A stretch of 62,440 nucleotides of DNA, filler included, from Globobulimina sp. (lineage: Eukaryota): NCBI GenBank assembly GCA_003354225.1. It is 27 parts of 27 records of this genome, joined end to end, with 100 filler letters (N's around TTAATTAATTAA, not from the genome) between each part and the next. Parts side by side here need not be neighbours in the genome. Positions count along the whole stretch, not along the records: positions 27,810 to 30,025 come from PIVH01008137.1; 26 more parts are not named here. One strand, written 5' to 3'. Shown in pieces: positions 1-62,440 of this stretch. Within the stretch, counting starts at the first letter, position 1; every line of letters starts with the position of its first letter. A program made the translations under genes and the position numbers. The notes under the pieces are model-generated. The model made no database searches. It worked only from the letters and a program-made list of their open reading frames with translations, and was not told the origin of the DNA.

Positions 1-846
1 CCAGTAACGATCAAAGGAATCAATCCAAAATTGGTAATTGGCGATGAATCCTTAGGCTTCCCGACGATGCAATTTCGATGTGGCGCAATCCGCAAATATT
101 TATCATTACTTCGCAGCAATATGTATTTAGATTATATTGCATTAACTAAAACGTGTTCGTGCGGAAAGGAAGTTGTCGATCATTCAAAATGTCAGGAACA
201 AGCAAATTATATCAAAAAGCAAACAAATAAAATAAAACAAAAGCATCGATTGGGCAAAATATCGAAGGAGCAAATGAGGGAAGAAATTGATAACATTGTT
301 GCAGTGAAATGCATTAAATGCGGATATTGGGGACATTTTGGAAGTGATTGCGACAAAGATGACGATGATGAGATATGTTTATGTTGCCACAAATCAAAAC
401 ATATTCGGACTTTGAATATTTTAATCTGTACCGATTCGTATAATTTGGTGAAATTATTAGAAAATTTAGATAATATTAATAAGATTTGGACAGAGATTGA
501 TTTTGTAAATTTAGATCATTATAAATTAATACATTGTACAATTGGCCCTGAATTAAAATTATCGGAGTTATATAAAGTGATTGATACAAACACAAATAAT
601 AAATCATCACAGAATAATCCGCTGAGTGTCACAACCAATCACTTATTACATCATGGTTTAACTGCCGACGACTTTGAAGAGACATCATCGCAAATTATTG
701 AGTATAATGAGAATAAAAGTATTGAATTGGTGGAGAATAAGAATGATAATTTAAGTGCGGAATTGGCAGCCAATCTATATGTCGATGATAACCTGTTATC
801 GCTGCTGAATAATAATGAATTGATTGTTTGTTTGTTCCTTTTTTAG
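1..846 (+). CDS. CCHC zinc-knuckle protein, 5' partial (gag/ORF1-like)
   Basis: CIKCGYWGHFGSDC fits CX2CX4HX4C exactly, with degenerate Cys/His clusters either side. The frame is open to the contig start. Confidence 0.6.
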   Translation, partial: PVTIKGINPKLVIGDESLGFPTMQFRCGAIRKYLSLLRSNMYLDYIALTKTCSCGKEVVDHSKCQEQANYIKKQTNKIKQKHRLGKISKEQMREEIDNIVAVKCIKCGYWGHFGSDCDKDDDDEICLCCHKSKHIRTLNILICTDSYNLVKLLENLDNINKIWTEIDFVNLDHYKLIHCTIGPELKLSELYKVIDTNTNNKSSQNNPLSVTTNHLLHHGLTADDFEETSSQIIEYNENKSIELVENKNDNLSAELAANLYVDDNLLSLLNNNELIVCLFLF

Positions 847-1139
847 TTATTTAGTATATATATGTTGTACTAAACTAACTTATTTTAATTTAATCAAAAA
901 ACTTTCTCCTCCCTTTTGCTTAGAGTCTTATCTAAGACGAGGATCCACAAAACACACATAATTCATATTAAAATAATTGAATTGTGACATAACGAGACTA
1001 CTAAACACTTTCGTGTTTCCTTCAAAAATTTAGATTAGCCATCACTGTCATTCTGACAATCGGTCAAATCACTACCGTTATTATACGCACATTATCAAAA
1101 TTACGTATATTTATTTACAAATATACGTTACCTGAAAAT

Positions 1140-2218
1140 ATGCACTCGCCACAAAACTATCAACAATTATCACAAAAACGCAATCATAATCCACGCAAAC
1201 GCAAAAGAATGAGTTCGCCGCCTCAAAAAAGCGGAAATCATAATTATTTATTTGATTCAAATCAAAGTAAAAACAATAAATTATCACAGAATATTGTTGA
1301 TTTTGTTAATCATTGCAACGAGTCATCATCACCGAAATTACACAGTCTATATATCACTCCCTTAAATGTTATAAAAAAGTTAAATATTAAACTTATCAAA
1401 ATTCGATTACAAATCAAAAAAAGAGACTTAGAATTCCAGTTATTACAAACCACAAATAACTACGAAGAATGTATTAAATCTATCCATTGGTTTACGTCAT
1501 CATTAAATAAATTACAATGCCATCATCCATTGGCACAAGAAACGTTTGATAAAAACGTGAAATTGTTAGACATGGTACACGCGCAAATTCAATGTGATTT
1601 ATACAAAGAAGTCGAAACATTGTCATTGGACCACATCGCAGATGATATCAAAGCAATTATTGTCAAAGCAAATGCAAATTACGACAGTTATTTAGTTGGT
1701 ATTACGAAAGAATTCAAAACGTTGGATTGGTGCCCTGACGATTTAAAAACTGATATTAATCAAATTGAAAACGATCGGAAAACACAATCGAAATTATTTA
1801 TTAATATCATCAACGATCATCGGAAGTTATTAGAACATAGAAAATCATCATTAAAAATTGAAGATATGATTTCCGTCGATTTATCACAAAATTTCATCAT
1901 TAATAATAATATAAATTCAATGAAAAAATTAATTGCAAAGCGCAGTAAAAAGAAACAATGGATTAAAAACATTGAAATTTCAAATTACAAAAATAAATTA
2001 GCAAAAATTGAAAAAGGTCTATATTTACATTTAAATGATGATATTGTAAATATTTGTGATTCATACAAATTAATTCGAGCGAGAAGGGATGAAATCAAAT
2101 CTCGAATTAATGGAAAAAACGTAAATTTAAAGAAAATACATATCAAATTATTACGGAATAAAATCAAAAAAGTCCTCGAATTCTCAGAACAACAGAAAAA
2201 TAAAAGCGATGCAGATAT
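1140..2218 (+). CDS. Hypothetical basic, coiled-coil-like protein, 3' partial
   Basis: Open frame of ~360 codons running into the linker; no recognisable motif. Confidence 0.5.
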
Positions 2219-2318
2219 NNNNNNNNNNNNNNNNNNNNNNNNNNNNNNNNNNNNNNNNNNNNTTAATTAATTAANNNNNNNNNNNNNNNNNNNNNNNNNN
2301 NNNNNNNNNNNNNNNNNN
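2219..2318. other. Artificial contig linker (first of 26): N44-TTAATTAATTAA-N44
   Basis: An identical 100-bp spacer recurs every ~2.3 kb and its core gives stops in all six frames. Intervening contigs fall steadily in length from 2218 to 2215 bp. Adjacency across linkers has no biological meaning. Confidence 0.99.
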
Positions 2319-2358
2319 TACTGTCCGAATTAATATGTTTTTAGAGTCATGTTGGGGT

Positions 2359-2877
2359 TTAAACGGATTTTGCAGTCATTTTTGAAACAGAATATGCGAT
2401 ATAAACATTCCATGGAATTGAGGCAACATTAATTACTGAAACTTTGTATTGATGAGGAACAAATGCAATATTTATGAGTTGAACCAATGGCCAATACATC
2501 CAATTCGATAATAAGGTGTTAAATGCATTCGTTTTAACCGCACGAAAAGATATTTTCATATCAAATGTAGCAACGTAACTAGAATAAAACCAAAATGCAA
2601 CGACCAAAATTGGTGACATTAATAATTGATCCATGGCCACTTTCATTAAAACAGAACTAATTTCATTTCCTGGGGATACTTTTTCTAAGAATGGGAACCA
2701 ATTATAACCGATTGGCGCGAAGCAAATTGATGCCCAACTTATCATAATTCCTAAATTCTTATAATCAAATCCTTGCAAATTGGATTTCCCAATCCCTCCA
2801 AACAGTGCATAACATAATATTGAGCCTAATGCTGCAAATACGGCACATTCCAATGACATTTGAACAAACGCATGCAT
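2359..2877 (-). CDS. Mpv17/PMP22 family membrane protein
   Basis: KVAMDQLLMSP, NWMYWPLVQLINIAFVP and WNVYIAY motifs; four hydrophobic segments. Confidence 0.9.
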   Translation of the reverse strand: MHAFVQMSLECAVFAALGSILCYALFGGIGKSNLQGFDYKNLGIMISWASICFAPIGYNWFPFLEKVSPGNEISSVLMKVAMDQLLMSPILVVAFWFYSSYVATFDMKISFRAVKTNAFNTLLSNWMYWPLVQLINIAFVPHQYKVSVINVASIPWNVYIAYSVSKMTAKSV

Positions 2878-2926
2878 TAAATTTTCACCTTTTAGTCTTA
2901 GTTAGAAAAAAACCACAAACTTTACC

Positions 2927-4384
2927 ATGTCCTCTCGAGCAAAACTATTCAAATCAATTGCAAAGAAAAAACAAATGCAACGATTCAAATTACCAGATGA
3001 TGAGCATGACGCCGAACATGTACCAATAAAAAACGCCTCTGAGCCTGATCGCGAAATAAATGAAGAGAAAATAAATAATAAGTCCAAAAAGAAAAAGAAA
3101 AAAAGGAAAAAAGGAAAAACAAGTGATAGCAATGAACTTAGTTTTTGGAAGTATAATGACAATAATTCCTCATACTCGACCCGTTTAATTGAACGTGGTT
3201 CGGGCTCCCATCCCAATGTTATTATCCGTGGACACATCCATTCTTATTTATATTTATATCATTCAATCATCGACACCCCATGGATGAAGCTATTTTTTTA
3301 TGGTTTTTTGTTATTTTTTATCTTTAATTTATTTTTTGGCACAATCTTCCATTTAATAAACGGCGTAGTTTGGGACGATGACACAAAGCGTTTGGTGACT
3401 TGGAGCGACTCCTTCTTTTTCGCCTTACAGTCAATGGACACCATCGGATTTGGGGCATTGATACCAAACAATACCGGCGGTAATTGGTTGGTGTTTATTA
3501 TGAGTTACATGTCTGGCATATTTTGGACTGCATTCACCGGCATTGTGTTTGCCAAATTATCGCGGCCCTCCAGACTGAAACGGCAATTTAAGTTCAGTGA
3601 TGTTGCAGTGATCAACCATCAAATGGAATGTTTTAAGCCCGCATTCTTTGATGATGCGGAGGAGGAGCAAAAATACGCGGATATGGGGTTGGAGGGTGTG
3701 CGATGGAGCGAATATGGGGAGTATGGTATCGATGAACAGTACGCGTGTTTACAATTTCGATTTGGTGATATGCGGCATACTTCGCGTATATGTGATAGCG
3801 ACTTTCATTTAATATTCTTTCAACGCGCGACCAGATATGTACACGACGACAATTGCAATGTGTGGGAGGATTATATTATGGAAGAGATGGATTTTGACAT
3901 CAATCGGCAGCGAGGGAGGGTGCGGTCTATGGGGCCCTCCATCCCCTTATTGTCATTGCCGTGGCTGATTCAGCATAAAATCGATAGATTGTCGCCGTTG
4001 TATGGCTTGAGTAAGAAGGATATGATGGATCGGAAATGTGAGATCATTGGCATTGTGGATGGCATTGACGAGGCGACATCGGATAACTTTCAATCGTGGT
4101 GGTCCTATACTGCCAATGAGATATATTGGAATTATAAATTCAAGCCAATGGTAAAAGCAGTTGTTAAATCTCAGAAACAATATCTACAGATTGATTATGA
4201 CCGGATTTCGTTAATAAGACCAATTTCAAAGAAAACGGCTTCGCATTCGAATTATGCGCATGCGTTCATGTCAAATAAAAGCATAGCATCTGCTGCTGCG
4301 GCGGATGAATCATCGGAATCGAGTATTATTGTTAAAAAACGCAAGAAAACACCGAGTAAAGTTTCAAAATCAAATAAAAAGTGA
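2927..4384 (+). CDS. Inward-rectifier potassium channel (Kir family)
   Basis: Two TM helices around SFFFALQSMDTIGFG (K+ filter), then GIVFAKLSRP, FSDVAVI, HKIDRLSPLYG, EIIGIVDGIDE and SYTANEIYW cytoplasmic-domain motifs. Confidence 0.93.
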   Translation: MSSRAKLFKSIAKKKQMQRFKLPDDEHDAEHVPIKNASEPDREINEEKINNKSKKKKKKRKKGKTSDSNELSFWKYNDNNSSYSTRLIERGSGSHPNVIIRGHIHSYLYLYHSIIDTPWMKLFFYGFLLFFIFNLFFGTIFHLINGVVWDDDTKRLVTWSDSFFFALQSMDTIGFGALIPNNTGGNWLVFIMSYMSGIFWTAFTGIVFAKLSRPSRLKRQFKFSDVAVINHQMECFKPAFFDDAEEEQKYADMGLEGVRWSEYGEYGIDEQYACLQFRFGDMRHTSRICDSDFHLIFFQRATRYVHDDNCNVWEDYIMEEMDFDINRQRGRVRSMGPSIPLLSLPWLIQHKIDRLSPLYGLSKKDMMDRKCEIIGIVDGIDEATSDNFQSWWSYTANEIYWNYKFKPMVKAVVKSQKQYLQIDYDRISLIRPISKKTASHSNYAHAFMSNKSIASAAAADESSESSIIVKKRKKTPSKVSKSNKK

Positions 4385-4825
4385 ATGTATAACTGAACGG
4401 TTATTTTAATTGTTTTAATGAGTACGTACTTAATTAATGACAATCATTTCTTTTTGACATTTGACTTTTTAGGCTTAAACTTCTAAACACTTCTTTTGTG
4501 ATTGGCAAGGTTTTTGGGTTAGCTAGAGTGGTTTTCNNNNNNNNNNNNNNNNNNNNNNNNNNNNNNNNNNNNNNNNNNNNTTAATTAATTAANNNNNNNN
4601 NNNNNNNNNNNNNNNNNNNNNNNNNNNNNNNNNNNNTCACAACAAAATCAATCGATATCAGTTTAACACTCTTTTTGTATAATATTTTTAACATAAAAAT
4701 TAATTGTCGCTTTTATACAATCTGTGCCTGTTCCATTTGGAAATTGTTTTGCCGATCCATTGACATTTCACGCTTAAATATTGTGTAGTTTTTCCCATTT
4801 TGAGTTGTCAGCGCTTTAATTGAGT

Positions 4826-5979
4826 ATGTCTCGCAATACAATTGTAACGAGATCGATGAGTCGCAAAAGGAAACGATCAACAAATCCTGTAGCTGATGAC
4901 CATGACAATGACGGCAATGATAATTCAAATCACAATTCAAATGAACCTCCAGCAAAAAAACAAAAAGCGCCATCAAACAATAATGATAATAACAATACAA
5001 ATCCATTACAAGTTATCCAGTTGGCTGCATATCGTATGTAAATATATAAATTTATGTACAATTGATTTCTTTTTCCGATGACACTACCTATGTCCGTACA
5101 GATTGTTGCGTTTGCAAAGAATTAACCGCTGATAAAATATTTCAATGTTTAAATGGCCATTTAATTTGTAATGAATGCTATTTACAACTCGAACCATGCA
5201 AATGTCCAACCTGCCGAATAAAAATGGATAAATTAAATCCAATTCGAAATAGAATGGCTGAGGATACGCTCTCTTTCCGTGTGGCAGAGTGTCGTTATGA
5301 TGGATGTCACCAAAAGTCAATTTTTTCAAAATTAAAAATACATCAAAGCAACGAATGTTTATATAAACCAACAATTTGTAAATTTGTAACATTAGGATGT
5401 GGATGGAAAGGATTGAAGAAAAATAAGAGTTTACATGAACAAAATTGTAGATTGGATCAAGATAAATTATTGGATCAATTTCGATCGTATTCTGTCTACA
5501 AAAGGTTTTTCAGCCAAAGCTCTGAGCTGCACAGACAACGATTATTTTTACCTTATTCTCCATTGTCGGAATCGTACTTAAGGGCTTTGAACGTATATTT
5601 TTATGAGAGACGCATCTCTGTTGTAATAAAAGTGTCAGCAAAACAAATAAATGATGAGCAAGTTATGCAATTTTATGCGCAAATTTCATTGACTGATGCT
5701 GAGGATATGTTTGATGAGGATGTTGAGGATGACTATGCCGAAGAGGTTGACGTAAATATTGGCGGCGTAGTTGAGATTGTTAATGATGATGAGGATAATT
5801 GCTATGTTGGAAATTTTGAAATCGATACAACTTTCAATCGCGAAAAGAGAAAATCAGAGTGGTTGAAATTTGGGAAACAATTTGCAAGACAACAGTATAT
5901 GTCTTTATTTCATCCGGATGAGCGACTTGCGGGTTTTCCAAAATGTGCCCTTGAAATTGTGATATGTCACTTTGACTGA
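4826..5979 (+). CDS. SINA/CYHR1-like RING plus TRAF-type zinc-finger protein (predicted intron 5034-5101)
   Basis: CCVC...IFQCLNGHLICNEC...CPTCR...RNRMAE RING, then C..C/H...C and CKFVTLGCGWKG. A GT-AG intron joins ORF 4820 and ORF 5062 in phase. Confidence 0.8.
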
Positions 5980-6092
5980 GTTGTTCTTTAATTTCTATTT
6001 AATGAAAGCATTCATATTTAATTTAATTCATTCAACTATACAACTGTTAATATTAAAGTTTTAATTATTAAACAAGAGACATATAACAATAA

Positions 6093-6854
6093 TCATAGTA
6101 ATCCTCCGGCGTCCAAACTATTTTCAATGACAATATGTTGGACATCATTGAATACTCTCTCTACATTGCGTCTATCCGTAGCACAGGTCACATGGATATA
6201 AATCTGTCTATTTTCTTGCTTGTTGCGCGCAATAAATTCTTTTTTAATATGATTCAATGATTCGTCGTGTTTGTGTGCTCCATTATAGTCCGGGAAGCAG
6301 CACGTTATCGGCAAACTTTTTATTTTTGAGGAAAATAAATCCATTTTATTTAAAAATAATATCATCGATGTCTCCACAAACCACTGATTATTGCAAACTT
6401 CTGCAAATAAATGCAATGAGTCATGCATAACATTTTCAGTCTCTTCCTCGTACATTGCTTCATCGTATCCACTCAACGAAGCTACAAATATCACTGCCGT
6501 CACATGCTCGAAACAATGAATCCATTTCTTACGTTCTGCTCTTTGACCGCCAACATCAAATATACGTAATTGCGTACCTTTTATAGTAAACAATTTGTCC
6601 ACGACACCAGTTGTACGATGTCGACACAATAACACATCCTTAGATATGTGACATATATTATAATGCGAATTTGCGCAATGTACAAAACAGTTTTATATTA
6701 TATATAAATACCTCAAATGATGGTATATAATTTTGCGACGAGATTCGACGTATTTCGTCAAAAAAATATCCCGTTGAGTCTGTCACGCCAAATTTGGCTC
6801 GTTTATCAAAGGTATTTCTTATCCCATTGTCTCTCCATAAAATTTCAACTTTAT
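6093..6854 (-). CDS. Heterotrimeric G-protein alpha subunit, 5' partial (intron 6711-6639)
   Basis: RTTG, DVGGQRAERKKWIHCF, LFLNKMD and TCATD motifs. The upstream exon reads LWRDNGIRNTF...DSTGYFFDEIRRISSQNYIPSFE and splices in phase. Confidence 0.96.
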
Positions 6855-7055
6855 NNNNNNNNNNNNNNNNNNNNNNNNNNNNNNNNNNNNNNNNNNNNTT
6901 AATTAATTAANNNNNNNNNNNNNNNNNNNNNNNNNNNNNNNNNNNNNNNNNNNNGTCGATAGATGTTTCTACTGAAATATTTTTGGATACTATCTTGCAT
7001 CACTTAGTACAGACAGTAAAATTGTACAATCATATTTTTCTTTGGGAGAGTAAAG

Positions 7056-7200
7056 CAATTACTAAACAATGCACCCAATTTCTGTCAATTGGCGCATGGA
7101 ATAGTCGCTGCCTTACTTTCGCAACGAAAACGCCATTTCTAGTCTTTTCCTTGCGAGAGAAAGACAATTACTAAACCATGCACCCAATTTCTGTCAATTG
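7056..7200. repeat. Two-copy direct repeat, 36 bp (7056-7091 and 7165-7200, 1 mismatch)
   Basis: caattactaaac(a/c)atgcacccaatttctgtcaattg occurs twice, 109 bp apart, with weaker similarity upstream. Confidence 0.85.
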
Positions 7201-7329
7201 AGAATATGAGATAGTCAGGTACGGTATGTCTGTTCTTTTGTACACCGTCAACCTTAAATTTTGGTCAAAAATTTACTTTCATTAACTATTGTCGTATTAT
7301 CCAGTGGTGCAAATAGATCGGAATTACGA

Positions 7330-8684
7330 TAAGACCACCGATAAAATATCGTATGAATTTTCGTACAAACACTCCGGGTTCTTCGCTCTGGCATTTTTCT
7401 TCCAGAATCGGACTCGAACACTCTCCCAAACAATAGACATAACTAAATGACATAGGTAGCTTGATAAGTAACTAAACCGTTTACAATTGATATAGAGCAG
7501 GGATGCCTACTAGAATCAAAAATCTTGGTAGTATAGTATAGTATAGTACTAGAATCAAGCCTATGATTCTAGTATAGTATACTAATTTAGTTTCAATCGG
7601 GTTTGAATTAAGTATAGTATACTAATATAAAAATTCAAAATTTTGATTCTAGTATGATTCTAGTAACGATGAAAATCTGCGCCATTTTATCCTATTTTTC
7701 AAATTTAAAGCTGCCGTGCAACAAAAACATTAATTTTAGCTAATACAGCGAAAATGAAACAACTTTTTACCAAAAACAAGCTAGGTTGGTTGTATAGTAT
7801 AGTATAAAATCTGCTTTTTTGATCCTAATATAGTATAGTATAGTACTATACTACTAATTTGATTAAAGTTACTAGTATATTGTAGTATAGTAGGCATCCC
7901 TGATATAGAGAGAGTCTCCTTACCCACAGAGTGTATCAATTACAGCTAAAATTTGTGGTGTATTTCCAGGATTTCCCAAAAGTTTATCCAATTTGGAAAC
8001 TTCTTTCATTGTTCTCTCTCCATCACATGTCTCTTCGCAAACTCCAGAAACAGTTCTATTTGTTTTCTCAAAGCAAGATGCATGCTTCTGGGCTTCTAAA
8101 ATGTACAACGCGTCAATTAGATGCTAATTTGCGCATCATGGCATACGGTCAAAGTTGTCGACACACATGAATTGCAATGCAGTGAATGCAGGCTTCGATC
8201 CTTCGGCCAATATTTCTGTCGCCGCTCCTGGACATCCGGAAACGCAGTTGATCAAATTATGCCATTCGCTGTAATTGAATACATATACAATTTAGTGAGT
8301 AATATGCAAATTTTCTAACTTACGGACAGAGTGAAAGTATATCTTTGTCGAAGAAAGCGAATATCGATTCTCCTTCTGGTCCTTTTCCTTTCAGTTTTGC
8401 CGCGGCAGGATTGGATGCCATTTTGCTGGCAAAAGATAGAAAACAGCCACCCCCGCATTTGCTCTTGGAAGTCCGATCTAAGTGAGAAAATGTTTATCGT
8501 TTTATTAGCTAATATTGTTTATTTATTTCTTACTGTCTTTTGTATCTACTAAGTTGTGTTTCAAGTACATTAAATATGGCTTGGGAATCTGTAAAAAGTA
8601 TTAATACTCAGAAAACGTGGCATTTTTTAAACATTAAAATGACTTACATCCAACGATGAACAAGAAGATCGCAGTCGTCTTCAT
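7330..8684 (-). CDS. Multi-exon secreted Cys-rich protein, CPG4-domain-like; exons ~8684-8648, 8588-8534, 8477-8324, 8268-8147, 8095-7924, 7442-~7330
   Basis: Manual splicing at GTAAG/GTATG donors and YAG acceptors gives MKTTAIFLFIVGYSQA...CGGGCF...LCPEWHNLINCVSGCP...FMCVDNFD...SCFEKTNRTVSGVCEETC...LCGYVYCLGECSSPILEEKC. Exons 3-6 join in phase; the exon 2/3 junction is off by one base; the 3' end is uncertain. Confidence 0.7.
7498..7902. mobile_element. Non-autonomous hAT-type DNA transposon (MITE), 405 bp
   Basis: 15-bp perfect TIRs CAGGGATGCCTACTA / TAGTAGGCATCCCTG. Exact 8-bp TSD ATATAGAG at 7490-7497 and 7903-7910. Internal TAGTA and TAGAATCA/TGATTCTA subterminal repeats. Confidence 0.92.
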
Positions 8685-9501
8685 TGTAGAAAGTGGTAAA
8701 TAAATGTGCCTTTTCAAGGCCAAAACGTTACAAAGGACCGCCGATCTCTGTCTAAAAGAATGCAATAAACAATAGTGATGACAGAAACTGGTCGAGTGAT
8801 TCGATGTAAGAACGGGAACAACAAGTGGAAAAACAATTGAATGTCGTACTGTCCCTCCATTTTTATTGTTATATTGAAAGACAACATTTTTACATTCAAT
8901 ATTTATTTATCACATCTAAAAGTTGCATTATCACTATTTCAAAAACTTTTCAATTTCAATTTATACAGGAGATATTTCTTTTGAATTTTTAGTTTTTCAG
9001 TTTCTAAATCGATCAATTTACTTTTCTTTTCTATTAAATCGTATTCTTTCTGTGCCAATTCCATTTTTAGTCTTTTCAAACTTGACTCATCGCCGTCCTT
9101 GTCGGCTACTGCTGACATTATTTGTTCGGTGTCAGACTCTGAGGTCGCGAAAGAAAAGTATTTCTTTTCAAGNNNNNNNNNNNNNNNNNNNNNNNNNNNN
9201 NNNNNNNNNNNNNNNNTTAATTAATTAANNNNNNNNNNNNNNNNNNNNNNNNNNNNNNNNNNNNNNNNNNNNAAGAGAATATTGAGAGGAATCAGACCTA
9301 TTATTTTGCTTTGACGTCTTGTGGGGGTGCTGCATATTGTCATTATGAAATTGTATGAGACTAAAGTCATGCTGGGAATTTAATTCTGAGTGACATCACT
9401 GACATGCATTGAAGCGATTGAACAGCTTTTAAGTGATTTTTAAATTGAATTATATCTAGAAAGTTTTTCTTGAAAACGTCAGCTACTTTTGAGTTAAGAT
9501 C

Positions 9502-11490
9502 ATGGATGAAAAAAAAGGAGAATTTCTCGAACAATCGCTAGCTTTGGATCGCGAAGTAATAACCGTTGGTTTAGGAGCATGTGGCAATCGGATCAGTTGT
9601 GGGTTTTGGAGAAACATATTAGATGAACATAGTTTAGACTTTGATGGCACAATAATTGAAACAGACATAAACGATGATTATATCGTGGACAACACCCGCA
9701 TTGGTACATATTTTCGTGAACTGAAAGACACTGCAAACAAATATGTGCCACGAAACATAATCTGCGATTTGGACATCACCACTATTGACAGTGTGCGTGC
9801 CTCCAATCTGGGTTCATTATTCAACGCCGATTCGTATATTTACGCCGGTAATTCTGCCAATAACTTATATTCATTAGGCTATAATTCATGTATTATCGAT
9901 GACATATTTGAGGAAATACGTTTAGAAGCCGAGAAATGTTCATCCGTCCAAGGCTTTAAATTATTACACTCCGTCGGTGGTGGTACAGGCAGTGGTTTAA
10001 CTGCATACTTATCGCAGCTATTAAAAGATGAATTTTATGACAGATTGATCACTTCCTACACTGTCTACCCATCCAATAAAGCCTCCGATATTGTGATCGA
10101 GCCATACAACATGGTCCTATCTATGCCTTCGTTACTGTCGTATCATGACATTAATGCCTGTATTGATAATGAGACCTTATTTGATATTTCATCGCGTTTG
10201 TTCCATAACGAACGGCCCAATTTCAGTGACTTGAATGAGTATATTTCGAATATTATATCCTCCTCAACCGCCGGTTTACGCTTTAAAGGTTCCTTAAATA
10301 TGGATTTACGTAAATTGGCAGTCAATGTCATACCTTTCCCGCGTTTGCATTTCTTATCCATTTCGGATGCACCGTTGATGTATAACCATAATAGGAAATA
10401 CACCAAAATCAATATTGATACGCTGATTACTGAATTATTCCATTCGCAACAGTTTTTGTCGCATAATGATGATGTTGAATATAGCAAATATTTAGCAGCC
10501 TCAGTCATATTTCGTGGACAGCCCAAGAATGAATTTAATATTCTATTGAATGAGTATGAAATTGAATATGGTTTAAAACGTGTTTTTGATGAATTGGGCA
10601 CCAAAATGATGTGTAATGAGCTTGGTTACAATGTATTACATTCGACATTGGTGTATCAGCCGTCGCAGTCTTATCCATTGACAGCAACGTTATTTGCCAA
10701 CAATACCAGGTATGTGCCCTATACATGAAACCACGTCGACTTCCAATGACAGTGCTATGCATTGACAGCATCGCCGGCTTATTTGCGCGAAATTTGACGC
10801 GTTTTATGAAGTTTTACCACAAGAAAGCTTTCGTGCAATATTACACTCAGAATGGAACGGGAGAGGAGGACTTCGAAGAAGCGATTCACGAAATTAAGGA
10901 TTTATTGGAGGAGTATAATGAGAAAGATTCTTCATTGCAATCCTGCTCTGATTACGAATTAAATACATCGAATCGCAAGAAATTGCAGAAGAATAATGTA
11001 TTTTGGTCGCAATTCAATAAGAAAAGGAAAGTAAAAAAGAAACGGAAAAGGAAATTTAAACCGGTGGTGAGGAAGAATAAGAAAGTTTATGTCAAATCGA
11101 ATAATAAACGGGTGGTTATTATAAGTCATTCGCGCAGACAGGAAATCAACAAAAATTATAAGAAAGCACAAAATAAACGAAAAAAAATGAAGAAAAAAAA
11201 CAAACAGAAACATAAAAGTGATAGTGATGGTTTTGAGGAGGAGTCGTCGTCTGATGATAGTAACTCTGATTCGACAAATTCTTCAAGTCATTCATCATCG
11301 GATACGGATAAGTCATCGGGTAATGATAGCAGTGATGGTTCGAGTGATGGCAGTTCGAACTCAGAGAGTGAGGATGATGAAAGTATCGATAATTCATCAG
11401 ATACGAATACAGATAGTAATAGTAATTCGGACGCGAATACAGATAAAGATACGAGCAGTGATTCTGAAAAAACTGATACTGATTCTGATG
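9502..11490 (+). CDS. Highly divergent beta-tubulin-like protein with long basic then acidic C-terminal tail (intron 10710-10768), 3' partial
   Basis: REVITVGLGACGNRI, YVPRNIICDLD, HSVGGGTGSG, IEPYN, DNETL and DLRKLAVNVIPFPRLHF. The intron joins NTS-IAGLF in phase to ORF 10725. Confidence 0.9.
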
Positions 11491-12031
11491 NNNNNNNNNN
11501 NNNNNNNNNNNNNNNNNNNNNNNNNNNNNNNNNNTTAATTAATTAANNNNNNNNNNNNNNNNNNNNNNNNNNNNNNNNNNNNNNNNNNNNCATGGGCAGG
11601 GAAAAAATGAACAAGCAAATTTTAATACAAAACAACATTATTGTTGCACTCTATAGACAAAGTGCATTTAAGTGAAAAGAAAGTAAAGTCGATAATTCAG
11701 TTGATTTTATCCGTCTACAATTAATATTTAACAGACTAAACGAATAAATACTGAATTATGTCAACCGTATTTATATGTAAAAGGACATAATAAACAATTA
11801 CTTACATATTTTGTAGCACATTAAGTTTTTAATTGAGTGATAACCTTGATATCGAATTAGTGATTTTACTTTCTTTTCACTGAACGATATATTCCAAAAG
11901 ATAACCCCCCCCCCCTGGTTGATAAGTTGTATACGCCATTTTAATGCTTTTTTTTGCTTTTTTTTGCTTTGATGCAAAACTAATGTAAAGTTGAATAATT
12001 GTTAAAGTGAAAATTCTTAAAGTTTTAATAA

Positions 12032-13760
12032 ATGTCTTCCTTAAACAATGACGACTGCGCTGAAGACCCAATCATCAAAGAAATCCCAGTCTTTTTAAGT
12101 CAAAAGGCATCTGAAGACATTCGTTTATTACAATATCCCATCCGTACAGCAAACCGCTCATTAGATCAAGATGAAGTATGTTGTTTTATTAATTCTTACT
12201 ATATTTATTTTCATTTTAATTAATCATCCAAACAAACAGCGTGATTTGGGCCAAGTCCGTGACGTTCAATACGATGTCGAACACAACAAACTGTCATTAA
12301 AATATTATCTAAACACAGATTCCCAGCGTTATATGAACGAGGAAGAAGACGGCGAATTGATGCATATCAGCTTCACCTCCAAATCAGTCAAACAACACAC
12401 AAATTATTGCGTTGCTATTATGCGCAACGACGAGTTCCATATCAATCCAATTCAATCCATCTACCAAATGCGCACAGATTTCAATCATTGTAATCCGAAC
12501 CTGACCATCGACGACGACAACGATGCCAACTTAAACCAAACAAACCTAAACATTGTAAACTGTCAAATCATTCATGACACTGACAATGATGACTTATATT
12601 ATAACCAAGAAAAGCAACATCAAACTCGTCAATTTATCACCGAAAAACAGTCGTTTTTGCACAAATGTTTAAGCAATGACGAAAAAAAAAGCGATGAGAA
12701 ATATGATGGTTTGGCAGATATTCCACCGGGAATCACCCGGCAAAATGCATTAAAATTACCATTGAAACAGTCAGTTTTTTATTATTTGCGCGAATGCATT
12801 GTATTGAAAGCTTCGCAAATATTTGAACAATTAAATTGTGGCACTGCGGACAAACAAGTCATTGCATTGCAACTGTTGTCAAAGTATGCATGGTTTGTGA
12901 ATGGACGCTTTATTGTAAAACATGCTTTTTTAAGGGATCCCTCTTTGAAATATCACAAAGAAGAATGGAATTTATTGCTTGCGCTGTTTTATAATTTGGG
13001 AGGCCTTCGGAAGAAGCAATTTATTGATGAGATTGGTGGGAGTGAGCAGATCGAGTATGAGCTCGTGGAGAAAATGTTTAATTTGCTATCAGTGCCACAT
13101 CAGTCTGCTGCAAAGAAAGTGGTTTGGTGCTTGAAACACGATAACGGTGACTGTGACATGTTGGACACTCAATTTTTTGAGCTTCACAAGAAAGCAAATG
13201 AAAGTATGAAGGCATTGGCTGCTAAGAACCCGGTCCATATTCATATTAATAGTAAACAGCAGTTTGTTGGCAATGATAAGGAGGAATTGGAGGAGAATGA
13301 TCCGCGGCAAACAGACAAATATGGGGCGTGCAAAAAGTTTTTGATACAGAAATTAAGAAAACAGAAGGTTTTATTGCGAGAATGTGTGGTGCAGTTAGTA
13401 GCAAAATATGGGAAGAATTATTCTGTTTTATCAGAAATGCCAAATGAAATATTGGATATGGTGCGGGATGATTTTTGTTGGATTATTCACGATGACAGGT
13501 ATTGTTTGAAAGAGATTGAGGAATTTGAAGATATGAAGCAATATAATCAGCACAGGAAAGCAATCATTGATTGGTTTAATAAAAGAAATAAAACAGAGAT
13601 TAAGAAGTCGACGGCGTACAAGCAATGGAAGAAATTAATAAAACCCGATGAAGAGACGTATGAAATAATTGTTGCGTCTCTTTGTGAGTGGAACGATCGG
13701 AAAAAAGTTTGGTGTTTAAAAAGTGGAACGCGAACGTACAAAAAAAAGAAATATTACTGA
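12032..13760 (+). CDS. RPC5: RNA polymerase III subunit RPC5 (Sin_N-like; intron 12176-12239)
   Basis: N-terminal EDPIIKEIPVFLSQ...LLQYPIR and TNYCVA...EFHINPIQSIYQMRTDFNH motifs. Confidence 0.8.
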
Positions 13761-13908
13761 AATCCTACAAAAAAAATAAACAAACATGTTTTAAGTATTT
13801 GCTTTGGANNNNNNNNNNNNNNNNNNNNNNNNNNNNNNNNNNNNNNNNNNNNTTAATTAATTAANNNNNNNNNNNNNNNNNNNNNNNNNNNNNNNNNNNN
13901 NNNNNNNN

Positions 13909-14194
13909 TATATAATGATGCAAAGGAAACACATTGTTGAACATCAGAATGAGTTTTTATTAAAATTATAAATGATGGATAGGTGATTCTGTAATTATTT
14001 TGGACTGTTTCTGCCAAATTAATATATCGTGGGTCAGACATATTTTGTAACACCAATGTTCCAGCCAACTGTTTGGAGAATGCATCAATCTCTGATTGAG
14101 TTGGCCAACATGCATCTGATGGTTGACAGTATGGCAATTTACAATGAACCACAATGAGAGTGGCAACGATACACAAAAACGTTAACAAAAGCAT
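13909..14194 (-). CDS. Secreted FAD-linked oxidoreductase (berberine-bridge-like), N-terminal fragment
   Basis: Signal peptide, then CQPSDACWPT...L.G.L and YPSFIIL...HSDVQQCVSFA, typical of the start of the FAD-binding domain. Confidence 0.7.
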
Positions 14195-14368
14195 GATCTC
14201 GTACTGTTACTTGGAGCTAGTTGTGCACTAAGAAACGAGTAAAAAAATACCCACATTTGTAAATTATTAAAATTACCACCCATTCAAAAATTCAAGTTTT
14301 TGTGAAACAATTTATAACAGAGTCTGACATTAAACACCATTAAATATACTTAAAAAGCTAAAAACAAA

Positions 14369-16125
14369 TCATTTAATATCATCATCTTCATCAGATCCAA
14401 TCATAGCATCGTCCGCATCCTCATCTTTCCGTTTCTTTTTCTTTTTACTTTTATGTTTATTCCTATTCCTATTCCTATTTTGTTTGAGATCATCATCTTC
14501 TTCCTCCCCCGAGCCATCCGATAAGCTCATCTCCGTAATCTCGGCAAAGGCATCATCGTCTCCTTCATCATCCTCCTCCAACATGACTTTATCATCATTC
14601 ATGTTGTAATCCTCATCATCCTCGTCATCATCATTTAAGTTGATATCATTACCAAAATTCAAGTTGACATTGGCCGCCGACGGCTTTACAATCCTCGTCC
14701 GAGTGCGCCGCGACGACGACGACATGGTATTACTTAGTCGCGACTCATGAGTCGCTTTGTTCAGAATTTGAATATTCGGCTTCTTCAAGAAATACCGCAT
14801 CAAATTGCCATACTCCGAGCGACCAATCCCCGTAAAAATCAATGGCTGGTCTTTCTTCTTTAAATGCAACGAGATATCAAACATTTTGATATTATGCGAC
14901 TGCTCCATTCGTAAGATCTCAATGTACGAAATGTCGGCATGCCGTATATACGACACTGGCTTCCAAATAAAAAAAATAGATTTCTCCAATGGATACAATA
15001 AGCCCTGGTTCGCTCCCAACGAACAAGAAACGCATTTATAGCCATCTGCCGACTCGAACTTGCGCGCTGCGATGATTTTAATCTTGGACAATGCCATGAA
15101 AACACGCGACAAAACGTCGTATGTGGGCCCGCTCATATTCTTGTTCAAGATTTGTTTGCCGTCCTTGGACGCGTACTCATTGCGCAGCTGTTCCTTGCTC
15201 GCATTTATTTTGGTTTCGCAGATCTCGTCTTCCGGGAACTCCATAATCAAATAGCCATAGGTTTGGTATCCCTGCCGTATGCCCGGCGATAAGTGTACCT
15301 TTACAAAACAGCAAAATATAAAATGCTGCGTAAGGATATAAAATGGAGCAAACCAGAAATGCGACTTTTTCGCCGGGCTGTTCAAACACAAATAGTCGAC
15401 GGATTTGTTTGTATGTGATGCGGTACGCAAACGTATCCGTTCTGAATAGGAAGTGGTTGGGATAGAAATAAATCTCTTTGTTGCCGCGCGGAATGCGGAA
15501 GATAATGTTTTTGAACCATGCGATGATTTGAGCCTTATCGTTTTCTAATTTTGCTTTTTTCATTAAGGTTTCATGGAATTCCTTGTAAGCGGCGCCTTCT
15601 TCGTCGTCGGGGATAAATATTCGCATTTCGCATAATTGATCGCCGCAGGATTTGTCCGACGTGGTTCGGAACCGCCGGTTGGGACTGTTTTCTTTGCCTT
15701 CTTTCTCGTTGTTATTGGTCTTGAATTCTAAGGATATTTCATTTTTGCCCTGGATCACAGACTGAGAGATGGTGTTGTATGGAACGGTAAAAATAATGTG
15801 TTTTTGCTCCGTTCTGCAGACCATATCTTGTCCGCGCAATACAAATTTGCCCCAGCTTTGTCCGGATAAATTCACCATTTTCGGATTTAAATGTTTGCCT
15901 AAATGTTGGTGACACATTTTATCAATCTCGATTTCATCGTCGTTGCCAAAACCTATAAATCGAACCCACTCTTTTTGCTTGTTTGTGAATGTGATGCGCA
16001 TTAATTTCTTTTTTTTATCGATGTTCAACCATTCAATGTTTTTTATTTCCGATGCGTTGATTGTGATGGTTTTAGTGCCTGGACTTCGTTCTTTCCATTC
16101 TAATTTTTGTTGGCTTATTGTTATC
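14369..16125 (-). CDS. SSRP1: FACT complex subunit SSRP1/Pob3, 5' partial (intron 15353-15299)
   Basis: SGQSWG, KNEISLEF, LCEMRIFIP, IPRG, IRQGYQTY and GLLYPLEKSIFFIWKP motifs; acidic tail. The intron joins the two ORFs in phase. Confidence 0.93.
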
Positions 16126-16225
16126 NNNNNNNNNNNNNNNNNNNNNNNNNNNNNNNNNNNNNNNNNNNNTTAATTAATTAANNNNNNNNNNNNNNNNNNN
16201 NNNNNNNNNNNNNNNNNNNNNNNNN

Positions 16226-18442
16226 ATCATTCTCAGAGACTTGTCCAAATGTCGCATCTCGCAAACAGGCAATCGCAATCCGAGCATGATGTATATCCAA
16301 ACCAGGTTCTTTCATCGACAAATTCCACTCCAACTGTCCAAATAAAAGTTTTAAGTTCACCTTCTCACAAAACTCAACCAAAAAATCCGCCACACCTTGA
16401 ATATCTCCATAATTGTCATTATCATTATAGTTGGGCCCTTTTAATAGCTCGTAAATGGGCTCCGGCAACATAGCCAATTGCTGCTTCAACTCATCAATGC
16501 TCAAATTCACAAAGTATGCAATGGCGTCATCCGTTTCGGCCACATCGGTGGGAGAGATCCCGCGGAACTTCGCAATCATTAATCTCGCCCTGTTCTCGTC
16601 AGTGCGCGCATAGCCATCCTGTCCAATGGGGCACATTTGATAAAAGGTCTCGACTGGCACTCGGTTCAGAAACTCACTCAAAATATCCACATTGTTCTGT
16701 TTGATGGGCTGCATTTCGACCTGTTGTGGTGGCGGGTTATAGCCACCATACCCTCCCATTTGTTGTTGCTGTTGTTGCGGTCCGCCGTATCCCATTTGCT
16801 GTGGCTGTTGCTGCTGGCCGCCATATCCCATTTGTGGCTGTTGGCCATAGCCCATATTCATGGCGGCATTGGTGCCCATCCCGCCCTCTATAAAGGCGCC
16901 CGTCGACATGCCCGTACCTTCGGTGCCGCCGCCTTCGCCGCCGCCGCCCGGGTTAGACTCCCGAAATTGCGCTTGCATTTGCTGGATGGGGATCATATTC
17001 TGCTGCTGCATGGCGGCGATGCGCGACATATAAATCATCATTTGGCTCTGTATATATTGCTTGCGTTGGATCGGATTCATGTTCATCAAAATGGCCTGCT
17101 GCTGCGGGTTGGTCATCATCATTTGCATAAACTGCTGCTGATAAAACAACTGTTGTTGGTACATTTGATACTGCAAACTCTGCGGATCCATGCCACTGAA
17201 TTGCTGCTGTTGCTGTTGCATTTGTTGCTGGCGGAGATTTTGCTGCTGCTGCTGTTGCATTTGATAGCCGTTGAAATTATTACTCGCAGCAAAGGCATTC
17301 GCGTTGGCGTTGGCATTGCCGTTGGGATCATCCACACTCGTTTCGGGTATCAATTTCTGCGCTAAATTGCTCTTTGTATTCAAACCTGTATTGACATTGC
17401 CACCAATGCCCGCACTCTCTGCATTGGCGCGCGCATTGATGGACTGATTCGACTCATCCACTGACTGTGGCACCTTATGAGCATTCATATTCATATTCGA
17501 TTCGTGACTAATCTTCTCCTTAAAGGGGAATATTTTGCGTTTCCAAGCCACTACGAAATACATTATACAACAAATAAGCACCACACCACACACAATCAAT
17601 ATAAATAGCCATATCTGCAGACCTAATATGGTATCATCCGCAACAGCATACGGATAAATGTCTAATATATCAACCACGACCGCACTCTCTGCGTTTTCAT
17701 TCGCAATCTGCCCGCCATACGCAACCGGCAATTGATACGCTTCAATGTATTTAAACCCAATCCTGTAGCCGGAGTTATATTTATCCGGTCGTATGAATCC
17801 GAGTGATATATTATTGACATCTCCATCGGTGGTACGGTTCAAATCGTGCGCAGCCGTCATATTAAAATCGTTACATAACTCATCAATAATGGTAATCTTG
17901 CCGCTGTCCACATAGATCATCACATCTTGCGTGCCATACTCGTTCCAATTACAATAGTCCTCACCCGACGCGGTCTTCTTTTGCACGCCAGTTTCGTAGA
18001 TATTATCCCCGCTATATATCAGCCTCACTTTTTTCTTGCCATCCCACACAATCTGAACCACGCCGCTTTGCATCCCCTCGACATAGCCATCCATCCTCCC
18101 ACCAATACTTACAAAATGAGCATATTCCCCTTTGCTCCAATCATCGCCATCACCGCGTTCAGGCCGATACAGTCCTACTTTTATCACAAACGGGATGGTA
18201 AACTGAAATAACTCATCATTGGCAATCACCACATCGCCCGGTGCTAATAATAACGCATTATTTGCCTCGGCCACTGTGGATAAATCCGCATCCCATATAT
18301 GTGTCATTAAGCCATCGAAATCGCTGTAAAATTGTGCATATTGCATGCTATGGAAGCGGCCTACAATGGTCTGATTGATCTTATCTTTCAAATCTTGATC
18401 CTCGCTCTCGCCATAACTACCAAACCATAAATAAGCATCCTC
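16226..18442 (-). CDS. Single-pass membrane protein with Gln/Met/Gly-rich cytoplasmic region, partial at both ends
   Basis: Frame of >730 codons; hydrophobic IWLFILIVCGVVLICCIMYFVVAW followed by KRK; poly-Q and QMGYG repeats. Confidence 0.75.
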
Positions 18443-19205
18443 NNNNNNNNNNNNNNNNNNNNNNNNNNNNNNNNNNNNNNNNNNNNTTAATTAATTAANN
18501 NNNNNNNNNNNNNNNNNNNNNNNNNNNNNNNNNNNNNNNNNNTTTTAACAGTATTTAGTGTGGTTATAGCTGTCTCTTTTGCACCCGTGAACCGAGTTCT
18601 AGAGGTTCCAGCTAGGCAGTAACAAATCACATTATCATACTCGTTACTGTTACAGATGGTAATTGGTTGGGTTACTGTACGCCCAAAGAGGTAATGACAA
18701 ATTCATGCACCATTGTTTGTGACTGTTGCTTTTTATCTTGTTGGGGCGCTGAATTGATGGCATTGCGGTGGCCCAAGGAGCATGGATTAGCCTGTGCCAA
18801 ATTAAATAAGTTGTTTTCAGACCATAAATTGTAAAAGATACTCAGGAAATCATGAACTATGGATGCCATGCCACAATTGAAAACCGGATCCTGATCCAGC
18901 ACGAAAATTTAAGGATAAAAGCAGGCAGTTTCAAAATGTTTTAGGTTTAAAACAAATAGATTAATAAACGCTATGAAGGCTACTTCTTATTGTATGGCAT
19001 AGTACTGTTTATATATTTTGAGATAAATGTACATAATATTCGCTCTGATCAATGTGCATATAATTTGTAAATAGTAATGCAATCCCAGTTTATATATATC
19101 ATGGAAAGAAAACCTTGCCCAAAAAAGTATTAGGTATCACAAATCTATGTAATGTCAATGGTTGAGGTAAGAAGCTAGAGTAAAAAAGAGGGCCATACAG
19201 ATGCG

Positions 19206-20759
19206 ATGTCTTGTACTCCACTAAGCTTCGCGATATCCACATACAATGCGGCAGGTTTAGGAGACGACAAAAAACGTAGAAAAGCTGGGCAATTTCTTAA
19301 ACGTTGGGGTGGAGATATTGTTTTATTACAGGAAACTCATGGATTACAGGATAATGAAATACTTTTAAAAGCTAACTTGCATTATGAAGAGGCACTGTTC
19401 AGTCATGGAAATAATAGGGCACGCGGGGTGGCCATTATGTGGAAAAAAAGACTAAACCTTAAAACAGACTGGCAGAAAACAGACAATGATGGCCGCTTGG
19501 CTGGATTAGGAGCAACAATAGAAGGGCAAAAAGTTGCCATATACTGCATTTATGCATCAAACTCAGATATTGAAAGAATAAGAAATTTTGAGCTTCTGGA
19601 ACAATGGCTAGATGAAAACAGAGAGCAAGATAGAAAAATAATAATTGGAGGGGACTTCAACGTGACTACAAACCCTGAAATGGATAGAATTGGCTCAACA
19701 GAACAATTAGGTATTACACAATCAGGGAGGCATCTTCGTTATATGACAGAAAGGAGAAGTTTGGTAGATGCTTGGAGAAGACTGAATCCACGATCTAGGC
19801 AGACAACTTGGTCAAGGCCAAATGTAACCTGTAGAACTAGACTGGACCGTTTTTATGTAGAAACTGATTTCTCTTCAGCCATAAAAGATGTTAAGATTTG
19901 TGCTAAAGGGGTGTCTGACCATAATCTAGTAAAAATGAAAATAGAAACATATAGATATGTGATTAGAGGAAAGGGCCACTTTAAAATGAATACCAGTCTG
20001 CTTAAACTACCAGATTATCAGACAAAAATGAGGGAATTATTTACGGAGGTTGAACGGGAAGTTGAAGAAGCTAGAATAACTGATAAAAGAGTTGCTTGGG
20101 ACTATCTAAAAATGCGAATAAGAGATGAAACGATGCAATATTCAAAACAATTAGCAAAAGAGCGGAAACAGCAAGAAAATAGGTTGTATGAAGAATTAAT
20201 GGATTTGGAAAAAAAGATCGATGAAACATTGTCAGATGAAGTAATAAATCAATACAGAGTTATCATACAACAATTAGATGAATTTTTAGATATCAAAGCA
20301 GCGGGTGCAGCGATTCGAGCAAAAGCCAACTGGGCAGCCTTTGGGGAAAAAAACACAAAGTATTTTTATGATTTGGAAAAACGGCAAATGACAAACACAA
20401 CAATTTGGGAATTAGCAGAAGAAAATGGAAATGTCATAACAAAATTTAGTGAAGTACAGAATACAATTGAAACATATCATAGAAGCTTATATAGAGCTAC
20501 AAATAACAATAGAGATGTACAAACAAAGGAAGCATTTCTGAATCATGGAGAAATACCAAGCATTACAGCCAGTCAACGGGAATCATTGGAACAACCTATA
20601 AGAGCCATGGAATTAAAAGATGCTTTGATGAGCATGAAAGATAATAAAACTCCTGGGAGTGATTCCATTCCCGCTGAATTTTACAAATATTTCTGGCCTG
20701 AACTTGAAAATAAAATGCTTGAGTTATTTCATGAAATAAAAAGACAAGGAAAATTAACA
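19206..20759 (+). mobile_element. Non-LTR retrotransposon ORF2 (L1/Tx1-like): APE endonuclease and start of the RT region, 3' partial
   Basis: TYNAAGL, DIVLLQETH, GVAI, IIGGDFN, DAWR, RLDRFY, SDH, GEKNTKYF and KTPGSDSIPAEFYK motifs. Confidence 0.95.
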
Positions 20760-20859
20760 NNNNNNNNNNNNNNNNNNNNNNNNNNNNNNNNNNNNNNNNN
20801 NNNTTAATTAATTAANNNNNNNNNNNNNNNNNNNNNNNNNNNNNNNNNNNNNNNNNNNN

Positions 20860-23076
20860 TGGTTGTCAGATTCAGATTTATGGTTTGTGATTAATGATTT
20901 ATCGAATTCTGTGTTCTATATTATTTATGTTATTTTTTTGATAACAAGTGATGTGATGAACATATCATATCCAATTTACTTTAATATTTTGTTAATATTA
21001 GTAATTCTGGGCATATCTGAATTGAATTTATAAACGTCAGAATCGCAAGCACAAGACTGTGATACGTACAATTTTCTTTCCTGTCCTTGCGGACAAACCA
21101 AATTGGTCAACCGGGAAAGAAAAAAGACCTCACTTCACAGCAAAGCACCCAAAAAAGAAACAAAAAATAAAAACAACAAAGCAAAAAGAAATAAAATAAA
21201 GCACCAATACATCCAGATCACAATCTGAGCAACACCGAGGATAGGACAATAACCTAAACAAAGGTGAGTATAGCCCAAATCAGGCAGGAAGCACAGTACC
21301 AGACCATTCGTAGCAAACCGAGGTAACAAGAAAAGCAACATCCAGGCAATAAAAGAGCAATGAGCACCAGATGTAAGATGCAAGATCCATACCTAAGGTA
21401 ACAATGTCTCCAATATACTGATATAAGAGGGAGATGCAATACCATCTCCCAATAATAGATCCTAATATAAAATAATACCATTTTTGATTGTTTCATGGTT
21501 TATTTACTTAGTCATGGATCAGATGACGAGATGTCAATTATTTAAATTCAGGAAAATTAAATAATGCAGGATAAGATATACCAAATAGAGATCATTAATA
21601 AATATCCAGGAATAAGAAAGTTGACAGTTTTACCATAGTGACAATAGGATAGAAGATTCATGGGAAACAAAACTAATACATAACAGAAACATTCCAGGAT
21701 GTATATACATATCGACCAAGAAAAACATATTTACAAATTTAATACAAGATCCAAATAGATACATGAACCATAGGATTATTGCAGAAGGTAAGCATAAACC
21801 ATCACGATCATTACAAAATAAGGTGAATAATACCAATAGTACCAAAGAGCAATAAGAATAACGAGCGTCAACAATGAAGACAATGGCACAGGATAAGTGA
21901 GGAGGTGATGTCCTACATCAGAAAGACATCCCCCGAATAAATGTAGCTTTGTCACGATGAAAGAAAGGTACAAAGTGATCATAATAAAGAAGTATATAAA
22001 TCCTAGCGCCATATCACCAAAGTAATAATCACAGAAGCAGTAACTTAAGTAATTGTAAAGGAAAGATATAATCATGGGAAACAAATATACATTCCGACGA
22101 AATAGCCCACAAAGGCAATTAATAAAATTTGCAATACCCGAGGCAATTAATAAAAAGATGCATATGATAGAGACCAAGGATAAAATAATGTAAATAGCAG
22201 AATCCAAAGTAACCAATAATAAGGACGAAATGACAGAAATAGCAGAATCCAAAGTAATAACAGAAATAACCCAACAGTAACCAATAATAAGGACGAAATG
22301 ACAAGCAATACTACCAATAATAAGGACGAAAAACAGAGAGAGCAATGGTACATAAAAAGAAATGAAGGGGACATCCTATAAAAAGACATCCCCCGAAAAA
22401 TGTGTTTTTTTACAGTGCTCGCAAGGAACAAAGTAAATAGAATGGAGGAAAACAGTGACCTTGTCTTCCAATTACCAAAGTAATAACTCCATGAACTAAT
22501 ACTTGACGCCTGGCGAAAATAGAATAGAATCATGGGAAACAGGATTCGTTACCGAAAGACCAAGGTGATGAGAAATAGGATAGGAAATAACCGAGATGTA
22601 AAATAATGCATTTGCGAATGATACAGTGGGGGTGTATGACTAGTACCACCCCCTATGGTATTATGAGAAACGCAAAAACGAATTAATGTTGCGTTTATAT
22701 TGATAAGGAGACAAATATGTCGTACCAACTGTAATAATGATATAACCAAGCAGTACTAATTATAGACCAATCGTACTGAGCCCACACATCGGAGAAAGAT
22801 ACCAAAAGGCAATGCCATGAATTGAGGCTTAAAATTATTATCAGAGACCCAAATACCAAATAACTAATGGCAAAAACAACAGCAGGACAGGAGAGAAACC
22901 GTAAAATATGGATAGCACAGCCAACATCCAGGTCATGGGAGAATAGGATTGACGGGAGAATAATTCATGGTTGTCAGATTCAGATTTATGGTTTGTGATT
23001 AATGATTTATCGAATTCTGTGTTCTATATTATTTATGTTATTTTTTTGATAACAAGTGATGTGATGAACATATCAT
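20860..23076. other. Probable circular (or tandem-unit) contig, 2108-bp unit, exact 109-bp terminal direct repeat
   Basis: 20860-20968 is identical to 22968-23076. The + strand is strongly A-rich and T-poor; no recognisable gene. Confidence 0.8.
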
Positions 23077-23915
23077 NNNNNNNNNNNNNNNNNNNNNNNN
23101 NNNNNNNNNNNNNNNNNNNNTTAATTAATTAANNNNNNNNNNNNNNNNNNNNNNNNNNNNNNNNNNNNNNNNNNNNATTTATGATTGGTGGTATTTGCCA
23201 ACAACAGTTTAATAATTTATTATTTATATTCTTTATTACAGTATGATTGGTTGCAAATTGAATGGTATTAAACTCAGTCAATAACACTTTATCGATATCT
23301 TTATTATTCATATCAATTTTCTTTGTCTGCAAAAAGCTGTGTTGGTCAACTGCTGGTTGTCTGCCTTTGTTTGATGTAAGGTACATGTTTGTAAAGTTTT
23401 TAATACACTCTAAAAAAAATATACATTATACTCTCGATACTTAGTTGCGAAGAATTAATCAATACATTTGAAGGCAATAAACAATTCAATTATGCCATCA
23501 CTACATTCTCATATTCATTACAATGTTTAATAGATTGGGTTTATAATGCAATTCGATCTCCAGCTAAAATTTATGACTGTGGCGCCAATTATTGTTTCGT
23601 GGCATAGCTTCGTTTCAAATTATAAATCGGAAACATATTTATGATTATCAGCTTGATAGATATCAACATTTAAGTATTGCACAACAAGCCAAATTATTTA
23701 AGTGTTTCGATAAATTTATGCATGATGATGAGTTTGATATTTTTAATGCAACAACACCAACAATTCCTTTTTTATTTGATGACATTGCACAAACAGCAAC
23801 AGCAAAAATGCTAATGATGTTTCTGAATTTAATTTGGATGAAATGAGACTTTTTGAAAACTGAATATTTGTAATTTTATAAAAAGATGTTTAGTCGTTAA
23901 CAAATTCTAAATACA

Positions 23916-24299
23916 CTATGAAACACAAGATTTATGCGCCATTCCAAACGCAAATCCAATAATAATCGCAATTAATTCATTTGGAAATTCAATATTTGTG
24001 TTATTTATAAGTTCTTTGCGTGTTTGTATAATTCTTTGTGCTCTGCCATGCATTCCCTCTGCAATCATCCCGTTGCATAAAGCCTCAAATCGTTGCTTTT
24101 CAGCTTCGGAATTGTAGTTTCTTGCTTTATGTGCATCAGTTACCAATCTCTTAAATTCATTTTGTTGAATTCTCTCTGGAATCATGTATGATGATATAAC
24201 ATTTAATGCGCTTAATTTCATCAATTGCGACGACCATTTTATAATTGAAAACAAGTTATATTTGAAAAATTCCCTCGTCCAATAATCTGTTTCTATCAA
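23916..24299 (-). CDS. Hypothetical protein (possibly a last exon or gene remnant)
   Basis: 127-codon ORF ending in FPNELIAIIIGFA; no clear family. Confidence 0.35.
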   Translation of the reverse strand: MIETDYWTREFFKYNLFSIIKWSSQLMKLSALNVISSYMIPERIQQNEFKRLVTDAHKARNYNSEAEKQRFEALCNGMIAEGMHGRAQRIIQTRKELINNTNIEFPNELIAIIIGFAFGMAHKSCVS

Positions 24300-24835
24300 T
24301 TCCTGATATCACTCTGGCACAAATGGTTCAAATTTTGCAACGATAAAATTTACTTATCCCAAATCCACATTTGAACATAGCAGCTGTTCCTTTATGTATA
24401 TCAATGGATATATTTGCCAAAAAAATAACATTTGATAGACAGGTTATTGTTTGCCAGCATGATCTATGTAACCTTATTATGTACATATTTATCATTGTTA
24501 TTTGTGTTTTTGGCGTATAATGGATGAATATGTATGGCACGAGAACAAAAAATCTAAAATAGGAAAATGCCTCAAAATTATTTTAATGGAATCTGCATAT
24601 GGAACTTGTCAATATTCTTAAATTTTTAGTTCATTACAGGCATTGGAAAATTCATTTGGGAGCACGACTATTATGATGACATACATTTTTTGACAAAGTG
24701 ATTGAAAATGATAATACTAATCATTGTGTATTGAAAAATAGCAATTCCAAACGACTTGCGCCATTCTTGTGACATTCTTACTTGATTCTTCAGTGAATGA
24801 GGTTTTAAAGTGTAATCATCAACAAACGTTGGTGA

Positions 24836-25333
24836 ATGGCGTGGCTGCGGAAGGGAAGGCAGAAAGCAGCAGTGAAACGAGAGAGGAACCATAGCATTTA
24901 TCGTAAATGTGGTATGAAGACTGGAATGAAAAATGGATTTGCGAGCACGCCGAGCAGTGATAACGAAGACAATGAATTCAAAGAACCTAAACACAAAAAA
25001 TTGAAAATAGATTCACATACAATGAGTGAATCAATCATCAAAACCAATATGCCCACTCTACAAATATTAACTGATACTAATAATGATAATAATTCTATAT
25101 TTGAGATACATGAACATGACGGATTGCTCTTGCCTGACATTGATATACATTCAGAGTGTCATGCTAAGTTTGCTGCGCTGGAAAAAAAATTCAAAGTCTT
25201 GCGATATAAATATAAGTTATTATTGTTTGAATATAATAAGAAAATCCCATGCACAATGTCATACAGTACTTATGTATTGGGCAGGTTTAGAGGAAAGTTC
25301 CATACACCACTGTGCAAACAAGTGGTTACATGA
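24836..25333 (+). CDS. Hypothetical protein
   Basis: 165-codon ORF with a basic N-terminus and a short coiled-coil-like stretch. Confidence 0.35.
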   Translation: MAWLRKGRQKAAVKRERNHSIYRKCGMKTGMKNGFASTPSSDNEDNEFKEPKHKKLKIDSHTMSESIIKTNMPTLQILTDTNNDNNSIFEIHEHDGLLLPDIDIHSECHAKFAALEKKFKVLRYKYKLLLFEYNKKIPCTMSYSTYVLGRFRGKFHTPLCKQVVT

Positions 25334-25493
25334 TGTGTTTACATGCTCCATGTGTGTTGTTGGTACATACCATTAGTACATGATAACAGCGACNNNNNNN
25401 NNNNNNNNNNNNNNNNNNNNNNNNNNNNNNNNNNNNNTTAATTAATTAANNNNNNNNNNNNNNNNNNNNNNNNNNNNNNNNNNNNNNNNNNNN

Positions 25494-26553
25494 CATAATT
25501 CTTCAAATCCTCCGGTTTAAAGGGACTGTTCCCATCATAACAGGTAATATTATCATTGCATTCGATATGTCCATACTTAGCACTATTTTCCTCATATAAA
25601 TATTTCATAAAAGTCAAATATTTCGCTTCAATGTTTTGCTCAATATCCGGCGACTTACCATCGACAGGCAACGCATCGATATATTGTTGGATATTGGCAG
25701 TGCTGTATGCTTTTCGCGTACGTGTCATGCAACAAAATCCGCGATAAAACTCTAAATCTTTGCAATTAAAATATCGTTTTTCATTCTCAGTGCCGATGGT
25801 AAAGCCAGCATTGTGGTTTGTGTTTTTATTGTTGCTGTTATTGCTGTTACCGCTGCCATACGATAATAGTGACGGAGAGGGGTTCCGTGCTTCGATTTTT
25901 TGTCTCTTGCGTGGTGGCTGTGCGCCATCAAAGATATTATTTTGTTTCCTCTTTTGCCCGGTTTTATGCTCATCATTCTCTGATTTCTCTCCCTCGATAT
26001 CGATATACATTTTATTCTTGGCGATGTGACAGCGTCGAATCACGTGTCTTGGATGCTGTTTAAAGACATTTTCAGCTTTGAGTTTCTTGTTTTTATTCAA
26101 TGTGTTCATTCGCAATTGCTTGTTTTTTTTGTATGAGTTTTGTTTTATGATAGCTTGTTTATGGCCGGTGTTCCATGCAAATAATGGCACTGTGAAGGCA
26201 GCAGCTTTTTGTTCTTCGTATAAGATATTGTTTGTCTGTGCCGCTGCAGTGAGTGATGGGAGTGCATCCCATACGGATTTTGGAGCCGGAGCGTTGTTGG
26301 TTGCTTTGGTGAAAATATTGACACCATTTTTAGGGCGAATAATCATAAATCCGCCACTATTTTTAACGGCGTCTGTTTGCGCCAATTGCATTACTTTGTC
26401 GATGAAATTTGCCGTGTTTAAGCCATTTGGACCAAACTCAATTGTATGGATGTTTACTGCTTTGAATGTCATGCCTTCGTGGAGTTGACGTTTACTTAGT
26501 AATGTGTCGAAAGGGAATGTTGGTGCTGTTTTTAGTGGACAGTGCGAAGCCAT
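25494..26553 (-). CDS. Hypothetical nuclear protein, possibly a divergent JmjN/JmjC (KDM4/5-like) N-terminal part, 3' partial
   Basis: Long ORF with NLS-like PPRKRQK. FIDKV...SGGFMIIRP resembles JmjN; IEAKY...AKYG resembles the pre-JmjC LERKYW...IYG segment. Confidence 0.4.
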
Positions 26554-27086
26554 TGTGTACAAGCACAGTTTTCAAGTTGCCAGTAAATTATATGAGTTTA
26601 TTTACAACAATTTACCAAGACGTGGTATATATTTAATATTGATATTCAGTGGAGTGTTGCTTTGAGTTTTAAGGAAATGGTCGTCTCAAATGAGTTGAGG
26701 TTTTGTGATTTCACTGAATTAGCGTTCCAGTACGAAATAATACCATTAAATATTCGAGATTTCGACAAAAGAAGTTCAATTGTTTGTACATGCCCAAAAC
26801 TTTCTAGAAATTTCTGTCTGAGTGGCCTACTTCGGCCTTATTGTGAATAATAATTAATATTATTTATGTGGAAGTATAAATAAACATTATATATATAGAT
26901 TAGTATAAATTATAAATATATACAGTATAGGTACGTTACATAATTCATTAATAATTTACACAAATCATTTTTTATCACAAGAGCACACATCATCTTAATT
27001 TAGATTTAGATAACTTTTGCGGGAGTCCTCCAGTAAAACAATTAAACACAATAGAAAGCTGATCGCATATATTTTGTCCAATGATA

Positions 27087-27709
27087 TCAATTGCAATATA
27101 TACTGGTATATGCATAAGAAGTGAATATAACATTTTCATTTTGTAGTATCCAGCCCCATTTTTTATCGTCGCGGAAAGCACATAAAGGCTGGAAATTATT
27201 TATCTTAATCCATCGCGACTGAAACAGTTTTTTATTTTTACAATTCTCATTATTTTCGCTATATTGAGAATATTGTTTATATCCATAACAAGTGCGTGGA
27301 TTGCTATTTGTTGAATTTTTTTTCTTTATATCAAAATCGTACAAAGTATTAAATCTGGAGCTCCTCTGCAAACCAATTGTATCATCAATCAATGCCTCAA
27401 TGAATTTCCACTTAAATTCTTGTCCAAAAAAATAAATATTTTCATGCGTTAATGTACCATCGATATCAAATTTTGCAGATTGTTTATTTTTTAATTTATT
27501 CCGTTTTAATTTAAAATGCCATTTTATGGAAGTTAGTTCTTTAAAAGTGATAACATTTCGTTGTCTGTCGAGATATGACATTTTAAATGCATGGATAGGT
27601 TTGCTTTGCTTTATATTTATTGCTTTTCGTATAATAAAAAATTTATCTTTCCATAATAAATCACAATTGTATAACCATAACAATTTATTATTAAATACTA
27701 ATTTATTCC
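27087..27709 (-). CDS. C-terminal part of a conserved uncharacterised (F-box-associated-like) protein, 5' partial
   Basis: R.VIT..EL...KWHF, F..DG, WIKINNFQPL and WGWILQNENVIFTS pattern. Confidence 0.45.
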
Positions 27710-27809
27710 NNNNNNNNNNNNNNNNNNNNNNNNNNNNNNNNNNNNNNNNNNNNTTAATTAATTAANNNNNNNNNNNNNNNNNNNNNNNNNNNNNNNNNNN
27801 NNNNNNNNN

Positions 27810-28034
27810 ATTTATTTTATCAATGTGCTTTGTTTTTAAATGAATAATACCGTTTAAACAATGGATGTGCTGATATTGCTCATAGATAAAATGAGTGAAT
27901 GTTTCTGAATCATTATTTTCATAAATATTTAATGCATTTATTATATTCTGTACTTGAAGACATTTATTTGGATCATCAGTATCGCAGTCGAATGTTTGTT
28001 GTGCGAATAAAAGCTGTGCATACGTATCAGCCAT
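27810..28034 (-). CDS. N-terminal fragment of a hypothetical protein
   Basis: ATG-initiated frame running into the linker. Confidence 0.4.
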
Positions 28035-28154
28035 TTATTTTTGTGTTGGTCTGCAACCACATCAACACATGGTTCGATGCTTTAGGATTTTTGTTAGAGA
28101 TTTTCTTCTTCAAAATACTAAGACTTATTTCTGTTAATTGTGACTTATTTACAT

Positions 28155-29815
28155 TTACTGCTTGCCGCAAGAACAGACACCATTTTGAAATACATGTTTT
28201 TTGTTTGGGTCAATACATATAATCTTGACATCAGAACAATTCTTTGAAACACAACAAAAAAATGTATGACAATCATAACACATTCTCATTGACACATTTA
28301 TCGCAATGTGGTTTACATTTTTATCCATTAAAAATGCCAAAGCTCTTTTCTCTGCGTGGTAAGATAACATTTTATTTGCATATTCATCGGAAAACTCATA
28401 TTCCTCATTCAACATTCGGACTTCTGGATGTTTACACGTATCAACTGTATGGCCAACTTTTGCAATTAATTTGTCTGTTATTTCATTATAATTATAAATC
28501 AGCTCATCATCATTTTTATGGTATGTATTATCTAACACATACTCTCTATCATCGTATACAAATTTGGCATAAACCTGTCTGATATCATTGATTGTTTCCA
28601 ATAATGGCCATAAAACAGATTGCAATTCATAATGATTTGCAATGCATGCAATTCGATAAAAATGTTTTTTGCGATCATCGTTTACTTCCTTCCAATCGTT
28701 TACATATTTTATGGTTTGATTCAATGCTTTCATTTGATACTTATCCCTCTTTTCAAAAGTGGTTAAAATTGTTAATGACTCAATATCCGGTTTGTTATAG
28801 TTATCATATTCCATCCACATTTTGTCAAACTGAGACAAATGACCATACGCTGTCAATATTTGATGATAACAAAATCTATTTATTTTTAAATCAGTTTCGT
28901 TTAATTCATCAATTAACGCATTGACTAAATCCAATTTATTACATTGATATGCGGCCATAATCGCGAATGAATAACAGAGTGTGTTTGGTTTAATTGCGTA
29001 TTCGGAGTGCGATGTTATTTGATTCCAAATTGTTTCCACTGTTTCGGACTTGCCACTTTTTATTAATCCATCTAAAATACCGCAAAATATGTAAGTATCA
29101 AGCAATTTGTGGTGCGAATCCAATAATATCTCTCGCAGCAACACATCAAATGCATCAAAATCGGAAACTATTTGTATTTAATATTTAGTTTAATAGAAAC
29201 GAAACAGTGTAATGAAATAAATAAATCTTTACCTTTAAGAACAGCATTTATTAATATTGACATTGTATAACAATCAGGTGACACATTACATGTTTTCATG
29301 TCGTTGTATTCATCCAACATTGATTGGATATTATTGATTCTAGCAAATGCACCAATTAATCCATTCCATTTTCGGGTATCCATATCGAGCAAAAATTTAT
29401 TTTTCATTTCATAAGCAAATAATTTGACATTGTCACAATGTAAACATTTGCTCGCTGCTTTAATCAGCAAATTATAACAGCCAACGTCTGGTTTAATGTC
29501 ATTATTAATTACAAAATGGTTCCATACTTTTTCATAAAAATACGTTTTGCTTTTACTTTTTAAACAAGAATGTAGCATTGATGACAATGAATAATGTGTT
29601 AGTTCTACATTATTGTTTCGCATTTCATTCAATAATTCCAAACTTGCGTCAATTTCCCCTTTTTTTGATAATTTCCATAAATGTTTTTCATATTTCATAC
29701 GATCTGGTATCTGTTCTGTATGTACCAACATAGTGCATAATGAATTGTATATTGTTGTTAGGAGTATTTGCTTTTTGTAGCTCATGCATTTTACAAACAA
29801 AGTGAAAGTTTTCAT
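28155..29815 (-). CDS. PPR protein with C-terminal DYW-type deaminase domain (intron 29232-29168)
   Basis: ~35-aa PPR repeats (IKPDVGCYNLLIKA, WNGLIGAFAR, VSPDCYTMSILINA, IKPNTLCYSFAIMA). C-terminus LSYHAEKRALAF...MRMCYDCHTFF...D...HVFQNGVCSC. The intron joins the two ORFs in phase (LK-V-SDFDAF). Confidence 0.92.
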
Positions 29816-30293
29816 CTGCTATTTACATCGTTCCCTCATGTCATGCCAGGAAAGTGTGCAAAAAGTAGAGCCATTAAAATCGAGTAATACACCTAATACC
29901 CCACCGTCTGACAACTCCGACCTTATTAGGAAATAATAGCAATAATAATATATAATAATCGCATGCAATAACCAATCATAACGTATTTCCGAATAAAACA
30001 AATGAAACCATGACCCGGTAAATCANNNNNNNNNNNNNNNNNNNNNNNNNNNNNNNNNNNNNNNNNNNNTTAATTAATTAANNNNNNNNNNNNNNNNNNN
30101 NNNNNNNNNNNNNNNNNNNNNNNNNAAATTTATACAAAAATGAAATGAAAAAAAGAAAAATGAAAATGAAGATAATATAAAAAGGTAAGAAGAAAAAGTG
30201 TCTGTAAAAAGCATATATATAATAATAAACAAAACAAACAACAAAAAAGCAATTAGCAAAAGATGGACTGGGCCATGCACCACAATTAAATAT

Positions 30294-32275
30294 TTATTCA
30301 TTCCGCATCATCATTTCTTCCAATCGCTCGGCCCACCAATCGGAAATATGAACTTGTTTATTATTATCATATGGCAACAATCGAAACTCGGGCCCCACCA
30401 ACAACGAACAGATCGCAAACAGCGCGTCGGAATAAGTCACAACTAACTTCTCATCCAACTCCGAGCCGCGATACGAGCACAAGATGCGAAGCCGCCGCGT
30501 CTTAAACACGGCATTCAAATGGTCGTTGCTGACAATCACTTTCTTGTCGGCAATATTCGGCTTTCCCACAAAATCCAATTTGCCATAAGTCTCCGTCGAC
30601 CGTCTCGTTAATTCCTCGACGTCTTCATAATCAATCTCGGCGTCGGTATCTTCGATATTTAAGCGCAAATTCAGCGAATCCAACAAGAAGCCAATCAAAA
30701 TGGGCGACGATTTCAGCGTTTTGACAAACATTTTGATCGGTAATCGCGGCTTCAACTTCTTGCCATAAATCTCCTTCTCGGCAGCTAACCACTTTTGCTT
30801 CCACGGATTCACTAACTGCAACTTCAACAATTTCTGCTCAAACTGCACATTATCCACATACGTGTCCAAGATGACGGCAATAAACAAGTTGATCAACACA
30901 AAGGTGCCGAAAATCGTAAACAACACAAAATACGTGACCGAGGCCGCCATATTCCCGCATTTGTAGTCGAAGGTGCCGTCCGATGGCGGCGAGGCTTGCG
31001 ACAAAACCTCGTCAGAACAGGCCAACGCGCCCTGGGCCCCCGTCGACAGTAAGATGCTGCCCCAATTGTCATTGGTCGCCGTCCTGTACAATATGAACAG
31101 CGCCGTGCCAAAATACTCGAAGTTGATGCTGCGACTCAGTCCTTCGTTGCTGTCATACAGACTGAGGTTGCCGTAGCCGTCGCTATGGAACACCTTCCCG
31201 AATAACTCCACGCCAAAGATGCCGAAAATAAAGAAAATCACCAAGAGCAACAAGCCGATGTTGAACAAGGACGGCAAGGCATAGCCGAGAGTAATAAACA
31301 AGGCCCGCAACAACGGCGCTTTCTTCACCAACCGGATCACCCTCAACACCCTCAATAAGCGCACCACGGCCAGGCCAGAGCTGAAAAACAAGCCGATGAT
31401 GGAAACCACCACAATGCCGAAATCAAACACGTTCCACCAATCATAAAAATAGCCGCGAACGCCGTAGGCAATCAATTTGAAGATGGCCTCGACGCAATAA
31501 ATAATGACAAAGATCAGCTCGAACACAAACAGGACCTGCGACCAATACGCGGCCTGTCCCTCATGCTCCGTCATCAAGAAAATGGTGTTGGATAAGATGC
31601 AGCCAATGATAAAATATTCGAACAGCGGGTTCTCCACGAAGTTGAACATCAAATTGCGAAATTTATACTTGATTTTCGGCCGCTTTTTTCCTTGCCGCAA
31701 CGAGAAACGCTGCAAAAATCTGCGCTTCCGCACCCACAAAACCTGCTGCTGCGTCAACAACGCATTGGCTTCGTCCTCGTCCTTGATCCGATTGAACGAG
31801 TCCACCACCACCGAGATGATAATATTCAGCACGAAAAAGCCGGCCACCAACACGATCAAAATGAAAAAGGAGGCGGCAAAGGGCCGATTGTAAGGCACCG
31901 CCGCAAAGGCTGAGGGTAATTGGTCCGCGTAGCCGCCGCTCGCCATACCGCCCGAGAGCTCGTCGTACCAATTGCTGAACATCGAGATCTTGAACACGGT
32001 CAGCAGAGACACGCCGATATTATCAAAGTTGTAGCCCGGATTGATAAACGAATGTCCTTCTTCCAGGCATTGCCACTCCGTCGGCGGCTCCAAATCCAAC
32101 ACGATGTCGAACGCATTGCTGCTGTCGCCATACACGCAGCGCCCAAACTGCCCGCAAAATAGTTGCAAGCCCACAATGCCTAACACGAACAGGATGAAAA
32201 AGGAGAAACACACTGCGTTTATCACATTGGTCAGCGACGCGATCAGCGCCTTCACCATGACTCCAAATATGCGCT
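30294..32275 (-). CDS. Four-domain voltage-gated Ca2+/Na+ channel-like protein, domains III-IV and C-terminus, 5' partial
   Basis: GLQLFCG, NFDNIG, LTQQQVLW linker, YFYDWWNVFDF, S4 RLLRVLRVIRL, LPSLFNIGLLL, INLFIAVILD. Confidence 0.93.
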
Positions 32276-32483
32276 GTTGGATTTATACTCATTGTAAAAT
32301 AAATGCAGTCAAATACTTTGTCACCAAATTAAATTCATAAANNNNNNNNNNNNNNNNNNNNNNNNNNNNNNNNNNNNNNNNNNNNTTAATTAATTAANNN
32401 NNNNNNNNNNNNNNNNNNNNNNNNNNNNNNNNNNNNNNNNNAACTAATACAGTATTTTCAATTTCACGTATTTAATATTTTAT

Positions 32484-32849
32484 TTATTCGTTAATATTGA
32501 TTTGTTCCATTTCAGAATTGCTCATATCCTCAGAATCAATGTTAGCCACATTGCTATATCCTTTGCGTGAATTTTTACTTAAAAATGATGGTCTTCCCGT
32601 CCCAGATCCAGTGGAACATTGTAAATAACAAACCATTGATATATTAAATACCAATACTAATCCAACGACCGTACACACAGCAATCACCCATGGATTTGAT
32701 AAATAATAATAAACTTCATGTGGTTGTGCTGATACATTGTTATCATTTGGTACTGGAATATTTATTATTGGACCACTGTCGCCATCACCACGCACAACAT
32801 TTTGTAAGAGTAAGCTCATTGAAAATAACACTAAATAGAGTCTATTCAT
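32484..32849 (-). CDS. Small single-pass membrane protein with signal peptide
   Basis: N-terminal hydrophobic leader and one TM segment (WVIAVCTVVGLVLVFNISMVCYL). Confidence 0.65.
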   Translation of the reverse strand: MNRLYLVLFSMSLLLQNVVRGDGDSGPIINIPVPNDNNVSAQPHEVYYYLSNPWVIAVCTVVGLVLVFNISMVCYLQCSTGSGTGRPSFLSKNSRKGYSNVANIDSEDMSNSEMEQININE

Positions 32850-33019
32850 TGTTTTCCAAATCCAATTTTGTGAGTTGTTGTATGACTTTTTCCCAAGAAC
32901 GTAATAGCGCTTAATACGAAAGAATGGACCAGATTAAGTTTTTTTTTGTTAGAAAAAACTCTCTTCAAAACACTAAGAATATCAACGGTAATCGCAAAAA
33001 GAGAACTTTTCAAATTAAA

Positions 33020-34419
33020 TCAATGATAATACGGCTTGCCAGCCCCTTTTTCATTATCATCCTTCCAGTTTGCCCATCCCCTCTCATCCTTCAACCACTG
33101 TTCATATTCCTCCTCAGTCATATCCTCAATCTCGTCATTGTCCTTTGGATCGTTCGGCATATCATTCATGGTAAACGTGGTCACCTTTCCTTTCCGATGA
33201 TACTCCACTTTGCCGGGATTTAATTCGCGCCCATCATCATGATCCACATTATAGCCCAACGGCGTGCCATATCTCTCCATATGTCTCCTATTCAATATCT
33301 CCTCCCTCTTCTTGGCCTGTCTCTTCTCTTCGTAATCCTTTGGTATCTCCGACAATAGTCCCAATTGTGCGGCTTGTTCCGGTGTATAAGTCCATGGATT
33401 TGGATCGCGAAATATCAGATTCCTATCCGTGCGCAACTTGACTTTGTCATCGATGGTATGGTCCAAATGATATTTCATCTCTTCCAAATTCCCAAAAGCA
33501 TTGGTTTTCCCATTTTCGTCCACTGTCCATACCTTTGGCCCTTTGCCGGATGTTTTTTGTGCATTGTCGGCGTTTTTCGGCTCCCAATTAAAAAAAGTTG
33601 CTTTGTGATTGATAGTTTGTGGCTCTTTATTTGTATTCTGACCATATTTATCTTTATTATTTTGCGCCGTTTCGGACTGTTTTTTCTCCCACATTTCAGA
33701 TAATGGGCGTTCCACTGCATTTTGTCTGTTTTTGGTAATCAAATATTGCATTAAGCGCAAGGATATTTTATTAACTTTAATGTTTTGAGTGTTTTAAGTA
33801 TGCCAATTTGATATTGATTTGACCAAAATTCGCGATTATCCGCTTCATCATTAAATAATTTCCATTTATTGTCATTGCTTTGTTGTTTGTTATGACTGTC
33901 TTTTTTTAGTAATGTATCTATTTTATTTGTGATTAGTTGCTGTAATTTGAAGTTTTCGACGTGTTCTGTCCGTGCTTGAAACGCATTTAATTTTGGTTTG
34001 TCATGTTCGTTATATCCACGTTCAAATATATCTCGATGTTTTTTTTTCAAAATGGTCCAATTATCACATTGATTTACAAATATTTTGCCAAATTCATCCG
34101 AATATCTTAATGACAATGTACGTTTTCCTTCGTTTCTGTTGGTGTATAATTCTGAGAGAAAATGTGATATTAATCCGAATTTTAAACATTCTGTGTTGAT
34201 GTCATCAATTTCTTCATTGGATGAAAATAGATTGGCAATCACTGCGCGTTTTTTTAGCATATAACAGGATTCAATGCATGTTTTCATTTGAATGTCGGTT
34301 GTTGCTGTATCACCTATGCATTTATTATAATTCTTCCATACAGTAAAAAATTCCTCGTTTAAGGACATTGACCCTTGATCTTTAGTGTATATTGGTTGTG
34401 CCATGATCAATTTAAGCAC
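33020..34419 (-). CDS. TAP42: TAP42/alpha4 (IGBP1) PP2A-family regulator (probable 50-nt intron near 33726-33775)
   Basis: LFSSNEEIDDINTECLKF N-terminal motif and RGWANWKDDNEKGAG C-terminal motif. A 50-nt GT..AG segment joins the two ORFs in frame. Confidence 0.85.
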
Positions 34420-34757
34420 ACTTAAGTTAAAGAGTAGGTTAAATATATCTTCTTTTAAACATTTTCAAGTATGTTTAATATTGAAGCTTCAAACAAACAA
34501 CTTAGCACTTGTTTGGTTATTCCATTATCATCAAAAACACACAACATAACTGAATGTACTGATTTATAATATGGTTTGTAATGTTTATTCACTAAATATC
34601 TCTGAATATGTTTCTTTTCATATTCATCCAATACACGATTATAGACAATAAGTTCGANNNNNNNNNNNNNNNNNNNNNNNNNNNNNNNNNNNNNNNNNNN
34701 NTTAATTAATTAANNNNNNNNNNNNNNNNNNNNNNNNNNNNNNNNNNNNNNNNNNNN

Positions 34758-35271
34758 AATAAATTGGAAAGTGGCTGAACCAGTCTTGAAAAGCGTTGGT
34801 ATGGTTGCCACGAATGCCGTTATCTCGCAAGTTGTGGTTTGCTTTGAGGTATTTGATGACCAGTTCGTGCGAGCGGATTGATTGGAACTTAAATGGACAG
34901 GATCCGTTTTTAAATGCATCCAATCCTTCTCTGGTATAAACACCGTTAAATCCTTCACAAAGTGAGGCTGTGTGGGATATCGCAGTGCTTATCTCAATGT
35001 TGTCGTTGTTTAGTATGGCTTTGCGACATTCTTCTCGCAGTAATGGGTTAGCAAAGGGAGACTTTGTTGGATTGGAATTGGATGTATTGTGGTTGTTGTT
35101 TGTTGGTACATCATAGCCGTCGGATTCTGTGATCACTATTTGGTTTTGCGATTCTGTTGATGCAATCTCTAAGTTGTCAAGTTCGAAAATAGTGTATAAG
35201 CAAAAGCTGACAAAAGAGAGTATTATCAATGACCCAAGAATTATCCCTATTTTGTTTTTCCATAATGACAT
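34758..35271 (-). CDS. Type II membrane protein, N-terminal fragment (Golgi-enzyme-like topology)
   Basis: Short basic N-terminus, single TM helix, then a Ser/Thr/Asn-rich stem. Confidence 0.55.
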
Positions 35272-37073
35272 TATTTGTGTTTGATGATTGTTAAAAACTT
35301 GAGCACTTCACTAGAAAAGCAATGTGCACTGAATAAAAAAATGATGCATTTGCGAATTGCTGTATCATTACTATGTATATGGAAACATATCAAAAACAAT
35401 AATGTTCCGGGATTAATCTATCAACCGTTGATTATGGATTATGGCGCATTCCATCGGGAGTTCGTAACTTTCATTAAACGGATTGGAAAATTAAGAGCGG
35501 CAAATCTAAACGTTGAGGAATCGGAATCTATTGTATATTGTTTTCAATACATTTCAGCAAAGTTACATAAAGCTAACGCTGTCTCACTGTTACATCATTA
35601 TTATATTTACAATCAAGAACAATTATAATAAAATAGTATTTGAGGAATTTGTCAGTATTGCAACCAATCTAACATGTCACTTATTTAATTTACTTATTTT
35701 CTTTTTGACTATTTCTTTTATGTGTTATGAGTGACTTATTGTGTTATCATCTTGTTACATTGTTACGAGAGTGATTATTTATTAAAGGTTGTATTTGCAA
35801 TCTAGTTAAGTGCTTTTATGCCAATCTTAAGGTATTTCCCATCAACGCTACGTATTGCGCTTTAATATATCGAAGAATTAAAAACAAGACACAGTATTAT
35901 CAAATATTGATTCTCCTTTAAATTAAAGCACCAAAATGTAACAAACAGAATCTGAGGGTGACATTCTCATATCATCCATCATCTAAACAAAATAATAAAA
36001 AAAAAAGAATTGTAAGCTAGAAATTGAATCAAAATTCATAACATTTATCACAAAAATGATTGCCTCAAGCAATACGGATAAAATCCTGGCAAAATCTGAT
36101 TTAAATAATGTGGAAAAAGAGAAAACATATAACTGAACAATTAACAAATGTGGAAATAGATTAAAAATCGAGCACAAAATTCCCATGCAATATTCATTTA
36201 AACAGTACATGAAATACCAATATTCATTCACGCCAGGATTTGAACCTGAATTCCATACATAAAAACAGCGCTCTACCACAGAAAACGCTAATAGGCATAG
36301 CCAGATCACTTCACACCATCCTTTCGTCAACATTGTGTGTCTGTTTTATTGATCAAATAGAGTCGTATTAAGGTAATTAAGAGACCCTGACCTCTCAGCT
36401 GATAATATTGTGTATTTATGTGTTTTTGAAATGTAGAAATTGATGTAATTTATCCCGTATTAAGACCGCCAGAATTTCTATCTCCTCTCTCAATATTAAT
36501 TCAAATACAAAATAAAAAACATATTCTATAATATAAACACTTTCTTGACAGATTAAAGCAAAAAAAATTCAATATATTAAATTTAATGGATAAAATTAGG
36601 AAAACGAATTGGAGTTAAATTGGACAGCTGGTTGAATTGGAATTCGATTCAATTGAAATGAATTGAAATGAAATGAATTGGATAAATAATTGAAGTGTGG
36701 TAAAGATGAGAGATATTTTATGGTTATAAAGAGGAGAGATATTTTATGATTATAAAGAGGAGATAGGAAAAATGAGGATGATGCTTCTTGTAATGCAATA
36801 ATGGCAGTTGCTTGGAAGCGTAAATCATTTTTAAAATCACCAGCAAGGAAAAAAGGATAAATAAAAATTTGAGATGGATGAAAATTAGATTGAATTGTAT
36901 GGGATTAGATTAGAAAAAAATAGATTTGGATGAATTGGATGAAAATGAATGTTTGATGGTTTTGATGATGGCGNNNNNNNNNNNNNNNNNNNNNNNNNNN
37001 NNNNNNNNNNNNNNNNNTTAATTAATTAANNNNNNNNNNNNNNNNNNNNNNNNNNNNNNNNNNNNNNNNNNNN

Positions 37074-39289
37074 AAAATTAAAACAGTTAGAATGTCAGAA
37101 TGAAAATGGTGTTAAATATCGTCAAATAATATCAATTTGTGAAGGTGTGAGTGGATTCAATAAAAGAGATCAACGGGAAATTCGACATATTTGTTTGCGA
37201 TCAGATTCATGGAAAATATACCAAAATGAAAAAAACAAAGTGATAACAAAGCAAATGGCAGAAACTGCGCCTTTGTTAAAAGACTGCTTTGGTGCAATGG
37301 ATGATGCAATGCAAAAAATACAGCGTGGCACACAAAATGCTTTGCTGCCCTCCAATTGCAAGAAAGCGTCATTACATAAGGTGGCCGAGGACGGTTTAAA
37401 AACAATTTGCAAATTCAAACGGGATAAATGCAAACAATACAAAGGAGAAAAGGTGATTAAGTTAAAAGCATTGACGGTTGTGACCGGAATTAGTGACTGC
37501 TGTTCGGAGATCATAAAGAACCAAAAAGATGTGGCTGACTCCATTTTATTAACAAAAAATATTTTAAAGTTGAAACCAACTCAACTTAAAAAAGCTAAAA
37601 AACAGTCATTGGAAATGAGAGTAAAAGAAAGAGTGAGCAATGCAGTTAGGAGAGCTTGGAAACCTTTTATTGGACAAGAAAATAAGTTGACATTAATGAA
37701 CAAAAAACAAATAACATTTGATGAGAAGAAACAGAAACAGCAACAGAGCGTAGTGCGTATTATTGATAATTCTTCAATCGAATGCGTTCCATTTTGTTAT
37801 ATTGGAATTACATCATTTGAGATAGACAGAGGCTATACATTTGACGATGAGAAGCTGCGGATTTCAATTGTTTTGAAGAAAAACCCAGCCAAAAACACAA
37901 AATATTACCTTTTTGAACGTGCAAAAGGAAAAAAGCAATGTTTGACGGTAATAAATATAAACAAAGGTCAAATATATTATGAAGCAGAGGTTGATTTGAT
38001 TGAATTTGAGGAAGATTCTGAAACTGAGATGGATGGATATGACGAGACAGGAAATGAAAATTGTAAACACTTAATTGGTGTTTATAGAGATAAAAAGAAA
38101 AGAAAAATTATTTCCAATTTCATTGAATTAGTATTACCAGAAATTGATGAATTCGAATCAAAAGACGTCGCAAAAACTGTGGCAATATCAAGCATCAAAG
38201 CAGTCAAAGGAAGTGACGATAATATCAGAGTTGTTTGGGGCTGTCCGGCAAAAATAAATGTTTTTGCAACATGCACTGTGGCATACAAAGTAACTGTAAC
38301 ATATATTGGTAAAAATAACAATAAAACAGAGTTAACAGACAAAATTATCAACAAATTACCACTAATAATACCATACAAAGATATGTCAATTTCAATGCAA
38401 ATTACAACCATCATTTCCACTGAAACGGATATTATTAAATCTAAAGCAGTGCAAATTATTATCAGTGATCAACTGATTGAGACAGAAAAACCGTCAAAAA
38501 AAATATGCAACATACAAAATAATCAACGTAGTAAACCAAAATTAAACAAGAAAGCAAAAGCAGCAAAAGAGGAGAAATCAGCACAGAAACAACCTGTATG
38601 CGGTGCGTACAGAGCCTCGTTTTCATCGGGGATGTAGGGCTCGTATTTATTTCCAAAACAGCCTGTATGCAGTTGCAGTGCGTACAGAGCCTCGTTTTCA
38701 TCCGGGATTTATGGCTCGTATTTATTTGCAAAACAGATTGCCTCTGATCATGACTCTGAGATTGCTCGCAAAGAAAATGAATGTTTGGATTTGTTGTATA
38801 ATTATGTGAGTAGCGAGAATTTAAGAGCATGGATGATAGAAAAACAATTTAATTCGGCGAAAATCTGTAGAGATATTAAAAATGGGAATACATCACAGAT
38901 TAAGTCATTTGATGCTGGCATATTTAAGAAAATTGTGAAATTCACAGAAAGTAAAGCATGGAAAACAAAGCAAAAAGAGCTTCTGTTAATAAGTTCAGCC
39001 AAACTTTGGAATGTGTTGGATGACGGAGTGGTTAATATTTTGTCTTCAGATTTAGTTACAATTGAGATTGCCATGGAATATTTTAAATTCTTTGGAAAAT
39101 TCAAAGCATCATTCCACAAATTGGTTGAATTGAATCCTCCACAAACTGCCGTTCAAACAGCCACAAATAAAGCAAAGCATTTCATGAGAAGCATGGTCGC
39201 CAAAATTGTGACAATTTCCAATGAAAAGATTGATGAAAATCGGAACAATCAAATTTTAAACGCATTAGAACGGGTAGCCAGTGATATAA
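37074..39289 (+). CDS. Large hypothetical Lys-rich protein, partial at both ends, interrupted by duplicated introns 38596-38661 and 38665-38736
   Basis: ORF 37147 and ORF 38785 join in phase (KQP-IASDHDSEIARKENECLDLLYN) when the GT-AG segments are removed. Confidence 0.7.
38596..38736 (+). repeat. Tandem pair of paralogous intron-like units (66 and 72 bp) separated by CCT
   Basis: Both begin GTATGC, share GTGCGTACAGAGCCTCGTTTTCATC.GGGAT.TA.GGCTCGTATTTATTT.CAAAACAG, and end in CAG. Confidence 0.88.
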
Positions 39290-39389
39290 NNNNNNNNNNN
39301 NNNNNNNNNNNNNNNNNNNNNNNNNNNNNNNNNTTAATTAATTAANNNNNNNNNNNNNNNNNNNNNNNNNNNNNNNNNNNNNNNNNNNN

Positions 39390-39842
39390 AATATTTTAAA
39401 AGAAAAAAAACATTTTTATCAGAAAACAAATGTTGTTTCAACTTTTTCTTTGAATAATAAACAATATGTGATACAAAGTGGATATATTAAAGATTGTGTA
39501 TTTTTTGGAGTGTCCAAAGTGGAACAATTAATGCATAAAATTGGTGGATATACAATGGATATATCCAATGTATCACAATTAGCAACAACATTATCTAAAG
39601 AAAAACTGTTAAAAAGCCATTCAGAAAAAAAAGCTTTATCTATTGTCTTATTATCAGATCCAAACAATACAAATACAAAAGATATTAAAATAAAAATATC
39701 AAATGGAATGAAAATGTGTTGTGATTGTCATAACTTTTTTTGTCAAGTCTCCAAAGTTTATAATCATCGAAATATTCTATGTATTGATGATAAGGGAATG
39801 CATATTTTCAAAAATGGTAAATGTCTATTATGCCACACTTAA
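39390..39842 (+). CDS. DYW-type deaminase domain, C-terminal fragment (likely a second PPR-DYW gene)
   Basis: Frame open from the contig start; GYTMDIS...LKSHSEKKAL...MKMCCDCHNFF...D..GMHIFKNGKCLLC. Confidence 0.88.
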   Translation, partial: NILKEKKHFYQKTNVVSTFSLNNKQYVIQSGYIKDCVFFGVSKVEQLMHKIGGYTMDISNVSQLATTLSKEKLLKSHSEKKALSIVLLSDPNNTNTKDIKIKISNGMKMCCDCHNFFCQVSKVYNHRNILCIDDKGMHIFKNGKCLLCHT

Positions 39843-39891
39843 ATAACTTCACTGAGTTCACTCCTTTTCTGCTTCCTAGATCGAGAGTATA

Positions 39892-41605
39892 ATGTTAAAT
39901 TTGATCAACTCACTTAAAGATCTTGCAATGTTAGCCAGCTCAGAAAAGGACCACCATTCTGATGACGAAGATATCGACGGGTTAATAGCCGCAGTATTAC
40001 AAGACATTGAAACAAAGGAAGCAATGAACGAAGGACCTGAAGGATCTGCGACAGCTCCTGAGACACAAACAAATTCAAATATTAATCAAAACGACAACAA
40101 TAACAACAACCACAGCAATATTAACAATAACAACAATAACAACAATAGCAACAGCAACACCCATAGCAATACCCATAGCAACACACAGATTCAGCCTCAA
40201 CCACAACCACTAAACAAACGAGACCAAAACAACCAAAATAATTCACACCAAATGGCACCGCAATTAATATTTCGGGAATCACTGTCACAACAATCATTGT
40301 CGCGGCAATCAATAAATTCACTGTCTTCGAGAAGTACTTCAAATGAATCAAATCAGTTAATTGTATACACAACAAAAACACACCGAAATTATATCCATTT
40401 TTATGCTCTCCACATGTACAAAATATTAGCGCTGCAATGAAACTAAAAAAAGTCACCAGTTTCACATTCCCAGTCACCGCCAAACAGTCTCTCCAAAATT
40501 TAAAAAGCTGCGTCAAAAAAATCGGCCATATCTTATCCGAAGTGGACGAAGATAAAAATGGAGAGATTGATTATGAAGAATTTCAAGAAGGGCTAAGGAA
40601 CATTGATAGCAATTTATTACCAAATGAAATTGAAGAAATCTATCAACACTTTGCCTGGAATGATTGCGACGAATTAAATATTAAGTTATTTATAAATTTG
40701 TTATTTCAGCGATGTAAAAAGATTAAAACTGTAAAAAACACCAATATTTCACCCAAATATATCTTAAATATTGCCTTTAAATCTGATGTATTTCGCGATA
40801 AATCGCCGCCGCCGCCATCGCCATCATCATTGCCCACCGCAACTAATCACATCGACGACGGACATGGCGATAAATTGAATAAAATCTATGATATTTTGGC
40901 GGAAAAGGACGACGATGAAAATTTATTTATTGATTGGAATGAATTCGAGGAAGCTATGATCGATTTAGGCGTAAAAATGAGCCGAAATAATTTGAAAATT
41001 GTCTATAAAATTCTCATCAAAAAACAAGGAAATAATAATAAAGAATTAAATATAAAACAATTTATGTCCCCTCTCTCCACATTAAAATGTATCGAGTCCA
41101 TGGAAGCCAATCAAATCATACAACAATATTTCGAGCCTATGATCCCAATCAAGAAGAAAATATTCAATCATCCTTTGCGTCGCGGTCGAAAAAACTCCAA
41201 AAAAAACGGACATCGCAAAAATTTCAGCACTTTCGACCATAGCCATAGCTCAAAAAATATGCGTTTCCAACCAAAAATCAAAAAGAAGTCTAAACATAAT
41301 CGTTACGCCTCGTTAACCAATCTCGCCAACGTATCGATAATGAAAAAAAGCAATTGCAGTTTGATCGTATTATCTGCGCTGAAAAAACAATTACATGAAG
41401 TGGACGAAGACGAGAACAACAAAATCGATTATCAGGAATTTAAAGAGGTATTATTGAGCCTGAAATCGTCGATTACCGGCATTGAATCGTACAAAATATT
41501 TTATAATTTGGTCGAGCGCAACGAAGACGAGCTGGATGTCGATAAATTAGTGGCGGCCATGAAACATTGTTATAAGTTATATCCAAACATCAGCGGTGAT
41601 GAATG
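39892..41605 (+). CDS. Multi-EF-hand protein with Asn/Gln-rich N-terminus, 3' partial (intron near 40355-40430, exact ends uncertain)
   Basis: EF loops DEDKNGEIDYEE, DDDENLFIDWNE and DEDENNKIDYQE. Confidence 0.8.
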
Positions 41606-41841
41606 NNNNNNNNNNNNNNNNNNNNNNNNNNNNNNNNNNNNNNNNNNNNTTAATTAATTAANNNNNNNNNNNNNNNNNNNNNNNNNNNNNNNNNNNNNNN
41701 NNNNNTAAGCTACCATCGTCTGCTGAGATTAGTGTGTATACACCATCACCTTTTTTCTCTTCTTCTTCTTGGCTTTGTTGCGACATCTTACCCTTACTTT
41801 CTTCAATCAATTAAAATTATCAAAAACACTTTTTTTTTTCA

Positions 41842-43921
41842 ATGAGTTCGTCTTCAAAAAGGCCTCGGTCCGTGAATTCATGGCTAAAATTCAATAAAAC
41901 AGCGATTGCAAATGATAAATATAATTTGAGTGATAGCATGAAGGAAATGTTAACAACGGGTTACATTCGAAGCGAAACAAACAACAAAATAGAACTATCA
42001 TTGGATGTTGTTGGCTTATTGATAAAATACATGTTTATTGATTATAAGAAACCCAACATTTCTTTGTGTGTAATTGGCGGCCTTAGTATGTAATCATGCA
42101 TCTATTTTTTACAGTATCATTAATATCAAACCAATACTTTGCATAGATTCAGGGAAATCCACTTTGTGTGGGAGATTATTGTATGATTTAGGTGCTAAAA
42201 CACAACATGATCTGAATAAAGCTCAAGAAGAAGCTATAAGATTACACAGAGCACCAAACGACAAATTTGCTTTTCTTTTGAATCAACACTACATAGAAAA
42301 AGTGAGAGGTGTTTCTGTTGATTATCATATAACACATTTTTATTCTCAATTTTATCATTATACATTGATTGATGTTCCTGGACATGAAGCTTATGTTAAA
42401 AATATGATTTATGGATCATCGCAATCGGACGTGGCAATATTAACTGTAGCAGCAAATGAAGGTAGTTTTGAAGCATCCAAAGCAAACCCTAAAAAAGCTA
42501 AAATTGTTGGGTTTGCTCGCGAACATTCAAGGATTTGTCATATATTAGGGATCAAACAATTAATTGTTTGTATCAATAAAATGGATCATTCCTCGCCTGC
42601 GGTGATGCAAGAAACAAAATTCAACGAAATTACAGCCGCAGTCCGCAAAATGCTCTCCAAAATTGGGTATGTTCAGATTGCTATTCTGCGATTTCCGAGA
42701 TATGCGCAGTTAAAAACATATTAATGTTTGTTTACAGATATAAAACAAAAAAGATTCCATTCATTCCCATTTGTGCCATTACCGGAGAGAATGTAGTGAA
42801 ACCATCGCCAAATATGCATTGGTATAAAGGCTTTACTGTTACAGTAAAAAAGCAGATTATTCGAGGACACACATTATTGGATGCGATTGATAACATCGTC
42901 AAACTACCAACACGTACAACCCATAAACCATTCAGGTTTGCTGTTTAGTGCAACTATGTAATGAATCAGCGACTGTACATAGTTAAAATACCAGACTCGC
43001 AGTCTCGAAAATATTCAGAATTCACATTGTTGGCATAGTGGTTGGTGGCCGCATCGCGCAAGGAATTATCAGACAGAACGATTGGATTACACTGCATCCA
43101 TCAAACAGGCATGCACAAGTTAAGAGCATTCAAACTCATTACAAATCAGTACAAGAAGCTGCTGCTGGGGACCAAGTTGGCGTTGCATTGAAAGGTGTGG
43201 CTGATGATTACTGTCAACGCTTCGATGTAATGTATGTAACGCGAGAATCTGCCACAGCAACAGCTGCGACGTCATTTACTGCGCAAGTGTTTGTGCGAAA
43301 ACATCCGGGCAGGTTAAAAGCGGCAAAACAGGATTTGATAAAGGGACGGTATATCGGTGGGTATACACCGATTGTTTGTGTGAATGGAAAAAGATGCACT
43401 GCTCAGATGGTGAAAATATTATGGAAAGCGGGCAGATCTACCAATGGTGAAAGGGTTGATTCTCCCGCTTACATCCAACAAGGTGACAATGCGCAAGTTA
43501 GGTTTAAACCGAATGCATCGATTATTGTGATGCCCTTTGCTGAGTGTAAGCCATTTGGGCGGATAATTGTAATGGATCATAATATGGTGGTTATGATTGG
43601 GAAAGTCACTGCGGTGCAACAAACTGATTTGGCAATGAAGGCTAAAAAGTCCAAAGCTAAGAATAAAAAGGATATTGAAAGTGCATGGATGGCCGGTGTT
43701 GCTTTGAGAATGAGAGTGACGTTAAGCTATCAACTGCAACTAAAGGTGACTATTATTACAAGAGATGACTGGATTAATAAGAATCGGATTTCTCAATTTG
43801 ATGGTTTGGTGAATAAAATATACTTAAAATTTCCTCAATTAAAAATAAATAAAAACCGATATGTGTTGAAAATTATGGCCTTTCGATTTCATGAATATGT
43901 ACAAATAAAAAATACTGCAGA
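41842..43921 (+). CDS. Divergent EF-1alpha-like (EFL) translational GTPase paralog with N- and C-terminal extensions; several ~60-nt introns; 3' partial
   Basis: Spliced G1 GGLNSGKST (intron 42086-42146), RGVSV, HYTLIDVPGH, NKMD. EFL-style GRLLYDLG, YKTKKIPFIP, MHWYKGF and HPGRLK...GGYTP segments. Confidence 0.85.
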
Positions 43922-44021
43922 NNNNNNNNNNNNNNNNNNNNNNNNNNNNNNNNNNNNNNNNNNNNTTAATTAATTAANNNNNNNNNNNNNNNNNNNNNNN
44001 NNNNNNNNNNNNNNNNNNNNN

Positions 44022-45889
44022 AACGATTTATATCTTTTATTGCACAATCAGAGCCTATATATCCTACGGAACAGACACATTTATTCAAAGTGTCACTCCA
44101 TTCGCCCCAGTAACAACCAAAAGGTTTTGAGCTTTTCCCGCAAACAGCATCAACATTTGGACACTTTATAAACACGCCATATTGCACAGATTGTATCCAT
44201 TGCAGTGCATCACTTCTTAAACAAGAAATATATTCATATCCGTTGCTCATAGTGACTCGTATGCCATTATAGCGATGATTGTATGCGTCATAACCGACAC
44301 ATTCATGTTTGAAGCAATATCCATGTTTGACTTTATTATTATTATCATCCGCAATCTCAACACAACGCGAATTAATTGCAAATACAGCAGAAGCATATAA
44401 CGTCTTTTGTTGTGGTGCTGAGTAGACATTGCCTCGCAAATCAAAACATGTTTCCTCATAATCGGTATAAATCGAATGTGTTTCTGGTATTCTAAATGCA
44501 CAAAAATCGTGCGATTCAGGTCCAGCAAATTGTGCATCCGCATAATACTTAAATTGCGATGGTATAACACCTGTTTTCTGATTGACACACTCTGACACTG
44601 TGCTGTAATCATAGGAACATCCTCCATCCGCTGACGCTGTGCACCAATATTGCTCAAAATTGGAGCTTGAGGTTGATGTACTCATACAATCGGCGTTGAA
44701 AAACTGACAACTTTCACCCATTCCCCATGTAAAGTAATCAGCATATTCATAGTCAACAGCATACCATCCACTGTCTTGCATTAAAGCGAGTGTGAAATAA
44801 CTCAGATATTGCACTGCAGAATACATTGTGCCGCACATTAGTTCAGATTGAAGGTATTTGCCTTCCCAATGCGAGCCAATTGTGCCCACTGCGCCATTAT
44901 TCTCCAACGGCGCACCTATTAATGTGGCACAATGGAAGTGATTCTCAGAGATTTGTTTCACTGTTTTGGTTGTAATGTATGTATTATCTGTTCCTGGCGC
45001 ATATGATAAAACATTGTGTTCGCCATAAAATTTGTTTGTTTGTAAATTAAAAAAATACGGAAATAAACTGTTACTCATTACTAAAATATGCATGATTTCA
45101 TGTAATGTTACTCCAACATCGAATTTCCAATAAGTTGTGTCCAATGCACCAGGGCAAAAATTGATGGTTCCTGATATTGGTCGTCCGTATTGGTCTAAAT
45201 TGCATATTGATGCCCATGCCAATGTTTTGCCGGTTAATGCGCATTGACCGCTGTTGTATGATACGTAAATCACAACGTCTGCGTCCGCAACACCTATTTT
45301 ATTGTTTTTATATGTTCTAAGTTTGTGCCTTGTTTTTGTTTGTATGTCGTGTACCTGTTCCTGCTTCGTTGTACTTGAATGATTGCAGTGTATTTGGATC
45401 ATAATACCAACTCTCTGCGATGTGGGAATCCGGAATTGTGGCATATTGGCATTTTAATTGTGTTTGGTAGTCTGACAATGGACATACATTATAAATGAAT
45501 GAATCATAATTCCATAGACGTTGACAACGGTTAATTAGCAATGGATATTGAACGGGGATTACTTTTACAAATTGTTCAAGATAAAGAATTGAGGCTGATA
45601 CTAATGATTTGATGTAAGATATTTTATCCATTGATAATGTATTGCTGTTAATCAGCAATGGATCGTAATATGGACGGATGCGAATAGACTCATATTGTGC
45701 TGATTGTAATAGTTTTCGTTTATTTGTATTTTTGGTGTTGAATGGATGATTCTTGTATGCAACATATTGCTGTGATATTGTATGATCTATCTTATCATGA
45801 ATGCAGTCATGAGTTTTATGAATTTTATCATGTGCAAATACAGTGGCAATTGTCAAAATAATTAGTACTGATAAGCACTTTATCATCAT
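44022..45889 (-). CDS. Leishmanolysin/GP63-like M8 metallopeptidase (intron 45354-45294), 3' partial
   Basis: Signal peptide, HDCIHD propeptide, GRPISGTINFCP, LHEIMH zinc motif, GSHWE, SELM, LALMQDSGWY, and an EGF-like C-terminal segment. Confidence 0.95.
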
Positions 45890-46344
45890 TTGTGCAACTT
45901 TATGAGCTAGCTATAGATTATATTGCAAACTCGAAAATTATTTTAGACCCGAAGACATGATTTGAGCTGAAGAACACGTACGATAAAAACTCTGCATCAT
46001 ATCTAACTTGGTCATTTTTACTGTTTTACATCACAAATCACAACAAATCAAGAACATATTATACTATGGAATACATATCGAGTGCCGCTTCATTCAAAAT
46101 CATCATAATCATATAGAGTTAAGGTATTGTATTACGGTTATTTACATATAAAATCTCCGTCTATTTGTATGCATAAAACGAAAAGTTTTGATTCTGTGCA
46201 GCTAAAATATTAATAAATAGTGGCTGCATTACCGTCNNNNNNNNNNNNNNNNNNNNNNNNNNNNNNNNNNNNNNNNNNNNTTAATTAATTAANNNNNNNN
46301 NNNNNNNNNNNNNNNNNNNNNNNNNNNNNNNNNNNNTTCGTTTC

Positions 46345-46432
46345 GTTTTTGGGTTAGCTAGAGTGGTTTTGAACCTAGTATTCGAAGTTGACCTAGTATT
46401 CGCTCCACTTTTGGAAATTGACCTAGTATTCG
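46345..46432. repeat. Interspersed repeat end: 26 bp shared with 4510-4535, followed by three ACCTAGTATTCG copies
   Basis: gtttttgggttagctagagtggtttt lies at the ends of two unrelated contigs. The 12-mer starts at 46373, 46391 and 46421. Confidence 0.75.
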
Positions 46433-46736
46433 AAGTGAGCGGACTTCCAGTTTTGGAGTTATCGCTCACCACAATAAATTAGCTCAATATTTGTGTCTGC
46501 AGTGTATGAACGAAATGGTTTCCTCTAAGATTTGGTATACACAAATTTACACGGATTTGAATGAAAAACAAGTTGGTATAGAATTAAAAAATATAATATA
46601 TAACACAGAAAGAAAAGAAAAAATATAATTAATAGATTTGTATAAAGAAAAAATATAGAATTAAAAAATATAATTAAAACACAGAAAGATAAAAAAAGAC
46701 AATATATCTTACACTCCCAGAACATTTCAGTTTATC

Positions 46737-48058
46737 TCATGGGAGTTTAAAAACATGAACACTTTGATCTTTTTGTCCGCAGAGCCATGGTTGGTGATCG
46801 TCGCCTCGTTTCGCAGAATCACTCACCATCACAAACTCAAACTCATTCACAAACGCAACGCCTTCCACATTGCAGAAAACCACCTCACAATCTCCGCCAT
46901 ATGGAAACGGATATATTTCCTCTTCATACTCTGCATCGAAAACAGGGCCGCCGTCCAACGACCAGACAACTTCACCGATATAAAAGGCCGAAGTCGCCTG
47001 ACTCACAATCGCCACATCGTACACATTATCCGCGCCCGAACTGTTATCACTCTTAAACTGAAAATCCGAATAATCCTCAAATTCAATATACGATGGCAAC
47101 TCGAATATATTTATCACATTATACACACAGTAAATCAGCGCGTCCATCAAATATTGATAGCGAGCATCTGCGCTAATATCAGTGGCTGCAAATTCGAGTA
47201 AAACTATCCTGCCATTTCCAGCACTCCTTCCTTCGTCAGAAGAGGCGCAAAAATTGCCTTCGCAGAGCGCCACAAAATATTTCTGATCATCAATGCTGAG
47301 CAAATCCAAACCTTCCAAGCCTTTGTTGCCTGTCGGCATCGACATATTAACCGCACAAATTTGCGTCTGCGCGTAAGTGGACGGCGAGGCTTCATTGTAG
47401 ACTGCAGAGCGAATTATGGGATGAAAGATTTCTTCCCCATCCACCTCAAAGCCGTCAGCAAATAAAGAATATCTGTTTCTGAGTCTCGCGTAATTCCTTC
47501 GTAGCCATCGTCGTCTTTATTGATTTTGATGTCTGTGGAAGGTGCAAGCAATGTGTTGTCTGCATTTCTGCTCAAATCCGATGTTAATTTGCTGATTGAA
47601 TGTATGTTATCGAAAACTACCCAGTAAACATCGCGTGATCTGTCATATGCAACACTCGACGCTTCGTATTTCTTTTCGTTGTCTCCATTCTTGATTAGAC
47701 CGCCAATATTTTGGCTGTATTCTTCTTTCAAAACAGATTTAAAATAATCTGCTTGCTGGCAAAATGGAACTGGAAGTGTGGAATTTGTATTATTGGCAGA
47801 ATTGCTGCTATTTGTAATTGTGGAATTCGCCATCAACGCAGAATTGTCTTTGGATGAAGTTTGAGTGTTTAGTTTTGATGTTAGGATCGAATTCCACACA
47901 ATCAATGCGGTGAAAATAATGAAAATGAGCGAGATCAATGCCGCAGTTCCTTTTCTTTTTTGTGCGGTGTCTTGTATTTGTGGTGGCGATGTTGAATTTG
48001 TTGATACAGATGCATAAGATACTTTTGCAGCGGTCACCTCTACGGTTTGTGTTTGCAT
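46737..48058 (-). CDS. Membrane-anchored, probably beta-propeller, uncharacterised protein with an apparent 1-nt frameshift near 47445
   Basis: TM anchor, then repeated blade-like motifs YEASSV, YEGIT, NKGLEGL, ALCEGNFC, FEDYSD, FCNVEGV and KDQSVHVFKLP, split across two overlapping ORFs. Confidence 0.65.
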
Positions 48059-48084
48059 TTGTAGAGACTTGCTAATTTAGTTAG

Positions 48085-48265
48085 GGAATGTTCTAGTATT
48101 ACGTAATTAGAATTGATACCTAGGACCTAGGTGTCGTTAATTGTAATAAATTGTAATAACTTGTTTTTGCAAAGCTGGTCACTCCGATCTCAATTGTAAT
48201 AAATTGTAATTGATGACACCTAGGTCCTAGGTATCAATTCTAATTACGTAATACTAGAACATTCC
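48085..48265. mobile_element. 181-bp foldback/MITE-like palindrome with 51-bp perfect inverted arms
   Basis: 48085-48135 is the exact reverse complement of 48215-48265. The spacer holds aattgtaataaattgtaat twice. No clear TSD. Confidence 0.8.
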
Positions 48266-48651
48266 GGTATAGGTTGTAAGGAATAGGAAAGAGTAATTCG
48301 AAGGTGAGTAGAATATTAAAGTAGAAAGACTTAGTTAGAAAACATTCTAGTCAACACATAAAGTTAATGGCAAAGTAGCCTAAAAGAGGTGGCAATAATC
48401 CACATCACTCCTTTCTTAATAAGGGAAAGTAAATTAAATAGCTTTCAATCTCCATAGTCAGTCATCCGTCGGATCAATCATATCCAGAAACATCTGATCC
48501 TTCTGTCTATTATCAATCTGTAATAATGGATGTAAGCAATATGCATACATCNNNNNNNNNNNNNNNNNNNNNNNNNNNNNNNNNNNNNNNNNNNNTTAAT
48601 TAATTAANNNNNNNNNNNNNNNNNNNNNNNNNNNNNNNNNNNNNNNNNNNN

Positions 48652-49805
48652 CGATGTTTGTGAGGTCGCTATTTTCAAAGGTGTCAACAGTCGTTTGGAT
48701 GAACAGTCGATTGAGCGCGAACGCAGTGTGATTTTGCAAGAGATGGAGAACGTGTACGGCGAGACGAAGGAGGAGCTGATCTTCGACCATTTGCACGAAA
48801 ACTGCTTCCAAGACTGCGCCTTAGGTCGGACCATATTGGGCCCGGTCGACAACATCAAGCGAATCAACAGGAACGATCTGTTGGAATACATCAACACGTA
48901 CTACACCGCCGACAATATGGTGGTTGTGGCGACCGGCTGCATCCCGGACCACGACGCCTTTGTCGATAGCATCAAGGCCAAGTTCAGCGGCTTGAACCCG
49001 ACCAATCGGCACAAACCAGTATGTATCTGCCTCTCTCGTCCGCTCTGTGACTGACTGTCTGTGACTGCGTTTGATTTGCGAGCAGGCCAAAGACATCTCG
49101 TATTTTCGCGGTTGTGAGTATGAGGAGCGATGGGACGATATGGACCATGTTTACATGGCGTTGGCGTACGAGACGTGTCCATGGAACGACAGCGATACGT
49201 ATCCGCTGATGTTTATGCAGCAAATGTTGGGCCAATGGGACAAGAAGTTCCCCGGCGGGCAATACAACACTTCCTCGTTCATCCGCTATTTGTACCAGGA
49301 CCCGTCGAGGCCGATCGCGGAGAACTTCATGGCGTTCAACACGCCGTATACTGACATCGGACTGTTTGGGGTCTATGCCTGTGTCCATCCGTACGATTTC
49401 AAGTATTTTTATGAGGCGGCGAGGAAGGAAATGAATAGATTTGGGTATGATGTGAATGAGTCGCAAGTGGAGGACGTGAGGGAGAGGTTGAAGGCGACCA
49501 TGCTGTTGGCGTTGGGCAACACGTCGCAGATCATGGAGATGATTGGGAGGGAGATTTTGGTGCATGGCAAGAGGATACATCCAACGGAGGCATTTACGCG
49601 CGTCAATGACGTGGATGTGAATGCGATTAAGGTGGCGGCGCATCGCCATTTGATTGATAAAGTTTAGAAATTTCTGGTAATTGAAGGTGTGAAACATACG
49701 CAATTTCGCAAAAATATACAGGATTATGCGCTCGCTGCGGTGGGGCCGACGATGGAGTGGCCGTACTATACAATATTCCGAAATGTGCATTATAAAATGT
49801 GGTAA
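48652..49805 (+). CDS. PMPCB: Mitochondrial processing peptidase beta / M16 family, 5' partial, two introns (approx. 49019-49085 and 49662-49721)
   Basis: IERERSVILQEM, IFDHLH, LGRTILGP, FNTPYTDIGLFG, IGREILVHGKRI; final exon DYALAAVGP...W-stop. Confidence 0.88.
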
Positions 49806-50065
49806 TTATTGTATTGTGACTATGTGTTGACATTGAAGTTTATAATTGACATCAATTTGCATGATTTAGATTTTAAATGTTTTTTTAGCGCTCTTGTTTC
49901 AATTTGATAATTGTTGAGAAGTACAGGCTTTACAATAGGTTTTGAAAAGAATTAATTGAAATTGTTTCGGTTATTGCTACGCAAAAAAGGGGAACTGATT
50001 TGATTGCACAGTTCAAAAATACAAACACACTGTGATTGTTTTGTGAAGTCGATGAGATAATCAAT

Positions 50066-50350
50066 TTATTTCTTTGTTGGTGCTTCTTTTTTTTCGTTTT
50101 CTTTTTTTTCCTTTTCTTTTTGTAATGCATTATTTGCTCGGTCTCTTTCAGATTGTTTCTTTTTTAATTTAGCTTTTTTCATACCAAGCTTACAATATTT
50201 TTGATTTCGCCTAAAATATGGATCCATGCCTTTCATTCCTCTGTGTTTCAATGATTTTACTTTTAATCTCCAGCATTTTGGTTTTTTCATTCCATTTCTC
50301 ATTGCTTTGAACGATGCATTGCGGTTTGTGTGATTTTTAGATTTGACCAT
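50066..50350 (-). CDS. RPL29: 60S ribosomal protein eL29
   Basis: MVKSKNHTNRN...KAMRNGMKKPK...KGMDPYFRRNQKY. Confidence 0.93.
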   Translation of the reverse strand: MVKSKNHTNRNASFKAMRNGMKKPKCWRLKVKSLKHRGMKGMDPYFRRNQKYCKLGMKKAKLKKKQSERDRANNALQKEKEKKENEKKEAPTKK

Positions 50351-50605
50351 TGTTTAATGAATAAAATCCAATCTAATCTGTGTATTTTGTTAATTTAATG
50401 ACTTGTGAGCTGATAATGATGACACATAAAATCTGTGCAAGGATCAATAACAAGCATTCCATGCATCATATTAAAATATTCACATTACCAGATGGATAGA
50501 TATGGCGACCTTACCGAGAGCGGATGCTTGTTACACTGAAAAGATTTGCAAACTGAAGTATTGATATTAGTTTTTCTACTAAAACTTTATTTGCTAACCC
50601 TTGCA

Positions 50606-50866
50606 ATGTCGAATGAAATAGAACCAGAAATTTGTGTTACGGAGGCACAAAGGTGCGATAATATACATACATTCCCACAAATTAATGGTTGAGCATTACT
50701 TAACATACCAAATAGATTAAACTTAAAACCTACTGAAACCTCGCTGTTATTAGATCCCATAGCTTGTACAGCAAAGGCTGCAGCAAATTATACAGCCATC
50801 CAAGACACAAACTCGTCACCAACAATAGATACGCGTCCATTTTATAAAAGAGCGGCGTTTTGGTTG
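50606..50866 (+). CDS. N-terminal fragment of a hypothetical spliced gene
   Basis: MSNEIEPEICVTEAQR, then a GT-AG intron in phase, then LNLKPTETSLL...PFYKRAAFWL up to the linker. Confidence 0.45.
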
Positions 50867-50966
50867 NNNNNNNNNNNNNNNNNNNNNNNNNNNNNNNNNN
50901 NNNNNNNNNNTTAATTAATTAANNNNNNNNNNNNNNNNNNNNNNNNNNNNNNNNNNNNNNNNNNNN

Positions 50967-53181
50967 ATTTTAAAGAATGTAAACAAGATCACGCCGAGGA
51001 AGAAAATGACGAACATAAAACACAAATGGATGACGCAAATATCGTTGCATTTAATTTAGCAATGAATCAATTATTTATTTGCACGCCGCCAAGTTCAATA
51101 TTACTATTTGAACAGACCCAAATTAGCAAAGATACGATAGCTCATTTACATTGCAGTATATATGCCGTATTACTCCGTCATACTGGAATTATATCAAAAT
51201 TCGCAGACTATTTGAAAATATTACAACAGAGACCATCAAAATCTATGGGTATTCCCAGAGCATCATGCAATTCGATACCACGTGAAATACAAATCTTATT
51301 CGAACGAGCGCGGGTTGGGGTTAATCATATTTTGGAGGACATTGAAAACGAGGAAGAACTCAACTGTCAGAAAAAAGATTTTATTCTACGAAGCGAGTTA
51401 TTGATGAAATTATCTCCGGCTTACTTACATATGCAAGAAATAACTGGCAACGTCTGGGATATCTCGAAATTAATAAAGTATCCAAAAGGGTATTCTTCCC
51501 CCGTTGAAAAGCAAAAACCTTGGATTTGCAGCATATGCTTTCATTTTAACGATGCGTCGCAATTTTATTGTCAGATTTGTGAGTCAGAGCTGCGGAAAAA
51601 CAAAATACAAGGAATTAATGTGCGGTTTACATGGTCAAAAAAGAACTTTCCATCCGAAGAATTGTTCTATTCCTTTCAATCCGTTTGTTGCGTCGAAAAT
51701 ATAATACGCTCACAGCGGCATTCCAATCACGGTCAAAATTATTATCAAATTGCGCCGATAAAAAAATTGGTGAAACAGGTTATTATATTTATCACAGAGA
51801 ATAAGACTCCGGTTCATATATTTAGCAAATTGTTATCCATGCAAAGCACATTGGGTTTATTTAGAATTAAGGGATTACAAATAATTTATGAAAATATTAT
51901 AAATTTAAAGTATGCAGAGAATATTGCTCAATTTGCCGAACATTTAAGCAATTTATTGACATTAAGTAATGTGCAAAGTATGTCTGTTACGCAAAGTTTA
52001 AATTTAACAGAATCGAAACAAATTGAAAAATCTGTTGCAAATTTAAAATTATCATCCATTCATTCTGGTGGTTTTGCGCATATTTTGTCAAATATTGAAT
52101 GTTGTGGTTATTCAATATCCTCAGAAATATTATCGTTGCAGGATAACATTATTGAGTTTCTATTCAAACAGTCACGAAAATGTAATAACCATCAATTAGG
52201 ATTTACGACGCCATTGCTACATTTAATTGGGGCTTTAATCCGCACGCAAAATTTAGAATTTATATCCTCGATAAAAATCCTACCATATTTAAAACAATTC
52301 TTCTCCTTAAAATCATTAAATAGCAATAATTCGACAAACATTTCATTTCAACAAAGATTTGCGGCATGGACTGCTTTCAGAACATTAACATATTCCACTG
52401 CATATCCAATGTTTTCCTCTTTACCAACCATTAGCATCCACAATATAAATAAGCAAAATATGTCCCCATCGTCCAAGTATTCCAGCTCTGTCGCTTTATT
52501 TACTGACAAGACGCAACAATCTCGAATACAAGTTTTTAATTCAATTATTAAACTATGCACCAATGAATTAAAAACATTATTCGCTGCATTACAAAACCAC
52601 AAAATCAATCAATTTAAACATGCCGATTTAAAAGAAATATTATTAAAATTACAGCAACATAGGCGTCCAACCGGTGACCTCTACGCAAATGAGATGAAAG
52701 ACGAAAATGAAAATGAGAGTGGCGATGATCATACGTATACAGTGACAGTTGGCTCACACAAAAAAACCAAGTGGTCGTGCGGTGTCTGTACGTATATGAA
52801 TGCCGTGAATGACGATACCTGCACTATGTGCTTCCGTGGGGTCCGGCCAATGTTCAATCACAACGATAATGAATGTCATAGTATTAATATTTATGTGTTA
52901 TGTTTAAATTGCGGCGCTCAAATGAGTGCAAAAAATAAAACCTGTGGACAATGCAAAGAAGTGAATGAAAATACTTCGCCGTTAACATGTATTTATAATG
53001 AAAAGTTACAAATTTTAAAATGGTGTGATCGATTAAGAAAACAATCCATTTGTAATGCCGATGTGCAATATTTATATTTATTGCAGCAAGAAATTGGATG
53101 GCTATTAAATACTTCAAATATATCAACTTGTTCACCCTCATCGTCATCGTCTTCCTCAGCCTCATCAACGTCAACTAGCTC
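50967..53181 (+). CDS. Internal fragment of a large protein with RanBP2-type zinc fingers
   Basis: WICSICFHFN...CQIC and WSCGVCTYMN...CTMC fit W-X-C-X2-C-X3-N-X6-C-X2-C; a third CxxC pair follows. Confidence 0.8.
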
Positions 53182-53857
53182 NNNNNNNNNNNNNNNNNNN
53201 NNNNNNNNNNNNNNNNNNNNNNNNNTTAATTAATTAANNNNNNNNNNNNNNNNNNNNNNNNNNNNNNNNNNNNNNNNNNNNCTGCGTTAGCTTGTCAGTA
53301 TTTTGATTTTGAGGAAGATAATGATATTGACGATGAGAAATATGAAGGGAATCTTCATATTGATATGGATGATTACAAAGAAATGGTTGAAAGTGAGCAG
53401 GGTTCGGATGGTTCAGATTCTTTCTTATTTAGTCCAGCAAATAAAGCCAATGAAACTGGGAACTTGGAGGAGTTTGAAATTGCGTTATTATTTCTCTATA
53501 TTGTTATTATACATTTCGTTGTGTTGATACCTTTCACATGATTGTAAATGTCAGTTATGTCACATACATTATTGAATTATGTTTGTACTTATTGTATTGT
53601 GTTGAATTGAAACCTGTATTTTTTAATTTTTCAGCGTAAAGAAAATGTTTAAAGTGTTCTGACGCTGAAAACTTTACATTCATTCTGGACGTTTTTTTTT
53701 TGCTAGTTTTAATAATTAATTAACAATAATGTACGTAACCAGTTTGGTTTCGTTTCCATCCTTGCACAACAATATCGATATTATAATTAGGAGTGGTTTG
53801 AAGTTTTTAACTGTGGTTTCGATTTACTTATATATATCGCACATCAGCCACAGCTAA

Positions 53858-55360
53858 ATGTCAGCGATTGATACAAAGCTAAAAGTAAGGGTTATATTTG
53901 AAGGTGAATTATGTATTCAAGGTTGGTTTAGTACGTGGCGGTCGCGTTATTGCGCATTATGCGCCAACCGCACATTGCAAGTCTACACCAACAAAGAACA
54001 AATAGCTACGAACGACAGTCAACCAAAACATATACTCGATCTTTCCACTGTAATCACCATAAAACAGACCTACAATGCCAACGTTTCCACACCGTCAGAA
54101 AAAAACAAAACCAAATTTATATTTGAGATAACAACGCCTTCTCATGACATATTATTATCATCATTCGACGAAGACATTATTGCGCAATGGATCAATCATT
54201 TAAATGCCTACGTATTTGGTGACATTATTCACAACGGATACATGACCAAACAAGGCAGCAAAATAAAATCATGGAAAAGACGCTGGTTCACCTTATCATC
54301 GAACTGGAAGGAAATTCGCTACTTTGAGAACAATAAAATGAGCAAAAATGAGTACAAAGGCAGAGTGGATTTATGTGCAGTAAAAGTGTTGCGGAATTAT
54401 GTCAATTTCCATCGCAATGAATATATTTTGGAGCTGCAGACTGCTGTGCGAACATATATTTTTGTCAATGAATTCCACGATGAACATATTGATTGGATGA
54501 ATAAATTGGAACAAGTGTTGCGAGGCAATAAGTCGTGCTGTTATTGCGATGTTTGCAACACGAATAAAGTGCAGATGTTGGATTTTAGGCCAATTTATTA
54601 TAAAATGAGTTCATTGCATGAGGGCACATTGCATACATTTTGTGCAGTGGATGAAGATGAAATGGATAAAGGAGGCAAATGGGAAAAGAATTATTATGCC
54701 ATCGATGGGCGGACAATGCGTTTGTTTTATACCAAGAGCGCATTTAAAATGGAAACGTTTCAAAATGCATTGATTGAGAAGGATTTCTATGAGAAATATA
54801 TCTCGCAAGAGATGGATGGGTATTACTTGCTGTTAGGAGCAAAAATTGATTTTATTGATGTTACGATTGATGAGTTGGGGGATGAGGGTGAGGATGATAT
54901 GGATTTGCTCGCTGGTACTACAACAATGGGCGGATGCGACTCATGCGAGGATGATTTGAGAGGTCCTGGGTTTATGATTACCCCTGGCGGGGATATGGAG
55001 GATGATGATGGAAAGGACGATGTAAAAGAGATTGATATGATAGAATCGTATGAGAAATACAAGTATAAGTTTGTGATTGGTGAGGATATATTTGGTGTAC
55101 ATAGCTCTAAAGAAGCAAAGTTATGGGTGAATGGATTAAAAAATTCAGTTGATTTCAGTATGAGAGAGATGTGTGGTTATGATGAGGAAAAGAATTATTT
55201 ATGCCGCTTACATTTGAGCTTATTGATTTGTCGCTTTTATTTTGAAACAAATCAGAAGGATATCGATGATGATGTTGGGATACCATTTGGAGCATATAAA
55301 TATATTGTAAGATGTGTTGGAATTAAATGTTGGGATAATGATAATTTAATTGCATTTTAG
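53858..55360 (+). CDS. Tandem PH-domain protein (two clear PH domains, possibly a third split one)
   Basis: EGEL...WRSRYCAL...QWINHL; GYMTKQGSKIKSWKRRWFTL...DWMNKL; EGTL...WEKNY...LWVNGL. Confidence 0.88.
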   Translation: MSAIDTKLKVRVIFEGELCIQGWFSTWRSRYCALCANRTLQVYTNKEQIATNDSQPKHILDLSTVITIKQTYNANVSTPSEKNKTKFIFEITTPSHDILLSSFDEDIIAQWINHLNAYVFGDIIHNGYMTKQGSKIKSWKRRWFTLSSNWKEIRYFENNKMSKNEYKGRVDLCAVKVLRNYVNFHRNEYILELQTAVRTYIFVNEFHDEHIDWMNKLEQVLRGNKSCCYCDVCNTNKVQMLDFRPIYYKMSSLHEGTLHTFCAVDEDEMDKGGKWEKNYYAIDGRTMRLFYTKSAFKMETFQNALIEKDFYEKYISQEMDGYYLLLGAKIDFIDVTIDELGDEGEDDMDLLAGTTTMGGCDSCEDDLRGPGFMITPGGDMEDDDGKDDVKEIDMIESYEKYKYKFVIGEDIFGVHSSKEAKLWVNGLKNSVDFSMREMCGYDEEKNYLCRLHLSLLICRFYFETNQKDIDDDVGIPFGAYKYIVRCVGIKCWDNDNLIAF

Positions 55361-55596
55361 TTTGATATAGTTGTATTATTATTAGTTTTTATGGTGTAAT
55401 ATTTGTATATATGATTCATTGCCTTTAGTTGTTTAATAGATCCAACCGTCAGTACTCTCAGTAGCTAGTTTAGTAAGGTTTTACCTTTGAGCATGGNNNN
55501 NNNNNNNNNNNNNNNNNNNNNNNNNNNNNNNNNNNNNNNNTTAATTAATTAANNNNNNNNNNNNNNNNNNNNNNNNNNNNNNNNNNNNNNNNNNNN

Positions 55597-56529
55597 CCTG
55601 ATCCGTTTTTCATGCTAAATGCTGATGTCATCGCAGATTATCAATTTGATAAATTATTACGTTTCCATTATCAACACAAAGGTGAAGGCACTATATACGT
55701 GACACCGGTTAAAGACCCTTCGAGATACGGGGTTGTTGTCTCTGACAAATACGGCAAAGTGTCGCAATTTGTGGAAAAGCCAAAAGATAAGAAATATGGC
55801 AATGAAATCAATGCAGGTTTATATATTTTGAATAAATCTGTGATAAAACGAGTTGTTAAGTGTCTATCCTTGCACTCATTTCTAACGATCGAAGTATATT
55901 AATATGTTACATAGCCAATGGAGCCAACCTCGATTGAAAGAGTTATCTTCCCCGCCATGGCCAGAGAGGGTCAGTTATATGATTTGGGACTGTCCGGATA
56001 TTGGATGGATGTCGGCAAACCCTCTGACTTTATAGCTGGACAGTTAATTTTCTATTTTCTATTTGTTTGTTGATGTGTTATTTTAAACAATATTCAACAT
56101 CATTTGCTTTATAATTAACAAAGGCGTTTATTTTTGAATGCCATAGCAGTGAGACGCGATGATAGGATTCAAAAACAATGCAATTCAATCAGCGGCGCAG
56201 TTGTAATCCATAACAGTGCCAAAGTAGCAAAATCATCATTGATTGGACCCAATGTTGTGATTGGACCCAATGTTCAAATTGGACACAATGTCCGTATTAA
56301 GCATAGTGTGATATTTGGCGGTGTTAAAATAATGGATGGAAGCTATGTGGATGGCTCTATCATTGGATGGAGATCAAAACTTGGTCGATGGGCCAGATTG
56401 ACAAATCTATGCATTTTGGGCGAAGATGTGGAAGTTAAATCGGAGGTTGCTTTGAATGGAATTACTGTCTGTCCGCATAAAAGAGTCTCGCAAAGTATTA
56501 TCAATGAGCCTGGCAAAGTTATATTATAA
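55597..56529 (+). CDS. GMPPB: Mannose-1-phosphate guanylyltransferase (GDP-mannose pyrophosphorylase), 5' partial, two introns
   Basis: FFMLNADV, DPSRYGVVV, FVEKP, INAGLYIL, TSIERVIFP and GYWMDVGKP.DF (middle exon), then left-handed beta-helix IGPNVVIGP repeats. Confidence 0.93.
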
Positions 56530-56596
56530 TTTATCATCATATTCATTTTTGTATTATCTTTCACTTTGAAGTCTTTCTCGTATTTAAATAAAAAGG

Positions 56597-57744
56597 TTAC
56601 GCATCTTCCACTTGACTGCCTTTCAAATATTCTAATAATAGTTGCTTAATCAATTTCGAATGGAATTCTTGTCTTTCATCAATATCGGAATCTTTCATTT
56701 TCGAATAGTTTTCTTTCCTTTTCCTTAATATAACATCCAATAAAATTGGAATCAATGACACAATCCCTATGATAATAAAGAAGATGATGAAGAATGAGAT
56801 GATAATATTAAACAAATACCTGCCATTGAACCAATGTTTACAATTAGCGCAATTATTGAGAATCGTTTCATTTCTCCAGTGACATTAAATAATATCTTTA
56901 TCCCATATACTTTCTGTAAAAATCTACTCTCCAAAACCTTTACTTTAATACCACTAAGTTCCACCATCTGCGGTGATTCATAATTTGAAATCCATAAATA
57001 ATTCCCTGTGTTCTTTGTATTTTTATGATCCGCACGGAATAAATTCCAATCTACAATGCATTTATGATCCAATGAATAATAATCACATTCCCAGTTCATA
57101 TTAATGACAATTATTACGCCTTTATCTCGAATATTTACATATTCCTCATCTATTCCTTTCAAAATATCCCCAACTCTCCACACATTATAACCCAACTTTC
57201 TTTCCTCCAAACTCACAATTTTGCTCACTCCAAATTTCGGAAACTCGATCATGATTTGAAATGTAACCAACATTTCATCCACGCCATCCAACAATGCATT
57301 GTATTTTTCTTGCAAATTAAAGTTTCCCTCATTGTTTGTGTCAGACGTACACCATCCATTAATTAGACATTTTGAATTGATACACCCGCCAGTTGCTAGA
57401 CCGTTTGCTGTGTATTCACCAGATTTGCACGGACATTTTGTAGAAATATCAATACATTCATTTTGTTCTCCGCTGGGACTGCTTCTTTGTTGTTGTTTAT
57501 ATCCAACAACATGGGTTGCTATAAATATGGCATTTTTTTCTTGTTCTGGTATTCGAATATCATAATTATCGAATATCATTCTTGCCATATTTGATTCACT
57601 TAAATCCGCAGAACCGGTACCTTCTACATTTAGCAATGTTGAGCCTAATCCATAATCGGTTTCCATATAACTTCCTTCTGAAACAATGCAATAAATTATC
57701 ACGAAAAGCGTTGCCACATATAACAGAATCTTTGTCCATGACAT
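56597..57744 (-). CDS. P2X purinoceptor-like channel (intron 56819-56767; true start possibly upstream)
   Basis: Two TM helices flank a Cys-rich loop: P.QEKNAIFIAT, GLATGGC, CLINGWC, IEFPKF, INMNWEC, RFLQKVYGIKILFNVTG..KRFSII. Confidence 0.85.
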
Positions 57745-58088
57745 TGAGAAATCATCAAACTGTATATGTATACATAAAAAAATGAAATTAATATTCCTCG
57801 ACAGTATCTTTNNNNNNNNNNNNNNNNNNNNNNNNNNNNNNNNNNNNNNNNNNNNTTAATTAATTAANNNNNNNNNNNNNNNNNNNNNNNNNNNNNNNNN
57901 NNNNNNNNNNNTAAAAATAAGCATACATTATCAAAAAAGATTAGTTACCATTATAGATTAAGAACTGGTGATATTTTATTGTTTGCCACCAAAACTGATG
58001 TTGACACATGTTAAAATCCTTGATATTAAAACAAGAAACTCCTACCATGTAATTTCGTTTTTCAATATTATTACTTACAATTAAAATC

Positions 58089-58592
58089 ATGTCTTGCTGC
58101 AACCATGAAGATGATTCTGATGGTGCGTTACTTTGTAAATTCTTAATACATGCACCAAAAAATGAAGTATATGAATCATTTATCGATTATATTTGGTACA
58201 AAAACAAAGTATTTTATATAGCACCGGATAAATTACTTGAAACAGATAAATCAAAAGAACTTAATATTGAATTCCCTCAACGCTCATTAGTCTGTAAAAC
58301 CATTGTTGAAACAATATATGATGCGAAACAAAATGAATACATCAAATATAGCATGGAATCAATTGTTATGCCAACATCTAAATATCACGCAACAGTACAA
58401 TTTGAGGATTATTATGATGAAGAAATCCAATGTTGTTTGCTAACATGGAGTAGTCATTTTAATTTCCGATGGCAAGCCTGTAATTATTGTTGTCCATTTC
58501 TAGCTGTTGCATTTCGGAAAGTAATGCTATGGTTTACAAACTTAATGGGAAGTTCATTGAAAACTTATGTAGAAACAAAGAAACAAAAATAA
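58089..58592 (+). CDS. SRPBCC/START-like fold protein
   Basis: IHAPKNEVYE N-terminus, IVETI...YIKYS...YHATVQF...LTWS, and a C-terminal helix LKTYVE. Confidence 0.55.
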   Translation: MSCCNHEDDSDGALLCKFLIHAPKNEVYESFIDYIWYKNKVFYIAPDKLLETDKSKELNIEFPQRSLVCKTIVETIYDAKQNEYIKYSMESIVMPTSKYHATVQFEDYYDEEIQCCLLTWSSHFNFRWQACNYCCPFLAVAFRKVMLWFTNLMGSSLKTYVETKKQK

Positions 58593-58700
58593 CTTTTTCT
58601 TGTTGCATGGAAAAAAAAACATAAAAAATTTATTGCATTTTGTGTGCGTGCAAGGATAAACAATTTTGACTCATGATATCCAACATAATATATACAAATA

Positions 58701-59755
58701 TTAATCATCTTCATCTTCTTCAGACTCTGTCAAAATTCCAGTGTATAAATCTAAATAATCTTTCTCTAGAAAGCCTATATCCTCTCTTGCTTCAACAAAT
58801 TCACTTTCTTCCATTCCTTCTGAAATATAATTATGAACATAACATTTTCTATTCTCATACAATATGTCATATTTTCTGTTTATACGGTAAGTAAATAACC
58901 GAGAAATCCACATATTATTAGCCAGCATTGATATTTGTTTATCATTTATAAACATATCATCCGATGCTAGTTTAGCTGCCATACCATCCACAAACTTCAA
59001 CATTGGTTTCCCTGCACTAAATTCCATATAATAAAATTTTCTATTAACACTCATAAAATTCATTGCCGCATTTGTTTGACATATATATTCTTCAATATTC
59101 CTACCACGGCAACAAAACGATAGTGCACTGGTTTTATCCTCTTCTACATCAAAATCTAACACATCAATTATAAAATGCCTACTTTCCAAACATTGAGTGG
59201 TCAGACTCTGCATATCATCTTGAAATATCATATTTTTTTTATTTCTAGCTATTAAGGGCCACATTGAAGAAGTTAGCCATTTAATTCTAGGAAAACCAAC
59301 CATATCCACATAAATAGAATGCAATGTTTCGTTTATACCAAACCTTGTCGCTGCTGTGATATCTCCAATCAATTTTGTAAGTAACTTATTGTAGTTTTGA
59401 TACGTTGGTCGTGCAATATTTAGATACGTTTTGCACAAATTATTGCATGCGTTGTTATCAAATATAATATCAACATCCATATATTCCAACATATAATGAA
59501 CTGACAACAAAGAGTTGTATATCTCCGATGATGATGCTCTATATTCATCAAAGAGTACATTCATTCCAAAGTTTATTTTTTTGCGATAATTATTGTCAAT
59601 GTTTTCCAATATTAATGATGTGAGGCCACCGCCAGTGCCTCCAGATAATGAATGGTTAAACAAAAAACCTTGCAAATTGTCTGTTTCTTCCACTAGTTTT
59701 CGTACTGCATCATTGATACAATCAATTACTGTTTTGCCCTGCAAATAAGCTGGTT
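58701..59755 (-). CDS. Divergent alpha-tubulin-like protein, C-terminal two-thirds (N-terminus missing)
   Basis: DNLQGF, HSLSGGTGGG, DNNA, RPTYQNYNKL, FPRI, and YISEGMEESEFVEAREDIGFLEKDY (alpha signature). Confidence 0.88.
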
Positions 59756-59803
59756 GCAAATATCGAATATAGATAACACACATCCATTAAAACCAGAGAA
59801 AAA

Positions 59804-60126
59804 ATGCAACCAGAGTCTCCCTGTGAAGATTTTTCAACTGAAAATCAATTAAAAACTGACTACCTCCAGATAACAACATTCGCTGAAAATCAACAGGAAG
59901 CAGAAAAGTTGATCGGCCTTCTGACTTCAAAAAAAGTAGTGGCTTGTGCTCAGGTTCAGGGGCCTGAGGAAATCCCAAGAGAGGACACCGAAGGAAAGTG
60001 GCGCTGCAGATTCAAAACATCAAAGATTCTTTTTCCAGACGTAAAAAACGAGCTCACAGGTTTTTTTAAAATGGATGATTATACGATCAAAGTCCTGCCT
60101 ATTGTGAAAGGAAGTGAGCACTTTTT
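59804..60126 (+). CDS. cutA: CutA-like divalent-cation tolerance protein, probably prokaryotic, 3' partial
   Basis: QITTFAENQQEAEKLIGLL.SKKVVACAQVQGP...FKT...LPIVKGSEHF pattern. Confidence 0.6.
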
Positions 60127-60226
60127 NNNNNNNNNNNNNNNNNNNNNNNNNNNNNNNNNNNNNNNNNNNNTTAATTAATTAANNNNNNNNNNNNNNNNNN
60201 NNNNNNNNNNNNNNNNNNNNNNNNNN

Positions 60227-60400
60227 ACCCATACCGGCAAAGAAAAATTATACTCCGCTTTGATCATCGCGCCGTCGGTGATGCTGGTGCTTATCTTCGT
60301 TTACGGCTTTATAAGTTGGAGCGGGTATGTTTCGTTCACCAACTGGAGAGGGTTGGTCCCGGATTACAGCTGGGTGGGGCTAAAGCAGTATATCTACCAG
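60227..60400 (+). CDS. N-terminal fragment of a bacterial carbohydrate ABC transporter permease
   Basis: LLIIAPSVMLVLIFVYGFISWSGYVSFTNWRGLVPDYSWVGLKQY matches the MalF/UgpA-type first TM segment and VGL.NY motif. Confidence 0.7.
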
Positions 60401-62440
60401 GATCCGCACACCCATAACGAGGCCGTTGAGACACCTGTAGGTTTTCAATCTGTCGCCACCCGCCAACCTCTCGTGCAACACGCGGTTGCCATTCAAATAT
60501 GAGCCGTGATGCGAGCCCAAATCGGTAAAATATGCGTCATACTCATTATATTGAACCCTGGCATGCGAGCGCGAAACGTGCGCGTCGTCCAACACGATTT
60601 GATTGCTGCAGTCGCGGCCAATGGTTGCCACACTTTTCTTGGTCGATAACTTGATTTCTTTGCTCGACAAATCCGTATTGGTGACGGTCAAAATCAACAC
60701 CGAGTTCTCCTCAAAATCTTTCACTTCGCGGTTCAGCGGCAACGGCAAATACTTATCCAAACTGTCATATTCCTCTCGCAACGCCTTATACTCCGCCGTC
60801 ACTACGAAATTATATTTGAATTCAAAACTCAATTTCTCGTCCAATATCGACAAGATCCCGTCGAACAATTTCATTATTTGCGCATTTTTGTCATTTTGAT
60901 TTTCATTTTGATTTTGATCGCCGTCGCCGGCCTCGTTCAAACATTTATGAATATCGCCTATTAATTGGCAATCATAATCTTCTTCGCCCAAACACTGCCA
61001 AATGCACTTCTTCTTATTCTGGCCTTTGTCGTTGATGTATTGCTCAAATATCAGCTGTGCGTTGTCCACATTGTGATTCTGCTGCTTATAATGCAAAATG
61101 GCTAACCAGCATCGCAAAATCGACTGCAAATGCCGGTGTTTCAAGTAAGTGTCGAATATTTTGATGCCCTTTTTCTCGCACAACAAACTGTTCAAAGTCG
61201 ACACCTTGGAGCGGATTCCGCGGATCTTGTCCAAGATGTGGCGCGCCTCAATCTTGTCGAGGCATAACGCGGCGAACCACTCCGACAACGCCACCGGATG
61301 TCTGCAGCGCAAATAAATGGTGCGGAGCGGCGTTTGCACGTAAAACACGAAGCGATCGCATTTGATGCGCTCCTCATCCAACTGGACCGTGGCGTACTTC
61401 AACGGGATGAAGGATTTGGGCATCGACGAATGCGTCACTTGCGAGTCCGGATCGTGTTGGAAGTAATACAAAGTTTGGTGCGCCAACACAAAGAAGTGGT
61501 CCTCCCATTTGTGGTGCTTTACGCTGTCATGAATGTGCGAGTGAGAGTGGGTGTGCTTTAATATGCGCATAACTCCGGATTTCTCCTTGTTTGTACTGCC
61601 TAATAAGCCGACATTGTGCGCCAAGCCGGTCAACGTCAAGGAATTCATGATTTGGCTGTGCCGCTCGATCTGGATTTCAAACTGCGACTTTTCAATCGGT
61701 AGCAGCTGCTTACAAGCCTCCATTTTGGCGATCCACGTCTCGTTGCTGAAGATGGACAGCAACGCACTTTCAATGCAGCAGCAAAAGCGTTTCTTGTCGC
61801 GGTCGCACGACGCGGAGATCACGTAAATGCCGACGGGACTGAACAATTTGAACGAATTGTTGGCGGAACGCGACTCCAAATGCGCCACGAACAAATCCAA
61901 GTACTTATTGTTCCAATTTTGTTTGGCTTCGTAGTCTTCGCTGTTTTCCTTTTTTTCGTCGTCGAAGGTGTTGGATTGAATGAAGGAAATGGTGATCACC
62001 TGTTTGATTTTGGAGCTGGGCTCGCGTTTTAAGTATAAAATGTTGTGCACCAATTCTGCGTAAAAACGGGTGGCTTCGGATATGTTTCCACCGACTACGA
62101 CGAGGAAACCACTGCACGCTACCTCCTCTTCGTCGAGCTGTTGCTGCAGTTTTTGCTTTTCTTTTTCATTGAGTTTGGATTTCGATTTCGATTTCGATTT
62201 AGCGGCTGTCGCTGAGATAGGGTCATCGGGCAAATATTTTAATATGTTTTGCAAGGTTTGTAATTTTTCTTTGATGTCGTCCAATTCGTCATATTCTTTT
62301 TTCTTTTTCTTTGCTTTTTTTTTCTTTGAACTTGATATTATGGATAAACGTTCTTTTTGAAATTTATTACGTTTTCTGTCTTGTTCGTGAGTCTCTAATA
62401 AGGATTCGAAATCCTCATTGAAATTGTCTAAATTGTCTCC
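60380..62440 (-). CDS. PH + RGS + FHA multidomain signalling protein, 5' partial, 3' end possibly chimeric
   Basis: PH: WEDHFFVL...LYYF...EWFAAL. RGS: LNSLL...GIKIFDTYLK...LRCWLAI...AQLIFEQYI...F..TAEY. FHA: TIGRD...VSRSHA...DLGSHHGSYLNG. Confidence 0.85.
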   Translation of the reverse strand, partial: GDNLDNFNEDFESLLETHEQDRKRNKFQKERLSIISSSKKKKAKKKKKEYDELDDIKEKLQTLQNILKYLPDDPISATAAKSKSKSKSKLNEKEKQKLQQQLDEEEVACSGFLVVVGGNISEATRFYAELVHNILYLKREPSSKIKQVITISFIQSNTFDDEKKENSEDYEAKQNWNNKYLDLFVAHLESRSANNSFKLFSPVGIYVISASCDRDKKRFCCCIESALLSIFSNETWIAKMEACKQLLPIEKSQFEIQIERHSQIMNSLTLTGLAHNVGLLGSTNKEKSGVMRILKHTHSHSHIHDSVKHHKWEDHFFVLAHQTLYYFQHDPDSQVTHSSMPKSFIPLKYATVQLDEERIKCDRFVFYVQTPLRTIYLRCRHPVALSEWFAALCLDKIEARHILDKIRGIRSKVSTLNSLLCEKKGIKIFDTYLKHRHLQSILRCWLAILHYKQQNHNVDNAQLIFEQYINDKGQNKKKCIWQCLGEEDYDCQLIGDIHKCLNEAGDGDQNQNENQNDKNAQIMKLFDGILSILDEKLSFEFKYNFVVTAEYKALREEYDSLDKYLPLPLNREVKDFEENSVLILTVTNTDLSSKEIKLSTKKSVATIGRDCSNQIVLDDAHVSRSHARVQYNEYDAYFTDLGSHHGSYLNGNRVLHERLAGGDRLKTYRCLNGLVMGVRILVDILL

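Follow-up and report, generated by a model that had tools for sequence, protein, structure and literature searches.

A non-coding, strand-biased 2.1-kb element with a circle-like map in a Globobulimina sp. assembly: a candidate head-to-tail repeat unit of host DNA

The contig at positions 20860-23076 (2217 bp; PIVH01008134.1) may, in our estimate with about even confidence, represent one unit of a lineage-specific, multi-copy, non-coding element of host DNA arranged head to tail. We infer its copy number and tandem arrangement, as well as its transcription and any RNA role. A nuclear tandem (satellite-like) array appears somewhat more likely than a free circle, because the composition is nuclear-like, the unit contains sub-repeats and is asymmetric between strands, and a fragment of its most conserved part lies amid nuclear-looking DNA in another contig. 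A unit that follows itself head to tail would make the assembly graph close into a cycle, here of 2108 bp.

The window, i.e. the whole stretch of 62,440 nucleotides that was analysed, consists of 27 contigs of 2214-2218 bp each, joined via N...TTAATTAATTAA...N spacers. As these are ordered by size, adjacency in the window is uninformative on linkage, and the element under study is exactly one contig. The other contigs contain long open frames with eukaryotic domains at a GC content of ~30-35%, and frames of 400-737 aa without interruption are frequent. They encode inward-rectifier and voltage-gated channels, a P2X receptor and tubulins, as well as leishmanolysin, RPC5, SSRP1 and PH/RGS/FHA domains, and an endonuclease domain such as occurs in non-LTR retrotransposons is likewise present. 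The P2X frame has only eight relatives; the closest, at 84%, is from EukProt, and NCBI contributes none. A DYW deaminase domain (DYW-type PPR gene) is also present, and its nearest Atlas cluster is rotifer-rich; outside plants, proteins of this type are described in passages of one study from rotifers, Naegleria, Acrasis and Physarum (PMC4202320). The source of the window is read as an AT-rich, intron-poor eukaryote, possibly an undersampled protist. A bdelloid rotifer, to which the DYW cluster had pointed, was rejected as source in view of the few P2X relatives and the many long frames free of introns.

The first 109 bases of the contig are identical to the last 109 (20860-20968 and 22968-23076, 100% identity), which gives a spacing, and thus a unit, of 2108 bp. 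The exact terminal repeat described in a sequence-only reading of the window is thereby confirmed, and this is the only one of the 27 contigs with a terminal overlap of any kind. Such a match cannot have arisen by chance. An exact end overlap is the usual sign that an assembler has closed a cycle at its own k-mer length, and a clean cycle is the picture that circles and homogeneous tandem arrays alike give. On the plus strand the unit has an A content of 0.429 and a T content of 0.226, with an AT skew of 0.31 and a GC content of 0.344, the latter (34%) equal to that of the nuclear contigs. The skew reaches 0.37 across 21037-22962 and flips to -0.22, with 24% GC, in the 177 bp from 20860 to 21036. 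The same reading had described the A-rich, T-poor plus strand as unlike any other contig of the window. Its skew is indeed the strongest (0.31-0.37) but differs in degree only, since the second most skewed contig has a value of 0.21, and 0.23 in its best 1900-bp stretch, so that the others stay at or below 0.23. The end overlap and the AT skew together bear out a circle-like map of 2108 bp with a strong strand bias. The features of the unit are given below, where L001 and L003 are two homologous contigs described in the following paragraphs and bit scores refer to R1, a covariance model of a double hairpin for which modules M1, M2 and M3 were themselves training sequences.

20860-22967, no strand: complete 2108-bp unit with a circular map (exact 109-bp contig-end overlap)
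22968-23076, no strand: second copy of 20860-20968, an assembler overlap with no extra sequence
20860-21036, no strand: AT-rich spacer (GC 24%, reversed skew), unalignable to L001 or L003
21037-21154, minus strand: most conserved core, with nested inverted repeats (92% to L003 over 118 nt)
21147-21228, plus strand: A-rich low-complexity tract (Tandem Repeats Finder rows at 21150-21203), a gap in the L003 alignment
21229-21440, minus strand: core flank of lower identity to L003 (85% over 71 nt at 21229-21298, weaker to ~21440)
within 21229-21440, minus strand: inverted repeat forming hairpin I3, GGGAGATG...CATCTCCC
21489-21548, minus strand: 60-nt gapless block, 97% to L001, with AATAAA on the minus strand
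21658-21669, minus strand: motif TGTTTCCCATGA, copy 1, kept in L001
21893-21987, minus strand: double-hairpin module M1 (R1 82.5 bits), 98% to L001 over 21921-21970
22072-22083, minus strand: motif TGTTTCCCATGA, copy 2, kept in L001
22176-22335, no strand: short direct repeats, three times ACCAATAATAAGGACGAAA (families D4 and D5), mostly deleted in L001
22356-22446, minus strand: double-hairpin module M2 (R1 88.5 bits)
22530-22541, minus strand: motif TGTTTCCCATGA, copy 3, which in L001 reads TGGTACCCATGA
22617-22703, minus strand: double-hairpin module M3 (R1 67.2 bits; hairpins I2 and I7), kept in L001
22933-22944, minus strand: variant motif TTCTCCCATGAC, copy 4, its CCCATGA core identical in L001

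In the core, inverted repeats I5, I8 and I9 form a 10-bp outer stem around a pair of small hairpins, of which one is GUCC-GCAA-GGAC, and its fold of -37 kcal/mol corresponds to z scores of -2.3 on the minus and -2.0 on the plus strand. All four CCCATGA motifs lie on the T-rich (minus) strand and all are conserved features; elsewhere in the window, TGTTTCCCATGA was found at a single unrelated site with one mismatch. The regions that follow motif 2 and motif 3 are paralogous through an old duplication, and aligning them takes gaps that are not multiples of three. The second stem of the double hairpin reads G5...C5 in each of the three modules.

Homologues of the element were found in a metagenome-assembled genome (MAG). 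The 199-codon frame at 21776-22375 (minus strand) has one relative among 1.84 billion representatives, the 234-aa protein P0001, which sits on a single 1415-bp contig, L001 (PIVX01000194.1), filed in the gammaproteobacterial MAG G001. From base 46 to its end, L001 aligns to the minus strand of the element from 22962 to 21489, with 75.9% identity over 1496 columns and with gaps of 37 and 43 nt at the short direct repeats (22176-22335). A second contig of the same MAG, L003 (2377 bp), matches 21440-21037 over ~340 bp, and the core corresponds to its positions 889-1006 (92% over 118 nt). The homology stops at 22962 for L001 and at 21037 for L003. Neither flank of L003 shows any relation to the element; the right one begins inside a ~190-bp repeat found in at least five other G001 contigs, and other L003 repeats recur on a contig with a weak ubiquitin-hydrolase match. 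The surroundings of the core in L003 thus look like nuclear repeats, although L003 could itself be a chimeric metagenome contig. Related molecules, on whose existence the sequence-only reading had depended, are therefore present in the form of L001 and L003.

Despite its bacterial label, G001 shares short repeats at contig ends (94-99% identical) and DYW paralogues (67-74%) with the eukaryotic contigs of the window, in a comparison that covered the last two of the three window parts. These common sequences indicate that G001 is contaminated by a eukaryote related to the host of the window, and the element is assigned to that eukaryotic lineage for this reason. We consider it very improbable that the element instead comes from a bacterial symbiont common to both samples, as one of its small plasmids or as a phage- or satellite-like circle. 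Both L001 and L003 are filed in a Legionellales-like MAG, bacteria of this kind are described as living inside protists in passages of one report (PMC9418006), and the gene caller took TGA as a sense codon in the P0001 frame, all of which would fit such a symbiont. Against it, blastn searches of 72,556 plasmid and 50,697 phage records gave no match, neither a bacterial Rep protein or other replication gene nor an RNA I/II-type origin was found with Pfam and Rfam, and sigma-70 promoter and terminator scans stayed at the level of shuffled sequences. The element is also present in only one of the two genomes of the bacterial order, G001 itself, and this is the MAG that contains the eukaryotic contigs related to the host of the window.

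The element shows no coding signal. On the plus strand the longest ORF does not exceed 56 aa, and codon periodicity is absent except in the short-repeat stretch 22070-22470. P0001 aligns to three different frames of the minus strand of the element, and only 4 of the 17 internal gaps between the element and L001 are multiples of three, the other 13 being frame-breaking. Across the 286 nt of the longest block free of gaps (85% identity), the three codon positions received 11/16/16 substitutions, and 8 synonymous codon changes were counted where 8.5 are expected. The L001 frame contains an in-frame TGA, evidently taken as sense by the gene caller. Broken frames, phase-neutral substitutions and missing periodicity together lead to the conclusion that the element is non-coding. 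The gene-poor character noted earlier is thus sustained and even extended, and there was likewise no Pfam, Rfam or tRNA match (see below). The complement had also been said to read as hydrophobic, coding-like text; from the sequence comparison we conclude that these hydrophobic 'proteins' are a by-product of T-richness, as the gaps break the frames and the substitutions are neutral to phase.

A scarcely credible alternative is that the T-rich strand encodes small hydrophobic peptides starting at the ATG in CCCATGA. This ATG does lie within all four motifs, the frame past motif 4 is open for 31 codons in both elements, and, with the standard code, 99.6% of Markov shuffles have a shorter frame than the 199 codons seen here (P ~0.004). 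With TGA as sense, however, that P value rises to 0.17, and none of the alternative stop-codon readings yielded a persuasive frame (12 tests, lowest P values 0.01-0.04). The frame past motif 3 stops after 8 codons in L001, and a second minus-strand frame of 133 aa has no relative. The frame-breaking gaps, the phase-neutral substitutions, the stop in the L001 frame and the lack of periodicity argue against peptides as well.

Conservation between the two sources is organised in blocks. Identity along the L001 alignment is uneven beyond chance (P 0.0035 without gaps), with blocks of 90-98%: it peaks at 98% in 21921-21970, 97% in 21489-21548, 92% in 21680-21729 and 90% in 22071-22120, to which the core (21037-21154) adds 92% in L003. 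Such block-wise conservation between species agrees less with a plain satellite than with a replicon or with genes for functional RNAs.

The hairpins covary. For hairpin B, 54 of 60 cells are paired across three modules in two elements, a value reached by 5 of 500 shuffles, with slid controls at 48-67%; these counts come from six related sequences, whose relatedness alone may exceed the shuffle control. Two pairs of hairpin B are altered on both sides and seven cells are G·U. Double changes retain pairing at 5 of 42 pairs in the consensus fold of M1 and M2, and at 8 of 17 pairs in that of all six double hairpins. A search with model R1 scored only the six training sequences, the next match having an E value of 0.32, and revealed no further copy in the window or in 21 loci. 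The folding energy of the M2 hairpin is -17.3 kcal/mol for the minus and -8.0 for the plus strand, whereas for M3 the plus strand gives an equal or better fold (-17.5 versus -14.8 kcal/mol). Strand energies and G·U pairs modestly favour an RNA from the T-rich strand. Since G·U pairs are tolerated in the hairpins and the mirror C·A pairs are not, the minus strand is presumably the one transcribed, into a U-rich RNA.

No known gene or RNA family was recognised in the element. Rfam gave no match at E values up to 1, and consequently no hammerhead or other self-cleaving ribozyme of the sort borne by retrozymes and Penelope-type repeats; tRNA scans at default settings and ARAGORN with mitochondrial settings gave no genes. 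Forty-six ARAGORN 'genes' that appeared only at a lowered threshold were discarded as noise. Among the eight longest minus-strand frames nothing exceeded the Pfam cut-off, the sub-threshold matches being Filo_VP24 (E 0.086) and ORF28 (E 0.11). These Pfam searches agree with the earlier statement that Rep, capsid and transposase are missing; an HUH Rep gene in particular is absent from these frames, and the plus-strand ORFs do not exceed 56 aa. In CRESS-DNA viruses and circular ssDNA satellites the nonanucleotide NANTATTAC sits in a hairpin loop; the minus strand of the contig matches it twice (22022-22029 and 22731-22738), in neither case within the loop of a listed inverted repeat. A gapped pattern of the motif had no match in metagenome and viral contigs. 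A 20-mer of the core occurs in five metagenome contigs and no viral one and was treated as a chance match, with just 22 nt in common with the element; those five contigs otherwise carry a different, unrelated element, which has a GC content of 44-47% and a tRNA-like arm next to it. Literature searches on small circles and satellites of bdelloids and heteroloboseans brought up nothing that resembles the unit.

The sequence-only reading had proposed an organellar minichromosome or guide-RNA-bearing circle. An organellar minicircle with guide RNAs or a gene fragment, similar to those of kinetoplasts, diplonemids or dinoflagellate plastids and belonging to the host or to a protist sequenced along with it, would account for the size, the circular map and the single conserved region next to a more variable rest, and the host has a DYW deaminase domain of the organelle RNA-editing type. 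DYW proteins carry out C-to-U editing without guide RNAs, however. Kinetoplast minicircles share a universal 12-mer, CSB-3, which, with up to two mismatches, was found four times in the whole window and not once in 20860-23076. Pfam, Rfam and the tRNA scans revealed no organellar gene, tRNA or rRNA in the element, and Pfam and Rfam did not show the single plastid gene or rRNA per circle of the dinoflagellate type. The GC content equals that of the nuclear contigs and the core of L003 lies between nuclear-looking repeats. The sister circles with a common constant region that had been envisaged were not found in the window, since the element shares no sequence with the other 26 contigs. An organellar origin is thus exceedingly improbable, and the earlier proposal is not upheld.

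The likeness to kinetoplast minicircles, namely a small circular map, a conserved region of ~120 bp, a variable rest and one-strand cassettes, is confined to layout only, as the element differs from them in lacking CSB-3, in its nuclear composition and in the occurrence of its core in nuclear-like DNA, and as the host genes do not look kinetoplastid. Dinoflagellate plastid minicircles share a core among sisters. The core here recurs in L003, a contig of another source that may or may not be circular, and in none of the other 26 window contigs.

It is also improbable, although less so, that the contig is a collapsed non-autonomous mobile element, either a terminal-repeat retroelement whose repeat-internal-repeat structure folds into a cycle or a Helitron-like element, and that L003 contains a fragment of it or a solo terminal repeat. 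A segment of ~400 bp (21037 to ~21470) does stand alone in L003 amid unrelated sequence, and L001 breaks at its edge. The sense strand of retroelements is usually A-rich, as is one strand here; the G·U pairs, however, mark the T-rich strand as the RNA. LTR elements are recognised by TG...CA ends, a tRNA primer site and a polypurine tract, and none of these was seen by eye at the edges of 21037-21490 on either strand; terminal inverted repeats are absent. Helitrons have a 5' TC, a 3' hairpin followed by CTRR, and insert between A and T. The L003 homology ends in ...CTGA, 7 nt past a 13-bp imperfect hairpin (21037-21091), which recalls a Helitron 3' end, but the base past CTGA is C or G and not T, and a 5' TC of the Helitron type occurs in L001 only, i.e. 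in one of two elements. An unbranched, isolated cycle is, moreover, not expected from dispersed copies. Non-autonomous Helitrons and terminal-repeat retroelements resemble the unit in having no ORF, a length of ~2 kb, a hairpin near a CTGA boundary and a lone fragment elsewhere, and differ from it in the 5' TC found in one of two elements and in the missing 3' T, TG..CA ends, primer site and polypurine tract.

A more serious alternative, which we regard as possible though clearly a minority reading and which comes close to the unknown plasmid-like element also named in the sequence-only reading, is an extrachromosomal, non-coding, plasmid-like circle of the host that is kept by host enzymes, with the core and the spacer as its origin. 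Its skew would result from asymmetric replication or transcription, and L003 would have acquired its copy of the core when a fragment integrated. The cycle is clean and isolated with an overlap of k-mer length, the conserved core adjoins a fast-evolving AT-rich segment where the skew flips, blocks are conserved in two sources, and L001 ends exactly at the start of the core-type homology, as if several molecules shared the core. Tandem arrays yield the same assembly picture, however. There is no replication protein and no known RNA-primed origin in Pfam and Rfam searches, the two skew switches lie 177 bp apart, which is unlike a bidirectional replicon, the core occurs in a nuclear-looking context in L003, and there is no sister circle in the window. 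In a bolder and rather unlikely version, the contig would belong to a family of small, protein-free circular DNAs from a poorly sampled lineage of amoeboid or flagellate protists, maintained by the conserved 118-bp cruciform core, expressing U-rich double-hairpin RNAs and occasionally integrating core fragments into chromosomes, i.e. an 'RNA-only' plasmid. The one circle of heterolobosean amoebae that the literature searches brought up is the CERE of Naegleria, an AT-rich amoeboid protist; one paper describes it as an extrachromosomal rDNA circle of ~15.8 kb that carries rRNA genes and is rich in non-coding repeats (PMC7714845). The unit differs from it by its length of 2.1 kb and the absence of rRNA, and the host need not be Naegleria.

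For a repeated unit of host DNA arranged head to tail, the closest kinds of known element are complex satellites and tandem clusters of small-RNA genes. Like complex satellites and other higher-order tandem repeats, the unit is non-coding, follows itself, consists of diverged sub-repeats of ~400-460 bp, is asymmetric in A and T between strands and has related, diverged copies in a related genome, the array here being presumed. Unlike a satellite, the unit is long (2.1 kb), and its block-wise conservation, the covariation in its hairpins and the 92% identity of its core speak for a function more than for homogenisation alone. Small-RNA clusters of protists, such as snoRNA, 5S and spliced-leader arrays, have units of ~0.5-2 kb with structured RNAs on one strand and fast-evolving spacers. 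The unit likewise has several structured modules on one strand and a fast-evolving spacer, but differs from these clusters in that it matches no Rfam family, shows no convincing C/D or H/ACA boxes by eye and would have an unusually U-rich RNA strand.

The unit may have grown through old duplications of a module of ~400-460 bp, every one of which would have retained the CCCATGA motif and three of them the double hairpin. The double hairpins could then act in a U-rich RNA, for instance as processing or stability signals, and the 118-bp core and the AT-rich spacer beside it, where the skew is reversed, form a candidate control region, either a promoter or an origin.

For public data, these observations mean that the 'hydrophobic ORFs' predicted from the element, among them the 234-aa P0001, are artefacts that T-richness produces, and that G001, filed as a bacterial MAG, carries eukaryotic contamination. 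If the element is a free circle, it would be a eukaryotic replicon without a protein gene, which is rare. If it is a satellite, it would be a complex repeat in which sub-blocks and hairpins are kept between species, which hints at a transcribed, functional repeat.

The window (1-62440) consists of 27 contigs of 2214-2218 bp each, ordered by size and separated by artificial spacers, and does not represent a single locus. Because the contigs are size-sorted and artificially spaced, the order of neighbours is uninformative. The following features were recorded in the window and in L003, the 2377-bp contig carrying a stretch similar to the core of the circle:

9502-11490, plus strand: divergent tubulin-like gene
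19206-20759, plus strand: long ORF with an endonuclease/exonuclease/phosphatase domain match
28155-29144, minus strand: open reading frame encoding a DYW nucleic-acid deaminase domain (domain match, E 4.7e-15)
46119-46236, 4461-4536, 46345-46402 and 36783-36832: short repeats at contig ends, matched in G001 contigs
L003, 1003-1066 and 2282-2377: a ~190-bp repeat, split into two halves

Near 10710-10769 the tubulin-like gene contains a candidate intron of ~60 nt (GTATGT...ACAG). The gene also has a long C-terminal extension that matched no family. The long ORF continues past the end of its contig, on the side next to the circle in the window; it also gave a sub-threshold match to the Pfam 'Endonuclease-reverse transcriptase' family, and its endonuclease domain is of the type carried by non-LTR retrotransposons. 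The DYW ORF corresponds to an organelle RNA-editing factor of the plant type; the eukaryote that carries it is not a plant.

Paralogues of the DYW ORF (67-74%) are carried by two contigs (L008 and L009) of G001, a public Legionellales-like MAG in which eukaryotic contigs are present, including L001 and L003. The eukaryotic content of its contigs comprises the DYW paralogue, a UCH-like ORF and repeats. P0001, the 234-aa protein predicted on L001, is a T-rich non-coding frame with an in-frame TGA read through.

In L003, the right half of the split repeat adjoins the circle-like core, with a CTG common to both at the junction, and the repeat is unbroken in at least four further G001 contigs (L025, L027, L028 and L022). 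An exact 22-nt stretch of the circle's core, a GTCC-loop-GGAC hairpin, was also found in five JGI metagenome contigs (L014-L018), directly downstream of a tRNA-like T-arm. All five represent one element unrelated to the circle, and this identity is probably due to chance.

The contig-end repeats, matched with 94-99% identity in G001 contigs L010, L011, L012 and L006, probably represent the ends of a mobile element common to two related eukaryotes.

What the first reader, a model, noticed from the sequence alone, without database searches (positions are those of the whole stretch)
28155..29815. Intact-looking PPR-DYW (RNA-editing-factor-type) gene in a probable foraminiferan/rhizarian genome
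Seen: a spliced gene of ~530 aa with a PPR array and a DYW-type domain that keeps HAE (catalytic Glu), CYDC and the terminal H...CSC zinc site, but ends CGKQ instead of DYW. Its 65-nt AT-rich intron matches the other host genes, which argues for a host nuclear gene rather than plant contamination. Known: PPR-DYW proteins carry out site-specific C-to-U editing in land-plant organelles and occur patchily in a few other eukaryotes such as Naegleria. Inference: this organism may have a little-studied mitochondrial editing system. This is the best candidate here for an undescribed system.
Basis: partly seen in the sequence, partly recalled or inferred. Interest (0 to 1): 0.8.

Follow-up and report, generated by a model that had tools for sequence, protein, structure and literature searches.

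The report
Foraminiferal PPR-DYW RNA-editing-type gene
A foraminifer carries an intact, spliced gene of the kind that plants use to rewrite C to U in organelle RNA, which suggests that foraminiferal mitochondria may edit their RNA, although no editing has been shown.

Summary
On the minus strand, 29815-28155 holds a two-exon, 531-codon gene with one 65-nt GT..AG intron (29232-29168). It encodes a PPR array and a DYW-type cytidine deaminase domain (Pfam 55.6 bits, cut-off 24) that keeps HAE, CxxCH and H..CSC but ends G-K-Q. Contigs from three sequencing runs in two studies carry exactly the predicted spliced form.

The window is not one locus. It is 27 unrelated ~2.2-kb contigs joined by linkers, so the neighbouring "host genes" are not linked to this gene. 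Host origin rests on other evidence:
- All 5 organism-named members of its DYW clade are foraminifers (Nonionella, Bolivina).
- A paralogue in another assembly has an intron at the same position and phase.
- A second DYW gene fragment lies on another contig (39390-39842).
- The clade is separate from the plant/Naegleria type (support 97/86; AU p 0.013).

The predicted structure (pLDDT 93) matches a plant-type PPR-E1-E2-DYW/RNA complex over 312 residues (Z 25).

The most likely function is a mitochondrial, site-specific C-to-U editing factor (about 0.6), but no editing was tested. PPR-DYW proteins are already known in Rhizaria, so this is a divergent foraminiferal variant of a known kind. Interest is moderate.

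The parts
27810..30025 (.). The 2216-bp contig that carries the gene. It is bounded on both sides by artificial N44-TTAATTAATTAA-N44 linkers.
   Evidence: GC 0.305
28155..29815 (-). PPR-DYW gene from the ATG to the stop, intron included. It has two exons and 531 codons.
   Evidence: the exon join is seen in contigs of X2, X3 and X4
29711..29815 (-). N-terminal 35 residues, which look like a presequence: 4 Lys, no acidic residue before E34, 8 Ser/Thr. Model confidence is low here.
   Evidence: composition, in-frame stop two codons upstream; pLDDT 48-74 over residues 1-40
29233..29710 (-). Exon-1 part of the PPR array: four helix hairpins plus the first helix of a fifth.
   Evidence: PPR_2 E 1.3e-17, PPR_long; AF2 pLDDT 90, helices 36-193
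29168..29232 (-). Spliceosomal intron, 65 nt, GT..AG, phase 1, AT 0.82. It sits between the two helices of the fifth hairpin.
   Evidence: table 5 (joint 29167->29233 in X2, X3, X4; retained in X1); same position and phase in L001
28785..29167 (-). Exon-2 part of the PPR array (exon-2 residues 1-127): the second helix of hairpin 5 and hairpins 6-8. It aligns structurally to the S1/P2-L2-S2 part of a plant-type editing factor.
   Evidence: model 1-336 against 9kfx_A 285-609
28578..28784 (-). Two further helix hairpins (exon-2 residues 128-196) in the structural position of the E1 and E2 motifs. They give no Pfam E_motif match.
28158..28577 (-). DYW-type cytidine deaminase domain (exon-2 residues 197-336).
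   Evidence: PF14432, 55.6 bits; 7o4e_A E 2.9e-11; 7o4f_A Z 15.6, rmsd 2.7, 127 aligned
28350..28358 (-). H-A-E: the catalytic zinc ligand His and the proton-shuttle Glu (full-length H465, E467).
   Evidence: H and E are invariant in 42 of 42 aligned family members
28266..28280 (-). C-Y-D-C-H: two Cys of the catalytic zinc site and the first ligand of the second zinc site (C491, C494, H495).
   Evidence: invariant
28167..28196 (-). H..F..G.C-S-C: the remaining ligands of the second zinc site (H519, C526, C528). G-K-Q and the stop follow, in place of D-Y-W.
   Evidence: at least 90% conserved
39390..39842 (+). Second, unlinked DYW-domain ORF from a different subfamily, with a C-x-L-C ending. 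It is open at the 5' end of its contig, and the stop is at 39840-39842.
   Evidence: Pfam DYW_deaminase E 3.2e-15; placed in a 23-row subfamily, support 98/94

Best explanation
This is a native nuclear gene of a foraminifer. It encodes a PPR-(E1/E2-like)-DYW protein that most likely works as a site-specific C-to-U RNA editing factor in the mitochondrion.

Inferred mechanism, by analogy with plant PPR-DYW factors:
- The basic N-terminus, free of acidic residues, imports the protein into the mitochondrion.
- About eight PPR hairpins bind a defined single-stranded RNA sequence, roughly one nucleotide per repeat.
- The two E-like hairpins hold the nucleotides just upstream of the target.
- The zinc deaminase domain converts one cytidine a few nucleotides downstream to uridine. 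Zinc is held by H465, C491 and C494, and E467 is the proton shuttle.

Shown here: gene structure, splicing, domain content, conservation of the catalytic and second-zinc ligands, predicted fold, and foraminiferal ancestry.

Inferred only: mitochondrial location, RNA target and deaminase activity.
For: Domains:
- DYW_deaminase scores 55.6 bits against a cut-off of 24, and PPR_2 gives E 1.3e-17.
- The sequence matches solved DYW domains: 7o4e_A E 2.9e-11, 9kfx_A 2e-09, 7w86_A 2.1e-09. HAE aligns to HSE, CYDCH to CRDCH or CGDCH, and CSCG to CSCG.

Conservation:
- H270, E272, C296, C299 and H300 (exon-2 numbering) are invariant in 42 of 42 aligned relatives. H324, C331 and C333 are at least 90% conserved.
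- Among 51 database members of the clade, 50 keep HxE[KR] and 49 keep CxxCH.

Predicted fold:
- The AF2 model of exon 2 has pLDDT 93.0 and pTM 0.89.
- The best Foldseek match is the synthetic PPR-DYW/RNA complex 9kfx_A (E 5.1e-12, TMq 0.68, 323 columns).
- VIA-align gives Z 25.0, rmsd 4.3 and 312 aligned, with model 1-336 against chain 285-609. That chain range runs from late S1 through P2-L2-S2-E1-E2 to DYW. The DYW part alone gives Z 15.6 against 7o4f_A.

Expression and splicing: intron-less contigs occur in X2, X3 and X4 (two studies), and the intron-bearing contig is in X1.

Native origin:
- Of 22 clade members looked up, 5 carry an organism name and all 5 are foraminifers.
- There is a second paralogue in the same window.
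- The paralogue locus L001 has a 61-nt phase-1 intron at the same position.

N-terminus: it has 4 Lys and only one acidic residue in the first 35. Orthologues P0002 and P0004 have 10 and 9 Lys/Arg against 1 acidic residue.

Established knowledge:
- PPR-DYW proteins alone perform C-to-U editing (PMC6397227, abstract in the search listing).
- The structural mechanism is described in PMC13324415 (passages).
- Foraminifers have no permanent plastid (recalled), so the mitochondrion is the expected compartment.
Against: - No editing was tested here, and I found no report of C-to-U editing in foraminiferal mitochondria. PMC10127745 has 0 occurrences of 'PPR' or 'pentatricopeptide' and mentions only a possible post-transcriptional fix of a miliolid cox1 frameshift.
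- The D-Y-W tripeptide is absent; the protein ends G-K-Q. In plant enzymes, alanine substitution of that Asp and Trp substantially reduces editing (PMC13324415, passages).
- Several plant residues are not kept, by my own counting on the alignment. The interface residues R591, R595, F596 and H598 of 9kfx align to I, K, K and V. The salt-bridge partner K578 aligns to C. The base-contacting Ser of HSE is Ala. R568 is kept.
- There is no PG-box sequence and no Pfam E_motif match.
- Only about 8 PPR hairpins are present. This is fewer than most plant editing factors (recalled) and may limit specificity.
- The presequence argument rests on composition only; no targeting predictor was available.
- The run kinds are unrecorded ('?'), so the spliced contigs are probably, but not certainly, cDNA.
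- One X2 contig has an extra base in an A6 run after 28196. That would shift the frame 13 codons before the stop (table 4).
Confidence: 0.6

Rival explanations
1. It is an organellar RNA-binding or RNA-processing factor that does not edit. The PPR array would bind a transcript to stabilise, cleave, splice or help translate it, and the DYW-like domain would serve as a structural, zinc-binding or ribonuclease module.
For: - The D-Y-W tripeptide, the PG box, the E-motif signature and several plant PPR-DYW interface residues are not conserved (PMC13324415 passages).
- Naegleria and Acrasis carry 11 and 12 DYW proteins but have only two confirmed editing sites each. The authors therefore suggest other roles, such as endonucleolytic cleavage or splicing (PMC4202320, passages).
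Against: The catalytic Glu and all three catalytic zinc ligands are invariant in 42 of 42 aligned relatives, and 50 of 51 clade members keep HxE[KR]. That pattern is what a retained deaminase chemistry would give. A purely structural role would not need the Glu.
Confidence: 0.2
2. It is an active deaminase with another substrate or compartment. Possible substrates are mitochondrial tRNA or rRNA, cytosolic or nuclear RNA, or foreign nucleic acid. Alternatively it could catalyse the reverse U-to-C reaction, as proposed for the DYW:KP variants of hornworts and ferns.
For: - The C-terminus and PPR-DYW interface differ from C-to-U plant enzymes.
- Several paralogue models start directly with the first PPR and have no N-terminal extension, though these may be truncated gene calls.
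- The family appears large and diverse: 54 database representatives at 50% identity fell in this clade among the rows kept from the 150 best hits.
Against: - The overall predicted architecture superposes on the C-to-U editing complex over 312 residues.
- The N-termini of this gene and its two full-length orthologues are basic and nearly free of acidic residues.
- PPR proteins are overwhelmingly organellar (established knowledge, recalled).
- I did not test for DYW:KP signature motifs.
Confidence: 0.12
3. It is not a functional host gene. It could be a contaminant contig from a plant, alga or rotifer, a recently transferred fragment, or a decaying pseudogene.
For: - The gene sits alone on a 2.2-kb contig of a very fragmented assembly.
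- The protein-atlas feature search ranked a rotifer-labelled PPR-DYW cluster first, at 0.95.
- One X2 contig carries a frameshifting extra base.
Against: - The frame is open across both exons, and the spliced form exists in three runs.
- The ten best exhaustive-search hits were all looked up. None is from a plant or rotifer, and the two that carry names are Nonionella.
- The clade splits from the plant/Naegleria type with support 97/86. Forcing the orthogroup together with that type is rejected (p-AU 0.0127).
- The intron position and phase are shared with a 37%-identical paralogue from another assembly.
- The atlas searches only clusters of 50 or more members and gives no alignment, so a rotifer label there says nothing about origin.
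Confidence: 0.03

Closest known systems
Land-plant PLS-class PPR-E1-E2-DYW organellar C-to-U editing factors (structures 9kfx synthetic PPR-DYW with RNA; 7o4e/7o4f OTP86 DYW domain; 7w86 DYW1)
   Same: - A PPR array is followed by two further helical hairpins and a C-terminal DYW-type deaminase.
- The HxE..CxxC catalytic zinc site and the CH..H..CxC second zinc site are both present.
- The predicted structure superposes on 9kfx_A at Z 25.0 over 312 residues, and on 7o4f_A at Z 15.6 over 127.
   Different: - It ends G-K-Q, not D-Y-W.
- There is no PG-box sequence and no Pfam E_motif hit. Naegleria and Selaginella controls do hit.
- It has HAE instead of HSE.
- The plant interface residues R591, R595, F596 and H598 are not kept.
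- It has only about 8 PPR hairpins and 531 aa.
- It has a conserved phase-1 intron, whereas plant PPR genes are mostly intronless (recalled).
- It belongs to a separate clade (97/86; AU p 0.0127).
DYW-type PPR proteins of Heterolobosea (Naegleria gruberi, e.g. XP_002682650.1 = P0059; Acrasis kona)
   Same: They are protist nuclear genes with PPR plus DYW deaminase, linked to a few confirmed mitochondrial C-to-U sites (PMC4202320, passages).
   Different: The Naegleria protein is plant-like. It gives the full 93/93 DYW profile at 128 bits, has an E_motif and ends G-Y-W. It falls inside the plant-type clade, not the foraminiferal one.
PPR-DYW proteins of paradinids (Ascetosporea, Rhizaria) with massive mitochondrial C-to-U and A-to-I editing (PMC11946409)
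   Same: They come from the same eukaryotic supergroup. This is the first rhizarian case where PPR-DYW proteins and C-to-U editing were found together, and one of the proteins is predicted to be mitochondrial (passages).
   Different: That paper groups the paradinid sequences with fungal (Agaricales) DYW proteins and a plant origin. I had no paradinid sequence to place in my tree, so the relation to the foraminiferal clade is untested.
Bdelloid rotifer DYW-subgroup PPR family (PMC13386178)
   Same: They are non-plant PPR-DYW proteins of similar length. A rotifer-labelled cluster with a 552-aa representative was the top feature-similarity hit.
   Different: - No rotifer protein was among the 22 clade members I looked up.
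- The paper embeds rotifer domains among plant sequences (passages).
- I could not fetch a named rotifer sequence, so their placement against this clade is not directly tested.

Membership tests
DYW-deaminase PPR proteins (broad sense: PPR array + PF14432 domain) | DYW_deaminase profile match above Pfam's gathering score | tested here: met
   55.6 bits against a cut-off of 24, E 4.9e-15, profile positions 11-91 of 93
DYW-deaminase PPR proteins (broad sense: PPR array + PF14432 domain) | Tandem PPR motifs N-terminal to the deaminase | tested here: met
   - PPR_2 gives E 1.3e-17, and PPR_long, PPR_1 and PPR_3 also hit.
- Designer-PPR structures match at E down to 3.5e-20.
- The AF2 models show about 8 helix hairpins.
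DYW-deaminase PPR proteins (broad sense: PPR array + PF14432 domain) | HxE(x)nCxxC catalytic zinc and glutamate signature | tested here: met
   H-A-E and C-Y-D-C are present and aligned to those of 7o4e, 9kfx and 7w86. They are invariant in 42 of 42 relatives.
DYW-deaminase PPR proteins (broad sense: PPR array + PF14432 domain) | Second zinc site (His of CxxCH, then H..CxC near the C-terminus) | tested here: met
   H300, H324, C331 and C333 (exon-2 numbering) are present and at least 90% conserved.
Plant-type PLS-E1-E2-DYW editing factors (strict sense) | C-terminal D-Y-W (or close) tripeptide | tested here: not met
   The protein ends C-S-C-G-K-Q and is one residue shorter. Its orthologues end G-K-N, G-K-V, G-K-D and G-R-T.
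Plant-type PLS-E1-E2-DYW editing factors (strict sense) | PG box at the start of the DYW domain | tested here: not met
   No P-G..S-W-I-E-like sequence precedes the domain (read). phmmer aligns 7o4e only from chain residue 22. A beta-hairpin is predicted at the equivalent place (residues 199-212), so the structural element may still be there.
Plant-type PLS-E1-E2-DYW editing factors (strict sense) | E1/E2 motifs between the PPR array and the DYW domain | tested here: inconclusive
   - Pfam E_motif gave no hit in any of the 4 proteins tested that span the E region (window exon 2, P0004, P0007, P0046). The second window ORF tested holds the DYW domain only.
- It is present in the Naegleria and Selaginella controls.
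- Two hairpins do occupy the E1/E2 position when the model is superposed on 9kfx_A 285-609.
Plant-type PLS-E1-E2-DYW editing factors (strict sense) | PLS-type alternation of repeat lengths | tested here: inconclusive
   The last three repeats measure roughly 37, 35 and 31 residues by my reading of the alignment and the helices. No PLS-specific profiles were available to classify them.
Plant-type PLS-E1-E2-DYW editing factors (strict sense) | Phylogenetic placement of the DYW domain within the plant-type clade | tested here: not met
   It falls in a 53-row clade split from the plant/Naegleria and other rows at 97/86, and at 99 SH-aLRT in the 114-row tree. Holding it with the plant type is rejected at p-AU 0.0127, with the grouping named after the tree was seen.
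Organellar C-to-U RNA editing factors (functional class) | Import into mitochondrion or plastid | not testable with these tools
   Only composition could be assessed: the first 35 residues have 4 Lys and 1 acidic residue, and the orthologues are more basic. No targeting predictor was available.
Organellar C-to-U RNA editing factors (functional class) | A cognate C-to-U site in organelle transcripts | not testable with these tools
   No mitochondrial DNA or RNA of this organism was available.

The most novel reading that the evidence does not exclude
Foraminifera as a group may carry a large, old, lineage-specific radiation of PPR-DYW deaminases.

What points that way:
- There are at least two deep subfamilies, one of which has a C-x-L-C variant of the second zinc site.
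- They have a conserved phase-1 intron and no D-Y-W tail.
- Two of 27 random 2.2-kb contigs in this window carry such a gene.
- Nonionella alone contributes four representatives clustered at 50% identity.

This would imply extensive, so far unnoticed C-to-U editing of the highly divergent foraminiferal mitochondrial transcripts. If so, mitochondrial protein sequences and COI barcodes read from DNA would differ systematically from the expressed ones.
Probability: 0.35. Interest if true: 0.7.

Novelty: new variant of a known kind. Interest (0 to 1): 0.5.

Why it matters
PPR-DYW proteins are the only known enzymes for site-specific C-to-U editing of organelle RNA. Wherever they have been found outside plants and then followed up (Naegleria, Acrasis, paradinids), mitochondrial C-to-U editing was found too.

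Foraminifera are abundant and geologically important, and their mitochondrial genomes were described only in 2021-2023. An expressed, conserved and apparently multi-member DYW family makes mitochondrial RNA editing in this group directly testable with existing DNA and RNA data.

The clade also offers compact natural deaminase domains that work, if they work, without the D-Y-W tail and PG box that plant enzymes need. That is of interest for understanding the fold and for engineered RNA editors.

Tried and rejected
- **Own genome.** It is not held, so no genome-wide HMM count was possible.
- **Earlier scan notes.** There were none for this genome or sequence. A word search returned two Naegleria notes that do not bear on this case.
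- **RNA runs.** No RNA holder was listed for the contig, and all run kinds are '?'.
- **Supplements.** It may already list foraminiferal proteins.
- **Profile search.** The word-indexed search with the family alignment returned only 6 proteins and added one label.
- **Atlas hit.** The top hit was labelled Rotifera. I treated it as a lead only, because the atlas searches only large clusters and gives no alignment.
- **Papers not held.** The Knoop 2023 review and the Schallenberg-Rudinger 2013 survey were not held, so I cannot say whether they mention foraminifers.
- **Literature searches for foraminiferal DYW/PPR or editing:**
  - DYW + Reticulomyxa: 1 paper, with the two terms in unrelated sections.
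  - DYW + foraminifer: 2 papers. One is the same Physarum paper. The other is a gregarine paper seen only in the listing.
  - Pentatricopeptide + foraminifer: 13 papers, 10 listed. By title they concern corals, dinoflagellates and Plasmodiophora (listing only).
  - Foraminifera + mitochondrial genome + RNA editing: 26 papers, 15 listed. Two were read in passages and report no C-to-U editing.
- **Flanking ORFs.** The ORFs at 27810-28034 and 29819-30022 gave no Pfam family.
- **Target prediction.** I did not try a PPR-code target prediction because no mitochondrial sequence of the organism was available.
- **Differences between contigs.** Differences between the intron-bearing X1 contig and the spliced X3 and X4 contigs are all transitions of mixed direction. 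I read them as alleles or strain variants, not editing.
- **Rows dropped before the trees:**
  - Of the 153 proteins then held (the 150 listed hits plus P0001, P0002 and P0004) and two cluster members added (P0274, P0275), 135 matched the DYW part and 120 passed the coverage filter.
  - 113 of those were at least 110 aa and were used together with the window protein.
  - The second tree used 51 of the 54 database ingroup rows, leaving out the long-branched P0120 and P0121 and the duplicate P0274. It used 22 of the 59 outgroup rows, picked by hand.
Full report
**What the window is.** The 62,440-base window is not one genomic region. It holds 52 runs of exactly 44 N in pairs around the 12-mer TTAATTAATTAA, and these cut it into 27 pieces of 2214-2218 bp sorted by length. 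It is therefore a chain of unrelated short contigs from a very fragmented assembly. The finding sits alone on contig 27810-30025 (2216 bp, GC 0.305; the contigs range from 0.296 to 0.465). Nothing outside those coordinates is physically linked to it. No whole genome is held for the window.

**The observation.**
- The ATG is at 29815, with an in-frame stop two codons upstream.
- Exon 1 is 29815-29233.
- The intron is 29232-29168: 65 nt, GT..AG, phase 1, AT 0.82.
- Exon 2 is 29167-28158, and the TAA stop is at 28157-28155.
- The joined frame has 531 codons.

Pfam finds DYW_deaminase in exon 2 (E 4.9e-15, 55.6 bits, cut-off 24). In exon 1 it finds PPR_2 (E 1.3e-17) with PPR_long, PPR_1 and PPR_3.

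**The intron is real and the gene is probably expressed.** Public-run contigs were laid on the contig.
- One contig each from X2 (1512 nt), X3 (883 nt) and X4 (1248 nt) joins 29167 directly to 29233. This is the predicted splice, read as CT..AC on the plus strand.
- An X1 contig of 1351 nt runs through the intron, with a 6-base insertion inside it.
- X1, X3 and X4 are one sample, and X2 is from another study under another organism code.

The run kinds are not on record. The simplest reading is that X1 is DNA and the others are cDNA. An intron-less DNA copy is not strictly excluded. One X2 contig has an extra base in an A6 run after 28196, which would shift the frame 13 codons before the stop. 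X1 and X3 also cover that place and do not show it.

**Whose gene is it?**
- The word-indexed search found only five close relatives (67-48% identity), all unnamed.
- The exhaustive HMMER search found 481 proteins at E<=1e-3, 60 at <=1e-10 and 20 at <=1e-30. The better ones align over the whole of exon 2, not just the deaminase.
- I looked up 22 members of the clade that contains the window protein. Five carry an organism name, and all five are foraminifers. They are Nonionella stella (P0007, P0009, P0025, P0046) and Bolivina argentea (P0041). The other 17 are unnamed.
- A divergent tubulin ORF on another contig of the window is 81% identical to a Bolivina protein and 72% to a Nonionella protein. 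Every other hit that names an organism is 43% or less. So the assembly is foraminiferal.
- tblastn with family members found a second DYW domain in the window at 39390-39842, on another contig. Its ORF is cut by the contig end and ends C-L-L-C-H-T (Pfam E 3.2e-15).

**Phylogeny of the DYW domain.**
- In a 114-row tree, the window protein falls in a 55-row set (SH-aLRT 99) that holds every named foraminifer. Selaginella and Naegleria fall in a separate 26-row set (97) inside the other half.
- A careful tree of 75 rows gives the foraminiferal set against the rest at 97/86.
- It places the window protein in a five-row orthogroup (96/93) and an eight-row set with Nonionella P0009 (99/97).
- It places the second window copy in a 23-row C-x-L-C subfamily (98/94) with Nonionella and Bolivina.
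- Forcing the orthogroup together with the plant/Naegleria type costs 17.2 log-likelihood units, p-AU 0.0127. This grouping was chosen after the tree was seen.
- The trees are unrooted, so they do not say who gave the domain to whom.
- I had no named rotifer, paradinid, fungal or Physarum sequence to add.

**A shared intron.** One metagenome-collection locus, L001, encodes a 37%-identical paralogue (it encodes P0012). It is split in the same way. ORF 328-906 and ORF 917-1927 are joined by a 61-nt GT..AG phase-1 intron (863-923), directly after the equivalent Lys codon. Two observations point the same way, as inference. P0002 carries about 27 extra residues at this very spot, and P0001 begins there. 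That looks like an unspliced intron in the gene calls. A conserved intron across paralogues argues for an old nuclear family rather than a recent transfer or contamination.

Those genes are unlinked. The one other intron I could define with homologue support (tubulin, 10710-10768, 59 nt) has AT of only 0.54.

**Structure.**
- AlphaFold2 on exon 2 with 42 relatives gives pLDDT 93.0 and pTM 0.89. It shows helical hairpins up to residue 190, then a beta-hairpin, helices and strands of a deaminase fold.
- The best Foldseek match is 9kfx_A, a synthetic plant-type PPR-DYW protein bound to its RNA (E 5.1e-12, TMq 0.68, 323 columns).
- VIA-align gives Z 25.0, rmsd 4.3 and 312 aligned, with model 1-336 against chain 285-609.
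- By the motif numbering in PMC13324415 (passages), that range runs from the end of S1 through P2-L2-S2-E1-E2 into the DYW domain.
- The DYW part alone matches OTP86 (7o4f_A) at Z 15.6, rmsd 2.7 and 127 aligned.
- Exon 1 folds with pLDDT 90 into four and a half further hairpins after a low-confidence first 35 residues.

The protein therefore has about eight PPR-like hairpins, two hairpins in the E1/E2 position and a complete deaminase domain. The intron lies inside hairpin five.

**Conservation.** In the 42-sequence alignment, H270, E272, C296, C299, H300 and S307 (exon-2 numbering; add 195 for full length) are invariant. H324, C331 and C333 are at least 90% conserved. Among 51 database members of the clade, 50 keep HxE[KR] and 49 keep CxxCH. 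This is the pattern expected for an active zinc deaminase.

**What differs from plant enzymes.**
- There is no D-Y-W tail. In plants the Asp makes a salt bridge to K578 and the Trp covers the second zinc, and alanine changes there substantially reduce editing (PMC13324415, passages).
- In this protein K578 aligns to Cys and the Asp position to Lys.
- The interface residues R591, R595, F596 and H598 align to I, K, K and V. R568 is kept.
- The Ser of HSE is Ala. These alignments are my own counting on the alignment.
- There is no PG-box sequence.
- There is no Pfam E_motif hit in any of the four foraminiferal proteins tested that span the E region (window exon 2, P0004, P0007, P0046). The Naegleria and Selaginella controls do hit.
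- PMC13386178 (passages) notes that the PG box and the tripeptide vary among non-plant DYW domains.

**Function.** The best-supported reading is a mitochondrial, site-specific C-to-U editing factor working as in plants.
- Shown: gene, splicing, domains, catalytic residues, predicted fold, lineage.
- Inferred: import, RNA target and activity. The N-terminus has 4 Lys and one acidic residue in 35. Orthologues P0002 and P0004 have 10 and 9 basic residues against 1 acidic.

I put this reading at about 0.6. The rivals are a non-editing RNA-processing role (0.2), another substrate, compartment or reaction direction (0.12), and contamination or a pseudogene (0.03).

**What is in print.**
- PPR-DYW proteins outside plants are well known in Naegleria, Acrasis, Physarum, rotifers and fungi (PMC4202320, PMC4758236 and PMC13386178, passages).
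- In Rhizaria, paradinids were reported in 2025 to have PPR-DYW proteins and massive C-to-U and A-to-I mitochondrial editing. That paper states that C-to-U editing had never before been reported in rhizarians (PMC11946409, passages).
- The 2026 survey counts 31 DYW domains in Rhizaria without naming species in the main text.
- My searches found no paper that discusses DYW or PPR proteins of foraminifers. They found none that reports C-to-U editing in foraminiferal mitochondria.
- The 2023 description of foraminiferal mitochondrial genomes mentions only a possible post-transcriptional correction of a cox1 frameshift in miliolids (PMC10127745, passages).

**Verdict.** This is a real, intact and very probably expressed foraminiferal PPR-DYW gene. 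It belongs to a divergent, multi-member foraminiferal clade of a known enzyme family. It is not an undescribed kind of system. It does predict an editing activity that has not been looked for in an important group, and existing data types can test that prediction.

Noticed in passing
window 1-62440: The window is an artificial chain of 27 contigs of 2214-2218 bp, sorted by length and joined by N44-TTAATTAATTAA-N44 linkers. Any reasoning from 'neighbouring genes' across a linker is invalid.
   Followed up: yes
window 39390-39842 (+): A second DYW-deaminase ORF is cut by the 5' end of its contig. It keeps HSE and CCDCH and ends C-L-L-C-H-T, so the spacing of the last two zinc-site cysteines differs (CxxC, not CxC). 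It belongs to a different foraminiferal subfamily. An EF-hand protein ORF follows on the same contig (40347-41603).
   Followed up: partly
window 27810-28034 (-): A second ORF starts with ATG at 28034, only 120 nt downstream of the DYW gene's stop, and runs off the contig end (75 aa, no Pfam family). This stretch has much higher contig depth in X2 (78) than the DYW gene (9), so it looks like a separate, more abundant transcript.
   Followed up: partly
window 29808-30025: The 5' flank of the gene is covered at high depth in X2-X4 (about 57-171) by contigs that diverge from the window, with blocks of 52 and 67 other letters. It is probably a repeated or highly expressed element abutting the gene. 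None of the spliced contigs reaches the ATG; they end at 29733, 29709 and 29533.
   Followed up: no
window 9502-11225 (+) and 58749-59729 (-): The first is a highly divergent tubulin gene, 81% identical to Bolivina argentea and 72% to Nonionella stella but 43% or less to any other hit that names an organism. It has a 59-nt GT..AG intron at 10710-10768. A second, more distant tubulin-like ORF lies on another contig.
   Followed up: partly
window 28194-29499: All single-base differences between the window or X1 contig and the spliced contigs of X3 and X4 (same sample) are transitions, in mixed directions. I read them as allelic or strain variation. This needs raw reads to settle.
   Followed up: no
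L001 1906-3888 (+): In the paralogue locus, a 660-aa ORF rich in acidic and basic low-complexity tails begins before the DYW gene's stop (1927) in another frame, and GC rises from 0.30 to 0.42. This suggests tightly packed genes in that assembly as well.
   Followed up: no
proteins P0106, P0111, P0132, P0144, P0086 and others: A separate group of DYW domains from unnamed metagenome sources carries a C-terminal extension after CSCGD, of the type R-W-R-W-E-E. One 90% cluster has 75 members. Their organism and role are unknown.
   Followed up: no
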